This document shows, in pieces, positions 1 to 64,000 of a stretch of DNA of 64,000 nucleotides. Below the pieces are notes generated by a model, which had not been told where the DNA came from, ran no database searches, and worked only from the letters and a program-made list of their open reading frames with translations. Origin of the DNA: Candidatus Obscuribacteraceae bacterium (GTDB taxonomy: Bacteria; Cyanobacteriota; Vampirovibrionia; Obscuribacterales; Obscuribacteraceae); NCBI GenBank assembly GCA_044226015.1, contig JBGAHS010000001.1:256001-320000 (forward strand), written 5' to 3'. How positions within the stretch are numbered: position 1 is the first letter of the stretch; each line of letters begins with the position of its first letter. Position numbers and translations under genes: made by a program.

Positions 1-2
1 TG

Positions 3-2504
3 AATGCAGGCGGAAATTTTATCGAACAAGCTGGACAGGAAATCATCATTCGTGGTCTGGGACGCATTGAATCTACTCAAGACATTGAGGAAATAATTCT
101 CAAGTCAGTAAATGGAACGCCAATAACAGTAGGTAAGGTAGCTGAAGTTGCTCTGGGAAAACAGTTTCGCCGGGGCGCTGCTTCGATGGATGGTCACGGC
201 GAAGCGGTGACCGGCTATGTACTTACAAGGAAGGGTGTTAATACCAAGTCAGTTGTGGAAAAGGTTCGAGAGCGCATCAAGGAGATCAAAAAAGACCTGC
301 CTGAGGGCGTCTCGATGCATCCTTATTACGATCAGAGTGAGCTTGTTGAGAAAACCATCGATACGGTAAAAGAGATTCTCTCAGTTGGTAGTGCTCTGGT
401 GATAATCGTTCTGTTTGCAGTTTTGCTGGATATTCCAGCAGCTCTGATTGTCGCTGTCGTAATACCGCTGTCATTGTTGTTTAGTTTTTTCATGATGAAA
501 ATGACCGGACTCAGTGGAAACTTGATGACTCTGGGCGCTGTGGATTTCGGGGTTGTCGTTGATGCTGCCGTAGTGGTCGTAGAAAACTGTTTCCGCCATC
601 TAGTCAATGCTCATGAGCAAGCTGAAAAGCGAGGCGCGAAAGTTGATGCTAAACAAGTTCGTGCGATCATCATGAAAGCAACGAAGGAAGTTGGTCGACC
701 CATTGTTTTTGCCATCTTTATTATTGTCTCTGTTTATGTTCCGCTCTTCACACTCGAAGGTGTTGAAGGCAAGATGTTCAGTCCGCTTGCACTCAACTTC
801 ATCTATGCATTGCTGGGCGCTCTGGTGCTTGCAATCACGATAATTCCAGTGCTCTGCACCTGGTTTATGCGTGGGAAAATCGTCGAAAGGCATAATCCGA
901 TAATTTCGTTTGCGCATAACCTTCATGAGCCGGCTTTGAAGTTCGCTCTTGCAAAACCTATCATGATCACTATTATTGCCAGCGCCATCATGGTGGCAAG
1001 TTTCTTTATAGTTCCTTTTCTTGGTTCTGAATTTATTCCCACGCTTGATGAAGGTTCAATTTTATTGCGAACGAAATTGAATCCAGCGGTGTCACTCGTG
1101 GAGTCGGAAAGAATTGCAACGCAAATTGAACGCATTATCAAGGAATTTCCCGAAGTGACCGTGGTTGTGTCGAAGATAGGTCGCTCTGGCATGGGCTCAG
1201 ACCTTGAAGGAGTGGATAATGCAGATGTGTTCATCGGACTAAAACCGAAAAGTGAGTGGAAGTCTGCTCATGAAAAAGAAGCGTTGGTGAACATGATGGC
1301 AGAGCGCCTGAACCACGTGCCCGGTCTTGTTTACAGCTTCTCCCAACCAATTGCAGATATGATTGATGACCTGATTTCAGGCATCAAAGCTGACCTCGGC
1401 ATCAAGATATTTGGAGACAATGCAATTGAAATAGATGCAATTGCAGATCAGGTGCAGAAAATAGTTTCTGAAACTCGTGGTTCAGCTGATGTGCAGAGAG
1501 AGAGAATTCTCGGACTCCCGCAGTTGAACATAAAATTGAAGCGCCGGGAGATTGCCAGATACGGCATCAATGTTGACGACGTTCAAGAACTTATCAGCAC
1601 TGCGGTAGCTGGACGTGTAGTCACCGAGGTGCTTGAAGACACGAAGCGATTTGGCTTGCTTGTCCGCTTCCCAAAAAGATTCCGCGACTCAGAGGAAGAT
1701 CTTGAGCGACTCAATGTTTCTTCTCCAAACGGAGCCCTGATTCCGCTAAAGGCGCTTGCTGACCTTAGAATTGAAGATGGTATGGTGATGATAAATCGCG
1801 AGGACGGTCAACGCAGAACTGCTGTACTGGCAAATGTTCGTGGGCGCGATTTAGGTTCATTCGTTGAGGCCGTTCGTGCGCGGGTCAACAAAGAAGTCAA
1901 ATTAGACAAGGGCTATCATATTGTTTATGGCGGTCAGTTTGAGAATCAGCAGCGGGCAATGGCTCGGTTCGCTATCGTTGTTCCTGCTGTATTGTTGCTG
2001 ATTTTTGTACTTCTTTTCGCTTCCTTTAATTCCCTGAAAAATGCCGCGCTTATCATGCTGAATGTGCCTTTCGGAATAATTGGTGGCATCGTGGCACTCT
2101 ATGTTTCTCAGCAGACACTCTCAGTGCCAGCAATCATTGGTTTTATCGCATTGTCAGGGGTGGCTGTTCAAAATGGTGTGATTTTGGTCAGCTACATCAT
2201 GCAGCTGCAACGGCGCGGCGAGCGCCTTGAGGATGCGATTGCCGAGGGTACTCGCGTGCGACTGAGACCCGTCTTGATGACAGCCCTTGTCGCCATAGTT
2301 GGATTGCTCCCTAAAGTGTTTTCCCACGGCACGGGTGCCGAGGTTCAGCGACCGCTAGCTACAGTAATTCTGGGTGGATTGATCACGGCAACGCTTTTGA
2401 CCCTGGTTGTTTTGCCAGCATTCTATAAGCTTGTAAATAAGAACGATGATCTGAGCCATCCTCCGGAGATTCGCCCGGCTGATGAGGATTCCGAGTCTGC
2501 TTGA
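3..2504 (+). CDS. CusA/CzcA family heavy-metal efflux RND transporter, 5'-truncated by window edge
   Basis: Frame is open from position 3 (NAGGNFIEQAGQEIIIRGLGRI). Motifs GAVDFGVVVDAAVVVVEN, GVEGKMFSPLA, GSEFIPTLDEG, RLRPVLMTALVA, GAEVQRPLATVILGG. Confidence 0.93.
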   Translation, partial: NAGGNFIEQAGQEIIIRGLGRIESTQDIEEIILKSVNGTPITVGKVAEVALGKQFRRGAASMDGHGEAVTGYVLTRKGVNTKSVVEKVRERIKEIKKDLPEGVSMHPYYDQSELVEKTIDTVKEILSVGSALVIIVLFAVLLDIPAALIVAVVIPLSLLFSFFMMKMTGLSGNLMTLGAVDFGVVVDAAVVVVENCFRHLVNAHEQAEKRGAKVDAKQVRAIIMKATKEVGRPIVFAIFIIVSVYVPLFTLEGVEGKMFSPLALNFIYALLGALVLAITIIPVLCTWFMRGKIVERHNPIISFAHNLHEPALKFALAKPIMITIIASAIMVASFFIVPFLGSEFIPTLDEGSILLRTKLNPAVSLVESERIATQIERIIKEFPEVTVVVSKIGRSGMGSDLEGVDNADVFIGLKPKSEWKSAHEKEALVNMMAERLNHVPGLVYSFSQPIADMIDDLISGIKADLGIKIFGDNAIEIDAIADQVQKIVSETRGSADVQRERILGLPQLNIKLKRREIARYGINVDDVQELISTAVAGRVVTEVLEDTKRFGLLVRFPKRFRDSEEDLERLNVSSPNGALIPLKALADLRIEDGMVMINREDGQRRTAVLANVRGRDLGSFVEAVRARVNKEVKLDKGYHIVYGGQFENQQRAMARFAIVVPAVLLLIFVLLFASFNSLKNAALIMLNVPFGIIGGIVALYVSQQTLSVPAIIGFIALSGVAVQNGVILVSYIMQLQRRGERLEDAIAEGTRVRLRPVLMTALVAIVGLLPKVFSHGTGAEVQRPLATVILGGLITATLLTLVVLPAFYKLVNKNDDLSHPPEIRPADEDSESA

Positions 2505-2525
2505 CTTGCGATTCCTTGAGGGCAG

Positions 2526-2650
2526 GTCTTGACTCTGCATCTACCGAGCTTGTAGGGACTCGGGGCTCGTCTTGACTCTGCATCTACGGATTTTGTGGGA
2601 CCTCGGGGACAGTCTTGATTCAGCAATCTGTTGAGCTTGCGATTCCTTGC
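2526..2650. repeat. Three degenerate 43-bp tandem repeats after RND stop codon
   Basis: GTCTTGACTCTGCATCTAC at 2526 and 2569, GTCTTGATTCAGCAATCT at 2612; period 43. Confidence 0.8.
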
Positions 2651-2731
2651 GGTGCCTTCCTTAACATCGGTTAAAAGAATATTGTTAATGGAACCTACTG
2701 AGATCCATCATCGTCTGGCCGCCAGTGTAGA

Positions 2732-4030
2732 ATGATTCCCAGGGTTCATTCTGGGATCTTGTTTATTGTGCCAGAAATGCTGAGGTGCCTGCGCATGCAG
2801 CCAAAATTTAGATTTCCATTAGCTGTTCTTATTTCAATTTCTTTTCTTCTCGGCGGCATCGCGCAGCAAGGCGTTTTTGCTACTGATTTCAAATCGCTTA
2901 ACTTTTCCCCAAATACCATCGCAGATATAGCTGAGAAAGCCAGCCCTGCGGTGGTCCATTTGGAAATGCAGCATAAGATCAAACAAGCTCAATTCGGTGG
3001 TTTTCCTATCACCGAATTTTATTTCAATGGTCAGAAAGTCACTCCTGAAGATGATTCTTCGTCAAAAAATGATTCTTCGTCAAAAAGTGATTCTGGCAGT
3101 GACGACAAGAGCAAAAATGCTGCACCGAATGCGACACCAAAGACCGGAGCCGGAAGCAAGCCGAAGGGCTTCACTACACCAATGCGAACTGGGGAAATCG
3201 CCACTGGTTTTATCATTCGTCCTGAAGGTTATATCGTCACCAATTTTCACGCAGTGACCGGGCAAGATCGCATCAAGGTCACGCTCTGGGACAAACGCGT
3301 TTTTGACGGAACGATAGTTGGAATAGACCCATTTTCAGATCTTGCTGTAGTGAAAATCGATGCTAAAGATTTGCCGACCCTGAGCTTTGGAAGCTCATCA
3401 GCTCTGCGTCCTGGTGAATTCTCTGTCGCAATTGGCTCTCCATTGAACGAAGATCACTCTGTCACCTTTGGTATCATTTCTGCTGTAGGACGAAATGAGA
3501 GAGATGTGAATGGAAATATCAATTTCATTCAAACTGATACTGCTATCAATCCTGGTAATTCCGGTGGACCGCTTCTGAATCTGAATGGAGAAGTAGTTGG
3601 AGTCAACACCGCCATTCGTCCGATGGCGCAAAACATCGCCTATTCCATTCCTGCAGATGTAGCAAAGGCTGTAGCTGAAGAATTGATTGAGAAGGGAAAA
3701 ATTGACCGTCCCTGGCTTGGGGTCGTCATGTCCGAGCTGGAAGAGGGCTATCTCAAAGGCGTAGAGCTTCCCGCAGACACCAAAGGCGTGCTAATTCGCG
3801 ATTTTGTGCAGGGTAGTCCCGGCCAAGCTTCTGGGCTCATAAAAGGTGACATCATCCAGAAGATTGACAATAAAGCGATGGCGTTGCCCAAAGACGTGAA
3901 AGACTATGTGCAAAGTCGCAAGTCTGGCGATGTTCTCCAATTCAATATTCTGCGCAACAAGGCAAGTCAGAATATTTCTGTGAGCGTTGGTACTTATCCA
4001 AAAGAGGCGGGTGCTCCGCGAAGACGATAG
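2732..4030 (+). CDS. HtrA/DegP-family serine protease with one PDZ domain (start may be ATG 2795)
   Basis: Triad motifs TNFHAV, SDLAVVKI, INPGNSGGPL; C-terminal PDZ (RPWLGV...GDIIQKID); N-terminal hydrophobic signal. Confidence 0.93.
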   Translation: MIPRVHSGILFIVPEMLRCLRMQPKFRFPLAVLISISFLLGGIAQQGVFATDFKSLNFSPNTIADIAEKASPAVVHLEMQHKIKQAQFGGFPITEFYFNGQKVTPEDDSSSKNDSSSKSDSGSDDKSKNAAPNATPKTGAGSKPKGFTTPMRTGEIATGFIIRPEGYIVTNFHAVTGQDRIKVTLWDKRVFDGTIVGIDPFSDLAVVKIDAKDLPTLSFGSSSALRPGEFSVAIGSPLNEDHSVTFGIISAVGRNERDVNGNINFIQTDTAINPGNSGGPLLNLNGEVVGVNTAIRPMAQNIAYSIPADVAKAVAEELIEKGKIDRPWLGVVMSELEEGYLKGVELPADTKGVLIRDFVQGSPGQASGLIKGDIIQKIDNKAMALPKDVKDYVQSRKSGDVLQFNILRNKASQNISVSVGTYPKEAGAPRRR

Positions 4031-4040
4031 TTCAAGCGAG

Positions 4041-4071
4041 AGGCAGCCACTGGCTGCCTTTCATTTTTTTT
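4041..4071 (+). terminator. Intrinsic terminator after htrA-like gene
   Basis: AGGCAGCC-ACT-GGCTGCCT hairpin followed by TTCATTTTTTTT. Confidence 0.7.
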
Positions 4072-4074
4072 GAA

Positions 4075-6099
4075 GTGAATAAAGGAGTGAAAATGAAATC
4101 TGGCTATAAGTTCGCAGCGGTGCTGGGCAAAAGTGAAATACTGCTCTCAGCTCTAGCGGCATTGATGTTGGGCAATTTTTCCAGCAGCATGGCAGCTTCG
4201 GATAAATTGTTAGATTTGCCGCCTGCGAAAATAAAGCTGCATTCTCCACTAGTGACTGGCAATGGATTTGGTTATGCCGTAGTGGCGAGTAATGGTGATT
4301 TAACTCGGTTTTACGCTCATCCCTATCGATATGAAAAAGCAAATCCAGACCCTAGCAAAGACGGCTACACCACAGCCAATTTTTTCAAAAAGCTCTCTTG
4401 GTCTGGACAGAAACCAGCTAATAAGCCCGAACAATTGGGCTATATAAATGAGTCGCATGTTGTTCAAATCAAATCAGATAAAGGTGAATTTGAATATTTC
4501 TCACCGTTTCAGCTGAAGCACAACGTCTTGATTGCTGTTAGCCGTACTGGCGAAGAAGATAACCATGATGCTGTTCTCAATGCCGCATGGTTGCATGCTG
4601 TCCAATCTGATGAGCTTGTAAAAGTTCAAAATCGAAACGTGCGTTTGCTCAAGTTCAAAGATGTGAAAGAAATGCTCGTTGTAGTTCCGCTGGAAGAAAA
4701 AGCAGCGCCAGATTTGAAGACAAAGTCAAATTCAATAAGAGGCGGAGTCACGGCTTTTCTGGTGCTTGAGAAGAAAGATGACTTGCAAAAATCGGTAGCA
4801 GACATTCTGAAATGGAAAGCCGATTTGTCAGGCACGAAGCTTATTGAACGTGAGATAAAAAATCTCGAGGCATGGCGTGTCAAGCCGAATGTGACGTTCA
4901 AGAATGATGCTGAGAAAAAACTATGGCGCCAAAACGAGACCATCTTCAAGATGTCGCAAATTCTTGAGGAAAACAATGCGAAGCGATGCAATCATGGATT
5001 GATGCTAGCGTGTTTGCCTGATGGAGTTTGGTTCACGCCCTGGGTCCGTGACATGTCCTATGCACTGGTGGGTCTAAGCCAAATGGGACATTTGAAAGAA
5101 GCTCGCCTGGGCATCATGTCCTGGATGAATGCGCATCCTATGGCGCTCTGGAAAAAGGAAACTAGAAACCAGGATTATCAAATCTCAGTAGTGAGATATT
5201 ACGGTGATGGTTCAGAGGAAGCGGATTACTCTGGTTTGAGTACGCCAAATGTTGAGTTCGATGACTGGGGGCTCGCTCTCTGGGCGATTGGAGAGTACTG
5301 GGATGCGTCGCACGACAAGACATTGTTGAATGAGAAAACTTATCGCGGTAACACCGTGTATGAATCTATGCGTGATTTCATAGTGAAGCCCTTGTTGGTA
5401 AATACCGACCCTTACAAGGATGGCATCATTGTTCAGAAGGATTCTTCTTGTTGGGAAGAACACCAGGAGCACAAGAGGCATTATTCATTTTCAACCATTA
5501 CTGCAATTCCTGGACTTCAGGCTTTTGCTAAAATTGCTCGCGAAATGAAAGATGAGAAAAGTGCCAAAATGGTGGATGAAAAAATCAAAGCACTTCAAAA
5601 GGGATTTCGTTCAGCTTTCATAGCTGACGGCGCTGTTCGTGGTTTGTTGGAAGTGAACGAGCAACCGAAAACAAAGGTGGACGGCTCTTCACTCGAAGCT
5701 GTGAATTTTGGATTATTAGATGTCCACAATCCTGCTGATCTGAAGATTATCAATAAAACTATTGATAATCTATCTGCGATCAAGACTGCGTCTGGCGGGT
5801 ATAAGCGAAATACTGGACCCAGCAACTATGAAGCTCACGAGTTTCTCTTTGTTGATTTTGCTCTTGCTCGGTCGCTGCAAAAAATGGGTAGAAATGAGGA
5901 AGCCGCGAAGATGTTTGATTGGCTGATTCAAAAATCTATTTTGGATCACGGGTTAATTGCTGAAATGTACGTATCAGAGCTAAACAAAGATTGTCCTGGT
6001 GAAATTGGTGACCCTGCTGGTGCAATTCCGATGGTTGGCTATGGCGCCGGTTTGTTCACAATGACCTTAGAAGAGCGAGAACACCAGAAGAAGAAATAA
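4075..6099 (+). CDS. Secreted six-hairpin glycosidase, GH15 (glucoamylase-like)
   Basis: Signal peptide; WVRDMSY (WxRD), EFDDWG, CWEE, GLIAEMY motifs typical of (alpha/alpha)6 GH15-like enzymes. Confidence 0.7.
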   Translation: MNKGVKMKSGYKFAAVLGKSEILLSALAALMLGNFSSSMAASDKLLDLPPAKIKLHSPLVTGNGFGYAVVASNGDLTRFYAHPYRYEKANPDPSKDGYTTANFFKKLSWSGQKPANKPEQLGYINESHVVQIKSDKGEFEYFSPFQLKHNVLIAVSRTGEEDNHDAVLNAAWLHAVQSDELVKVQNRNVRLLKFKDVKEMLVVVPLEEKAAPDLKTKSNSIRGGVTAFLVLEKKDDLQKSVADILKWKADLSGTKLIEREIKNLEAWRVKPNVTFKNDAEKKLWRQNETIFKMSQILEENNAKRCNHGLMLACLPDGVWFTPWVRDMSYALVGLSQMGHLKEARLGIMSWMNAHPMALWKKETRNQDYQISVVRYYGDGSEEADYSGLSTPNVEFDDWGLALWAIGEYWDASHDKTLLNEKTYRGNTVYESMRDFIVKPLLVNTDPYKDGIIVQKDSSCWEEHQEHKRHYSFSTITAIPGLQAFAKIAREMKDEKSAKMVDEKIKALQKGFRSAFIADGAVRGLLEVNEQPKTKVDGSSLEAVNFGLLDVHNPADLKIINKTIDNLSAIKTASGGYKRNTGPSNYEAHEFLFVDFALARSLQKMGRNEEAAKMFDWLIQKSILDHGLIAEMYVSELNKDCPGEIGDPAGAIPMVGYGAGLFTMTLEEREHQKKK

Positions 6100-6106
6100 A
6101 GGTGCT

Positions 6107-8890
6107 GTGGAAAACGATAAGGAAGAGACTAGCGCTGCTTTCTCTAAACCTGCCGCTTCAGGACCAGGTTTAAAAGCTGGCGCTGTCATCGACGGAAAAT
6201 TCGAACTTATCGCAGAGATAGGCAGAGGCGCTTACGGTGTAATTTTTAAAGCGCGGCATCTCACTCTTGATCAAATTGTAGCCGTCAAGTTCATAGAACA
6301 TCATTTTGTGGATTCTGCCGTTTCGTTGCAACGCTTTCATAACGAAGCTAAAGTTCTCAGCACTTTTGATCATCCCAACATAGTGCACTTTCTGACTTAT
6401 TCTTCGAATCAAAACGGTGCGCAGTACATCATGATGGAATACCTCAGTGGTATCAGCCTTGAGGAGTATTTGAAGGCTCATACGATTGATCAAAAGTTCT
6501 TGATTCTGGTGATGAAACAGGTTCTGGCCGCTCTGTCATATGCTCATGAAAAAGGCATTATTCACAGAGACATAAAGCCAGCCAATATTTTTTTGCTCAA
6601 CACCGAAGGAAATCCTTTGGTTAAGCTGATAGATTTTGGTATCTTCAAAATCGAGAATGATTCTGCCGGCGGGCTAACAAAGACCGGCGTAGCCATTGGC
6701 AGCGCAAACTACATGAGCCCGGAGCAATGCCGTGCCCAGTCGCTTGACAGACGATCGGATATTTACTCGGTCGGTTGCGTTATGTATGAATGCGTTGTAG
6801 GTACTCCACCCATGGCCGCTGAAAACGACTTGCTTGTGATGACGAACCATTTGAACAAAGAAGTTAGTCAAGTTCCGTCTAAAATACCGATTTCAAAGGG
6901 ACTGACAGCTGCTATTCTCAAATGTCTCCAGAAAGCGCCAGGCAATCGCTTTGCTTCAGCCGAAGATTTGTCCAATGTTCTTGTGGAAGAGCTTGATGCT
7001 GAAACAGTGCGTGGTTCAAACAAGGATAAAAGCGCTCTTCTAATTGTTTCACTCAGTCTTGTTGTGCTTGTGCTTGGGGTTGGCTTCGCTTTTTCAAGTC
7101 GTAGTCCGCTTCATTCTCTGGCAGAAGTAGGCAAAAACAAGGCTGTCGTAATTCAAGAAAGGCTCTCAGTAAATAGATTTCCTGACCCTCTCTATCCGCC
7201 AGCCAACGCTATTTCCAAGTTGTCTGACTGGTTGCAGTTTGCCCTGAATGATAAAAATGCTTCGACTGCAAGAATTTCGTCATGTATGGCCAGATTGCGT
7301 GAGAACTACTGCAAAATGTTGGATGAAAATGCAAAAATACCTCTGGAAGATAGAGCAATAAAGCGCTTAGAACAAGAGTGTAATCGTGATCGTTTGGCCA
7401 GGAACACGGAACCAGCTTCTCGCCTGGACTTGAAAGAACATCAAGAAAGGCTGAGAGATCTTTGTGTTGCCCAACGAGCTGCAAACAGAATAACTGATGC
7501 TGAAGAAACACTAGCTCAAGCAAGAGCTTTGCGAAATCGATCTGTTCAAGACACCAATATTTCATTCGTGGATTTACTTTGCGACCTGGCCAAGATTGAA
7601 TCTGACGAGTCTAACTACGATAAAGCCGAGAAGTACATTCAAGAGGCGGTGAAACTTGGTGAATATGGTAGACCAGGAGATTTGCTGCTTAAACTTGCTC
7701 TTCAATACCAACAAGATGGAAAATTCAGCGAAGCAGTGAAGAGTCTGAATGAAGGATTCGAATGTTATCAGCGGAATATGTATCCTGGATACTGTGATGG
7801 TTCAATTTTGGTTTTGATGGGTACTGGTTTGGAGCTTAACCAGCCAGGGAGTGTTCTTCGATTTATCGAAAAAAACTACAGCAGTGCCTCGCAACTCAAG
7901 CCACTCGAAGAAAATGGCGACTCTGAGGCTGTTTTGCAGAATAGAGGCGCTGCTTATATCCAGTTGAATCGACCTGACGAGGCCTTGGGTGCTTACCGTC
8001 AAATGCGAGAGATTGCTAAGAAACATAAGCGCAAGGAAAGAGAAGTAGATGCCTTAAAGCAAATTATCAAATTGCAGACCAAGTGGCAGAGAGATTCATC
8101 AAAAGAAATCAAAGAGTTGCTGTCCCTGGTTTCGGCAAACGAAGAGGAGCATTTAGCGACTCTGAACTATTTGGATGCTACATACAACAAGCCGAAGATA
8201 ACACTGCCCGCTTTAAGACAAGAGCTAGACTCTTCAGCTGAAAAGATCAAAACTCGCTTCCCTTCATTGTACTTGGCTCTCTTAAGCAACTTCTACGAGC
8301 GGGCAGCTGTGAAAAGAGAATTTCGGGTGGCTGCACAGATTCAGGAAGAGCGTGAAAAGTTTGTGTACAAGAATGGAGATAGTGAGCCTAATCTTGAACT
8401 GAATTATGGGTCCTATCTGGCATTGTTAAACTGTTACGGTTTAGTGCATGATGAAAAAAAACTCGACGATACCTATGCCCGTATGATGCGCTTACGGGGA
8501 CTTTCTCCCGTGCTTGACTTTGTCTGCGTGTTTTACTATGGAAATTATATGGCTCGTATAAATTATGCAAAAGGCATTGGTGTTCTAGAGAAGCTTCTAG
8601 CTGATATTGATAGCAAATCTATTCGTAACTTACCTGATTACTGCACTGTTGTGGAGTCGATTTGCCACCTCTATAGAGGAAAAGACACTGAAAAAATCAA
8701 GCCACTGGTTGAGCGTGCGATGGAGAAAGTGAAGCATGATCGTCCTGGCGCAGTAGCTGAGCAGATCCGGCTACTCGTGTTGTTGAAAGAGATCTGTTCT
8801 CGAGAAGACACGGCAGCTAGGGAGAAAATTGACGCTCAGTTGAAGGACTTGGAACTGCTTAAGTCTCAATACATTGCCAGTGTCTACTAG
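6107..8890 (+). CDS. Membrane Hanks-type Ser/Thr protein kinase with C-terminal TPR-like helical region
   Basis: GRGAYG, VAVK, HRDIKPAN, DFG, YMSPE; TM helix LLIVSLSLVVLVLGVGFAF; helical repeats downstream. Confidence 0.92.
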   Translation: MENDKEETSAAFSKPAASGPGLKAGAVIDGKFELIAEIGRGAYGVIFKARHLTLDQIVAVKFIEHHFVDSAVSLQRFHNEAKVLSTFDHPNIVHFLTYSSNQNGAQYIMMEYLSGISLEEYLKAHTIDQKFLILVMKQVLAALSYAHEKGIIHRDIKPANIFLLNTEGNPLVKLIDFGIFKIENDSAGGLTKTGVAIGSANYMSPEQCRAQSLDRRSDIYSVGCVMYECVVGTPPMAAENDLLVMTNHLNKEVSQVPSKIPISKGLTAAILKCLQKAPGNRFASAEDLSNVLVEELDAETVRGSNKDKSALLIVSLSLVVLVLGVGFAFSSRSPLHSLAEVGKNKAVVIQERLSVNRFPDPLYPPANAISKLSDWLQFALNDKNASTARISSCMARLRENYCKMLDENAKIPLEDRAIKRLEQECNRDRLARNTEPASRLDLKEHQERLRDLCVAQRAANRITDAEETLAQARALRNRSVQDTNISFVDLLCDLAKIESDESNYDKAEKYIQEAVKLGEYGRPGDLLLKLALQYQQDGKFSEAVKSLNEGFECYQRNMYPGYCDGSILVLMGTGLELNQPGSVLRFIEKNYSSASQLKPLEENGDSEAVLQNRGAAYIQLNRPDEALGAYRQMREIAKKHKRKEREVDALKQIIKLQTKWQRDSSKEIKELLSLVSANEEEHLATLNYLDATYNKPKITLPALRQELDSSAEKIKTRFPSLYLALLSNFYERAAVKREFRVAAQIQEEREKFVYKNGDSEPNLELNYGSYLALLNCYGLVHDEKKLDDTYARMMRLRGLSPVLDFVCVFYYGNYMARINYAKGIGVLEKLLADIDSKSIRNLPDYCTVVESICHLYRGKDTEKIKPLVERAMEKVKHDRPGAVAEQIRLLVLLKEICSREDTAAREKIDAQLKDLELLKSQYIASVY

Positions 8891-10017
8891 AAGATCAAAC
8901 TAATTGGTTTTTCTAGGACTGCCAGGCTCTCTTTTTGGCGAGCCAGAAACCCTTTCCATTCATGTTCGATTCGTTGGCGTTCTTCATCATCGTGAATTGA
9001 TTGGTAAACCTTCCGAAAGCTCTCTTGTGATTTCAGAAAGGACTCGTTGAACCTCTTTTCTCCCCACTGATACATGTGAGAATCTGTGTCGTACCATTTG
9101 CTCAAGAAGAGCAACGATTCACTACGTTTTGCGAATTCGTGGCAGGCATCTACAAAATTGCTCAGCGTCTGCTCTGAAAAGATGTCTTTCGAAGAATCCT
9201 GTGTTTTCTCAATGCGATCGTCTGCCCGTGAGAGAACATTGTCCGCCGCATTGTCTGTTGTGTCGTAGAGATGTAACTCAAGCGCCTTCGAATCATTTCG
9301 TTGAACTGTTCTGCGAGACTTCAAGACGGCAGTTTCGTTGCCTTTTTTAGCGGATCCTTCTTGCTTCACGGATCCTTCTTGCTTCGCGGATCCTTCTTGT
9401 CTTGCGGATCCTTCTTGTTTCGCGGATCCTTCTTGCTTTGTGGATCCTTCCTGCTTGGTGGATCCTTCTTGTTTTGCGGATCCTTCTTGCTTTGTGGATC
9501 CTTCTTGTTTTGCGGATCCGGTTTTGTTTGGCAGCAATTCGGATAGAATACGCTCTTTGAATTCCTTCATCGGTAGCTCATACGCTGGCGCAAACCGTGA
9601 GCGTGTCTTGTTTTCCTGGCTGTTGTTGTTGCGAGAATCAAGTTCTTTGACAATAGATTCTTTCAGCAATTTTTTTCCGTAATCGCTAAGTATTTCGAAT
9701 CTATCTCCAGGAGCCAAGCGTTTGTTATTGTTTAGCCCCGCTGTATCGTGAGCCAAAATTTCAATATTGTTTTCTTTCATGCTGGGAAACATTCGTTCAA
9801 GAACTGATTTGTATGATTCACCTTCTTTAGCTGGAATGCTTTGGCACTTTTGTTGAATGCCAATATCCAACTTTGAAAGAAATACTTCTCTGGACGATTC
9901 CTCCGATATCATTCTCCGAAAGATAGAGCTATCTCCAGCGGTTCGCGCTGCTCGCTCGCCGTACTTATCTTGAGACATTTCTGGGGACATAGACGACTCT
10001 CTTTCTAGTATGCACAC
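8887..10017 (-). CDS. Hypothetical protein with (GSxKQE)n tandem repeat
   Basis: 376-aa ORF filling the gap, converging on the kinase with a 4-bp overlap; start uncertain. Confidence 0.7.
   Translation of the reverse strand: MCILERESSMSPEMSQDKYGERAARTAGDSSIFRRMISEESSREVFLSKLDIGIQQKCQSIPAKEGESYKSVLERMFPSMKENNIEILAHDTAGLNNNKRLAPGDRFEILSDYGKKLLKESIVKELDSRNNNSQENKTRSRFAPAYELPMKEFKERILSELLPNKTGSAKQEGSTKQEGSAKQEGSTKQEGSTKQEGSAKQEGSARQEGSAKQEGSVKQEGSAKKGNETAVLKSRRTVQRNDSKALELHLYDTTDNAADNVLSRADDRIEKTQDSSKDIFSEQTLSNFVDACHEFAKRSESLLFLSKWYDTDSHMYQWGEKRFNESFLKSQESFRKVYQSIHDDEERQRIEHEWKGFLARQKESLAVLEKPISLIF
9352..9518. repeat. 18-bp coding tandem repeat, about 9 copies
   Basis: GGATCCTTCTTG(C/T)TT.. units; encodes GS[A/T/V][K/R]QE on the minus strand. 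Confidence 0.95.
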
Positions 10018-10302
10018 TACCCTACAGACTAAGCTAGCAGGTGGAGTCTGAAAGTTTCTTGAAAGTCCTTCTGTTTAAAGTAACGCGAATTCCTATATAA
10101 ACGATTGTCGAATCTCGCGCACCGTTAAAATTTCTCATGCATTTCGATTTTGCGTTTGGAATTCGGCTAGTCTGGTTTTAGATAAGTGGTGGCGAGGGTG
10201 GAAATGCAAAAATGGATTAATTTGGCAGTTAGCATTAGGGCTCAGCGGGCAAGATTTTCTTGAGCCGTTCATTTTTTGCATTTTCGAATGGAGGATTTCA
10301 AA

Positions 10303-11211
10303 TTGAGAAAGCGAAAAGCACAAAGTGCAGTGCTGATTTCACTTGCTTTATGCACCTTTTGCAGCATTCCTGTGGGCGCAGAGGGCAAGAATCACGACGT
10401 GGATGTAAGCAGTCTGAAGGCTGGTTCGAATGTCTACATTGACGCTTTTGCTAACGGTGATGTTGAGAAGTTGCTGTCAATGTGGGAAGACAATGCTGTC
10501 TATACAGATCAATTCGGCAATGTCTATCGTAACAAGGACGAACTCAAAGGGCAGTATGAACAGTTCTTCCAAAAATACGGAGGACAAGCTCTGCAGATAG
10601 ATTTGCAGACTATTGCTTTTCCAACAGATAATACAGCCATTGAAACTGGGACGAGCCGGCTTGTGAATTCTTCTGAGCCCGCAGCGTCCAGTCGCTATGT
10701 GGCGACTCACGTAAAAAAGAACGGAAAATGGCTGTTAGAGAGTGTGAGTGAGACGCCACTCAAAGCAGCTTCCAACGGTGAGTATTTGAAGCCGCTTCAA
10801 TGGTTGCTTGGAACCTGGAAAGCTAGCAACCCGGACGCCGGTACCAGCCTGGAAGTGAATTTGAGTTGGGCAAATCCGAATGTGATTTCCCGACAGTCGA
10901 CCATAACGAAGAAAGATGGTGGAAAAATCAGTCAAACAGAGTTTATTTATTGGAACCCCGAAACTGAATGCATAAGTTCCTGGCAATTTGATGCCAATGG
11001 TGGTACCAGTCGCTCATGGTGGGAGAAATCGGGCGACAGCTGGATAATTCATGCTAGCTCAATTCAGGCAGATGGTTCGCCTTCTAGAGCTGATTACGTT
11101 TTGCATGCAGATGGTGCGGACAGCTTCAGCTGGCAATCGAAGAACAGAGCTCTGGCTGGTGTAGCTTTGCCTGATACCGCGCTTATCAAAGTCACGAAAG
11201 TGAAGAGTTAG
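10303..11211 (+). CDS. Secreted NTF2-like (SnoaL/DUF4440, SgcJ/EcaC-type) protein with second beta-domain
   Basis: TTG start after GGAGG; signal peptide; YIDAFANGDVEKLLSMW...YVATHVKKNGKWLL, then LKPLQWLLGTW second domain. Confidence 0.75.
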   Translation: MRKRKAQSAVLISLALCTFCSIPVGAEGKNHDVDVSSLKAGSNVYIDAFANGDVEKLLSMWEDNAVYTDQFGNVYRNKDELKGQYEQFFQKYGGQALQIDLQTIAFPTDNTAIETGTSRLVNSSEPAASSRYVATHVKKNGKWLLESVSETPLKAASNGEYLKPLQWLLGTWKASNPDAGTSLEVNLSWANPNVISRQSTITKKDGGKISQTEFIYWNPETECISSWQFDANGGTSRSWWEKSGDSWIIHASSIQADGSPSRADYVLHADGADSFSWQSKNRALAGVALPDTALIKVTKVKS

Positions 11212-11225
11212 GAGAGGCACCTGAT

Positions 11226-12764
11226 ATGAAAAAAACATGTTTTATTGCTGTTGCGCTCTCGATGTTCTTGTGTGCCAATTATTTTTCTGCTGACGCTGCC
11301 TTTGCGCGTGGCGGTTTTGGTGGCGGTGGTGGACGAGGCTTTGGTGGTGGTTTTGGAGGAGGCTTTGGCGGAGATCGCGGCTTTGGTGGCGGTTTTGGAG
11401 ATCGCGGCTTTGGTGATCGTGGAGTCGGTGATCGCGAATATGGCGGCTACGGCGATAGAGGATATGGTGATCGCGATTTTGGTGGTATGAGGTCTGACGC
11501 ATATAGAGATTTTGACAGGGCTTTTGATCATCCATTTGAGGCAAACCGTCCTAGCGCATTCACGTCTCCAGGTGAAGTCGCCCCTACCAGCGGGGTGAGC
11601 AGAGCTGTGTCGAATGACACAGGAGTCAGAAATTACGGAACAGTACAACAGCGAGGGTATGTTGGACCGACAAGCGGCGTCGAAAATCACGCTCCTGGAA
11701 CAGTAAACTATCAAGCTGGTTATGCTCCTCGCACGAGTGGTGTAAACTCACGTCAAGCCGAACTAGACAATAATGTGAGAGGCAGCACAGTGCCAAGCCA
11801 ACGTGGAGGGCTAGCACCTACAAGTGGTATCAATTCAAGACAAGCACAGATTGACAATAATGTTCGCAACCCCGGAGCACAAAGAACTCTTGCATCTGAT
11901 GGTGGTTTCTCAGGTGTTATGAACCACGGCGCACTAGCCAGCGGTAACTGGACTAACCGTGTTAGCGCCGAAAGTCTGGCTAACCAGGCTAATCTCGTGC
12001 GCAACAATTTTAGAGACTATAATATGTTTCGCCCTAATTGGTGGGCAAACCACCCAAATGCGTGGTGGAACCGTGAGTGGCACGATTGGTATCCGTGGCG
12101 CTGGTCCACGTGGAACGAATGGGGACCATGGTGGGGTATTGGTGGTGGCATCTGGCCAATCTACTACGATTACGGTGATACCATCACATATGATGACAAT
12201 GGAAACGTAGACTACGGCTATAACTCAGTCTGTAGTGCAAGTGATTATTATCAAACCGCTCAAAGTCTAGCCAATTCTTCGCAGAGTGAAGATGATGACT
12301 CGTTTGGCGCTTCTGCTGCACCTGTGTCGTCGCCCCCGGCGCCGCCGAGCTCGACGGCAGCCACAAAGGAGAACCCGGAAATTCCTGCAAAACTTGCTAA
12401 AGCAAATGCATCTGAGTCGGGTGAGTGGAAGCCATTTGGTGTTTACTCACTTGTACAAGGTGGGCAATCTAGTAGCACTACATTGTTTCAAATTTGCTCA
12501 AACAAAAAGGGGCAAATTAAGGGCAACTACTACAACTGTCTGACGAACGAGATACAACCGATAAATGGCTCTGTCGATAAGAAAATCATGCGTGTTTGCT
12601 GGACAGTCGGTAAAGACAAAGATGTAATCTACGACACGGGGGTTGCTAATTTATTGAGAGAGCAGAGTCCAATCCTGGTGCATTTCTCAAGAGACAAGAC
12701 GCAGCAATGGACACTCGTGCGCTTGAAGGCTCCCGAAGAAGGCGCAGGAAAATCAAAGACTTAA
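11226..12764 (+). CDS. Secreted Gly/Arg-rich, Trp-rich protein resembling planctomycete 'mu-protocadherin-like' hypothetical surface proteins
   Basis: SD AGGAGAG; signal peptide; GGFG/GDRG repeats; W-rich patch; C-domain WKPFGVYSL...GQIKGNYYN...GSVD...WTVG...LVHF...LVRL. Confidence 0.65.
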   Translation: MKKTCFIAVALSMFLCANYFSADAAFARGGFGGGGGRGFGGGFGGGFGGDRGFGGGFGDRGFGDRGVGDREYGGYGDRGYGDRDFGGMRSDAYRDFDRAFDHPFEANRPSAFTSPGEVAPTSGVSRAVSNDTGVRNYGTVQQRGYVGPTSGVENHAPGTVNYQAGYAPRTSGVNSRQAELDNNVRGSTVPSQRGGLAPTSGINSRQAQIDNNVRNPGAQRTLASDGGFSGVMNHGALASGNWTNRVSAESLANQANLVRNNFRDYNMFRPNWWANHPNAWWNREWHDWYPWRWSTWNEWGPWWGIGGGIWPIYYDYGDTITYDDNGNVDYGYNSVCSASDYYQTAQSLANSSQSEDDDSFGASAAPVSSPPAPPSSTAATKENPEIPAKLAKANASESGEWKPFGVYSLVQGGQSSSTTLFQICSNKKGQIKGNYYNCLTNEIQPINGSVDKKIMRVCWTVGKDKDVIYDTGVANLLREQSPILVHFSRDKTQQWTLVRLKAPEEGAGKSKT

Positions 12765-13534
12765 TTGCTTGCTTTTGAACTGTGAATGATTCGATAAGCG
12801 GCCATTGCCGCACCAAAACCATTGTCGATGTTTACGACGCTGACTCCAGCGGCGCAGCTGTTGAGCATGGTCAGTAAAGCTGCGAGCCCATCAAACGACG
12901 AGCCATAGCCAATTGAACTGGGACAGGCAATAACTGGGCAGGCTAAGAGTCCTCCGAGTACACTTGGAAGCACTCCATCCATTCCGGCGATGACTATGCA
13001 TACGCTTGCTTTACGTATCTCAGGCAGAGCTTCCAGAACCCGATGAAGTCCGGCGACTCCAACATCTGCAATCAGGCGGCTTCTGATTGCCGCTGCTTGC
13101 AATATGAGCTCTGCCTCCCTGGCCACGGGAAGATCAGATGTTCCAGCCGTGACTATCGCCACCGTTCCAAGCTCAGTATTTGCTTCTGGTAAAGCTCCCC
13201 AAACAAGAGTTTTCGCTTCGCTGTGATGTTTGACTTCTCCGGCTACCGCATTATTTAGAATCTCTCGTGCTTGTTCCTCACTAGCTCTTGTTGCAAGCAC
13301 GAAATCGTTGTTTGTCAGTAATCGTTCAGCAATTTGATTTATTTGCTTGCTTGTTTTTCCGGGGCAGAAAATAATTTCGGGCAGTCCTTGCCTGAGCTGG
13401 CGATGTTGATCTACTCGCGCAAAACCCAGGTCATTAAAGGGAAGATTCCGCAGCTCAGCCAGAGCTGCATCCGTGCGCAACTCTCCGCTTGCTACCTTTG
13501 CAAGCAAAATGCGCAATCGCTCTTCGAACATCAT
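12761..13534 (-). CDS. larB: Nickel-pincer cofactor biosynthesis protein LarB (PurE-like)
   Basis: DQHRQLRQGLPEIIFCPGKT, TAGTSDLPVAREA, DVGVAGLHR, VVNIDNGFGAA. Confidence 0.93.
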   Translation of the reverse strand: MMFEERLRILLAKVASGELRTDAALAELRNLPFNDLGFARVDQHRQLRQGLPEIIFCPGKTSKQINQIAERLLTNNDFVLATRASEEQAREILNNAVAGEVKHHSEAKTLVWGALPEANTELGTVAIVTAGTSDLPVAREAELILQAAAIRSRLIADVGVAGLHRVLEALPEIRKASVCIVIAGMDGVLPSVLGGLLACPVIACPSSIGYGSSFDGLAALLTMLNSCAAGVSVVNIDNGFGAAMAAYRIIHSSKASN

Positions 13535-14367
13535 TTTGTTTTTTCAACCGGAATATTGGCACCACCTTGCTTGTATCCAGCAAGGTCTAGTGTGACAAAA
13601 CGATATCCAAAGCCGCGCAGTGTTTTTGCGACTTCTTGCATCAGCTCAAAGTTATTCGTTAGCTTTTGCATTTCCGATTGCTCTAGTTCTATGCGAGCGA
13701 TTTGATCATGGTGGCGAACTCTCAGTTGGCGGAAACCTAATGAGTGTAGATATGCTTCTGATTTTTCAATTAGGAGGAGTTTTTCGCGTGTCACTGGTTC
13801 GTTCAGCGGCAAGCGTGAGGAGAGGCATGCCGCCTGGGGGCGGTCCCAAGAGGGCAAGTTTGCTCTTTCAGCAAGCAATCTGATTTCCCATTTCTCAAGT
13901 CCTGCTTGTTGCAGAGGACTCAATACACGAAATTCCTTGGCTGCTTTGTTGCCAGGGCGCGTGTCTTGCATATCGTCCATAATGGCACCGTATGCAATGT
14001 ATTTGATGTCATTGTCGCGAGCAAGATCTTGCAGCTCGCCGAACAATGTTTTCTTGCAGTGATAACAACGTGATGCGTCGTTCTTCTTATATTCAGGGTT
14101 TTCGATTTCGGTGGTTTCAACTTCAATCAAATCAAAATCGAATTTTTCGGCTTGCCTTCTTGCTGCCTCTAACTCTTCTTGAGGTAAACTAGCGGAAATT
14201 GCGATGGCGATTTTAGCTTTCTCTTTTAGCACTTTTCGTGCATAGAACGCTAACAACGAGCTATCGACACCGCCAGAATAGGCGATAATCACGCTGTCTA
14301 ATGCAGCCAATTGCTTTAATAGCTTTTGCTCTTTTTCGTCAATTGATACTGTGGCTAATTCAGGCAT
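13531..14367 (-). CDS. larE: ATP-dependent sulfur transferase LarE (PP-loop)
   Basis: AYSGGVDS PP-loop, RCYHCK, RPG, ACLSSR, RVRHH, TLDLAGY. Confidence 0.92.
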   Translation of the reverse strand: MPELATVSIDEKEQKLLKQLAALDSVIIAYSGGVDSSLLAFYARKVLKEKAKIAIAISASLPQEELEAARRQAEKFDFDLIEVETTEIENPEYKKNDASRCYHCKKTLFGELQDLARDNDIKYIAYGAIMDDMQDTRPGNKAAKEFRVLSPLQQAGLEKWEIRLLAERANLPSWDRPQAACLSSRLPLNEPVTREKLLLIEKSEAYLHSLGFRQLRVRHHDQIARIELEQSEMQKLTNNFELMQEVAKTLRGFGYRFVTLDLAGYKQGGANIPVEKTK

Positions 14368-16301
14368 TATCTAGGTTCCTTAACCAGGGTTCCCCCAACT
14401 AATTTTTCGAGACTGCTGCGAATAGAGGTTTCGTCTTCTTTCTTCGCGCCTTCTCTCAGTTTTTCCAGCTCGCGCATCAAAAGGTCATGATCAAACTCTT
14501 GAGGCTTGCCAACGTGAATCTTCTTGTATTTTGTAGCTGTGAGACCTTCCTCAGCAGTGAGTAGCTCTTCGTAGAGTTTTTCACCAGGACGCAAGCCGAC
14601 GAACTTAATCTCGATGTCGGTGCCAGGTCTCAATCCGGAAAGTCTGATCAGGTCGTTTGCAAGATCTAAAATTTTGCATGGGTCACCCATATCGAGGACG
14701 AATATGTCTCCGTGTGCTCCGAGGGCACCGGCTTGAATTATGAGCTGCACCGCTTCTGGTATCAACATGAAATACCGCACTGCATCAGGATGCGTTACAG
14801 TCACAGGTCCACCGAGTTCTATTTGTTTGCGCCAGGTCGGAATCACTGAGCCACGGCTGTCCAGTACGTTGCCAAATCGCACCATACCAAATTTGGTATC
14901 GGACTTTCTAGCAATGTCTTGTACGACCAATTCCGATACTCGTTTGCTAGCACCCATAACTGAAGTCGGGTTTACGGCTTTGTCGGTTGATACAAGCACG
15001 AAATTCTCGCACTTAAAGTGGTCCGCGAGATTTGCCACGTTGTAGGTGCCGATGATGTTGTTCTTTATTGCTTCGGAGACATTGCATTCCATCAGGGGCA
15101 CATGCTTGTGTGCTGCTGCGTGGAAAACCACTTCGGGTTTGTGTGTGTCAAAAATGTATGAAAGGCGCTCAGCATCTCTAACGTCAGCGATGATGCTCGT
15201 CAGTTTCACCGGTTCAGGTCGGCGACGAAGTTCTTCGAGAATCATGAAGATGGAGTTTTCGCCTCTGCCAAGCAAAATCAATTCAGAAGGCTGAAAGCCC
15301 ATAATTTGTCGCGAGAGTTCACTGCCGATTGAACCACCTGCTCCAGTGATGAGAACGCGCTTGCCCCCGATGTAGTGCGCGATTGAAGCTGTGTCCATCT
15401 CGACCCTTTCGCGACCAAGCAAATCTTCGAGCGACACTGTTCTAAGCTGGTTTACGCTGACTCTTCCATCTATCAGTTCGAAGAGTCCAGGCAGAATTCT
15501 GGTCTCAACTTCTGCTTCTCTGCAGATGTCCACAATGCGTCGAATCTCAGCAGGTGGGGCTGATGGAATGGCGATGATAACCTGATCGACAAAATGCTTC
15601 TCTACATTATTCAGCAGCTGCTTTGTGGTGCCAAATACGGTGGCGTTGCCAATTCGCTTGCCTACCTTCAGTTGGTCATCATCAACAAATCCGACGACGT
15701 CGGTTCCGAGGTCAAGCCTGTGAGAAAGCTCTCTTGCCACCATCTGTCCTGCATCGCCTGCACCCACTACGAGGGCGCGCTTGCGCACTGGCTGTCTCCA
15801 GTGCTTTCTCTGCAAATATTCAGTTTGCATGCGACGAAGTACGCGAGCTGCCACCACAAGCATAAATGTCAAAACAGGCTCTATCAAAATGATGCTGTAC
15901 GCAAGCTGATGTTTCCCGATGCCCAGCAGACCGATTGCACGGGCTATCAGAATTATGGTGCTGACGCTAAGAGTTGCGACCCCTATCTCTACTACTTCGG
16001 CCAGACCAGTGTAACGCCACAGTCTCGTGTACACGCCACAAATCCAGTGTGCAAGCAGGCGCAGTCCGATGAAGATAGGCGCCATGCACAGAAGTTGATG
16101 CCAATACTCGCGCGCTGGTGCTCCGTCAAATCTAATCAAAAAGGAAAGCAGGAGGCTGATTGAGACAAGTGATGCGTCGAGGAGCACTTGCAAGATTCTC
16201 ATCCAGGCAACCTTGCGCACCCACTTGCTGGAATCATCAATCGATTCAACTTGCAGTTGATTACTGCTTTCTGGATTTTCGTTGTCGGAAGACGATGCCA
16301 C
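14367..16301 (-). CDS. CapD/PglF/WbpM-type membrane nucleotide-sugar 4,6-dehydratase
   Basis: Four N-terminal TM helices, GAGDAG, TGAGGSIGSEL, HAAAHKHVP, STDKAVNPTSVMGASKR, RFGNVLDSRGSV, GLRPGEKLYEEL. Confidence 0.93.
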   Translation of the reverse strand: MASSSDNENPESSNQLQVESIDDSSKWVRKVAWMRILQVLLDASLVSISLLLSFLIRFDGAPAREYWHQLLCMAPIFIGLRLLAHWICGVYTRLWRYTGLAEVVEIGVATLSVSTIILIARAIGLLGIGKHQLAYSIILIEPVLTFMLVVAARVLRRMQTEYLQRKHWRQPVRKRALVVGAGDAGQMVARELSHRLDLGTDVVGFVDDDQLKVGKRIGNATVFGTTKQLLNNVEKHFVDQVIIAIPSAPPAEIRRIVDICREAEVETRILPGLFELIDGRVSVNQLRTVSLEDLLGRERVEMDTASIAHYIGGKRVLITGAGGSIGSELSRQIMGFQPSELILLGRGENSIFMILEELRRRPEPVKLTSIIADVRDAERLSYIFDTHKPEVVFHAAAHKHVPLMECNVSEAIKNNIIGTYNVANLADHFKCENFVLVSTDKAVNPTSVMGASKRVSELVVQDIARKSDTKFGMVRFGNVLDSRGSVIPTWRKQIELGGPVTVTHPDAVRYFMLIPEAVQLIIQAGALGAHGDIFVLDMGDPCKILDLANDLIRLSGLRPGTDIEIKFVGLRPGEKLYEELLTAEEGLTATKYKKIHVGKPQEFDHDLLMRELEKLREGAKKEDETSIRSSLEKLVGGTLVKEPR

Positions 16302-16390
16302 TTGCCTTGACCAAAAAATGGAATGTCAAAGTCTAGCATGTCAGTAGACAGCTTACATGTAATGGAGATAAGCCTCGCAGGCGGAAGTGC

Positions 16391-17551
16391 TTATTCGCTA
16401 TCTACAGGCGGTGATTGTAAACCTTTGGCAATCCAGTCTTTTACGATGTCCAGTGGAACGCCGATTAACTTTGCAGTCCCTTCAACAGCCTGTTTGTGGT
16501 TCATATCAAGAGCTCTCAGCTCTTTGTACTGCAAGATTGCTTGTACTTGAAGGTCTCCAGCCTCGCGACGAACTTTCGGTGTAAAGACGATGTTCTGTAT
16601 GACGTAGGCCGAGATTACACCAGCCAGCAGGCATTCCATCGCAGGAATGGGGCGCAGCAAGAGGACTGTACTTGCCGGCAAGGTGCCAAAGAAGATCTGG
16701 CGGAAATTGTTCATCTGGTTCAGATGAGTCAAGTCAGCGAGCTCTTTTCCTCCAGTTATAGAGAGGAAATACATCAACCCAGTTAGCGCTGAAAACAAGC
16801 CAACATAAACCCAGGGTGAGACCCACGGAATTTTCAATTTCTTTGTAGTGACTGAATTATCGTTGCCAACAAAAATTTTGAAACGAGAAGGCGCCCATTC
16901 CTGAGGCTTAAAAGGCTTCTTCGGTTTAACAACCAGGTAGCCGCCTATGATGTAGCAGAAAAACAGCGTTGGTCCGATAAATCTCTGGGCTGGGTCGATG
17001 AACTCAGCTTCATTTGCCAGAAGGAACCAATTGGCGATCATTCCGATAAAAAGGAACAATGGATAACGCCAGGCAACCAGTTTTTTCTCGAGCACGCAAC
17101 CGAAAACCCACCAGAATGCTGCGTTGAGCACATACATCATGGGTCCTAACTGAGCGGTGGTTGCCGCGTAACACATTCCGATGACGGCAAAAATTGGTAT
17201 GCCGGCAAGTGGGTTCGGGGCAGGCGCAGCTGCCGGTGTGCCTCCGCCATTCTTTTTTGGCGCCGGCGGTGGTGGTGCCGCAGGAGCTGGGGCGCCTCCG
17301 CGAAATACCTGAAAGAACTTCTGAGGGCTTATCGAGTGGTCATTGACCCACATGTTAAAGCTAGCTGGTGGCGTGCCATTTGGGATGCCGCGTGCGGCGT
17401 TATCTGCTGCAGCCTTACAATAATTGTTATATTCGATATTCGCGGGGTCACCGACGCTAAAGATACAAGCCATTAATACGAAAAAAGTCAGAACCGGCTT
17501 AATTTCCGGTGGCTTCAATAGTTCTCGTTTGCGCGCGTCAGAATTGCTCAT
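16391..17551 (-). CDS. Rhomboid-like membrane protein, apparently catalytically inactive
   Basis: Rhomboid-like TM pattern N..FWWVFG..LEKKL..WRY; GPT at the GxSG position; no TM6 His. Confidence 0.6.
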   Translation of the reverse strand: MSNSDARKRELLKPPEIKPVLTFFVLMACIFSVGDPANIEYNNYCKAAADNAARGIPNGTPPASFNMWVNDHSISPQKFFQVFRGGAPAPAAPPPPAPKKNGGGTPAAAPAPNPLAGIPIFAVIGMCYAATTAQLGPMMYVLNAAFWWVFGCVLEKKLVAWRYPLFLFIGMIANWFLLANEAEFIDPAQRFIGPTLFFCYIIGGYLVVKPKKPFKPQEWAPSRFKIFVGNDNSVTTKKLKIPWVSPWVYVGLFSALTGLMYFLSITGGKELADLTHLNQMNNFRQIFFGTLPASTVLLLRPIPAMECLLAGVISAYVIQNIVFTPKVRREAGDLQVQAILQYKELRALDMNHKQAVEGTAKLIGVPLDIVKDWIAKGLQSPPVDSE

Positions 17552-17596
17552 AATGTATGGATAAATCTACCTATATTGGATCACATTGTCAAAGCC

Positions 17597-17633
17597 CGGG
17601 CAATAACGTGTCAAGTGGAGACGTTATTGCCCG
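17597..17633. other. 13-bp perfect inverted repeat downstream of leuS (hairpin or terminator)
   Basis: CGGGCAATAACGT...ACGTTATTGCCCG. Confidence 0.7.
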
Positions 17634-17642
17634 AATTGCCGA

Positions 17643-20249
17643 TTAAACAACAATGTTGACTAATCGATCCTTGACGAAGATGATCTTTCTAGGGTCTTGA
17701 CCTTCAAGTTTCTTCTTAATTTTTTCGTCTGACAACGCTGCTTCTTTAGCATCGGGTTCGGGAATACCCTTTTTCACCATTATCTTGTTGACGATTTTTC
17801 CATTAACCTGAAGTACCAATTCAATTTCATCTGCAATGGTCAATGCCTCTGTGAAGCCCGGCCATTTTGTGACGTGAATGGAATCTTTGTCAGATTTTGC
17901 AAAACCGCATTGATGCCAGAGGTCTTCGCTCAAATGCGGTGCCATTGGCGCAAGCACAAGTAACAGGCAGCGAGCAACATAAGCAAGAAGTTCTTTCTCT
18001 TCTTTCGAACATGCCGCCAGTCCTGATGATTCTGCCGAACCATTAGAACCATTTCCGCTTTCCTGAGCCTTCGCCGATGCGAAAGCGTAGAGTTGATTTA
18101 CGAGCTCCATGCAGCGCGCGATCGCTGTATTGAACATATATCGCTCAACACTCAAATCGTCAGTGACAGCCTTAACTGTGCGATGACAAATCTGCAAAAG
18201 AGTCTTTGCCTGCGCTGAGAAACCGTCGAAAGAAGAGATGCCATGCTCGCCAAATTCCTTCTTTGTGTTGGATTTTGGTCCGACGATATCGGCATCAATC
18301 AAGTCTTGCACAAAACGCCAGACTCTTCCGAGGAATCTAAATTGACCGATGGCTCCCTCTTCTGACCACTCCAGCTCTTGCTCTGGTGGCGCCGCAAACA
18401 GAGTGAACAAACGAGCAGAGTCTGCTCCGAACTTCTTAAAGAAGTCTGTGGTGCCCACAACGTTGCCGCGCGATTTTGACATTTTTTCGATGCGCCCGGA
18501 AATGGTTGAGTGTTTTGTGACCATTCCCTGTGAAAGCAAGTTTGTGAATGGCTCGTCGCAGTCAACCAGCCCGCAGTCACGAAGCGCCTTGGTGAAAAAT
18601 CTGGAATAGAGCAAGTGCAAGATTGCGTGCTCAATGCCACCAACGTATTGGTCGACTGGCATCCAATAATCTACCTTGGCTTTATCGAATGGCAATTTTG
18701 TATTTTTAGCGTCTGCATACCGCAGGTAATACCAGCTAGAGTCGATGAATGTATCCATCGTGTCAGTCTCTCTGCGAGCTTTGCCGCCGCAGCTTGGGCA
18801 ATTAACATTCAACCAGGACTCTGTCTTGCCGAGAGGTGAGCCACCTTCTCCAGTGAACTCTACATCGAGTGGCAACTCGACTGGAAGGTCGCTCTCTTTG
18901 ACCGGCACCACCCCGCACTTATCACAATGAAGCAGCGGAATCGGGCAGCCCCAGTAGCGTTGGCGACTGATGAGCCAGTCTCTCAATCTGTATTGAACAC
19001 GCGGTCCGCCACTTTGATTTTCTGCAGCCCACTGAGTCATTTTCTTTTTGGCTTCTTCGTTGCTCAGTCCGTTAAACGAACCAGAGTTAACCATGATGCC
19101 TGGCTCAATCATCGCCTTGCTCATTTCGCCACTTGCTTCGCCGGTTTGTGAAATGACTTCTACGATTGGCAAGTTGAATCTCTTAGCAAACGCAAAGTCT
19201 CTATCGTCATGAGCAGGAACGCCCATTACTGCGCCAGTTCCGTAGCTCATCAAAACATAATCAGCAACCCATACCGGGACAATTTCCCCATTAAATGGAT
19301 TAAGCACAAACGAACCTGTCGGCACTCCAGATTTTTCTTTCTCGGTGCTGCTCATGCGGTCAAGCTCTGTTTTGAGCTTGCTGTCTGCCACGTATTGCTC
19401 GACCTTCGCTTTGTTTTCTTCGGTTGTTAGTTCTTTGACTAATGGATTCTCTGGCGCGAGTACAACGTAGCTGACACCGAATGTGGTGTCTGGTCGAGTT
19501 GTGAAAACTGTGATTTTCACATTTGGCTTGCTTTCAACAGTGAATTGAATCTCAGCGCCTTCAGATTTGCCGATCCAGTTGCGTTGCATTACGCAGACAC
19601 GTTCAGGCCAACCTTTAAGCAAGTCGAGATCGTTCAGCAAGGCATCTGTGTACGCAGTGATTTTCAAGAACCACTGCGACATCATTTTCTGTTCAACTTT
19701 GGTTTCGAGATGTCTCCAGCAGGCTCCGTTTTCAACCTGTTCGTTAGCCAGAACGGTGGCGCAGTCAGGACACCAATTTACTGGAGCACTCTTTCTGTAA
19801 ACCAGACCCTTCTCGTAAAACTTGAGAAGAATGTATTGAGTCCAGTGATAGTAGTCTTTATCGCAGGTGTTGACTTCGCGATCCCAATCGTAACTCGTGC
19901 CCAGTTTCTTCAACTGTTCGTCACGCATGTATTTGATATTTGACTTCGTCCAGCTTTCCGGATGTTTTTTGTTCTTGATTGCGGCATTTTCAGCAGGCAA
20001 ACCGAAAGCATCCCATCCCATCGGGTTGAGAACGTTATAACCCTGCATTCTCTTGTAACGAGTGATTACGTCAGAAATTGTATAAACCCTCATGTGACCC
20101 ATATGCAAGTCACCAGATGGATAGGGAAACATCACGAGAGAGTAGAACTTGGGTCTGCTGTCGTTATCGATGGCTTTGTAGATTCCCAGCTCATTCCAAA
20201 CCGCTTGCCATTTCTCTTCAATTTGCTGCGGATTGTATTGCGTGCCCAT
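17643..20249 (-). CDS. leuS: Leucyl-tRNA synthetase
   Basis: [26 protein letters not shown], editing domain [26 protein letters not shown] at 20249. Confidence 0.98.
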
Positions 20250-20389
20250 GACTGAAAACCCCCTGACAGTGAGATGACGAGAGGATAATTCTCGCCTGTC
20301 CAAAATCTTAGCCCAGAGAAGTTTTTGGGGCAAGAAATTCCCCTGACATGCTAAGATTCTTTAGCTCTTTGCTAAAGCTCCTGTCATGA

Positions 20390-21703
20390 GTGATTGAGTT
20401 CATGCGCAGGCTGAATTTGGGCCGGTTCAAAAGAAGGATCATCGAAGTGGAAACAGTGAAAGAATCTGAGCAGAACACAATTCCCGCTGACATTATGGCT
20501 GAGGCGGAAGAACTGGTAAGAGGCTCGGAAGTATTGCCAGATGGCGCAAAGGGGCTCGCTTTTCGATTGTGGGAAGCTAAGAAGGAAGGGCGTAAGCTGC
20601 GTGTCAAGCTTGGCGTAGACCCAACTTCGACCGATTTGCACCTGGGTCACGCTGTTGTTTTTCGCAAACTGCGCCGTTTTCAGGAGTATGGTCATCAAAT
20701 CGTTCTCATAATTGGTGGATTCACCGCACAAATAGGTGACCCTTCTGGTCGCGATAAGACTCGCCCACCGTTGACGGCTCAAGACGTCGCGAAAAACGCT
20801 CAAACCTACATTAACCAGATGGGGCTTATCCTCGATATGAATAAGACCGAGGTAACAAACAATGCCGATTGGTTGGCGCCTCTTGATTTAAGTAAGGTGC
20901 TGCAGCTTGCGAGTTTTGCAACTGTGAATCAAATGCTTCAAAAAGAAGCCTTTGGTGAGCGCATGGAGAAGCAATTGCCAATTGCAATGCATGAGCTGTT
21001 TTATCCGATGCTTCAAGCATACGACTCTGTCGCAATTAAGAGTGATATCGAACTTGGTGGCACAGATCAGCGCTTCAATATTCTGCAAGGACGTGAACTG
21101 CAACCGAAGTATGGCTTGAAACCTCAGCTTGGTATGTTCTTACCTCTTCTTGAAGGTACTGACGGCGTTCAAAAAATGTCCAAGTCCTACAACAATTACA
21201 TTTCATTGAAAGATGAGCCTAATGATATGTTCGGCAAGTGCATGAGAATTCCAGATGAACTCATTGTTCGCTATTTCGAACTGACTACGACTCTCACTGG
21301 TGCTGAAATTGACGCAATTACTGAGCAACTCAAGAATGGCTCAAATCCAAAAGATATGAAGGAAAAATTGGGACATCAAATCGTCAGGCAATATCATGGT
21401 GAAGAAAACGCTGACAAAGCGCTGGCTGAATGGAAGAAAGTCCACAGTGCTAAGCAAATGCCAGACGACATTCCTTCGCACAATTCTTCCATGAGCAAAG
21501 AAACCACATTAGCCAAAGCTCTTCAGGAAGTTGGCTTTGCTGCTTCTGGTGGCGAGGCTAAGCGCCTCTGTGCTGACGGCGCTGTGCGTGTGGACGGAGA
21601 GCAGATAAAGGACCCACAGAAAAAACTTGGGGAAATATCGCAAACGCCGGAAATCGTTTTGCAAAGGGGCAGGAGAGACTTCATTCGCATCAGTTTGAAT
21701 TGA
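20390..21703 (+). CDS. tyrS: Tyrosyl-tRNA synthetase
   Basis: KLGVDPTSTDLHLGH, GDPSGR, ELGGTDQRFN, KMSKS, C-terminal S4 domain; start uncertain. Confidence 0.97.
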   Translation: MIEFMRRLNLGRFKRRIIEVETVKESEQNTIPADIMAEAEELVRGSEVLPDGAKGLAFRLWEAKKEGRKLRVKLGVDPTSTDLHLGHAVVFRKLRRFQEYGHQIVLIIGGFTAQIGDPSGRDKTRPPLTAQDVAKNAQTYINQMGLILDMNKTEVTNNADWLAPLDLSKVLQLASFATVNQMLQKEAFGERMEKQLPIAMHELFYPMLQAYDSVAIKSDIELGGTDQRFNILQGRELQPKYGLKPQLGMFLPLLEGTDGVQKMSKSYNNYISLKDEPNDMFGKCMRIPDELIVRYFELTTTLTGAEIDAITEQLKNGSNPKDMKEKLGHQIVRQYHGEENADKALAEWKKVHSAKQMPDDIPSHNSSMSKETTLAKALQEVGFAASGGEAKRLCADGAVRVDGEQIKDPQKKLGEISQTPEIVLQRGRRDFIRISLN

Positions 21704-21945
21704 ATTTTCTGACTGCATAAGCGAACATACTGGGGAAATTACGCAGCTCTGCTTTGCAATTCTAAACGTTGCGATCAGGCTCTGGGTGCGGCTTTTCGTA
21801 AGCCAGGCTCTTTACGCGTTTTTGTATGAGATACAGATAAACTAGCAATCTGTCCAGGAAAGAATTTTCGGGTATAAACTCGTCTTGGCGAATCGGGAAT
21901 TTGGGATCGAGCTTAGCTATCGGCTAGTGATAGGAGTACGAGCCA

Positions 21946-22608
21946 ATGCCGGAATTTAGTGATAAAACGACTTCAAAAAATGTAGAACAGGACGTACAGG
22001 TGCCAGTGCTTCATGATGATGCATGGAGATCAGGAAGCCTCAACCAGCTTCGTGATATTGTGAAGAGCACTAGCAGTGGTGCCCCTGTTCAAGAACTCAC
22101 CGTGACACGTGTTTCGGATACAGATGCTGCTCCTTTGCAGAAAAAGAATCCGCAAGACAATTTAATTCCTCCAGCTCTGGATAAAAATCTGAAGGATGTG
22201 CAGAATATTCTGCAAGAAACTCAGAAGCAAATCGCAGAATTGCGCCTGCATTACGATAAGAATCTCTATGATATGGAGCAAAGTCGCAGAGGCGTATTCT
22301 CAAACCCCTACAAGCTGATGACTGTGGGCACGGGAGCTATGGTTTTTCGCAGCAGTCCTGGCTTAGCTGCTGTGCCATTAACTGGTTTTGCAGCGCTGCA
22401 AGGTTATGACGACTTCAAAAACATGAAAGACGCTCTTAATTGGCAAACTAGAGGTAAGTATTCAATGGGGCTGGTTGCTGATGCTGCCATCGGTGCCGGT
22501 GCCCTCGGATTCTTGTCTGAGTCTGTTCCGATGAGATACAAAGCACCGCTTCTCATTGGCGGCTTCCTTGTAAGAAGTGCTCTGGATTTTGTTCCAAATA
22601 AGCGTTAG
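21946..22608 (+). CDS. Hypothetical protein with coiled coil and Gly/Ala-rich hydrophobic C-terminal helices
   Basis: SD TAGGAG upstream; 220-aa ORF. Confidence 0.75.
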   Translation: MPEFSDKTTSKNVEQDVQVPVLHDDAWRSGSLNQLRDIVKSTSSGAPVQELTVTRVSDTDAAPLQKKNPQDNLIPPALDKNLKDVQNILQETQKQIAELRLHYDKNLYDMEQSRRGVFSNPYKLMTVGTGAMVFRSSPGLAAVPLTGFAALQGYDDFKNMKDALNWQTRGKYSMGLVADAAIGAGALGFLSESVPMRYKAPLLIGGFLVRSALDFVPNKR

Positions 22609-22623
22609 TGCAAAAAAGTAAAC

Positions 22624-25371
22624 TCACTTTTCATCAACAAACTTGAAAGGTGTGCATGGTTTTACGGGATACTTCGAATGCTCGGAGTATCCCGATTCTT
22701 TTACCGCACGGTCGGCCAGGCGCTTGAACTCTTCGCTCTTTGTTCTTTTTGCTAGAGCATTTGCAATAACTGCGAATGCTTTTGTCGGAGCGACGGCTCT
22801 GTTCAGAGCGCGCTTTATACTTTCGCACGCAAGCTCGTCTTCTTTCATGTCTATGGCAACAATCATCAGTTCAGCGCTCTTTGGAAGTACATCTCTTTGC
22901 TGTTGTGCTGCATATAAAACATTCCATCCAGATTGATTCCATTCATTGTCTAGATGTTTTGCCGCATCGTCTGCTTTATTCAGTCCGGCGTAAATCATGC
23001 TAGCAAAATGTGCATTATCTGATTTCGCGTCCGTGGCTGACGGCAAGTTTTGAGCTTTGTCGAGGCAAATCCATGCTTCCTTGTAATCACGTTTTTGCAT
23101 TGCCAGGTACATCTTTGATGAGAGCACGGCTCTCTGGCACATGCCATTGGAATTCTCGTCAGAACACTTACCTAAACTTAGAACCGCTTGCATCATATCT
23201 GCTGATTGAACTCGATAAAAAAGTTTCGCAAATCTGCCCAGGTTGTATTTTGTGAATCTGCCTTCAAGAGAGCCGCCCTTGGTAGTAATGCACTCTTTGA
23301 ATTTGTTCAGAACGCTAACGCCTGTTGTTTCATCATTGGCAGACATACAAGCTTTCAGGGTAAGGAAATACTCGTCGTAGATTAGCGCGGGCTGTCTGAG
23401 CGTATCCACGCTTTCAAATCTGGGAAGCTGTACTTCGAGTTGATGACAAATTTTTATCGCCTCGCTGTGCTTGTTTTCTGCACACAGGAGGTCGACTTCC
23501 AGTTGCCCAAGCAGCGCCGATGTTTCAAAATTCATGCTCTTTAGTTGTTTGAGAGCCTCTCTGGCTCGAGCAAGTTCTCCTTCTTGAGTTGCAGTCGAAA
23601 TGAAATACTCTAGTATTTCACGCTTGCCTCGAATTGATTTCGTTTTCGCCAGGAAAGTATCAAACTGAGAAAGAGCTCGTTCTGTGTCTCTGAAGCATAG
23701 CTGTTGAAATTCCTGTGAAGAGGCTGTTCCCGCGTGGTTTGCCTCGATTTCTGGAAGCTTTTGGACTGCCTCTAGCAAGCTCACACAATCTTTTATATCG
23801 ATGACTTGTGCAAAAAGAAATGTGGCATTGTATTCGTCATCTTCAGTCGGTGCGATGTTCTTCTTGATTGCAGCAATTATTGCCTCTGCTGCTTCGTGTT
23901 TTGTTTCAGGATCTAGAGGACCCGAAAACGCATTTACGCGGCGAATTAATGGCATCATGATCATTTTGCTTTTGGCAGCCGGTGCTCCGGTATTCAGCAT
24001 TTCGTTTAGGCAACGCGACATGGCTACTATTGCTGCTTGATTTAGCTCACCAGAGTCGCAAAGTTGAATTGCATTGTTGGCTCTCTGTAAGAGTCTCTGC
24101 CGCTCCTGTGAACTGAGGCTATTGCTATTCTTGATCGCTTCCAGTGCACCTAAAATTGAGTCGATTGCTTTTTGTTGATCTGATGCTTTCATATAGCAAT
24201 CTGCAATTTCGAGCAGGTATGCTGGAATCTTTGGAGAGAATTCGGCTTCTCTTGCGATAAAGTCCTTGTAGATGGAGATGCGAATGGCTGGTTTTGCAGT
24301 TCGATCTAACAAGAAATTTTCGTACGGAATCGCTGCGGGCGATTTTTGCATTACAGTGAGCAGTTGCTTGTCGAGGAGACTAACAATTACAGAGGCTAGA
24401 ACGACAATGAGGGCACAGAGGCAAGCGACAGTGGCAAGCGCTTTGCCAGAGAATTTTGGACCTTCTTTTATTTTCTGGGCCCAGTTCGTATTCAAATACT
24501 GAGTTTGCAAAAAAGTGCCAGGGTCAGCAATAGCGTTCTTAATATCTCTGGCAGATTGAAATCGTTGATCGGGATCTTTTTGTAAGCATTTCAAGATCAA
24601 ATTCGAAAATTCTTTCGCGGACTTAGCATCGTCCCAATCAAGTTTTGGTGCGGGCGGTGACTCTGCCTGGTGCATGTAGAGCAGTCCGATAGCGCTGCTT
24701 GAATTAAACGGGAAGTCGCCAGAGACCATTCGATATAAAACACAACCCAAAGAGTAGATATCACTTCGCTCGTCTAATTGTCCACCGCGGCTTTGTTCCG
24801 GGCTCATAAAGGAAGGATTGCCCACTAGCAGTCCTGTAGCTGTAAGTCTGCTCAGGCTCTCGCTGTCCATTGGAGCCATAAGCGAAGATAGTCCAAAATC
24901 TATTATCTTCACTCCCGGGTCGTTTCTATCACCCACAAGAAAGATGTTTGCAGTGCTGAGATCGCGATGAATCACGTCAAAGGAATGTGCATAAATCAAT
25001 CCTTCTGTAATTTCTGCCGTAATCTTTTTTGCGAGTTTCTCACTAATGCTGCCTTCTCTAAGCAGACGTGATTCGAGGCTCTCGCCCTCAAGGTACTCCA
25101 TGAGCAGGCATGATGAAAAATCGTCGAGCGTTTCAAAAGAGTAAACTGTGAGGATGTTTGGGTGGCGAAGCTTAGCCAGGACTTTTGCTTCACGCTGGAA
25201 CCTCTCTTCGGTTCCTTCCTGATCATTAGCTGTCGACTTGAGAACCTTTATTGCTACTTTTCTATTTAGCTCGTGGTCTAAAGCTAGATAAACAGTGGCA
25301 AAACCTCCCTCACCCAATTGGTCGAGAATTTCGTACCTGGATTTCCATTTGAGTCCAGTTTTTAGGAGCAT
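22624..25371 (-). CDS. Membrane Hanks-type Ser/Thr protein kinase with long helical C-terminal region
   Basis: GEGGFA, VAIK, HRDLSTAN, DFG, FMSPE; TM ALATVACLCALIVVLASVIV. ATG 25371 preferred because the ORF-track start lies in an upstream terminator. Confidence 0.9.
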   Translation of the reverse strand: MLLKTGLKWKSRYEILDQLGEGGFATVYLALDHELNRKVAIKVLKSTANDQEGTEERFQREAKVLAKLRHPNILTVYSFETLDDFSSCLLMEYLEGESLESRLLREGSISEKLAKKITAEITEGLIYAHSFDVIHRDLSTANIFLVGDRNDPGVKIIDFGLSSLMAPMDSESLSRLTATGLLVGNPSFMSPEQSRGGQLDERSDIYSLGCVLYRMVSGDFPFNSSSAIGLLYMHQAESPPAPKLDWDDAKSAKEFSNLILKCLQKDPDQRFQSARDIKNAIADPGTFLQTQYLNTNWAQKIKEGPKFSGKALATVACLCALIVVLASVIVSLLDKQLLTVMQKSPAAIPYENFLLDRTAKPAIRISIYKDFIAREAEFSPKIPAYLLEIADCYMKASDQQKAIDSILGALEAIKNSNSLSSQERQRLLQRANNAIQLCDSGELNQAAIVAMSRCLNEMLNTGAPAAKSKMIMMPLIRRVNAFSGPLDPETKHEAAEAIIAAIKKNIAPTEDDEYNATFLFAQVIDIKDCVSLLEAVQKLPEIEANHAGTASSQEFQQLCFRDTERALSQFDTFLAKTKSIRGKREILEYFISTATQEGELARAREALKQLKSMNFETSALLGQLEVDLLCAENKHSEAIKICHQLEVQLPRFESVDTLRQPALIYDEYFLTLKACMSANDETTGVSVLNKFKECITTKGGSLEGRFTKYNLGRFAKLFYRVQSADMMQAVLSLGKCSDENSNGMCQRAVLSSKMYLAMQKRDYKEAWICLDKAQNLPSATDAKSDNAHFASMIYAGLNKADDAAKHLDNEWNQSGWNVLYAAQQQRDVLPKSAELMIVAIDMKEDELACESIKRALNRAVAPTKAFAVIANALAKRTKSEEFKRLADRAVKESGYSEHSKYPVKPCTPFKFVDEK

Positions 25372-25441
25372 CGAAGCTGTCTGCCAGGGAGTACTTAATA
25401 TCCATTCCCCGTTCTGTGGCAACTTACTCCGGTCATTAAGC

Positions 25442-25474
25442 AAAAAAAGAGGAGCCCGTCCCCACGAGCCCCTC
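25442..25474 (-). terminator. Intrinsic terminator of MshEN-repeat gene
   Basis: Minus strand AGAGGGGCTCGTGGGACGGGCTCCTCT followed by a T run. Confidence 0.75.
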
Positions 25475-25525
25475 TATTGATCCATGCATGCCCCTCTCCA
25501 TGGTGCTTGCACATCAAAATTGTTT

Positions 25526-26410
25526 TTAGCTTGCGATAAGTTGAGCCTCTTTGGAAAGTGTTCCGAGATTTCTTAGTACTGTCGAAGTAGACAAGAAAAG
25601 TTCATTGCAAAGTGTTTGCGCGTGATTAACTGAAACAGTCCCTTCGGCCAACATTCTGTTTATGGAAATTGATGCTGCAAATTTCAAATTTGCGATAATC
25701 GTATTGGAAGTTAGAGAGCCCTTCCAGAGAGCTTCTCTCTGCAGTGCTTCTTCAATTATGTCCACTACCTCATGTTCCGTCAGAATGCCTGATTCGATTA
25801 ATTCCTCGCTAATGCTGTGAATCGGTGAGGATTCTAATCCCATCAAATCGCTGATGCTGCGACCTGTTCGTAGCACGGCTCGCATTGCAGCCACGCCATG
25901 CTCGTAAGTGATGTCGCCGCTACGCACCAAAATTATGGTATCAAGCGCAGCTTTGCGGAGGTCCATGGTAAGTTTTCCCTGCACAGTCAGGACGCGGCCC
26001 AGGGCATAGTCATGCTTGATTGCAAGGGCTAACGATGAGCCTAATTGATGTGACTCAATTATTCCTACATCCATCAGCAGTTTGGCAAACTGATGTATTT
26101 GCTCGTTTGCATGCAACCAACGGCCTCTTGCAAGCGCAGCTTCAGCATCCATTTTTTGCTCTTTCACCAGTCTGAGTGCATCGACTGCATGTCTGTACGA
26201 AATCAGTGATTGGCGCAACATACGTTGTGCAGTGAGTGCGGTTCGGAGATGGTAATCCGATACTAAACCTGAGTACAGAAGCACCTGACCAATGCGGACG
26301 CAATGCTCTTTTGCTTTTTCCAGCGCTATGTCGAGTAATTTGGGTTCAAGAATACCTGAATCAACCAACAGTTGCCCAACCAGTATGGGCACTAGTTTCT
26401 TGTATTGCAT
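25526..26410 (-). CDS. Stand-alone protein of tandem MshEN-like (GSPII_N) motifs
   Basis: LVGQLLVDSGIL...ALEKA, 5-aa linker, RIGQVLLYSGLVSDYHLRTALTAQ, plus degenerate copies; SD GGAG. Confidence 0.7.
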   Translation of the reverse strand: MQYKKLVPILVGQLLVDSGILEPKLLDIALEKAKEHCVRIGQVLLYSGLVSDYHLRTALTAQRMLRQSLISYRHAVDALRLVKEQKMDAEAALARGRWLHANEQIHQFAKLLMDVGIIESHQLGSSLALAIKHDYALGRVLTVQGKLTMDLRKAALDTIILVRSGDITYEHGVAAMRAVLRTGRSISDLMGLESSPIHSISEELIESGILTEHEVVDIIEEALQREALWKGSLTSNTIIANLKFAASISINRMLAEGTVSVNHAQTLCNELFLSTSTVLRNLGTLSKEAQLIAS

Positions 26411-26898
26411 TTAGTTTTTACTCCAGGGTGTGAAGCTCGATCCCGATCATCAAGCTTGGACTCTGATTCGGTTTAGAGGGTGCGAATCAGAATGGGTTTT
26501 GATGCACTGCAAAAAATCGCAGTGATGCGAAACAAATGGAAAGTAAAACTAACTGCGGGGCGTTAGTCGCTTTTTCTTATTTAGTAAGCCGTCGACTCTG
26601 CATTCGATGGTGGAAAAACATTAGCCCAAACATCAGGGATTGTCAAGGTGTTGCTCGTTAAATCCTTCTGGACGCTTGCCCGATACCTGTGTGTGGCGGG
26701 CTGTTGCCACCCTGATGGTGCCCCGGGACCTGTAGCTGCACTGGTTTGTGGCAGGGTCGGAGTGCCGATAAACCAGTGCGCAATCTCTAATGTAGTGACC
26801 CAAATTTGACCGGAACGTGACCCAAGGCCGACCGGGGCGTTGCGTATTCTTGTTCTCACAAGCAAGCAATTAACGCGGTTGACCCGCCGGAGGACAAA

Positions 26899-27321
26899 AT
26901 GGCTAACGATATCGAAGTAGCAGTAAAGCATGCAGTTGAGAAGCAACACCTGAAGCCAGGAACAGAAGTCAGCAATGAAGCGGCGATGACAATGATGAAT
27001 GATGTGTGGAAGGAAGTGGCTCAGAAGCAAAGTAAATGGACTGACAAACCAGTAAGTGCAGACACAATGAAAGTAGCGGCCGACAAGTTGTCAAATTCAT
27101 TGCAAAAGTATGGTGTTAAAGACATTGAGTTTTACGACAGCAACAATGATGGCAAGGCAGACAAAAACGATGCAGTTGCAGTGAAGAAGGGCATTATCTT
27201 CGGAAACAGTGACTATAAACTGGGAGATAGACCTACTGCAGCAGAGCCGGGACCAATGCAGATTCGCCAGATCAAGGAATACAACAAGGACCCACGCGAT
27301 ATCAAGATTCAAGGCTATTAA
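26899..27321 (+). CDS. Hypothetical protein with EF-hand-like loop
   Basis: SD GGAGG; DSNNDGKADKND (DxNxDG) motif. Confidence 0.75.
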   Translation: MANDIEVAVKHAVEKQHLKPGTEVSNEAAMTMMNDVWKEVAQKQSKWTDKPVSADTMKVAADKLSNSLQKYGVKDIEFYDSNNDGKADKNDAVAVKKGIIFGNSDYKLGDRPTAAEPGPMQIRQIKEYNKDPRDIKIQGY

Positions 27322-27356
27322 TTAGCGCCTCACTAGATTTCTCTCGCTGCTTGCTG

Positions 27357-27383
27357 GGAAGACCGACTTGTTCGGTCTTTTCC
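27357..27383. terminator. Hairpin/terminator between convergent genes
   Basis: GGAAGACCGA-CTTGT-TCGGTCTTTTCC. Confidence 0.6.
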
Positions 27384-27422
27384 ATTTGGATGAGTTTTGC
27401 TACAGCTACGCGACAAATGAAA

Positions 27423-27641
27423 CTATATTCGCGTTAACGTGCTGCGTGCCTCTTTGAGAATACGCAATACCTCGTCGTCATCTTCAATGTGCCGAAAGTT
27501 TTCAAATAGATCTTCGGAGTCAAAAATGTCGCCATAACGCCATTTGCTATCACGGAAGGATGCGCTGAAATTGTCAGTTTGATCAGCAATGAGAATTTCA
27601 CCGTCCGGTGACCTCATTGCGAGAACGTGATCCATCTTCAA
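27423..27641 (-). CDS. Small acidic protein, putative immunity/antitoxin
   Basis: 72-aa ORF whose TTG start overlaps the upstream TGA (alternative ATG at 27635); SD GGAGG lies inside the upstream gene end. Confidence 0.6.
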   Translation of the reverse strand: MKMDHVLAMRSPDGEILIADQTDNFSASFRDSKWRYGDIFDSEDLFENFRHIEDDDEVLRILKEARSTLTRI

Positions 27642-29929
27642 ATTTTTTCCTCCGTGAGTTCGCGACGAAGTTCTTTCATGATTTGTTTTACGTGGTCTTC
27701 AGATTGCGAAGTTCTTCTTAAATAGTCTTGCCATGCGTTTTGTGATATGTCGCGTGCGTAAATCAAATCATTTCTTCTTTGGATCTTTTGTTCTAAGCTG
27801 AGACTTTCAATCGGAAGGTCTCTCCATTTATCATAGATTGGATGTGTCTTTTTTCCTACCTCATACATTTCTCGGGGAATGACCTGGTACTCTAAAAGCT
27901 GTCCGTTAGGTGCTCTTAAGTCAAAAGGCATTGCCCGCCACCCCCTTCCGTTTGGCTGCATTTTACCCAGGTTTGCTTCGAGTATTTGAAAGGGACTTTT
28001 CTTAAGATCTCGAGTGATGTGAGGTAGGTCATTCAGGTTGTCTAAAATCGTTGTGAATCTCTGTGTGTCTCGAAGATGTTCTATGCCGAACCAGGGCTTT
28101 CTTTCCCGTGTCTCAGGACGCCCCACTTTTCTCAGTGTGGATGCAGTTTCTTTGGGAGTGCCATATGAGTAACTATCATATTTGCTATCAATGAAACTCT
28201 TGAATTGGTCGATTATCGGCTGGTTCTCGCGAGAGAGCCTTTGAATTTGGCTTATCTTTTCTTTCGGACTTGCGTTTTTATCGATAGGGTTGGTTATGTG
28301 CTGCGGCTTCAGATCGTTGCCATTTGTGCGCTTAATGCCAAATTCGGCTAATTCAGCCGGCGATCTGCTTTCAAGTTTTGCTGATTGGACTTGAGCTGGT
28401 GTTAACAGCTCGCCCTTTGAGTCCAGGTATACTTCTGATACTCGAATTACTTCTGTCGTCGTGTTTTGTGTGCCGCTTGAGGAATTGCTTTCTCTTGCTT
28501 GTCCCGTTGTTACTCTTGTATCAACTGCAACGCTCTTCTCGTTGCTTGGAGAGCCGGCGCCACCTTTGAGGCGACGTTTGTCAATGTACATGTTTTGATC
28601 GGCGTCGTGTAAAAGTGCTTTTGCATCTTTATAATTTCTCGCCTGGGGCTCAAAAGTCGAGGCACCAATGCTGGTGCCAATGGGATAGCCTGTTCCGTCT
28701 GGCGCGCTAAGAGTGAACTGCAGGTGTGCCTGGATGTCTTGAGCAACCCGACGAGCGCCTTCTGCCGAAGTGTTTGGAAGAATTGCTACAAACTCGTCTC
28801 CACCATTACGGAAGAGTGAATCGGATTTTCGCAGGCGTTCAGAGATTAAATCGGCGGACTTCATCAGCGCCTTGTTGCCAACTTCATGACCTAGTGCGTC
28901 ATTTACTTTTTTGAATCCATTCAAGTCAAGGAATAGCACTGAAAGTGGGGTTGAACTGCGGGCGGCGCTGGCGAATTCTTTGTCCATCATCTCGAAACCA
29001 GCGCGCTGATTCTTTAGCCCCGTAAGAGCATCGACGGTGGAAATTTGGTTCAGCTTTTCATTTTCTTCTGTGAGTTTGGCAATCTTTTGCTTTAAATCTG
29101 TGAGCTGCTTGTCTGTTTCGAGCAAGTGGGGCGCCGTTTCTTCCAAGGCTTTTGGGGCGCATTCTTTTATTTTTGCTTCTGCTTTTGCAAAGCCCGAGCC
29201 GAGAACACATTGTGTTGCAATGCCATCTAGCAACTCTTCGTTTCTTGCGAGTCGGTTCTGGTCGATTAATGAATTCATTTCGGTGGCGACGAATCCACTG
29301 GGTATTCCTGCTAGCCCACCAGCTATGAGCGGCTTGCGCAGTAGCAACTGTGCTGAGCTGAGTTCTCCTTGCGTGGGAATTGCCCTCAGTTTGTTTGTGC
29401 TGTAGTGCAGTGCACTGAATGCGATACCATTGCTTAAGCCGTGCAGTCCTCTATTTGTCCAGAACTTATCGTCGGCTACTGCGCCTGCTGTCGCTGGCGT
29501 GAAGACGGAACCGTAAGTGAAGCCGGTAATTCCTGATTGAATCAGTTCTCTGGTGGGTTTTCCGAGGCTGCGATTTAGATCGGCACAAGCAAGCTGTTCG
29601 GTTTTGTTTAGCAGTCCGCCGCTGACCTTATGAGTAAGAAGCAAGAGGGGAATTTGACCTAATGCCGAGCCTGTTATTTGTGCCAACCAGGGCGCTGATA
29701 ACGTTTTGTTTTGTAGCTGATCAGGGCGCTCTTTTTCCACGCTTCTGGCGAAGTCTTCACCAGTTTTGCCGGGGCACATATGCGCAATAGCCTGCTTGAG
29801 TGCGAACGCCGGTTCCTCATAAAGAGACTGCACAAACGAAACGGCGAAGGTTGACGCACAAGTTTCCAGCTGGCTCTTTGGCCTCTCTGTGTTGAGAAGC
29901 TCGGCAAAATTTCTTGATCCTGGGTCCAT
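27638..29929 (-). CDS. Multidomain protein: hydrophobic N-terminal trunk + coiled coil + GGDEF + C-terminal RelA/SpoT-like nucleotidyltransferase
   Basis: DALTG, DLNGFKKVND..GH, RKSD I-site, GGDEF; C-terminal KETASTLRK, RDTQRF, GWRA, NGQLLEYQV, HPIYDKWR. Confidence 0.8.
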   Translation of the reverse strand: MDPGSRNFAELLNTERPKSQLETCASTFAVSFVQSLYEEPAFALKQAIAHMCPGKTGEDFARSVEKERPDQLQNKTLSAPWLAQITGSALGQIPLLLLTHKVSGGLLNKTEQLACADLNRSLGKPTRELIQSGITGFTYGSVFTPATAGAVADDKFWTNRGLHGLSNGIAFSALHYSTNKLRAIPTQGELSSAQLLLRKPLIAGGLAGIPSGFVATEMNSLIDQNRLARNEELLDGIATQCVLGSGFAKAEAKIKECAPKALEETAPHLLETDKQLTDLKQKIAKLTEENEKLNQISTVDALTGLKNQRAGFEMMDKEFASAARSSTPLSVLFLDLNGFKKVNDALGHEVGNKALMKSADLISERLRKSDSLFRNGGDEFVAILPNTSAEGARRVAQDIQAHLQFTLSAPDGTGYPIGTSIGASTFEPQARNYKDAKALLHDADQNMYIDKRRLKGGAGSPSNEKSVAVDTRVTTGQARESNSSSGTQNTTTEVIRVSEVYLDSKGELLTPAQVQSAKLESRSPAELAEFGIKRTNGNDLKPQHITNPIDKNASPKEKISQIQRLSRENQPIIDQFKSFIDSKYDSYSYGTPKETASTLRKVGRPETRERKPWFGIEHLRDTQRFTTILDNLNDLPHITRDLKKSPFQILEANLGKMQPNGRGWRAMPFDLRAPNGQLLEYQVIPREMYEVGKKTHPIYDKWRDLPIESLSLEQKIQRRNDLIYARDISQNAWQDYLRRTSQSEDHVKQIMKELRRELTEEKI

Positions 29930-30143
29930 TTGATTCTCTCAAACTGACCCTGCTAACTCCATCTGTATAGTGCGGGATAGTCCCACCGCTTTCAATGGTG
30001 AAAATGCGCGCAAAATAAGGGTTTAGCGCGGTTGCACACCTAGCGCTAAGCTTCCGTTTAATGTACGCGGCTAGAAATACTGAATCGGTACCGATCCGGA
30101 ATTTGGGATCTCAATGGTTAAATGAGGTCGGTTTTAAAATGGA

Positions 30144-30953
30144 TTGGTAGTAGAATCGCATTCGCTAATGAGGATGTTCATGAAAACGCGTGGATTTGTT
30201 TCGGTGATTGTTTTTGGACTGAGCGGATGTGCTTTCCTTTTGCAGTCGACAGTTCCACTTCGTGCATTTGCTGCTGAGGTGAAGCGTCCTTCCATGGTGC
30301 GCCGAGAAGAGTGGGGCTCGAAAGCCGACGCAATACCTGACTCGCGAAAACAGGTTCCTGTTTGGATTACGATTCACCATGCTGGAGAATTTTGGAAGTA
30401 TGGAAGTGACCCCGCAGAATTCGTGAGGCACATGCAAGTCTGGGGGCAAAATCGTCCGAAGTTGGAAAAGCCACCGCGTGATACCTATTGGCCCGACCTG
30501 CCCTATCACTACCTCATCGCTCCTGATGGGAGAATCTTTGAAGGGCGCCCTGTTGAATACGAACCTGAGACAAACACCAAGTATTCGGTAAACGGTAACA
30601 TCGGTGTCGAAATGATGGGTGATTTTGAAAAGCAGCGCCCTGGACTAGAGCAAATTCGCTCGTGCGCTCAATTGACAGCGTGGCTTGCTCAGAAACACAA
30701 AATTGATGCAGAGCATATTCGCACTCACATGGATGCTGCACCTGGTCAAACCGATTGCCCCGGACGAGATTTTTACCGTTATATAAAAGATGGTCAGTTC
30801 AAAACTTGGGTGAAGGAGATTCAAAAGGGCAAGAAGCCTGAGATAAAGGAAGGACCGGCGTTAAAGGAAGGACCGCTTTTGTCCATAAATGACCCTGCTT
30901 CTAAGCCCCCCGAGGCTGCCGTTGAGCCCACCGTTGAGCCTGCCGCAAAATAG
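30144..30953 (+). CDS. Secreted N-acetylmuramoyl-L-alanine amidase (Amidase_2/PGRP-like); start probably 30168-30180
   Basis: ITIHHAG, DLPYHYLI..DGRIFEGR, RTHMD, TDCPG zinc-ligand motifs; signal peptide. Confidence 0.88.
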   Translation: MVVESHSLMRMFMKTRGFVSVIVFGLSGCAFLLQSTVPLRAFAAEVKRPSMVRREEWGSKADAIPDSRKQVPVWITIHHAGEFWKYGSDPAEFVRHMQVWGQNRPKLEKPPRDTYWPDLPYHYLIAPDGRIFEGRPVEYEPETNTKYSVNGNIGVEMMGDFEKQRPGLEQIRSCAQLTAWLAQKHKIDAEHIRTHMDAAPGQTDCPGRDFYRYIKDGQFKTWVKEIQKGKKPEIKEGPALKEGPLLSINDPASKPPEAAVEPTVEPAAK

Positions 30954-31178
30954 TTTTGCAATTGATTCAACCAAGCAAATTCAGACTACAAATGCGATTC
31001 TTTGTGGCAAATTTGTGAATACTGCTGCTAAAAGGCGGAACAGGATGCTGCGAAAAAGTGGATCAGGGTAAATACTGTTTTCACGCAACGCTCTCTTGAT
31101 TACTATCAAATCATTCGTGTTCACCAGGTTTCTAAACCCACTACTACTTCCCCGGTGAGCCGAAAGCAGGAGATAGCA

Positions 31179-31445
31179 ATGTTAGGAACTCAAGCAATAA
31201 GCAATCATCATTCAACCCTCCAATCCTGGAGAAAAAGTTCGGAGTATGATCGGGCTAAACTTCGTTCAAGTGCTGAATACAACCTGCGCGGACGCTACAG
31301 CGTTCGATTGATCGGAAGCAATAAATGGTTCAACTGTGAGTTTCCTCCAAAAGAGGGCGCCGCAGAATGGATCTTTATAAACCTACATGGCATGCCCATT
31401 TTCCACTGGTGCATGGAACGTGAATCCGTCATGCTAATCGGATAA
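31179..31445 (+). CDS. Small hypothetical protein
   Basis: AGGAG SD before ATG 31179; followed by a terminator. Confidence 0.55.
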   Translation: MLGTQAISNHHSTLQSWRKSSEYDRAKLRSSAEYNLRGRYSVRLIGSNKWFNCEFPPKEGAAEWIFINLHGMPIFHWCMERESVMLIG

Positions 31446-31465
31446 CACTCCATTGTTTTCGATAA

Positions 31466-31495
31466 GAAAGAGCACCTCGAAAGAGGTGCTCTTTT
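31466..31495. terminator. Bidirectional intrinsic terminator
   Basis: AGAAAGAGCACCTC-GAAA-GAGGTGCTCTTTT between convergent genes. Confidence 0.85.
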
Positions 31496-31530
31496 GAATT
31501 CTTGTAGTTTCGTTAGTCTGCTTTTTTCAA

Positions 31531-32142
31531 TTATTTGCTGCTGACTTTGTCGCCGACTTTGCGGTGAGCTTCAAGGTTCAGAGTGATTTTTACATCGTCT
31601 GAAACTGCAACGCCGCCATTATCGAGTGCGTTGTTGTAAGTCATTCCGAACTCTTTGCGGTTGATTGTAGTGGTTGCAGATGCGCCGACACGTTCAATGC
31701 CTTTCTTCTTATCGAGGAAGGTTTCTGTTGGACCGTCTACATTCAACTCGACGTTTTTCGTGACACCATGCATGGTGAGCTTTCCTGTCAATTTGAAACC
31801 GCCGGCCATAATTGGAATAATGCCGGTAGATTCAAACGTAATTGCAGGAAATTTCGCGACATCGAAGAAATCAGCGCCGCGCAGGTGCTCGTCTCTGCCT
31901 GGTTCATTTGTATTGATTGTGGCAGGGTCTAGCTTGGCCGTAACCTTGAGTGTATCTACGTTTTTGCCGTCATAATTGATAGTACCCGTGATACCACCCA
32001 TTTGTCCTGGTACCGAAGATACCATCATATGTTTTACTGTAAATGTGGCGCTAGAATGCTTGGTGTCAATATCCCAATCATTGGACGCATAAGCTGCTGT
32101 TCCGATGCCAAAAGCGGCAAGCAAACAAATAAGTTGTTTCAT
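31531..32142 (-). CDS. YceI family polyisoprenoid-binding periplasmic protein
   Basis: WDIDTKHS..FTVKHMMVS, RDEHLRGADFFDVAKFP, GKLTMHGVTK, INRKEFG. Confidence 0.93.
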   Translation of the reverse strand: MKQLICLLAAFGIGTAAYASNDWDIDTKHSSATFTVKHMMVSSVPGQMGGITGTINYDGKNVDTLKVTAKLDPATINTNEPGRDEHLRGADFFDVAKFPAITFESTGIIPIMAGGFKLTGKLTMHGVTKNVELNVDGPTETFLDKKKGIERVGASATTTINRKEFGMTYNNALDNGGVAVSDDVKITLNLEAHRKVGDKVSSK

Positions 32143-32155
32143 TTCGGTTGGTCCT

Positions 32156-32806
32156 TTATTGCTTGTATTTCACTGAGCAGCCCATCGCTTTTGAGCTTGC
32201 TATGCTGATGGGCTTCTTAGCAAGAAGCTCATCGAGTGCCTTTTGAACGTAATTGACATTTACTTTTTCAGTTGAGTCTGCTGTCTGATTGTCATCGACT
32301 GCTCCGGAATAAGCTAACTCACCCTTCTCATTAACGATGAACATATCAGGGGTGCAAGTGGCTCCATACGCGTGTCCAGCGCTTCCGTCTGGGTCCATGA
32401 GATAGGCTGTTGGACTTGCATTGTTTTGCTTCATGAGTTCATTGATTTTTGCGGCTGAATAATTTCCCTGCCGTCCTTCAGCTGATGAACAGATTGAAAA
32501 CCAGAGCACGCCTTTTCCGGTGTAGGTTTTCTGAAGCTTTTGCATAGCGCCGGTGGAATATTGGCGTTTTACAAATGGGCAATCGTAATTTGTCCATTCC
32601 AAAACGACAATTTTTCCTTTGCCTTCTTCAAGTGAATGTTTCTTGCCATTTGAATCGGTCAAATTGAACGTGGGGGCCGTTTTCCCTAAGGCTGCTGCAG
32701 CGTTTTCTGCTGCTAGCACAGGATTTATCGAGCTGGATGCCAGTGGAAAAGACAAAACGCTAAGCAACAAAGCTGCGCCTGTTTTCGCCCAGAGTTTTCT
32801 GTTCAT
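32156..32806 (-). CDS. Exported thioredoxin-fold redoxin (AhpC/TSA-like)
   Basis: APTFNLTD, VVLEWTNYDCPFV, YGATCTP, YSGAVDD, GCSVKY; SD AGAGG before ATG 32806. Confidence 0.88.
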   Translation of the reverse strand: MNRKLWAKTGAALLLSVLSFPLASSSINPVLAAENAAAALGKTAPTFNLTDSNGKKHSLEEGKGKIVVLEWTNYDCPFVKRQYSTGAMQKLQKTYTGKGVLWFSICSSAEGRQGNYSAAKINELMKQNNASPTAYLMDPDGSAGHAYGATCTPDMFIVNEKGELAYSGAVDDNQTADSTEKVNVNYVQKALDELLAKKPISIASSKAMGCSVKYKQ

Positions 32807-33299
32807 AGATGATCCTCTTAATTGCAGGTGCATAAGTCTATAACGAAACTCATCTCCGTTCGTTAAGTCAGGCATTTTGGGAACTGATGGATTCCAATAA
32901 GTGAACTTGTAGACGCTACTAAGTCAGCGATGTTTCAAGTAATTTTGTCCATGAGTCAACATTGCATTTTGTGAAGTCCTGCATATCCTGCTTATTGGTG
33001 AGGTGTCTAGATTCTTAGGGTGATATTGTGCTGAGCGTGAGATTCCTTGGAATGCTCGAGTTTGCTTGGAGCGACCGGGCTGGCTTCCATATTACAAATT
33101 CTGCTATCGCTGGAGGTGGGGGCGTCCACAATTATTGGGGCTGCTCTTTCTTCTTGATTTTCTTCGTAACGTGCAGTCGAAGTTCTATTTCTGATCTCGG
33201 GCTAAGATTTCAGTCCCTATGGATCTGATTTTCAGTCCTGAGATCTCATTTCAAAAACAATAAAAGGATGCTAGTTGTTTTGTTTTTCTAGTGACTTTG

Positions 33300-33400
33300 T
33301 TTTTGGTTTTGCGTGAATTTTGAACGATTTCGAGTGATTTTCGAATGACTTGGTTTTGATTTCGAACGATTTGAGTGATATTCGAACGATTCAGTTTCTG
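33300..33400. repeat. Degenerate (TT)CGAACGATTT(C)GAGTGAT micro-repeats
   Basis: GAACGATTTCGAGTGATTTTCGAA and GAACGATTTGAGTGATATTCGAACGATT recur within about 100 bp. Confidence 0.6.
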
Positions 33401-33992
33401 ATAAAGCATCAGGAATTCCCTACCTTTATTATTTTAGTGTTTCAATGCTGGCTTGCGTTACATCGCGAGTTGTTGCACCGCAGGTGGTGCGAGGCTGTTT
33501 CTGTTGAGATTCTCGCGATTCCCATCAGCAGTGGCTTTTGGCGTGATGTATTAAAGAAGCGGCATCTCTCTCTTAAGTTTTCCGCTTGTCGACCCCTCGT
33601 GCCATTCATGCAGGTCAGCTTCTGAAGCGCTTCTCATAGAGGCGTGATCTCTAATTCCTATATATAAGGAAAATGGAGCGCAAAGACGGGTGCGTTTCAG
33701 TTTGCTTGTGGAGCTATCGTGCGCGGCTTCTGGACTCGGTTCCAGCAGAGCAAAATTCCGTCTGCCCAATACGGTGTCGAATAATATTCGAGGCACAGGC
33801 AATTCGTGTTGTGAAGCAGTCGTCAGCAAACCCGCATACTCGGCTGCTCTAGCTCTGGTGGCTTGAATCCTTTGCTGTGATGGAAGTGCCACCATTCTGA
33901 GCCGGCGATCATTTTTCCAAATCGCATTCTTTATATAGAATGGCTTCGAATCAGGCACTTTAGCGATGTTTGTTTATATAAGGAAACATCTA

Positions 33993-34022
33993 TTGTGCAT
34001 TAGTGATTAGCTCTAATACAAT
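33993..34022 (+). promoter_or_regulatory. Candidate sigma70-type promoter directly upstream of tRNA-Ile
   Basis: TTGTGC-18 bp-TACAAT, ending 11 nt before the tRNA; preceded by an imperfect palindrome at 33965-33990. Confidence 0.5.
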
Positions 34023-34033
34023 ATTTCTTCTGC

Positions 34034-34107
34034 GGGCTATTAGCTCAGGTGGCTAGAGCGCACCCCTGATAAGGGTGAGGTCCCTGGTTCGAGTCCAGGA
34101 TGGCCCA
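34034..34107 (+). tRNA. tRNA-Ile(GAU)
   Basis: Cloverleaf; anticodon arm CACCC-CT-GAT-AA-GGGTG; T-loop TTCGAGT; CCA not encoded. Confidence 0.97.
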
Positions 34108-34226
34108 GGTTTCTACTCCGATCATTGGATTTTCGGAACCAAGTCTGAAGGAAATGCTAAAGCATTCTGAACGGCGAGAAAAACGAAAACGAATGTGGTA
34201 AAACTAAAAGGAGTGGAAGCGGTGTT

Positions 34227-34302
34227 GGGGGCTTGGCTCAGTTGGTAGAGCGTCTCGTTTGCACCGAGAAGGTCAGCGGTTCGAATCCGCTAGCCTCCAC
34301 CA
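34227..34302 (+). tRNA. tRNA-Ala(UGC)
   Basis: G3:U70 acceptor pair; anticodon arm TCTCG-TT-TGC-AC-CGAGA; encoded CCA. Confidence 0.97.
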
Positions 34303-34461
34303 ATTCAAAACGCCAAATGAAATGGCTAAGTCACAATTCATAACACGAATGTGGAAATGCTAAATCGAATCTGGTAGTATTGATATTCCGCGGTGAACGA
34401 AAGAGTAATTCGAAAGTTCATTCGCAAGCGGCAAATCCAAGAGCCGTGTAAATCTTGGTCC

Positions 34462-34491
34462 GTACCCTGAAAACTGCATATTGAGAAGTAA
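34462..34491 (+). other. 5' strand of 23S processing stem (pairs with 37581-37609)
   Basis: GTACCCTGAAAACTGCATATTGAGAAGTAA is largely complementary to TTACTTCTCGTATGCAGTCTTCAGGGTAC. Confidence 0.8.
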
Positions 34492-34582
34492 AGATAAAAC
34501 GAAAGTCTGTATCTCATCAGAAGGCTTTCAGGCGATGACTCACCGGAGACTTAGTAATCCCGGATGAAGAGCCTGAGAAGCT

Positions 34583-37553
<2,971 letters not shown>

Positions 37554-37639
37554 AGTTATTTGATGAAATACCTTTCGAACTTACTTCTCGTATGCAGTCT
37601 TCAGGGTACTGGTTCTATAACCAGTAAACCCTAACGGTT

Positions 37640-37756
37640 TCTTGGTACCCATGCGACTGGAACACACCCGTTCCCATCCCGAACACGAAGGTAAAGACGG
37701 TCAGCAGCGACAATACTTGGTGGGTGACCGCCCGGAAAGATAGCCCGGTGCCAGGA
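37640..37756 (+). rRNA. rrf: 5S ribosomal RNA
   Basis: CACCCGTTCCCATCCCGAACACG core; terminal helix TCTTGGTAC/GTGCCAGGA. Confidence 0.95.
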
Positions 37757-37762
37757 TCTATG

Positions 37763-37800
37763 AAGCCCTTGAGTTAATAGCTCAAGGGCTTTTATTTTTT
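37763..37800 (+). terminator. rRNA operon intrinsic terminator
   Basis: AAGCCCTTGAG-TTAATAG-CTCAAGGGCTT followed by a T tract. Confidence 0.9.
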
Positions 37801-37929
37801 GTACTTTTATTCAATCTCCCAAGGTCGGCTTAGCAGGCAGCTTCCGACTTGGACTTTACTGTTTACTTGGACTTTACGGTTTGCTCAATCCTTTCATATT
37901 GACTCGTCCGAGCCACAGGTAATTAAGTT

Positions 37930-38152
37930 TGGCTTGTTGATTGGTGGGTTTGGTTTGGGCTGTTTGATTGGCTCGTCGATTGACTTTGGTGGGCTTGTTG
38001 ATTGGGCTTTCGATTTTCTTGTTGGTTAGATTGGCTTGTTGATTGGCTGGTTAGATTGGCTTATCGGTGGGGTTGTTGATTGGGCTTTCGATTTTCTTGT
38101 TGGTTAGATTGGCTTGTTGATTGGCTTATCGGTGGGGTTGTTTGATTGGCTT
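37930..38152. repeat. G/T-skewed repeat region with 10 GATTGG motifs and a 54-bp direct repeat
   Basis: Identical 54-mers at 37995-38048 and 38073-38126. Confidence 0.85.
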
Positions 38153-38295
38153 GTGCACCACTCCTGGTGTCTATCGGGCGACTCTTTGCGGTATTGGCAC
38201 TTGCCCGTAAACTCATGCAGCCCGTGGTTTTACGATATCGAACATTCATATTTGCAGTTACGTTAATTTCGATTAGTCACTGGGGACCTAATGAA

Positions 38296-39099
38296 ATGAT
38301 GCAGACTTGCACAGAAAAAATATCGCAACTCGCGCTCAACATCGAGCAGACCCATTATGCAAATGCTATTTGTTATTCTGAAATAAATGCAACGAGTCTC
38401 TGGCAGACTCATTCGATGCGCGGCTCTAAGTCGACTTCTTCTGTTGATTGGTTGAATTCTGTCTTCACTTACAATTGCCCTGGTGGTGTGCCTCAAACCG
38501 AGCTCATGGAGCTGGTCGATCGATTTGGTTCAGAGGCTTTCACCTGGTTTGTTGGCGTTCTGACCGAGCAACCGGAATTAGTGCGTAAATCATTGTTGGA
38601 CTTCGGTTTTGAGTTCAGGGGATCGCACGTTTGCATGTCCTTGTCGCAAGATAATCTTTGTGATGCGCCTGACCCGGAAGATTTTGAAGTGGTCTGTCTG
38701 ACTGAACCTCGGCAGGTAACTGATTGGTTGCTACCTACCAAAATTTCGTTTGAATTCACACCAGAATCAAACATGTGCCTTGATGCGTTTGTTAGATCTG
38801 ATTTTAATACTCAACACGAAGTTCGTTTTATCGGGTACTACAAAGGACAAGCAGTCAGCGCTTGTAGCTATTTTGTGCACAATGATCAGGTGAATATCTA
38901 TTGGGTTGGAACTTTGCCAGAATATCGTAATCGCGGGTTTGCTCGGAAAGTTGTGGAGACTGCGGCCAAACATGCTTTCAAGCGATTCAGTTCGCCTATC
39001 GGGCTTTATGCAACCGAGATGGGGGCGCCCGTTTACCGAGCGATTGGCTTTGAACCTTTGTATAGCCAGGAACATTTCTTGTACACACCGCAAAAGTAG
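38296..39099 (+). CDS. GNAT family N-acetyltransferase
   Basis: IYWVGTLPEYRNRGFA (acetyl-CoA motif A), LYATEMGAPVYRAIGF. Confidence 0.88.
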   Translation: MMQTCTEKISQLALNIEQTHYANAICYSEINATSLWQTHSMRGSKSTSSVDWLNSVFTYNCPGGVPQTELMELVDRFGSEAFTWFVGVLTEQPELVRKSLLDFGFEFRGSHVCMSLSQDNLCDAPDPEDFEVVCLTEPRQVTDWLLPTKISFEFTPESNMCLDAFVRSDFNTQHEVRFIGYYKGQAVSACSYFVHNDQVNIYWVGTLPEYRNRGFARKVVETAAKHAFKRFSSPIGLYATEMGAPVYRAIGFEPLYSQEHFLYTPQK

Positions 39100-39117
39100 C
39101 GCGCAGGAAGCCACTAT

Positions 39118-39480
39118 TGAGAACTATGAGGATCTCAACAGGAGTCTTGTGGAAACTGAATCGTTAACGATTTAGTTTTTGCGGAAGGGACTGAGAACTG
39201 TGAGGATCTCAACAGGAGTCTTGTAGAGACTGAATCGTTAACGATTTAGTTTTGGGCTGAGCGTTCGAGGATCTCAATAGGAGCCTTGTGGGAACTGAAT
39301 CGTTAACGATTTAGTTTTTGCGGAAGGGACTGAGAACTGTGAGGATCTCAACAGGAGTCTTGTAGAGACTGAATCGTTAACGATTTAGTTTTTTGCGGAA
39401 GGGGCTGAGAATTCGAGGATCTCAATAGGAGCTTTGTGGAAACTGAATCGTTAACGATTTAGTTTTTTTGCGGAAGGGGT
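39118..39480 (+). repeat. Tandem array of five ~74-bp hairpin-containing units
   Basis: Invariant core ACTGAATCGTTAACGATTTAGT at 39155, 39229, 39294, 39368, 39442, each followed by a T tract. Confidence 0.95.
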
Positions 39481-39716
39481 CAATTTGAGGAAGTCTCAAT
39501 AGATCAGAATCGCTGAAAGCGGGATCGCTCCTTGCCGATTGCGTGCATTTCTTACCCTGCAGCAACTGTTACTGTTCGTCCCCACAATTCGACGAACACT
39601 GCCTTTATCTGCCGTTAAAAACTTCAAGCTTAATCTGATGTTCCAAAACACGGGGGTTTTGTTTTCTGGATGGGCATAAAGATCGCGGGCCGAAGTGCGG
39701 GCTCTTACTATGGCTT

Positions 39717-41135
39717 ATGGGCGGATTGGAAATGGCTGAACCTGCGACAGCGGAACAACAAGGCGCAAACTCACCAGCAAGGCAGTTGCTGGCGGCGCTT
39801 ACGAAGGCTTCTCAAGAAATGGAGAAGTCAGTAGCTGAAACGTACGAATACGTCTCCAAGCTGAATTCCGAGCTGGAGAGAGTGGTTAACTCTGAGCTCT
39901 CTGAAACTGCTGAAAAAACTGAAATGATGTTGCGCGGTCATTTGACAGGAATAACAGCGGAAAAGGAAGAAATTCTCTCGAAACTAACTGAGCTTCGGCA
40001 GGAAGAGTTGAAAGTACTGCAAGGCACTGGACGAGAGCTTCGGCTCGCAATTGTGGAAAAGCTCGATGGGCTGGTGACTCACTTTAAGTCTGATGTCGAT
40101 GAGCATTTGCGCTTGTTTCAAGAGCAACTTGAAAATACCGAGTCGGAAACTTCGTCATCTGTTGAAGCCATCCGAAATTCACTGCGCGAGCAAATTCCGC
40201 AGTTCCTCAAATCAATTGAAGAAGAAGTTGGAAATGAGCAGTCTTCAATGGAAGAGATGCAAACGCATTTTGTTGGCAAGTTGAATCAAGAGTCGACAGT
40301 GAGTTTGACTCAACTGCAAGAGCATGCAAGTGAATTGAAATCACGTTTAGATCAAGAAGGACAGGAGTTTTTGAACTCCGTAGATTTGAGTGCAGATGAT
40401 TTAATTTCAAGACAGACTGCAAAGCTGCAACAGCGCATTGAGTCGTTCTCTCAAATGGAGCAAGTCGCTGATCAACGAATTGCCTCTCTGACAGCCACTG
40501 ATATCAATTACATAAATGAATTGCCTAACACTTTTTCCTCGTCGTCCGAGCAAATGGCTGAATTGCATGTCGGATTGCATGCCACCATAGTCAAAAATCT
40601 TGCCCTCCAATATCGAACAGAGATTTTGTCTGCGGCTCAGGAAGCGGAAGATCAGTTGCAGATAGTTCGTGGCGATTTGCAGTCAATGCTGCGTCATTAT
40701 CAGAATCATTATGCAGAACTATTTTCGAGTTTGCTAAGCAAGTTTGAGAAAGCTTCAAATGAGATGCTCTCCTCGCAGACCGCGTCTCGTGACGATTCTA
40801 AAAATACACAACAAGCCCTGGTTTTAATTCAGGAGCAATTCGGTGGCATCAAGAAAATAGTTTCGGAATGTTCTCGAGACAAGGTTTCTGAAACCGAAAA
40901 CACTATGGAGAAGGCATACGAGGAGTTTCGAGTCAAACTCGATAATGCCAGAAAAAATGCTGCAGACAAAGTTGAAAGCAGTTTCAAACAGAGCCAGGAT
41001 GAGCTTGGAAAGATGCAGCAGCACAATGAAGACAATCTGCAAGAGATGAGTATGAAGATCGATGAACTTGAACAAGCAATAAATGAGGCTAAAGAACTCA
41101 TCAAAGCTCTTGATCAAGCTAGCCTGGATTTCTAG
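39717..41135 (+). CDS. All-helical coiled-coil/apolipoprotein-like protein
   Basis: 472 aa, E/Q/L/S-rich amphipathic helices, few Pro, no TM. Confidence 0.8.
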   Translation: MGGLEMAEPATAEQQGANSPARQLLAALTKASQEMEKSVAETYEYVSKLNSELERVVNSELSETAEKTEMMLRGHLTGITAEKEEILSKLTELRQEELKVLQGTGRELRLAIVEKLDGLVTHFKSDVDEHLRLFQEQLENTESETSSSVEAIRNSLREQIPQFLKSIEEEVGNEQSSMEEMQTHFVGKLNQESTVSLTQLQEHASELKSRLDQEGQEFLNSVDLSADDLISRQTAKLQQRIESFSQMEQVADQRIASLTATDINYINELPNTFSSSSEQMAELHVGLHATIVKNLALQYRTEILSAAQEAEDQLQIVRGDLQSMLRHYQNHYAELFSSLLSKFEKASNEMLSSQTASRDDSKNTQQALVLIQEQFGGIKKIVSECSRDKVSETENTMEKAYEEFRVKLDNARKNAADKVESSFKQSQDELGKMQQHNEDNLQEMSMKIDELEQAINEAKELIKALDQASLDF

Positions 41136-41144
41136 GAGAGGGAA

Positions 41145-42482
41145 ATGAGCAAAAGTCTGAAGGACATTGTAGAAGAAGGATTTGCAAGGCTCGCGGTTCT
41201 TTCCGAAAAACGGAAAGAACTGTTGTTGCGTTGTGAGGAATTAGCAGATGGCTCCTCAAGCCCTCAATGTAAACAAGGCTTGAATAAACTTGGTGCTACA
41301 GAAGTTACTTATAGCCAGGAAATTTCGGCTCATGTCGACCGCTCCCAAGAAGTTCTTCAACAAACCCTAGCTCAGATTGTTGAAGATAATGAACGCTTTC
41401 TAGCAAGTGTCAAAGAAAACCTGCATCTGCGCATAACTCGCGTGTTGAGGGAACTTGAGCGCTCAAGAGACTGGCTTATTGCGGGCTCTACTGAGAAGTA
41501 TGAGTCATTGATCATGCCGCTCGAAAGAGAAATGGAAGCGGGAAAAACAGATCTGCGATTTCAAGCTGTTAAGTTACTTGGCGAATTGGAGGCCTCGTGC
41601 AAGCGCAGCCAATCAGCTTTGAATGAATCTCAAGCGGAAATCGCTGGACGATTGTCTAGTAGTGAGCATGAACTAATCGGAATGCTTGGTTCCGACTTCG
41701 GAACTCTGGTTCAAGAGTCGGAAAAGAGACGCGGACTTGTGACTGAATCACTCGAAATGCTTTACAAGCAACAAAGTGAACAGATGACCAATTTGACAGC
41801 AGAGATGGACCAACGCATTTCTCTAGTGGTGGCAAAAAAGTTGGAGGCCGTCAGGGAGTTAGGCAGTTCAACTGAATCAACTCTTGATCAGATTCGTGAT
41901 CGTGTACTGTCTGCGGCGGCAGCCGAAATTGCTGCATCCAGCCAGGAGTCCTTTTCAGAGCTGGAAGTAAGCTACGAATACAGCCACCAGGACCTTTCAG
42001 AGAAACTACAAGAACTTCGTGTACAAACAAATGAAATGCTAGTTCAGGTCAAACAGTTTTTGGATGAACTAGAAAGCAGCATCAGGACAAACGCAGAAAC
42101 CATTGATTCTGAACTGCGCAGCCGACCACCTGTCGACCCCGTGAGCACTCTTTCTCTGCGCAACCCTGTTGAGGAAACAATAAAACAACTCAGCCGTGAA
42201 GCTGACTCAGTAGCAGTTGATTTCAAAAGACAGATGAATGAACTCGTCAAAATTCAATCTGACCGCCTCTCCAATCTTTGTGCATCTGCAGAAACTTCTC
42301 TTTCTGCTGCTACCCTGGCATTGAATACCGAATTGAAACAGATGACTAGACTTCACGATCAGACGTGGACTGAGCGTGAGCTAGAACTGACAAACCGTCT
42401 CCGCAAGCTGGAGAAGGAAGCAAGTGAAACCTATGCTCTTGTAGGTGATGGATCCGCAGATAGCTCAGATGGGAGCGTTTAA
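41145..42482 (+). CDS. All-helical coiled-coil/apolipoprotein-like protein
   Basis: 445 aa, SD AGGAGAGGG, same composition as the upstream gene. Confidence 0.8.
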   Translation: MSKSLKDIVEEGFARLAVLSEKRKELLLRCEELADGSSSPQCKQGLNKLGATEVTYSQEISAHVDRSQEVLQQTLAQIVEDNERFLASVKENLHLRITRVLRELERSRDWLIAGSTEKYESLIMPLEREMEAGKTDLRFQAVKLLGELEASCKRSQSALNESQAEIAGRLSSSEHELIGMLGSDFGTLVQESEKRRGLVTESLEMLYKQQSEQMTNLTAEMDQRISLVVAKKLEAVRELGSSTESTLDQIRDRVLSAAAAEIAASSQESFSELEVSYEYSHQDLSEKLQELRVQTNEMLVQVKQFLDELESSIRTNAETIDSELRSRPPVDPVSTLSLRNPVEETIKQLSREADSVAVDFKRQMNELVKIQSDRLSNLCASAETSLSAATLALNTELKQMTRLHDQTWTERELELTNRLRKLEKEASETYALVGDGSADSSDGSV

Positions 42483-42484
42483 AG

Positions 42485-45400
42485 ATGAGTCTTTTGCCGT
42501 TGCAACTTAATTTGCCGATGCAGCAACTACGCAAATATTTGCGGTTGTATTTGTCAAGCTCGGAGCAGTCTGTCGATGATTGGTCCTCCGCTGAAACCGG
42601 GACTGTGAAAATCGGCGACGTATACACGCTCTTTAAGCCAGCCAGGCTCTTTGCTGATAACGAAGATATGTCAGAGTTGCAGGTCGACGGAGTAGCTGTT
42701 GTCTTTAGAGAAGATGCTGGCTTTCCCATGAACTATTTCATCGATGAAAATACTTTTGAAATGAGCTTTATGGAAGGGACTCTTTCGCAGAAAGCTTCTG
42801 AGGCAAGAGAGCAAGGACTGTCTTTTTATTGTTTCCACTCTACTTTGGCTCGCCCTCTTTCTACGGAGGCGGGCACCGCTATTGGTGGCATGCACAAATG
42901 GGGTGGCTCTGGCGACAGGCTAAAAGCTCCTCATGGCTTACCTGAGCCTCTTTATTTCTTTTTGACTTCTTTAGGTCTTGCCGTGGAGCCTACTTTGGCT
43001 CGGGAAGCATTGCCCATAAATGAGTTTGTTTTATCCTTGTGGAATCCGAGAGAACTCTCCGCTACCAGCAGAGCCCCTAATGCTTCTGAGTTTTTTGTCC
43101 CTGTTGATGCCGCTGGACAGCCTGTATATGATGGATTCGCCGCAGGCAGCCCTGTTGTTTCAGAGCCCGAAGCTGTGGAAGTTCAATCTGCCGTTGATTA
43201 TGGCGCGATGTCGTTCTCTGCTTTGCTTGATGATCTTTCGACTGTTCCAGGCGCTGCTGATACCGGTAATGGTGGCAATGGCGCACCTGCGGCTGAACCA
43301 GTGAATTCGGCTCCGCCTGCTGAAACAACAGAACAAAGCAGCTTAAGTGCATTGCTGGAAAAAGTTTCTGGGGTGAGCAGCCAGATTCCTCCGACGGCTC
43401 CAAGTGTGAGCCCGAACGCCGAGTCGGAAGATGAAGATGAATCACTCGACCTTTCGAAACTGGAGAACGCGCTAAAAGACCTTGTCACGAATCAATCGCA
43501 GCCAGTGAAAGCTGTGCCTCCAGAAGTCGTAAAGCCAGCGGAAAGCAAGCCCGTGCGGAAGGGACAACTCGGACCTCAATTTGAAGATTCCGAGGGAGCC
43601 TGGGAGATGCTCAAGGCTAAACCGAAGGATGAATTCACAGAAGGCAGCCCGTCAACACCGTTGCCATTTGCCCTGAATGTACAGGCTGCTGAAGCTGGAC
43701 CGGAACTCACTGATGAACTTGATTTCTCCGCTGCTCTTGCCGCCGAGCTGAATCAGGAAGTTAACCTGTCTTTGCCTGGTGCTGAGGAAGAAAAAGCATC
43801 AGTCACAAAAGGAATGGAACCTTGGCCGAGCGACTTTGCAGCAGCTTTGAAGGCGGACTTAGCCGCTGAAGAACCACCCGCGGCTGCCCCAGCTACAAAA
43901 GGAATGGAACCTTGGCCAAGCGACTTTGCAGCAGCTCTTAAAGCAGAACTTGCGGCTGACGCACCTGCTGAGAAACCTGCGGCCGCTCCAGGTGCCACAA
44001 AGGGTATGGAACCCTGGCCGTCGGACTTTGCTGCAGCATTGAAAGCTGAACTTTCGGCTCCAGAGTCTAGTTTGAGTTTTGAGCAGGCCGCACAGAATGC
44101 CAGCTCTACTGCAGGCAAAGAATCTGCTGCACAAGGAATGGAACCCTGGCCGTCTGACTTTGCTGCAGCACTGGCAGCTGAGTTAAGTTCTGAGATTAAC
44201 CTTGGTGCGGGTCCAGCGGAAGCTGCTCCTCCAGCGTCAGAACAAGCCCCTGCTGTTTCTCAGCCTGCTGCTGCGTCCGCTGCTGCGCCTGGAACAGTGG
44301 CACCATCACCTGTCGGAGGTGGTACCTTCGCCGGTGGATTGGATTCGCTTCTAACTGCATCGGCTCCCAGCAAACCGAGTGAGGCAATCTCTGCTTTTGA
44401 AGCAAAGAAGGGTGACATCAAAGCGCCCATAAAGAAGGATGATAAGCTTGCAGCTAAACCCGCATCTAAGCTCGATGCAATGGTGACCAAGCAGGGGCTC
44501 AGTCAGACTAACAGTAAACTTCTCGGTGGTGCCGCAGGTGGTGGCTTACTAGCTGGAGCGAAAGCTGAAGCACAGAAGCCGGGAGCTCTCGGCAAACCTA
44601 CTGCCAAACCAGAGTCTAAGCTATCCAGGTTGTCTCAACCTTTAGAGGGTCAACAAGACCCAATTGAGAATGCAGCAGAAGCAACAGAGGCGGTTAATGC
44701 CGCTCCTGCAGAGGAGGTTTCTGCTCCTACAGCCTCAGCTCCAGCTCCGGCTCAAGCTCCAAATTTGACTCCTGGATTTTTCGCAGCGTCCGCTCTGGCA
44801 TCCGAATTGGATGACAGCAATAGCGCCGCTGAATCAGACTCTCCGCCTGCTGCTCACGCCGCAGCCAGTGGTGCCGCCGTTGGAGAAATTCCGTCGTTCT
44901 TACTTTCAAACAATTCGATGTCGTTCGCTGCCGCAGATACATCTTCTGAAGCACCAGATATTCCTTCGTTTTTGTTGCCCCAGAGCACTGAAGCGGTGCC
45001 ATCAGGTGCGGTGCCATCGGGTGCGGTGCCTGCGGTGCCATCAGGTGTAGTGCCGTCAGGTGCGGTGCCATCAGGGGCGGTGTCATCAGCTGCGGTGCCT
45101 GGTGAATCTGTTCATAATCCTCAAGACTCCATCGAAACACCAGCGTTCATTCCCGAAACTTCTTTGGCTGCTGAAACGGCAGCAGATGTGTATAGTGAAG
45201 CTTCAGTCGCGGGTGTTGATGCTGTAGAAGTCAGCCCTGAAGCTCTTGGCGAATTAAGTATGGGTGCCGCAGCAGGCGAATTCATTGGCGAGACAACCGC
45301 GCCTACAACACCGGAACTTGGTGCGAATTTCGCAGAGCAATTGGTTTCCGAACTGGGCTTTAATGATGCGCTAAATCAGGCGCCCGCAAGCGATGACCAG

Positions 45401-47599
45401 CCATCGAGCATATCGCTAGAACCGCCACAAGCAATTGAGCAGCAATCTGCCGAACCGGTGATTTTGAATCCGGCAGATACCTATGAAGATCTGCCTGCAA
45501 TTCCTGCTGTCGATTACAGTGAGGTAGATTCGGATTCGGCTATAGTCAGCCCAACTCCGCAAGAATCTTCTTTGCCGGCTGCGCCGCTGGGTGAATCTTC
45601 GCAGAACGCATCAATGAAAGTTCCACCTGCTAAACCTGGGAAGCTCGATTTCTCTAAGAGCAGAATGTTCGGCTCAGGCAAGCAAAAGAAGGCTGGAAAG
45701 ACAACTTCAGAAGAAAAGAAGGTGCAGCTTTCAGACCTCTTAGCTCAGAAAGATATGGCTGTCAGCAATGTGGAAACTCCGTTGAATGCACAATCTGCTT
45801 TTGAACCGCCAATTGAAATGGTGCAGCAAGAGCCCGCATCAATGGAAATGGCAGCTAGCGAAATAAGTCAGGAGTCGCTTACTCCTGACGTTCAAGAACA
45901 ATCTCCTGTTTCAGACGCCTTCGTTGAAGCCGAAGCATCATTCGAAGCCCCTGAAGCTTCCGAAGTGTTTGCGGTTCAACCTGAAATAGCGCTTGGGCAA
46001 AATGTCCAAGCTCAGATGGAAGCAACAAATGATTTCGCTCAAGAGCAGGAAAACAGTGATTCCGAAACTGGTAATCCACAAGATGTTTTTGCTTCGCCAG
46101 AAACCGCACCTGTGAGCGAAGCTGTGCCAGCTCAATCAGATCCAGTATCAGCTCAAGCAGACCTGGCCGCAGCACCAGCAGCAGTAACACCTCCAGCAGT
46201 GCCTGCTGCTACACCACATCTTGAGAAAAAGAGTGCTGATGAAGAAGAAGATGATGAGTCTCGTCCGCAAAAGAAACTTTCATTGCAGGCAACTCTCTCC
46301 AAATTGGAAGATCAATCACAGCGTGCTCAAATTCGCCTCGCCGAATTCAAAGAGTCTCATGAGCTTGCATGCAGTGATGACGCAAAAAATATCAAAGTGC
46401 AGTCTGATGAATTTGAGAAGTCAATCAATGCGACTCTGCTAGTAGCGAGAGAATCAATCCGCAATAAGTTCCAGTCTCTGGTTGATGAAGCCAGCCAACG
46501 ATTGAAAGGTCTGATTGCTGATGGTCAGGCGCAAATTCAAGGAAGTTTGCCGCAAGCTCATGCCGATTTAGACGTGATTGCTGCTGAAGCAAATATTGAA
46601 CTTGTAGACAGTCTCTTAGAAGAGGCATACACCAATTTCAACAAAATCTACCAGAACAGATTCTCTTCAATTGAATCTGATCTGCAAGGTTCACTCAATC
46701 TCGTACTTGGCGAGGAACTAGCCAGCCTGAAGAATTGGCGTGAAGGTGAGCTGAAAACGTTCACCAATTCCTTTGAACAAATCGTCAGTCGTGTCGAACA
46801 GCATCGTATTGCCAGTCTGAGTGCACTTGAAAGTTGCGTTCACTCATTACAAGAAGAATTGAAGAGGTTGCAGGAAATCGACCTGGGACGACTTGCGCTT
46901 CTCAATTCTGAACTAGGTGAAACTCTTGAGCAGTCGTGCAAGCTTGCCGAAATGCGTTTGACACGAGATTGTGATATTGCGCTGGCTGAAAAAATCATGC
47001 CTTTGCTGGCGGAATGGAAGAGCAATCTTGGCATTACTGCCAGGAACTTGAGAATTGAAATAGAAGAGTATTTGGAAAGTCACTCAGAGACTTCTCTTTC
47101 TGAATTTGAACCCGTTCTTGCTCTAGGCAAAGAAGCTGTCACTCTGATTGTCTCGAATGTTAGTGAATTGCAAGAAAACATTGAGGGGCCAGAAAAAGAA
47201 TCTCTTGAATCGAAATATCAGGAATTGAGTACGTTTTTCGAGGAAAAAATCTCTTCCCTTGGCTTTTATTTCGATGAGCAAAAGCAGAAGAAACAAGATG
47301 GTGTCACCAATAACGAGTCTAACAATGCTCAGAAAATAGATAAAATCGGTGACACAAGTCTCGGAAAGATCTCAGATGCTAGTAGCAATGCTCAAAGCGA
47401 ACTGTTCAAACAGGCAGATAACTTTGTGGATAGCTATGACAAGCGAGCTGAAGACATCTGTATTGCATCCATCGCCGAGATGAACAATGATCTTGAGCTT
47501 GCACGGAACTTGAGACGTGAATCTTTGAGGAGGTTGCAAGATAGGTTGAGTAAATTGAGCAGTACAGTCCAGGCTGTTCAGGCCCAGTTGATTCAATAG
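42485..47599 (+). CDS. 1704-aa protein: N-terminal globular domain, acidic low-complexity linker with repeats, C-terminal helical domain
   Basis: Long uninterrupted ORF; 4x GMEPWPSDFAAAL; AVPSG repeats; helical last ~440 aa. Confidence 0.85.
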   Translation: MSLLPLQLNLPMQQLRKYLRLYLSSSEQSVDDWSSAETGTVKIGDVYTLFKPARLFADNEDMSELQVDGVAVVFREDAGFPMNYFIDENTFEMSFMEGTLSQKASEAREQGLSFYCFHSTLARPLSTEAGTAIGGMHKWGGSGDRLKAPHGLPEPLYFFLTSLGLAVEPTLAREALPINEFVLSLWNPRELSATSRAPNASEFFVPVDAAGQPVYDGFAAGSPVVSEPEAVEVQSAVDYGAMSFSALLDDLSTVPGAADTGNGGNGAPAAEPVNSAPPAETTEQSSLSALLEKVSGVSSQIPPTAPSVSPNAESEDEDESLDLSKLENALKDLVTNQSQPVKAVPPEVVKPAESKPVRKGQLGPQFEDSEGAWEMLKAKPKDEFTEGSPSTPLPFALNVQAAEAGPELTDELDFSAALAAELNQEVNLSLPGAEEEKASVTKGMEPWPSDFAAALKADLAAEEPPAAAPATKGMEPWPSDFAAALKAELAADAPAEKPAAAPGATKGMEPWPSDFAAALKAELSAPESSLSFEQAAQNASSTAGKESAAQGMEPWPSDFAAALAAELSSEINLGAGPAEAAPPASEQAPAVSQPAAASAAAPGTVAPSPVGGGTFAGGLDSLLTASAPSKPSEAISAFEAKKGDIKAPIKKDDKLAAKPASKLDAMVTKQGLSQTNSKLLGGAAGGGLLAGAKAEAQKPGALGKPTAKPESKLSRLSQPLEGQQDPIENAAEATEAVNAAPAEEVSAPTASAPAPAQAPNLTPGFFAASALASELDDSNSAAESDSPPAAHAAASGAAVGEIPSFLLSNNSMSFAAADTSSEAPDIPSFLLPQSTEAVPSGAVPSGAVPAVPSGVVPSGAVPSGAVSSAAVPGESVHNPQDSIETPAFIPETSLAAETAADVYSEASVAGVDAVEVSPEALGELSMGAAAGEFIGETTAPTTPELGANFAEQLVSELGFNDALNQAPASDDQPSSISLEPPQAIEQQSAEPVILNPADTYEDLPAIPAVDYSEVDSDSAIVSPTPQESSLPAAPLGESSQNASMKVPPAKPGKLDFSKSRMFGSGKQKKAGKTTSEEKKVQLSDLLAQKDMAVSNVETPLNAQSAFEPPIEMVQQEPASMEMAASEISQESLTPDVQEQSPVSDAFVEAEASFEAPEASEVFAVQPEIALGQNVQAQMEATNDFAQEQENSDSETGNPQDVFASPETAPVSEAVPAQSDPVSAQADLAAAPAAVTPPAVPAATPHLEKKSADEEEDDESRPQKKLSLQATLSKLEDQSQRAQIRLAEFKESHELACSDDAKNIKVQSDEFEKSINATLLVARESIRNKFQSLVDEASQRLKGLIADGQAQIQGSLPQAHADLDVIAAEANIELVDSLLEEAYTNFNKIYQNRFSSIESDLQGSLNLVLGEELASLKNWREGELKTFTNSFEQIVSRVEQHRIASLSALESCVHSLQEELKRLQEIDLGRLALLNSELGETLEQSCKLAEMRLTRDCDIALAEKIMPLLAEWKSNLGITARNLRIEIEEYLESHSETSLSEFEPVLALGKEAVTLIVSNVSELQENIEGPEKESLESKYQELSTFFEEKISSLGFYFDEQKQKKQDGVTNNESNNAQKIDKIGDTSLGKISDASSNAQSELFKQADNFVDSYDKRAEDICIASIAEMNNDLELARNLRRESLRRLQDRLSKLSSTVQAVQAQLIQ
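43808..44185 (+). repeat. Four dispersed coding repeats (K/Q)GMEPWPSDFAAAL(K/A)A(D/E)L
   Basis: Peptide core identical while codons differ synonymously between copies. Confidence 0.92.
44993..45100 (+). repeat. 15-bp coding tandem repeat (AVPSG)n
   Basis: GCGGTGCCATCAGGT units, about 6-7 copies. Confidence 0.85.
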
Positions 47600-47659
47600 G
47601 TCAAAAATTATCTAGATAATCGTTTTTTTCGTAGCCAGACTAACAAAAAACGGGTTAAA

Positions 47660-47693
47660 AGTAGCATATTGGGTAGAAATCCAATATGCTACT
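47660..47693. promoter_or_regulatory. 13-bp perfect inverted repeat upstream of PAS-REC-HPt gene
   Basis: AGTAGCATATTGG-GTAGAAAT-CCAATATGCTACT; no downstream U tract. Confidence 0.55.
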
Positions 47694-47723
47694 GGTGGGC
47701 TGACACAGTACGGTTGGAACAGT

Positions 47724-49265
47724 ATGTCAAGTAGTTGGGAAATGCCGATTAAGAAGTTAGGAACTCAAATAGACGAACTACAGAAGTCGCTGGAGGCTAA
47801 TCAGCAACTTGAACATGAACAACTTCAAGGACTCGAGCTTGCGCGACAACGACTTCGCTTCCTAACACAGGGACCTGAAACAGCTGGACTGGCAGAGCTT
47901 CCCAGACTGTTACAAGCAGTCCTCACGCAGCAAACCATAGGTGTCATGATTCTGGCACAGGATGGCAAGATCTTACTTTTTAACTCTGTGGCAGACAGGA
48001 TATTTGGACTTTCGAATGGTGACATTACCAGTCAAGGTGTCCAAAACGGCTGTCAATTGTTCCTTGAGGATAAAACCACTCCCTTCACTGGCATGCCTTG
48101 GACCAAGGCAGTAAAGGGTGAAGATGATCCCCAGACACAGTTCTACGTGAAGCGTCCGGACCTCCCGGAAGGTATGTTCATTTCTGTCACTTGCACAACT
48201 TTGAAAGGTTCCAATTCCGATGTTTCTGGCGTTGTAGTCCTTGTCCTCGACATGACTGAACATGTCAAAATTACTGAGCAACTGCGCACGTTGTGCAAGC
48301 AGTTAGAAGATCAAATTACCAATATCGAAACTGCAAGAGAAGAAATAAAGGCATTAGCGGAAAAACTTGGCAAGAAAGGCGTAAGTGCTGAACCTAGCCA
48401 AAACGCCTCCCTTTCGCCTCTGCAGCGTCCGCCTGCTGCGGCAACAGCTGCTCCGCCAGCTTCAGGTACTGTAGTCGCTGATGCTGCAAAAATTAAACTG
48501 GTTCTTGTTGTTGACGATATTCCAGTAAATCAGAAGTTACTGATTATGCATTTGAAGAAGATGGGCTTTGACGTCGAGTCTGCCTTCAATGGAAAAGAAG
48601 CTGTTGCGAATGCTCAGAAAAAAGATTACGCCTTGATATTCATGGACTGCGATATGCCTGTTATGAATGGATATGAGGCAACTATTGCGATTCGCCAGGA
48701 CGAGTTGAAATCAGGCAAGCACGTTCCAATAGTTGCGATGACATCTTATGACCGTGTTGGTGATAGAGAGCGTTGTCTCTCGGTAGGCATGGATGAATAC
48801 CTCACAAAAGGTGTCACGCAAAAACAACTTCAAGAAGTAGTCCAGTGGTGCATGACTCGCGGAACCGGCGCACAGGAAGCTGCAGAAACTACCGCCGAAC
48901 AAATCGCGGAGAAAGATCAAACATTAGACATCGACGCTCTAATCAAGACTTTCGGTAAATTTGAACTTGAGGAAATTCTCAAGCTATTCCTAATGTCTAC
49001 GACCACCCTCACAAGTTGTTTGCAATTCGCAATCGAAGACCATGACGTTGAGTCGGTTAGCCACTTCGCGTATTCACTGAAGGGACCATGTTCGTCGATT
49101 GGCTTGACGCAGATGGCGTTACTGGCTGCTGATATCACAAAGTGCTGTGAGGAAGAACGCTGGGAAGAAGCTATGAGTTCATACAAACGTCTACGCAGCC
49201 TCTACGACAAGATCAAGCAACAAATCGAACAGGCCGGGCAAGAGTATCAGTGGGTTTTGACATAG
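47724..49265 (+). CDS. PAS-REC-HPt-like signalling protein without kinase core
   Basis: PAS (GKILLFNSVADRIFG); REC (VVDD, FMDCDMPVMNG, YLTK); HPt-like AYSLKG. Confidence 0.85.
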   Translation: MSSSWEMPIKKLGTQIDELQKSLEANQQLEHEQLQGLELARQRLRFLTQGPETAGLAELPRLLQAVLTQQTIGVMILAQDGKILLFNSVADRIFGLSNGDITSQGVQNGCQLFLEDKTTPFTGMPWTKAVKGEDDPQTQFYVKRPDLPEGMFISVTCTTLKGSNSDVSGVVVLVLDMTEHVKITEQLRTLCKQLEDQITNIETAREEIKALAEKLGKKGVSAEPSQNASLSPLQRPPAAATAAPPASGTVVADAAKIKLVLVVDDIPVNQKLLIMHLKKMGFDVESAFNGKEAVANAQKKDYALIFMDCDMPVMNGYEATIAIRQDELKSGKHVPIVAMTSYDRVGDRERCLSVGMDEYLTKGVTQKQLQEVVQWCMTRGTGAQEAAETTAEQIAEKDQTLDIDALIKTFGKFELEEILKLFLMSTTTLTSCLQFAIEDHDVESVSHFAYSLKGPCSSIGLTQMALLAADITKCCEEERWEEAMSSYKRLRSLYDKIKQQIEQAGQEYQWVLT

Positions 49266-49275
49266 GGGAACGAAA

Positions 49276-49614
49276 GTGTCCACTCCAGTTGCAGATCTGA
49301 AATCATTGGAAGAAGAATTGGACGAAGAATGCGCCCGTGAGCTAGCGGGTGCGTTTCTCGAAGACTCAGGTAATGCAGTTAGCGGAATTCAGGAAGCTAT
49401 AAAAGCACGTAATTTTGCTGAACTTAAGCAACATGCGCATGCATTGAAAGGTTGCTGCCGAACCATTAAAGCGATCACTGCAGAGCAGATTTGCACTGAA
49501 CTCGAAATGGCTGCAGCAAACCAGGAATGGTCGCAGGTTGGTGATTTACTTCCGAAAATTGCCAGCAGTTACAACGAACTTTGTGCCTACATAAACAGCT
49601 ATCTCGGCAACTAA
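49276..49614 (+). CDS. Stand-alone HPt phosphotransfer protein
   Basis: AHALKGCC motif in a 112-aa helical bundle. Confidence 0.88.
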   Translation: MSTPVADLKSLEEELDEECARELAGAFLEDSGNAVSGIQEAIKARNFAELKQHAHALKGCCRTIKAITAEQICTELEMAAANQEWSQVGDLLPKIASSYNELCAYINSYLGN

Positions 49615-49624
49615 ATCCAGCAAA

Positions 49625-49775
49625 GATTCCGACCGAATTCTTTTTGAATGGATTCTGTCCGAATTCGGTTCCGAATTTTGGTTCCGAATTCTTTCGTGTC
49701 GGATTCACTTGTCGAATTCATGTATCCCGAATTCATGTATCCCGAATTCGTGTGCTGAATTCTTTTGAGGAATTT
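49625..49775. repeat. Intergenic (CC)GAATTC micro-repeat cluster
   Basis: Seven GAATTC sites in about 130 bp; 15-bp exact tandem CGAATTCATGTATCC x2. Confidence 0.85.
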
Positions 49776-49787
49776 CTTGTTGGGTTC

Positions 49788-51134
49788 CTATTCCTTTTTA
49801 TCGCTTAGTCCTAGTCCAAAAAACTGTCCAGTGTATTCTTGCCAATTACGAACTCTCCCTGAGCGGGTGTCAGAGAGTCCATACAGGCTCGTATAGGTCG
49901 ATGTTTGAATCTCTTTTCTGCTTGCTTCGTCCCAATCTTGATTTGCTATGCGGCTTAAGCCCAGAAGGTCAGATAGCAGGATGGAACACTGCGGAGAAAC
50001 CTTGCAAAAGCGCTTGAAGTATTTTATTTCCTTCGCCAGGAAATTCTCGAGCTTTTCATATTGCCGCATTCGGTTCATGTTGGTTGCTTCGAATACGAGC
50101 CACGACTGCCAGAGTATTGCAATCTTGAGGGCGACATCGTCATCTACAGGTTGAAGTTGATTCTTATTCGCGTCGACAAAACGAAGAACTGCAGTTGATG
50201 ATTGTCCGGCGCAGACTTTCTCTTGCCCTGTCGGCCGATAATGGGTGTTGATTACGAAGTTCAGATTTTGATTTTGTTTGCCAGCGGGAGTGCTGACTCT
50301 AAAAATTGCACTGCGCGATTTCCCAGCAGACAAGCCTCCAAAATCACAGCTGGCGTGCTGCCCCATGCTGTGTGTAGGTATTATGTTCAGCTCCTTAAAT
50401 GCGACATCTTCTGGAAATTCTATTTCCATTCTTATGTTTTCGAGGGTGCGATCACGCAATTCGTCTAATTCTCCGAGGACGACTTGTATGATCTCGGGTG
50501 AGTGAGCCGCATGGTGAATTCTGCCACCACCGTATTGAGCGATAGAATATATCTGAGAACTTGAATAGCCAGAGCCGACTCCAACAGCTGAGGCCGTTAC
50601 TGCCCTCATCTGAAGCTGGGTTGCGTGATGTGCCAGTGCTGCTGGGTCAAGCGTTCCTTCGTTAGCATGTCCATCCGTCAGCAAGACTATGTGGTTTTTC
50701 ATGTTCGAATGCTTCTGCATAACATTGCCCAGGCATTCGGCGCCACGAAACCAACCGGCACTAATATTGGTTCCCGGTCTAACTGATATGTCATTCAAGG
50801 CTGCTCGTGCTGCGGCTTTACCAGTTTTGTCACAAGCGAGACCATCTGCGTGAATTTGCGTGTCACCGCTGAATGAAACAATGGAGACATAATCGTTGTC
50901 ACTGAGGCGATTTATAATGCCCTCTGCTGCTTTAATTGCTGAAGCCATTCGGCTGCCATGCATTGATCGCGAACAATCAATCACAAGGGCAAGATTTATC
51001 GGAGTATCATTCGCGAAAGCCGCCAGAGTTTTTGGCGCTGCACTCAGTTCAACAAGAAGATATCTAATGGACTCTCCGTCCAAGCAGATTAGGTTACGCT
51101 CAAATCGAGCCGCGACACGAAGATCATTGCTCAC
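49788..51134 (-). CDS. von Willebrand factor type A domain protein (YfbK-like)
   Basis: MIDAS motif LVIDCSRSM, GTNISAG, LLTDGHAN; GTG start overlapping the upstream gene end. Confidence 0.88.
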   Translation of the reverse strand: MSNDLRVAARFERNLICLDGESIRYLLVELSAAPKTLAAFANDTPINLALVIDCSRSMHGSRMASAIKAAEGIINRLSDNDYVSIVSFSGDTQIHADGLACDKTGKAAARAALNDISVRPGTNISAGWFRGAECLGNVMQKHSNMKNHIVLLTDGHANEGTLDPAALAHHATQLQMRAVTASAVGVGSGYSSSQIYSIAQYGGGRIHHAAHSPEIIQVVLGELDELRDRTLENIRMEIEFPEDVAFKELNIIPTHSMGQHASCDFGGLSAGKSRSAIFRVSTPAGKQNQNLNFVINTHYRPTGQEKVCAGQSSTAVLRFVDANKNQLQPVDDDVALKIAILWQSWLVFEATNMNRMRQYEKLENFLAKEIKYFKRFCKVSPQCSILLSDLLGLSRIANQDWDEASRKEIQTSTYTSLYGLSDTRSGRVRNWQEYTGQFFGLGLSDKKE

Positions 51135-51783
51135 TATTATTTCCCCCAAGCAAAATTTGGCGTAAGCAATCAGCTATCTTGTCCCACTGCTCAACCTGTC
51201 CCCTATCCTGCAATCCGCGGACTGTGATTTCTACGTCTGGCGTTACGGCAAATCGGTGCCATGTTTGACCTTTGCACGAACGTCCGACCTTGCTTCCTGC
51301 CGCCTCGGTAAGTGCATGCAATAAGCGATCTACTGGCGATTGTGTCGAAAAAAACTGACATTGTGCTTGTGGATCTTCCAATTCACTGTCGGAGAATCCA
51401 ACGCGCTCGCTGCCGCCGATACCACATGCGGTGCGCAGGTAGTCGAGTACAGATTTTGAGTCCGTCGTTTGCTCACCTGCAAGTGCTTTTATGTCTTCTT
51501 CACTCATGCTCAGGAATGCATTTCTTATCTCAGCAATGTTCAATCGGCGATTCTCACGCAGAGCTTTGATGGCTTTCAATCTAAAAACATGAGCGTCATT
51601 GTAGCGAGCATAACGGCCTTTAGTATCGGGTCCACAAAGAAGCCCTTGTTCAATAAAGCTTCTGATCACGCGTTTATCAAAACCCGTCTCATCAGCGAGT
51701 TCTTCGATGCTGAATTGATTCGTAAGCAAAATAAACCTGCTAAAAAAATCGCGCAAAAGCTGTCTGCGAACAGCTTTGCACAT
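51124..51783 (-). CDS. MerR-like helix-turn-helix protein (start uncertain)
   Basis: FSIEELADETG..KRVIRSFIEQGLL.GP...GRYARY...HVFRL; C-terminal WHRFAVTPDVEITVR. Confidence 0.8.
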   Translation of the reverse strand: MCKAVRRQLLRDFFSRFILLTNQFSIEELADETGFDKRVIRSFIEQGLLCGPDTKGRYARYNDAHVFRLKAIKALRENRRLNIAEIRNAFLSMSEEDIKALAGEQTTDSKSVLDYLRTACGIGGSERVGFSDSELEDPQAQCQFFSTQSPVDRLLHALTEAAGSKVGRSCKGQTWHRFAVTPDVEITVRGLQDRGQVEQWDKIADCLRQILLGGNNSEQ

Positions 51784-51916
51784 AATAATGTAATAACCCC
51801 TACTTTCATCTTAGCTTCCTCAATTCGCCATGTCAAGTTTGGCAGCTTATGGCGAATTGAAACCGACAAGTTAGTTTAGCCAGCATGCCAGAGGGACTTT
51901 GTTCATTGATTAGCGA

Positions 51917-52465
51917 TTACTGCTGAGCTTCGTTCTGCCCTGTTGATTTAGTGAGCTGGTACAGATACATCTCGTAGGCTGATAGAAGGAAATCAGCTAG
52001 GGCTGCCGGGTTTGCTGCCAGTTCGACTTCCTCGCCGGCATAAATCGTCTTATTGCTGCCAGCTTTTCGCAGTTGAACTGTCTGCAAGATCTCTGCTAAC
52101 TTTGCCAGAAAAGTGCTTTCATCAAATGCTTTGAGAATGAAATTCTCTGCTCCGCATTCGAGCATTTTGAGAATCTCGCCTTTCTCAACAGGCGTTGCTA
52201 AAAGGATGAAAGGAATGTTCTTGCTCGCATCTTTCTGCTTCAGTTCTTTGCACAATTGAAATCCATCCATGCCCGGCATGTTGATGTCAGACAAGATGAT
52301 GTCGTAGCTTGCATCTTTTTCGATTTCGTCTAGGGCCGCCTTGGCGTTGCGCGCCAATTTGACTGTGTAACCGACCTTCTTTAATTGGTGCTGCATGAGC
52401 AAGGCCTGCGTTAAGGTGTCTTCCACCAATAAGATGTTTGCTTTTGGGTTTTCGCCTGACTCCAT
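51917..52465 (-). CDS. Response regulator receiver protein without recognisable output domain
   Basis: LLVED, ILSDINMPGMDG, FILK; short C-terminal helix. Confidence 0.9.
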   Translation of the reverse strand: MESGENPKANILLVEDTLTQALLMQHQLKKVGYTVKLARNAKAALDEIEKDASYDIILSDINMPGMDGFQLCKELKQKDASKNIPFILLATPVEKGEILKMLECGAENFILKAFDESTFLAKLAEILQTVQLRKAGSNKTIYAGEEVELAANPAALADFLLSAYEMYLYQLTKSTGQNEAQQ

Positions 52466-52478
52466 GGAGAGTTCCTTT

Positions 52479-53558
52479 CTACAATTTGTGCGTACCGAAT
52501 ATCTGGTTTATGAGTTTTGCACTGGCGGTTGGTGAGAGAATATACTCCGCCGCATTCAGTTTGGCAGCTTCACCAGGCATGCCATAAAGAATTGCGCTCT
52601 TCTTGTCTTGTGCTATTGTCAGAGCGCCCTTTTCCCGCATTAGTTTCAGTTCTTCGGCTCCATCATTGCCCATACCGCTGAGTATGATACCAATAGAACG
52701 GGCTCCGAATGAACCTGCTACAGTCGAAAAGAGGTGGGAAACTGATGGGCAGTGATGTGTATCACCATTTTGTGGGACTACAGTTATGGTTCCGTCGGCT
52801 TTAATTCCCATCTGGAAACCATTCTCGCAGAGGTAGACTCTTCCTGGCTGTGCTTTTGCATTCTTGCTTAGCAATTCTACTTTCCATGAAGTTTCCGCAA
52901 TGAGCCACTCAACAAGACCAGGCGCAAAGCCCGGGTAAATGTGCTGAACTAAAAGTACAGGAATTGGAATTTTGGTGTTAAGTTCTTTCAGTAGAGACAT
53001 AACGGCAGGCGGACCACCGGTCGAGGCACCTATTGCCAGTACCCCATATTGGTTTGCTGCCGACTTAGAGCTGGGCTTGCTTATTTGGGGGATCTCGGCA
53101 ACAGGCTCTTTCTTGTTGAGCCGCCGCTTCACAACTTTAACCGCGGACATATCTTTGACGATTTGTCGCAAGCTGGCGGCAGTTTTTGCAAACTCCGGAT
53201 GATTTAGCGCCGGTGGTTTTGGCATCGCTGCTAGTGCACCAGCCTGTACGATCTCCATCGCTATGTGCGTATCACCGGCCTGGCAACTTGTGCTGATCAC
53301 GACTATGGGCACTGGAGTGCTCTGCATAATTTCTCTGGTGACTTCCAAACCGTTCGAACGTTTGATTTGAATATCCATTGTCACCACATCTGGTTTCAAA
53401 TTTACAACGGCTTCTAGTGCAGTTTTTTCATCGTCAGCTGTGCCTATAACCTCAAAAGTAGGATCTTGTGAGAAGATATGCCTCAGCATTTGTTGCATGA
53501 GGGGTGAATCTTCAACAATCAATACTCTTATTTTTGATTTGGTAGCTGCTGGGCTCAT
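52479..53558 (-). CDS. cheB: Chemotaxis methylesterase CheB (WspF-like)
   Basis: REC domain + GASTGGP, VQH, GMGNDGA catalytic motifs. Confidence 0.95.
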   Translation of the reverse strand: MSPAATKSKIRVLIVEDSPLMQQMLRHIFSQDPTFEVIGTADDEKTALEAVVNLKPDVVTMDIQIKRSNGLEVTREIMQSTPVPIVVISTSCQAGDTHIAMEIVQAGALAAMPKPPALNHPEFAKTAASLRQIVKDMSAVKVVKRRLNKKEPVAEIPQISKPSSKSAANQYGVLAIGASTGGPPAVMSLLKELNTKIPIPVLLVQHIYPGFAPGLVEWLIAETSWKVELLSKNAKAQPGRVYLCENGFQMGIKADGTITVVPQNGDTHHCPSVSHLFSTVAGSFGARSIGIILSGMGNDGAEELKLMREKGALTIAQDKKSAILYGMPGEAAKLNAAEYILSPTASAKLINQIFGTHKL

Positions 53559-56170
53559 GTTAGCCTCTCAATCAGCTCTAAAATCATTGTGCGATTAAAT
53601 TCTAGTTTGCTGAAATATGCATCGCCGCCATCAGTCTTGCAAAGGTTTTCGCCGTCGCTTTGATTATGTGAGCCAAAGAATATTACGGGCAAATCTTTGA
53701 GACGCAGATCTTTCCTTATCCAGAAGGCTAGTCCACTCTCGTGACTTTCGCTTAGCTCGTTGCTTTTCAAAACGACCAGGGGCTCTTCTTCATCTAAACC
53801 TTCCAGTGCTTTTTCATTACTTTCGAATGTGCGCACCACATACCCCTCGCTTTCGAGTAGCGATTTCAACATTATTAGTGAGGTTACGTGGCGGTCAACG
53901 AGAAACACAGAGCGTTCTGTCTGCCGTTGTGCCCTTTCTACATCGTGCGAGAGTTCATCTGTCAAAAGTTTATCGGCTATGCTGTGTTTCCCAGCTGATT
54001 CCAATAAGTCTGCAATGTTCAAAACAGGAACGACTTGACCCGACCCGAGTATGGTGGCACCTGAAATATTCGCTACTCGAGCTAAAGGGTAAGAAAGTCC
54101 CCTGACCAGAACCTCGTGCTCGTGCAATATCTCATCCACTAGAAATCCTGCGCGACGATCGCCCGTTTCCAGCACGAGGATTTGTTGATAGCTTCGAGCC
54201 GCCTTCGACTTGAAATCGTGAGTTCTAGGAATGTTCAAAACATCTGACATGGACTGAACGCTTGTTAGTTGTCCATTCACCATTGCAACATTGCGACTTC
54301 CCTTCTGTCTGATTTCAGACCGTTGAACTCTGCCTGCATAGTGAACATGTAATGTTGGAATGATGAAACTCTGTTTGCCAGACATCACCTGAATTCCTCT
54401 GAACGTTGAGAGCTTCGTGGGCAATTGGAGAATAAATTTTGTGCCTTTTCCAAGCTTTGTTTCAACTATTACCCTTCCGCCAAGCTCGTGAAGTCTTTCA
54501 CGAACTATCGCCATGCCCAAGCCGCGTCCCGAAATTTCGGTTAGTTTTTCACTTGTGGAAACCGCCGAGCGGTACATAAGTTCAATAGCATCTTGCTCGC
54601 TCATTTCGGAAGCTTCGTCATTACTGATGGCGCCTTCTTTCAATGCTGCAGCTTTCAATTTCTCCGCATTAATTCCACGTCCATCATCCTGAATAATCAG
54701 CTGAACGTAACCGCTTTCATCTTGCCGGGCGCCGATTCTCAATGAGGCTTTGCCGGGTTTTCCGGCAGCTATTCGTTGCTCACTTGTTTCAATGCCGTGG
54801 TCAAGGCTATTTCTGACCAGGTGAATTACTGGGTCTTTGATTTCTTCAAGTATTCTGCGGTCGATTTCGATTTCACTTCCGAATATCTCAAGTTCAACCT
54901 CTTTATGCAGCTCTCTTGAAAGGTCTCTTACAACTTTGGGCACGACTGACAAAAGCGATGTGAAATCTTGCATCAAGAGCGACTTCACGGAATCAATGAA
55001 GCCGTCAACCATGTTGAAGCACAGTCGCTGCTCGGTATTTTGTCTGCGCATTTTGCTTGTCAGCGATGAATCAAGAGAGTTGCTTATGCCAGCCAGAGTG
55101 TCCATGATCATTGCCAGCGTTCTTTCGACGTTGATCTCGTCTCTTTTCTCTCGCTGCTCTTTGATATTCTCGGAGAGTTTCTGCGCTTCATTACTTAGTG
55201 TCTTTGAGATTAGCCTCAAATCGCGTAAGTCATCCAGGTGCTGCTCACTGACCTGTTTTAATACCAGCATTTCTTCTGATTCTCTCAGAAGTTTGTCTAG
55301 TTTCCACAAAGCAATTCTTGTGCTTGCAGCTGCCTTGTCCATCCCTGTTGCAGCTTTTACGGCGGTGCTTGTGCCGCCTTGTGCACTTGGTTCTGCCGAG
55401 CGATTTGCTGGCGCAGCAACATCATGTTTTTGTGGCGCCGCCGTTGCTGGCGAATGTTGTGCTGGTGAATGTTGTGCTGGAACTTGTCCTGCTTGTGGAT
55501 TTGACTGTGGAGGTGTCGCACTGGCAGGTGCAGCTGCTGCTGAGTTCGCGCCTGGGTGCCCCGTTGAAGGTGCCAGCGCCGGAGCTTCGGCAGAATGTTG
55601 TGGTGCTTGTGCTATGCCTCCAGGTTGCGCTTGAGGCGCTGTGCCTGCTGGCGCAGCTTGTTGACCTGTGGGTGGGGCACTAGCCTGGGTAGGATTGTTG
55701 GAGCCTTGAGCCTGAACTTCTCCAGTACCTGCAAGACCTGCTTCCATTCGTAATCGCTGACGCTCGTCAAGCATTTTTAGTCGATGAAGGGTCTCATTGA
55801 GATCCTCTGGTTGATACTCAGCCTGTCCTTCTTCTACTTTGTTTATGATCTCATCGACGCTATCAATCGCTTTGTGAAACACGTCGGCTGCTTCTGGCTT
55901 GAGAAGCTCTTTCTTTCTCCTCATACTGAAAATTGCGCTTTCCATCAATTGACAGATAGTTTCAACAGGAGTGACACCAGCAGCTCTGCTATTGCCTTTC
56001 ATGCTGTGTAATTCGTGCAATATGTTCTCAGACTGAGTCTGTTTCTCTTCGTCTTCTTTGCTGCTTTCCATGTTGATGACATTCGTCATGATTGTCTGCA
56101 GCTGTTCGCGAGCCTCGATTACAAAGGCTTCTTGAAGTTGTTTCAAAAATTCTTCATCAATCTCGCTCAC
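53555..56170 (-). CDS. cheA: Hybrid chemosensory kinase CheA (HPt-linker-HATPase-CheW-degenerate REC; WspE-like)
   Basis: HSMKG, HLVRNSLDHGIE, DDGRGI, ISGRGLGM, GATILGSG. Confidence 0.95.
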   Translation of the reverse strand: MSEIDEEFLKQLQEAFVIEAREQLQTIMTNVINMESSKEDEEKQTQSENILHELHSMKGNSRAAGVTPVETICQLMESAIFSMRRKKELLKPEAADVFHKAIDSVDEIINKVEEGQAEYQPEDLNETLHRLKMLDERQRLRMEAGLAGTGEVQAQGSNNPTQASAPPTGQQAAPAGTAPQAQPGGIAQAPQHSAEAPALAPSTGHPGANSAAAAPASATPPQSNPQAGQVPAQHSPAQHSPATAAPQKHDVAAPANRSAEPSAQGGTSTAVKAATGMDKAAASTRIALWKLDKLLRESEEMLVLKQVSEQHLDDLRDLRLISKTLSNEAQKLSENIKEQREKRDEINVERTLAMIMDTLAGISNSLDSSLTSKMRRQNTEQRLCFNMVDGFIDSVKSLLMQDFTSLLSVVPKVVRDLSRELHKEVELEIFGSEIEIDRRILEEIKDPVIHLVRNSLDHGIETSEQRIAAGKPGKASLRIGARQDESGYVQLIIQDDGRGINAEKLKAAALKEGAISNDEASEMSEQDAIELMYRSAVSTSEKLTEISGRGLGMAIVRERLHELGGRVIVETKLGKGTKFILQLPTKLSTFRGIQVMSGKQSFIIPTLHVHYAGRVQRSEIRQKGSRNVAMVNGQLTSVQSMSDVLNIPRTHDFKSKAARSYQQILVLETGDRRAGFLVDEILHEHEVLVRGLSYPLARVANISGATILGSGQVVPVLNIADLLESAGKHSIADKLLTDELSHDVERAQRQTERSVFLVDRHVTSLIMLKSLLESEGYVVRTFESNEKALEGLDEEEPLVVLKSNELSESHESGLAFWIRKDLRLKDLPVIFFGSHNQSDGENLCKTDGGDAYFSKLEFNRTMILELIERLT

Positions 56171-56180
56171 ATCATCACCA

Positions 56181-56729
56181 TTATGGATAAGTCTCTACAA
56201 TCAGTCGTGGGTCCGAAAAAAGTTTTTCAACGTCGAGCACTGCTGTGCGATCTTGACGCACTCCTTTCAAGAGAGGCGCTAGCATGGGGCTGACTAGCTG
56301 TCGTGCATCTTGCAGTTCCTTTTCGAGAATCGACGAGATGCCCGCAATCTCATCAACGGCAATGGCTGTTTGTCCATTAGTAAGTTGAACTACTACGATT
56401 TGAAGTTCTGATTTCTTTTCGCTGGCACCGAGCTCTAGTATCGAGCGCAAATCAATGAGGGGCAGAATTTGCCCGCGAAAATTCATCAAGCCCAGAACGA
56501 AATCAGGAGTGCAGGGAAGTTCTGTCCAAGTCGAAAGCTTGTTTGCTTCCCGCACAAATTTAGCCTCAATGGCAAATCGCTCGTTCGAAATAACAAGTTC
56601 GAGAACGTCTAATTCGTTTTCCTTTTGCGCAGTAGAAAGAGGTGCTTGCGCAAGAAAAGCAGCACGCTCGTCAAGAATGGCTTTGCGCTGCTCTTTTGTT
56701 AATTCTTCGCTGTCTTCTCTATTTGCCAT
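56181..56729 (-). CDS. cheW: CheW adaptor (WspD-like)
   Basis: LPCTPDFVLGLMNFRGQILPLIDL. Confidence 0.92.
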   Translation of the reverse strand: MANREDSEELTKEQRKAILDERAAFLAQAPLSTAQKENELDVLELVISNERFAIEAKFVREANKLSTWTELPCTPDFVLGLMNFRGQILPLIDLRSILELGASEKKSELQIVVVQLTNGQTAIAVDEIAGISSILEKELQDARQLVSPMLAPLLKGVRQDRTAVLDVEKLFSDPRLIVETYP

Positions 56730-56740
56730 ATTGCTTTCCG

Positions 56741-57586
56741 CTAGGTTTCCTTCTTCCGAAACATGGTTGACGAAAATCGCTCCATGTCTTGTGGTGGCGC
56801 AGCGATGAATCTAGCTGAGTCATTGGCACTCGTGATAAGAATGCCACCAGGGCTCAGGCAAGCAGCAAGCTTGTCGACAATTTCTTTACTCTTTTGCTGA
56901 GTAAAATAAATGAGAACGTTTCGGCAAAATATTATGTCTACATCTTTAGTATTATTTGCCATTGCAGGAAAATGGTCTTCGGCAAGATTCAAATAACCGA
57001 ATTTAACCAGCTCACTTAGCGTTGATTTCAGTTGGAAGAATCCGTCAGGTGTTTCGTTAAAATAGTGAGACAAAAATTCGTCTGGCGTTGTTCTGAAAGA
57101 CCAAGAACTGTAACTTGCCTTCTTAGCTTTCTCCAAACTTCTCGTGTTGATATCTGTAGCAAGTAGGCTCACATCGTAGGTATCGAGGCTCTTCAAGCTG
57201 CGTAAAAGACTTATTGCGATGGAGAAGGGCTCCTCACCTGTGCTGCAACCGGCACTCCAAATCTTCAGCTGTCTTTTGCCTTTCTTTCTTCGAATGATGG
57301 CTGGAATCAATTTTTCTTCCAGAGAGACAAACACTGAAGGATCGCGAAAGAAGTATGTTTCCCCGATGGTCAAATTGCGAACAATTGTTTGCAACTGAAC
57401 TTTAGTCAATCGATTTGCTAAAAGATCCTCTATACATTTTGCCGTGTCGTCGTAAGACAATTCCTTTGCCGAGACTCTCAGTCCACGTTCAAGGTCTGAG
57501 TATCTTTTTTCGTTAAAAAACAGACCCACTCTTGCCGATAGGTGCTCGTTTACAGCGTTAAGTAAATCTGGTATCACGACTTCCAT
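56741..57586 (-). CDS. cheR: Chemotaxis methyltransferase CheR, no TPR tail
   Basis: LTIGETYFFRD, IWSAGCSTGEEP, DIIFCRNVLIYF. Confidence 0.95.
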   Translation of the reverse strand: MEVVIPDLLNAVNEHLSARVGLFFNEKRYSDLERGLRVSAKELSYDDTAKCIEDLLANRLTKVQLQTIVRNLTIGETYFFRDPSVFVSLEEKLIPAIIRRKKGKRQLKIWSAGCSTGEEPFSIAISLLRSLKSLDTYDVSLLATDINTRSLEKAKKASYSSWSFRTTPDEFLSHYFNETPDGFFQLKSTLSELVKFGYLNLAEDHFPAMANNTKDVDIIFCRNVLIYFTQQKSKEIVDKLAACLSPGGILITSANDSARFIAAPPQDMERFSSTMFRKKET

Positions 57587-57588
57587 TG

Positions 57589-58044
57589 TTAAACCTCGCT
57601 GCGAGCTAGTGCTGCTGCGAGAGAGAGTTCTTCTTCAGAGCTTAAGAACTTTTCGATATCATGCAGTAAAACGATGCCTTCATCAATACTGAAGGCACCC
57701 TTTAAATGTTTAAGCTCTGCCGCCTGCGGAAGCTTCTCTATCTTTCTGTTGTTGGTGACATCCTCCACGTCATCCACTACCAGTCCTAAAAGAGCTTCTT
57801 GCCGCCGTAAGATTATTATTTCGTCCGTGGTCTCCATTTCCCGTTCTTCTAGCTTCAGTTTTTGTCTCAAGCTTAAAACAGGAACTGGTATGCCATTTAG
57901 ATTGAGTAGCCCGAGCACGTTCGGAGGCGCGCCCGGAATTGGCTTCAAAGACGCAGCCCTTACTACCCTGTCCACTTGATCTAAATCAACTGCGAGTCGT
58001 ATGTCTTCAATTATGAACACTAATAGTCCCGTTGAATCTGCCAT
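57589..58044 (-). CDS. cheW: CheW adaptor (WspB-like)
   Basis: IPGAPPNVLGLLNLNG.PVPVLSL, LGLVVDDV. Confidence 0.9.
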   Translation of the reverse strand: MADSTGLLVFIIEDIRLAVDLDQVDRVVRAASLKPIPGAPPNVLGLLNLNGIPVPVLSLRQKLKLEEREMETTDEIIILRRQEALLGLVVDDVEDVTNNRKIEKLPQAAELKHLKGAFSIDEGIVLLHDIEKFLSSEEELSLAAALARSEV

Positions 58045-58224
58045 CAGGCTACGCCAATTATGCACCCGTCTCCACTTACCACATAGTCGGCAGTATTAAT
58101 CGCTACAACATTATCGGGCGGTCAGTATTTAATGAATATCTTTACCTTCAATGCCGTGGACTAGCGGTAGCTTTGTGGCATTGAGAATCTGGGTTAGCAG
58201 CTCATTTACTTTCTCGGACACTCG

Positions 58225-59862
58225 ATGAACTCAATTACTGGTTCAACTCTGACATTATCAAACAGACCTCTGGCAACAAGAGTTATTTCGCTACTGCTGT
58301 TTGCGGCTTCGTGTTGGTTGCTATATTTCAATTTCACGCCTGCATATGCTAACGTGACAGTTTTTACGCTTTCGCTTTTCGCGGTTAGCTTGTTGTCCTA
58401 TGGTTTTGCTCGCTCAAGCTATCCTGATGAGAAGGTTTCGCCCACTCTGTCGGCTGCACTCGTGACAGCCGCGGCTGTCATCATGAGCGCACTTCATGGC
58501 AAATATAGCTGTCACTATTCGGTAATGCTCGCGCTAGCTTTATCGGCGACTTACAAAAGTCGTTCTATCATGGCGGTTGCAGCAACTGCCGCAATTGTAG
58601 AGCAGTTTGTGATTGGTGTTTTTTATCACGACACTATTTTTCCGGCCAGCCTTAGCAGCTCAGAAGATTGGATGCTAAGTCACTACCTCTGGGTGGTGTT
58701 GACTGGCGTTGTGTTGATGTTTTCTTGTGAGTCGAGCCGCAGCTCGAGCGCCACAAGTACTACAGCTGCTGCACCTGTGCTTGCGGCTCCGGAGGCTCCC
58801 AAGGTTCCTACAGAGGCCGAATTGACGACAACTTACATGGTATTACCTAAAGTGGCAGCAAAAGCTTCCGCTGATACGTCTGGCGGTTTTCCTGCTCTCA
58901 ACCTGGAGAACGTACCTGCAGATCTTGAAGAGCTGGTTAAGGCAGCAAGTGAAGTCGGTAAGCGCGCGCAAAAATTGCATCGCTCAATCTCAAACATTGA
59001 GGGTCCACTTAAGCGTATGGTTCAATCCATCAATGGCGCTAACAGAGGCATGCAAGAAATTAAAGATGAGCTGTCTCGCACTGCTGCATCTGTTATTCAG
59101 ATTACTCAGAGCTCCGAGATGCACGCAAACAAAGCGCAAGATGTGTTTACCGCTGCAGAAGAAGCTGCTTATGGTTCGCAAATTGGTGCACTTTCAACTG
59201 AGCAAACTATCAGAAACATGGACCGAATTCGCGATCAGATGGATTCTATTGCCGCAAGAATGGACAATCTTCTGAACAAGAGTCAACTAATGGTTCAAGT
59301 CGTTGGTTTTGCCGATGAACTGGCTTTGCAATCGAAAGTCTTGTCCGTGAACGCAGCTATTGAAGCAGCGAAAGCTGGAGACAGAGGTCATGGATTCACC
59401 GCTGTAGCCAGAGAAGTAAAAAGTCTTGCAAACCAATCGAAAGACGCAACAAGACAGGTTAGGCAGATTCTCAAAGAGATTCAAAAATCAATTGCTGAGG
59501 TCCGTCGTTCAATTGCTCTGGGTAACGAAACCGTAAACCTTGCAAGCGATCAATGTCAGAGCACTGTTGAGTCAATTCGTGGATTAGACAACAGCGTAAA
59601 CAGTTCGCGTGACGCGGCTGAGGCAATCATGAATTCGAGTAAGGACCAGGTCAACGGCATCATGTTGATTTCGCATGCAATGAACGATATTCAAATTGTT
59701 TCGGAACAAAATTCAAGCAGTCTTGCCAATTTGCAAGTCGAAGCTCAAAAGCTCAATACAATCACCAAAGAGTTAGTAAATGAAATGTCTGGTTACCAGA
59801 CGTTGATTGAAAAGTTAATGGCTCAGTGTGCCGCGCTGAGTCAAAGCGATTCTGGCAGTTAA
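58225..59862 (+). CDS. Methyl-accepting chemotaxis protein with multi-TM N-terminus
   Basis: Hairpin tip LSVNAAIEAAKAGDRGHGFTAVAREVKSLA; about 5-6 TM helices. Confidence 0.92.
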   Translation: MNSITGSTLTLSNRPLATRVISLLLFAASCWLLYFNFTPAYANVTVFTLSLFAVSLLSYGFARSSYPDEKVSPTLSAALVTAAAVIMSALHGKYSCHYSVMLALALSATYKSRSIMAVAATAAIVEQFVIGVFYHDTIFPASLSSSEDWMLSHYLWVVLTGVVLMFSCESSRSSSATSTTAAAPVLAAPEAPKVPTEAELTTTYMVLPKVAAKASADTSGGFPALNLENVPADLEELVKAASEVGKRAQKLHRSISNIEGPLKRMVQSINGANRGMQEIKDELSRTAASVIQITQSSEMHANKAQDVFTAAEEAAYGSQIGALSTEQTIRNMDRIRDQMDSIAARMDNLLNKSQLMVQVVGFADELALQSKVLSVNAAIEAAKAGDRGHGFTAVAREVKSLANQSKDATRQVRQILKEIQKSIAEVRRSIALGNETVNLASDQCQSTVESIRGLDNSVNSSRDAAEAIMNSSKDQVNGIMLISHAMNDIQIVSEQNSSSLANLQVEAQKLNTITKELVNEMSGYQTLIEKLMAQCAALSQSDSGS

Positions 59863-59877
59863 GGAGCCGATAGATCT

Positions 59878-61065
59878 ATGGAGAACCAGCAAACAAGTCT
59901 GGCTGACAAACTGAAAACCTTCTTTTCTGCGATGGTTTTTGTAATGATCATTTTGCAAGCCGGAATCTATTTCTTAATGAAGAACGACCCCAACGCCGTT
60001 TGGGTCGAGTGCATCGTAACCATAGTTTGTGCAATCGGTTTGGGCTACATCACTTTGCGTTGGTTGAAGCGTGAGCTTATAGAGCCCCTCAATCAAACAA
60101 GTTCAGCCATCAGCAAGCTTGTTGCTGGCGATTTGCGCGTGGAACTGCCAGACGTCAAAGAAGACGATGAGCTTGGCAAACTGATTAAGAACTTTGACAA
60201 ACTTTTGAACAATCTGCGCGATGACAGACATCAGATTGCTGATGCTGTTAGCGTTCTGGCAAGTTCACTTGGGCAAATCGTTATGTCTACGAGCGCATCG
60301 GCGGAGGGCGCATCTGAAACCGCAGCGACCGTTACTGAAACGACAATCGCCGCAGAAGAAGTTCGTCAGACTACGATGATTGCAACAGAAAATAGCCGAT
60401 TTGTTGCAGACCTCGCTGAGGAAACTGCAAAGGTATCGCTGGAAGGACGCCAGGCTACTGAAGATACTGTTGCTCAGATGACCAGAATGCGTTCGCAGAT
60501 GGCAACAATTGCTGAAAGCATGTCGGGGCTTCTCGAAAAATCTCAGGCGATTGTAGAAATTACAAGTACAGTAGATGACCTGGCTCAGCAGTCTAATCTG
60601 CTTGCTGTTAACGCCGCGGTTGAAGCTGCACGTGCTGGAGAACTTGGTAAAGGATTCTCCGTCGTAGCGCAGGAGGTCAAAGCTCTTGCTGCTCTATCCA
60701 AAGAAGCTACTGCGGAAGTCCGCCGAATACTTGAAGATATTCAAAAAGCTACTGCTGCTGCTGCTGTATCCATCGAGCAAGGAAGTGGAATGGTGGAAGC
60801 AGCTGTAAAACAATCATCGGAAGCAGGTAATGCAATTGAGGCGCTGACCAGAAGCGTTTCTGAAGCTGCAAGCGCTGCTTCACAGATCGCAGCTGCCAAC
60901 CAGGAGCAGTTGGTTGGTATTGACCAGGTTGTGACCGCTATGCAGGGGGTGCAAGGTGCAATGCGCCAACACGCAGAGGCGAGTCGTAATATTAACGAGG
61001 CCGCTCAGAATTTGAATATCATCCGAGATGTATTGCAAGGGCTGGTGAACCGGTATTTGTCCTGA
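59878..61065 (+). CDS. Methyl-accepting chemotaxis protein (2 TM, HAMP, no periplasmic sensor)
   Basis: NLLAVNAAVEAARAGELGKGFSVVAQEVK; HAMP GDLRV...DELG. Confidence 0.93.
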   Translation: MENQQTSLADKLKTFFSAMVFVMIILQAGIYFLMKNDPNAVWVECIVTIVCAIGLGYITLRWLKRELIEPLNQTSSAISKLVAGDLRVELPDVKEDDELGKLIKNFDKLLNNLRDDRHQIADAVSVLASSLGQIVMSTSASAEGASETAATVTETTIAAEEVRQTTMIATENSRFVADLAEETAKVSLEGRQATEDTVAQMTRMRSQMATIAESMSGLLEKSQAIVEITSTVDDLAQQSNLLAVNAAVEAARAGELGKGFSVVAQEVKALAALSKEATAEVRRILEDIQKATAAAAVSIEQGSGMVEAAVKQSSEAGNAIEALTRSVSEAASAASQIAAANQEQLVGIDQVVTAMQGVQGAMRQHAEASRNINEAAQNLNIIRDVLQGLVNRYLS

Positions 61066-61159
61066 TCAGAATTGATTTCGCCTGTTGATCTTGACATTGC
61101 CTCGTCTTGCGCTTAGTCTGAAAAAGCCTGCTCTTCATTAACAAGGATGGCACATTACT

Positions 61160-61546
61160 ATGCAAATTCCTCGCGTGCCATTTATAAGGCTTACATTCAC
61201 GTTGGTACTGCTTCTTAGCTTTTCTGGAACGGCACTCTCAGCGAATGCTCAAACCGTAAAAAAGCATGCTGACGGAACAGTGGAAGTCCTGGATGACGAA
61301 GAGAAATCAGTGCCAGCTTATCACTCTGCTGGACGGCATTCAGCTGGGTCTTCGTCTGGAAAAATACCCGCCTACACAAAACGCATGGGCGGCGTTTCCG
61401 TGCATCGCAATGCTGATGGAACTGTGGAAGTGACAGACACAGACATGAAGACAACTTATACTGGAGGCAGTGCTCCGGCCAGAACAAAGAAATCGCTTGC
61501 AAAAAAGAGCAGCACTGCTGGTAGTGCTGCAAAAAAGAAAAAATAG
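61160..61546 (+). CDS. Small secreted basic protein with duplicated ADGTVEV motif
   Basis: Signal peptide; KKHADGTVEV and HRNADGTVEV; Lys-rich tail. Confidence 0.7.
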   Translation: MQIPRVPFIRLTFTLVLLLSFSGTALSANAQTVKKHADGTVEVLDDEEKSVPAYHSAGRHSAGSSSGKIPAYTKRMGGVSVHRNADGTVEVTDTDMKTTYTGGSAPARTKKSLAKKSSTAGSAAKKKK

Positions 61547-61553
61547 AAACTAG

Positions 61554-62207
61554 CTAGTGAGCCGTATTGCGCTCGCCAGTGTCTGCGTTGCGACTTGCAG
61601 CGTCCAACATTTGAACCATCTTCTCTAATTGCTGTGTGGCTTTGGCAGGTGGACGTAGCTGAAGTGCGCTTGACACTGCCTCGCGAGCTTCGGGGTAGCG
61701 CTTTTGCATGTAGAGAACATTTCCTAGATTTTTCCAGCCAGCCCAACTTTGATTGTCTAGTTTTAAGCACTGGCGATAGCTCTTTTCTGCGTCTTCAACG
61801 AGTCCGCCTTTTGCTTCCGTGGCTTTTCCGATTTCCAGCCAGGCTCTAGGCTGATACTCATAAAGCGCAATGGATGCGCGGAAATGCTCGATGGCTTCAT
61901 CCCAACGATGAGCTCTCATTTTTTCCATTCCTACTCTGAATTCCGGTACGGAAGTCTTCCAACTATCAATGCTTCCTACGCCGGGAAACTTGGACATGTC
62001 GATTGGTCCGTCGATGTCCTCTTCTCTGCCACCCGGTCCGCTCTCTTTTTTACCTGCTTTTGCATGTCCCTTTTTGTTTTGGGCATCTGCCGGCAGAAGT
62101 GTGAATGAATTTGCAAAGATCAAAAACATGAGCGTTGTGCCAATAGCGCTAACTCGCATAGAAATACTCCTTGCTGACCTAATAGATCTTCCCAAATTTG
62201 GAAGCAC
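61554..62207 (-). CDS. Secreted TPR protein
   Basis: Signal peptide; TPR-like AWLEIG, AEKSYRQCLKLD, GWKNLGNVLY. Confidence 0.8.
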   Translation of the reverse strand: MLPNLGRSIRSARSISMRVSAIGTTLMFLIFANSFTLLPADAQNKKGHAKAGKKESGPGGREEDIDGPIDMSKFPGVGSIDSWKTSVPEFRVGMEKMRAHRWDEAIEHFRASIALYEYQPRAWLEIGKATEAKGGLVEDAEKSYRQCLKLDNQSWAGWKNLGNVLYMQKRYPEAREAVSSALQLRPPAKATQQLEKMVQMLDAASRNADTGERNTAH

Positions 62208-62246
62208 TCATACACAGTCAGAATTATTTGCTTACGGTAATTCTTA

Positions 62247-63131
62247 TTACTTCGATGTATCTAGCTTAATTTGAGCGTCTCTAAATCGGCGAATCACGTC
62301 GTCGTAAATCTCGCTTCTTAATCGGTTGGTGGACGCAGCGACGTAGTCTTCAGTAGCAGCTCTGACCACAAAACGCAATTTGCCCGAGTCGAAAGCATCG
62401 ATAAGAACATTTGGAGCTGGTTCTTGCAGCACTTTGGGATGCGCTTTGACTGCGTCTTTTATCAACTCTTTCACATCGCTTAAGTTATTGTCTACTGAGA
62501 CCACTACAGGGAAAGACACATACACATCTCTGCTCGTTAGGGACCAGTTACTTATTCGTTGATCCATAAAGTCAGTGTTTGGGACGATAACATCAATATT
62601 ATCGTCAGTTCTAATTGTTGTTGAACGAAGAGCAATTTTTGTGACATCACCTGTGGTGGTGCCAATTTGAACCCTGTCACCTATCTTGATAGGCTTTTCG
62701 ATCAGGATCATGATTCCACCGGCAACGTTTTTTGCGACCGTTTGCAGTCCAAGAGAAAGCCCTAAACCCAGGGCACCGGCAACGACCGTGAGAGCTGTCA
62801 TCTCTATTCCTGCTGTGTTCAGGATAATGACGCCGCCCAGAAATACGAACGAGTATTGCAAGAACATGCCAAAAAACGACTGCATGTTTCTTTCTAGCTT
62901 CGTTTTCTCTAGAAGTTTCTCGATTACTTTTTTACGAATAGACCGTGATATCGCGATTAGAATCGAAAAAAGCGCGAGTATATAAGCAAGCAATGCTATT
63001 GTTACTGTGGTTTTTCCAACCGGGACAAGTGGAATTTGTGCCACGTACACAATTGCTTGCCATAATCTTTCCATAAATTGTTCAATGTTCATTTTGTCAA
63101 GACAATTCAAGTTCCCAGGCAATATTACCAA
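62247..63131 (-). CDS. Small-conductance mechanosensitive channel, MscS family (start probably 63092)
   Basis: GALGLGLSLGLQ..KNVAGG, KPIKIGDRV, IVPN...NWS. Confidence 0.92.
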   Translation of the reverse strand: MVILPGNLNCLDKMNIEQFMERLWQAIVYVAQIPLVPVGKTTVTIALLAYILALFSILIAISRSIRKKVIEKLLEKTKLERNMQSFFGMFLQYSFVFLGGVIILNTAGIEMTALTVVAGALGLGLSLGLQTVAKNVAGGIMILIEKPIKIGDRVQIGTTTGDVTKIALRSTTIRTDDNIDVIVPNTDFMDQRISNWSLTSRDVYVSFPVVVSVDNNLSDVKELIKDAVKAHPKVLQEPAPNVLIDAFDSGKLRFVVRAATEDYVAASTNRLRSEIYDDVIRRFRDAQIKLDTSK

Positions 63132-63162
63132 ATCAGGACTTCTATCATATTAAGAGGCGCAT

Positions 63163-63963
63163 GTGCTTTCAGTAGTCAAATCTCTATATTGCTATCCTGT
63201 CAAATCTTGCAAGGGCGTTGAACTTACTCATGCTCAGGTTGACGAACGCGGTATTCGACATGACCGTTCCTGGTTGATTGTCAGTGAAAGCGGCATGGCA
63301 GTCACTCAGCGTGATTTTCCGCGAATGTCTCTGATTGAAACTGAGATAGTTGACGAGCGAAGGCTGCGCTTGTACATTCCGGAAAAAGGCGAATTATTGC
63401 TCGATGCTACAGATGATGGTTTAGCCCGGACAGTGAGGGTATGGGACGACACTTGCGACGCTGTTGATCAAGGTGAGCAAAGCTCGGTCTGGCTGAGTGA
63501 ATTTCTTGGGACTCGAGTTCATCTGGTTAGAATGAGAGAGCAGTTTGTCAGACCTGTCACTTCAAAATACGCTACTTCCAGCGAGCAGCAAGTAGGTTTT
63601 GCCGACGGTTTCCCTTTCTTACTGCTCGCAGAAGCCTCTCTGGAAGACCTCAATCAGAAATTAGAATTTCCAGTGCTGATGAATCGATTTCGCCCTAACA
63701 TCGTAGTGTCAGGCTGCGCAGCTTTTGCGGAGGACTCGTGGAAGAGTATACAAATTGGTGATTTGCAGTTCGATGTAGTGAAACCATGTGCACGCTGTTT
63801 GATCATCTCTATCGATCAAGAAGATGCAAACATAAGCAAAGAGCCTATGAGAACCTTGAGTTTTTACCGCCAGTTCGGAAAAAAGGTTCTATTTGGACAA
63901 AATCTGGTGCACCACTCTGCAGGATCAATACAAGTAGGTGACGAAGTGAGAGTGCTCAAATAA
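63163..63963 (+). CDS. MOSC domain protein (YcbX/mARC-like)
   Basis: YPVKSC, DRSW, FADGFP, RFRPNIVV, KPCARC, FGQN. Confidence 0.93.
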   Translation: MLSVVKSLYCYPVKSCKGVELTHAQVDERGIRHDRSWLIVSESGMAVTQRDFPRMSLIETEIVDERRLRLYIPEKGELLLDATDDGLARTVRVWDDTCDAVDQGEQSSVWLSEFLGTRVHLVRMREQFVRPVTSKYATSSEQQVGFADGFPFLLLAEASLEDLNQKLEFPVLMNRFRPNIVVSGCAAFAEDSWKSIQIGDLQFDVVKPCARCLIISIDQEDANISKEPMRTLSFYRQFGKKVLFGQNLVHHSAGSIQVGDEVRVLK

Positions 63964-63973
63964 GCAAACAAAA

Positions 63974-63997
63974 AAAGAGGCAGCTTGCTGCCTCTTT
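63974..63997. terminator. Bidirectional terminator
   Basis: AAAGAGGCAG-CTTG-CTGCCTCTTT preceded by an A run. Confidence 0.8.
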
Positions 63998-64000
63998 AAA

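Follow-up and report, generated by a model that had tools for sequence, protein, structure and literature searches.

Toxins with an alarmone-synthetase fold, carried by varied N-termini and paired with small binding immunity proteins, are well described in the available text of several reports (PMC12691689; PMC12226406; PMC10083569; PMC7229694; bioRxiv 2021.04.30.441581). The closest described systems are Tas1/Apk1-Tis1 of the Pseudomonas T6SS (PDB 6OX6), the MuF-borne Apk2 system with its partners IapK/BcTis1 and Aph1, the exported alarmone synthetase SaEAS (PDB 8VX3; PMC12691689), and the toxSAS tRNA pyrophosphokinases FaRel2, PhRel2 and CapRel, which are single-domain proteins or fused toxin-antitoxins. 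RelA/SpoT and GGDEF domains are also listed, separately, among the domains of polyvalent proteins in the available text of PMC5512222.

We compared these systems with a two-gene locus in the window, which is the whole 64,000-nucleotide stretch of an Obscuribacteraceae genome that was analysed (contig JBGAHS010000001.1, positions 256,001 to 320,000). As a preliminary description of this DNA had stated, a 763-aa ORF (27638-29929, minus strand) has a 72-aa acidic ORF (27423-27641, minus strand) over its stop codon. The TTG start of the small ORF shares 4 nt with the TGA stop of the large one, GGAGG lies 7 nt upstream, and the small protein contains 17 D/E compared to 10 K/R. Within the 763-aa protein, a trunk is followed by a coiled coil, a GGDEF domain, a linker and a tip; the features of the locus are as follows.

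29156..29902, minus strand: trunk, aa ~10-258; Gly/Ala-rich helical domain, putative carrier, specific to the order
29039..29128, minus strand: predicted coiled coil leading into the GGDEF domain, aa ~268-297; heptad-like sequence that aligns with the helices preceding the TpbB and WspR GGDEF domains
28571..29038, minus strand: GGDEF domain, aa 298-453; PF00990; orthologues 75-76% identical (n = 3)
28454..28561, minus strand: Ser/Thr-rich variable linker, aa 457-492; 11-14% identity among orthologues
28295..28453, minus strand: pre-tip motif, aa 493-545; common to tips with unrelated N-termini
27638..28294, minus strand: tip, aa 546-763; small-alarmone-synthetase (SAS) fold, predicted toxic 3'-pyrophosphokinase
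27649..27653, minus strand: Shine-Dalgarno GGAGG of the 72-aa gene, within the last codons of the tip
27423..27641, minus strand: 72-aa acidic protein, predicted immunity protein (antitoxin) from family alignment, adjacency, a model of pLDDT 93.1 and the complex score

Pfam matched the 763-aa protein to PF00990 (E 1.7e-35, aa 298-453, profile positions 2-157 of 161) and gave no other credible match. The region described as a Gly-rich hydrophobic helical trunk is present, but its Gly content is only 9.5% and its hydrophobicity is weak (the highest Kyte-Doolittle mean over 19 residues is 1.21, and the first 78 residues contain no segment that exceeds 1.0). Likewise, the description of a Ser/Thr linker holds for aa 457-492 only, whereas aa 493-545 form the conserved pre-tip motif, whose profile found, in the source genome, only this gene and a second tip gene, as well as the tip genes of relatives. 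The low identity of aa 457-492 among orthologues marks this linker as a likely graft junction. A scan for promoters and terminators gave results at chance level.

All five ordered C-terminal motifs reported for the tip were found (K593-S-RK601, RD621TQRF, G663WR, N675GQLLE680YQ, and H696PIYDKWR703). Because K601, R604, D621, E680, and R703 are the same in every one of the 153 aligned copies of the domain, drawn from 158 proteins, these motifs are features of a family and not chance occurrences. The domain is C-terminal in 53 of these copies, and 73 lie within proteins of more than 1000 aa. A search of 1.84 billion representatives returned 360 tip relatives, counted as representatives at 50% identity, with individual records for the best 150 of the 360. 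The tip model (pLDDT 93.7) matched SaEAS best in Foldseek (8VX3, E 2.9e-7), and VIA comparisons gave SAS1 (Z 15.2, rmsd 3.4, 175 aligned), SaEAS (Z 13.6), CapRel (Z 12.6), Tas1 (Z 12.3), and FaRel2 (Z 7.7), with other nucleotidyltransferases at Z 6.5 or less. Of two profiles searched against structures, A1 recovered YwaC (E 1.8e-5), whereas A2 recovered no SAS structures. The tip motifs aligned to those of YwaC and SaEAS, with catalytic D621 and E680 in order, and a single-sequence PDB search again placed SaEAS 8VX3 first (E 0.13). The tip itself had no match in Pfam, NCBIfam, or PHROG, and RelA_SpoT was matched in 5 of 40 scanned relatives, above the cut-off in 1 of 40. The suggestion of a RelA/SpoT synthetase-type tip, for which a Foldseek comparison had been proposed, was thus upheld by Foldseek, VIA, profile, and model, which point to a SYNTH nucleotidyltransferase fold of the SAS type with Syn motifs, closest to SaEAS, SAS1, and Tas1. 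From alignment and model together, we conclude that the tip is a predicted SAS-fold enzyme with intact catalytic residues.

Comparison of the locus with each described system revealed likenesses and differences. Tas1/Apk1 also has a C-terminal, hydrolase-less SAS-fold tip (rmsd 3.3 with 166 aligned at the Z given above) and a next gene of about 75 codons; by contrast, the tip described here is 14% identical, lacks a PAAR domain, comes from a genome in which no T6SS was found, and is accompanied by an extra GGDEF domain. Pfam and NCBIfam found neither a PAAR nor a MuF N-terminus in the 763-aa protein. The Syn2 sequence RFT is near the RYT of Apk2 in the available text of PMC12226406, and binding-type immunity, predicted for the locus described here, is common to both systems, but Syn3 is GWRAMP rather than GxN, syn4 is EYQVI rather than YH, and neither a MuF domain nor a hydrolase gene coupled to the operon is present. 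SaEAS is the best match of the tip by both structure and single sequence; unlike the proteins in the available text of PMC12691689, the 763-aa protein has no Sec, WXG/LXG, XopAD, MuF, DUF4157, or Rhs/PAAR carrier, and an immunity gene is present. A term search of six supplementary files of the latter paper did not find names or motifs of the tip clade. The toxSAS enzymes have the same fold and two-gene layout, but differ in being single-domain or fused toxin-antitoxins.

The acceptor-site motifs of the tip match neither the Apk nor the RSH signatures in the available text of PMC12226406, and therefore do not point to a single product. Moreover, tRNA use has no sequence signature according to the available text of bioRxiv 2021.04.30.441581. 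We give (p)ppApp synthesis a little under an even chance, the tRNA CCA end is a possible but less probable acceptor, and (p)ppGpp synthesis is the least probable of the three.

The tip was found in 18 of 96 genomes of the same family and in none of the 204 genomes that represent the rest of the class, and tblastn with the tip gave no match in annotated phages or plasmids. It sits on many unrelated N-termini, with a GGDEF domain in only 3 of 11 matches, and the second tip gene of the source genome has a different N-terminus and two copies of the small gene. Searched with a profile made from the source-genome copies only, 22 of the 25 distinct tip loci that relatives contain (28 loci minus 2 of the source genome and 1 duplicate) have the small gene no more than 1.5 kb away, in tandem at 16, divergent at 5, and convergent at 1; the three tip loci that lack it are one fragment and two non-terminal copies. 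At five loci that lack a trunk, a short tip is accompanied by a divergent small gene, resembling a cytoplasmic toxin-antitoxin pair. Of 96 family genomes, 26 have the small gene, among them every one of the 18 tip-bearing genomes; outside the family it was found in 0 of 204. The independent information in this survey is the 8 extra genomes and the zero, given that its profile came from tip-adjacent copies. Orphan copies occur in the source genome and also in 8 genomes in which no tip was detected.

The family of the 72-aa protein has invariant Ala, Trp, Phe, and Leu in its alignment, has no name in any source, and matched nothing in Pfam, NCBIfam, or PHROG. The protein atlas gave no usable match, and a Foldseek search of PDB and BFVD with the model produced no match at E 0.001, Tis1 included. 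Tis1 ranked 2 of 48,161 chains in VIA (Z 3.9, rmsd 4.3, 60 aligned), which is below the trusted-match level. The complex prediction that the preliminary description had proposed gave a score of 0.79 for the tip with the 72-aa protein compared to 0.01 for the best of 3 controls, under a pass mark that is reached by 116 of 157 solved pairs and 2 of 215 mismatched pairs. The runs share at least 98% of contacts, with a partner pLDDT of at least 88, and the modelled interface comprises Q658-G663 (the loop before W664) and the Y699-R726 helices (around R703), which by analogy would form the acceptor side of the tip. This score, obtained with our own alignments, may partly reflect likeness to Tas1-Tis1, because that complex (6OX6) has already been solved. 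The proposal that the 72-aa ORF encodes cognate immunity gains support from linkage, from the complex model, and from antisense homologues in phages, and the tip and the 72-aa protein very probably constitute a toxin/antidote pair.

The phage homologues bear directly on this pairing. As in the phage polyvalent proteins of PMC5512222, the tip family occurs as an internal domain, and ART-PolyVal, ddrB-ParB, InPase, or LPD38 was found in 9 of 40 scanned relatives; the locus described here differs in its bacterial chromosome and trunk carrier, and the available text of PMC5512222 mentions no nested antisense antidote. Where the tip domain is internal to a phage polyvalent protein, the antisense strand of the giant gene contains a nested homologue of the antidote that has a ribosome site of its own. 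Among 29 internal-domain loci of a first set, 27 have an opposite-strand ORF that ends 20-130 nt before the end of the domain in one relative frame, and a strong Shine-Dalgarno with ATG/GTG lies 55-105 codons upstream in 22 of 29, compared to 6 of 226 same-frame controls. The antisense ORF matched the small-protein profile in 14 cases, and a profile made from the antisense ORFs only ranked the 72-aa ORF of the window first among 65,903 source-genome ORFs (E 2e-8). A hold-out search of IMG/VR found 55 loci, 12 already seen and 43 new; the new loci contained 30 distinct tips, 29 of them internal. The antisense ORF was present in 29 of 29 and the start signal in 28 of 29 (3 of 140 controls), and these ORFs matched the bacterial profile in 5 and the antisense profile in 29 cases; many of these phages are close kin, and the counts are not independent. 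We rejected passive shadowing of the sense gene as an explanation of these ORFs, because their start signals are far above control and they match a free-standing gene. These loci provide strong indirect evidence that the tip domain would be toxic in the bacterial cytoplasm and require its small partner.

We found the trunk in 19 ORFs of the source genome, the 763-aa ORF and 18 paralogues with other cargo. It is present in 87 of 96 same-family genomes and in 3 of 3 from the sister family; elsewhere in the class 0 of 201 genomes have it, and in a phylum sample 0 of 300. It had no match in Pfam, NCBIfam, or PHROG, and in the protein atlas it lies nearest to clusters of unnamed proteins, most of them viral (0.93), with LPD22, LPD14, and P22 gp16 as weak leads. 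Recognisable cargo was found on 6 of the 18 paralogues: patatin, isoamylase, PLD-like, DUF2252, and, below the cut-off, an exo/endonuclease-phosphatase and a ChaN/Tiki domain; the other 12 gave no credible Pfam match. None of the 18 is followed by a gene of the 72-aa family, and 14 have no coupled ORF. The shared N-terminus with variable cargo, terminal tip, and downstream small gene are consistent with the polymorphic-toxin-like modularity that had been suggested, and the 763-aa and 72-aa proteins are probably a polymorphic-toxin-like effector/immunity pair of Obscuribacterales. That the 763-aa protein is an exported effector is likewise probable, and the trunk would then take part in its export.

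The source genome (92% complete) had no match to TssC, VirB4, FlhA, a sheath protein, or WXG100, markers that cover T6SS, T4SS, flagellar/T3SS export, contractile sheaths, and WXG100, and two secretins are present. The lack of injection machinery among these markers favours a cell-internal toxin-antitoxin or abortive-infection module, in which the trunk would be a scaffold or membrane-associated anchor and c-di-GMP at the I-site or GGDEF dimerisation would control the tip. The intact RKSD I-site and the trunkless tip and small-gene pairs point in the same direction, as do genomes G076 and G272, which encode fusions of the immunity domain with a trunk-like domain, an arrangement that seems odd for a pure export signal. 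A gene about 1 kb downstream, which we take to be MshEN-like from its motif, was also counted for this module. We nevertheless regard a cell-internal role as unlikely, as the patatin, PLD-like, isoamylase, and nuclease-like cargo of the trunk resembles delivered effectors more, the orphan and tandem immunity copies fit an attack from outside, and a terminal tip with downstream immunity and varied N-termini is the layout of polymorphic toxins. Alternatively, trunk proteins could have eukaryotic or algal hosts or prey as their targets, with the tip acting on an organelle or on competitors inside the host. In favour of this reading, immunity genes are missing for most of the trunk cargo, which includes isoamylase and patatin, but we found no host evidence and no delivery system in the source genome, and the tip needs an antidote wherever it is present, phages included; we consider a eukaryotic target very unlikely. 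The effector/immunity pair remains our preferred reading.

The full trunk-GGDEF-tip fusion occurs in 3 clusters that are 63-65% identical, one of them with DNA context; scans for the genomic surroundings of the other two gave no match. A frameshift or chimeric assembly as its source was rejected because three independent proteins have the same fusion. Cooperation of the two enzymes is conjectural, as the GGDEF domain and the tip each occur on the trunk without the other: of the 14 GGDEF loci that we inspected after the order search, 5 encode trunk-GGDEF without the tip, and genome G256 encodes trunk-tip without GGDEF. In a quick tip tree (69 rows, midpoint root), from which the direction of phage-bacteria transfer is not readable, the three fused tips group as a single clade that falls within the tips of other N-termini. 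The simplest history would be that a cassette of pre-tip motif, tip, and immunity gene was grafted behind an existing trunk-GGDEF gene.

The GGDEF domain had been described as complete, which its profile coverage bears out, but it is not canonical. It keeps the GGDEF motif, D335, K340, N343, K451, and the RKSD I-site, and so has the motif, metal Asp, Lys, and sugar-face Asn of diguanylate cyclases, but in 3 of 3 orthologues the guanine-reading Asp is changed to Asn (Asn352) and the cross-dimer Arg to Gln (Gln308). By contrast, Asp is kept in 5 of 5 tip-less trunk-GGDEFs, and among 22 GGDEF ORFs of the source genome 18 have Asp, one has Ser, and the two other Asn cases are degenerate. By residue spacing, Gln308 and Asn352 correspond to positions 304 and 348 of the Hypr enzyme GacA (constant offset of 4 at Asn339, Ser348, and Asp374). 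According to the available text of PMC6456294, these Asp and Arg sites are the two GGDEF specificity positions, Gln at position 304 goes with mainly cGAMP, non-Asp enzymes require the GGDEF motif, an Asp-to-Ser change inactivated 4 of 5 canonical enzymes, and known Hypr enzymes carry Ser or Thr, not Asn, at position 348. The domain thus resembles GacA in its GGDEF motif and non-Arg (Gln) cross-dimer residue, and differs from it in having Asn at the Watson-Crick position and no receiver domain.

The Asn amide could read adenine, and inactivation is equally possible. We slightly favour a catalytically active domain and consider a non-guanine product doubtful; the domain may make an adenine-containing dinucleotide or serve only as a receptor. 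If the domain is switched, the protein could be a dual-nucleotide weapon, in which GGDEF would make 3',3'-cGAMP or c-di-AMP and the tip an alarmone-like product, causing ATP drain or triggering nucleotide sensing in the target. The GacA-like positions and retained motif fit this proposal, as do the presence of both changes in 3 of 3 fusions, compared to the Asp kept in 5 of 5 tip-less trunk-GGDEFs, and the conservation of GGDEF, the most conserved domain of the three orthologues, compared to the tip (69-71% identity). Yet the Hypr residues and the mutational record of canonical enzymes argue against it, as do the degenerate Asn relatives and the small number of orthologues (n = 3), and a dual weapon seems to us improbable. 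It is decidedly more plausible, if still short of probable, that GGDEF has no catalytic activity and is a passenger, for dimerisation or c-di-GMP binding, of a single-activity toxin, which is compatible with the effector/immunity reading. Loss of both specificity residues beside an intact I-site and the common shuffling of cargo on the trunk favour a silent domain, whereas retention of metal, phosphate, and general-base residues in three orthologues, despite linkers that have diverged to 11-14% identity, opposes it.

Our literature searches, which cover only a minority of subscription journals, found no GGDEF plus RSH-toxin fusion, in agreement with the preliminary description, and no report of Obscuribacterales effectors, of an Asn variant of GGDEF, or of a nested antisense antitoxin; the trunk carrier, the GGDEF fusion, and the nested antidote did not turn up in those searches.

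For the effector/immunity pair, we propose the following mechanism. Having arisen by the cassette grafting outlined above, the gene would encode a trunk that might serve as an export or delivery module of an undescribed route, which is the weakest step. The tip would transfer pyrophosphate from ATP to a 3'-OH acceptor and halt the growth of a bacterial cell. Translational coupling would supply the 72-aa protein, which would bind beside the acceptor loop and block the tip in the producer, and the small gene travels with the tip across bacteria and phages. GGDEF would be a second module, with altered base specificity and still under selection. A fuller proposal, to which we give a low probability, is that an undescribed delivery system used across Obscuribacterales has the trunk as its targeting module, and that the 763-aa protein, as one of its members, delivers an Asn/Gln GGDEF that makes cGAMP or c-di-AMP together with a new alarmone-type toxin clade, whose antidote is antisense-nested in virion-delivered phage proteins.

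The tip appears to define a new clade of SAS toxins, whose family of small antidotes is named in no library. In phages, the nested antidote would be a way to make a giant protein with a toxic domain without early death of the producing cell, and nested antisense antidotes suggest that ordinary gene calling misses such genes. Altered at both known specificity positions, the GGDEF domain offers a natural test of base choice; if the fuller proposal is true, the Asn/Gln GGDEF would be a second route to non-guanine specificity besides the Hypr enzymes. Finally, as an order-wide carrier with about 19 cargoes in a single genome, the trunk may provide a handle on how this uncultured sister group of cyanobacteria affects other cells.

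Copies of the tip and of the small gene for its predicted immunity protein occur elsewhere in the genome that contains the window (G000; contigs C4 and C6), where a second tip gene is followed by two small-gene copies and further small-gene copies stand as orphans.

C6:278315-280829, second tip gene; tip 55% identical to the window tip, N-terminus different
C6:213942-214601, two orphan small-gene copies
C4:227842-228060, one orphan small-gene copy

In six loci (L023, L027, L040, L042, L044 and L082), tips of ~270 aa lack the trunk and have the small gene placed divergently beside them, and some genomes with trunkless tips carry two copies. In phage loci (L118, L147, L111-L122 and L142-L195), genes for phage polyvalent proteins enclose, in antisense orientation, homologues of the 72-aa gene. 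These lie where the SAS domain ends and have GGAGG and ATG as start signals.

L118:4579-4794, - strand, 72-aa gene homologue nested antisense in a phage polyvalent protein gene

Inspection by eye often revealed a candidate -10-like hexamer upstream of these homologues.

Around the window pair, both flanking genes are on the opposite strand.

25526-26410, - strand, 294-aa protein in which motifs like RIGQVLLYSGLV recur
26899-27321, + strand, flanking gene, 140-aa protein, one stretch of it weakly dockerin/EF-hand-like
30144-30953, + strand, flanking gene, Amidase_2 protein

We take the repeats of the 294-aa protein to resemble MshEN c-di-GMP-binding modules; Pfam gave no MshEN match for this protein. 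Separately, window positions of about 34000-38000 have higher GC and no credible ORFs, and look like a putative ribosomal RNA gene region.

Among other GGDEF proteins, one from G000 is a candidate Hypr enzyme.

C5:112237-113373, GGDEF protein with a GGDEF motif and Ser at the GacA 348 position

Tandem GGDEF domains, ~250 aa apart, occur in giant open frames of L128, L129 and L131 (relatives' genomes G256, G128 and G212; frame lengths in this set 11,971, 7,394, 2,399 and 2,820 aa).

Trunk-like domains also occur in fusion with the immunity domain; these fusions immediately follow proteins of 1662-1791 aa that end in a divergent tip.

L138:6871-7933 (strand coordinates), trunk-like and immunity domain fusion, relative G076
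L139:7055-8168 (strand coordinates), trunk-like and immunity domain fusion, relative G272

The 18 further trunk proteins of G000 (L001-L017) bear diverse cargo. Isoamylase, patatin and PLD-like domains are among it, and several of the cargo domains are long and of unknown kind. The trunk proteins are a candidate order-wide effector family.
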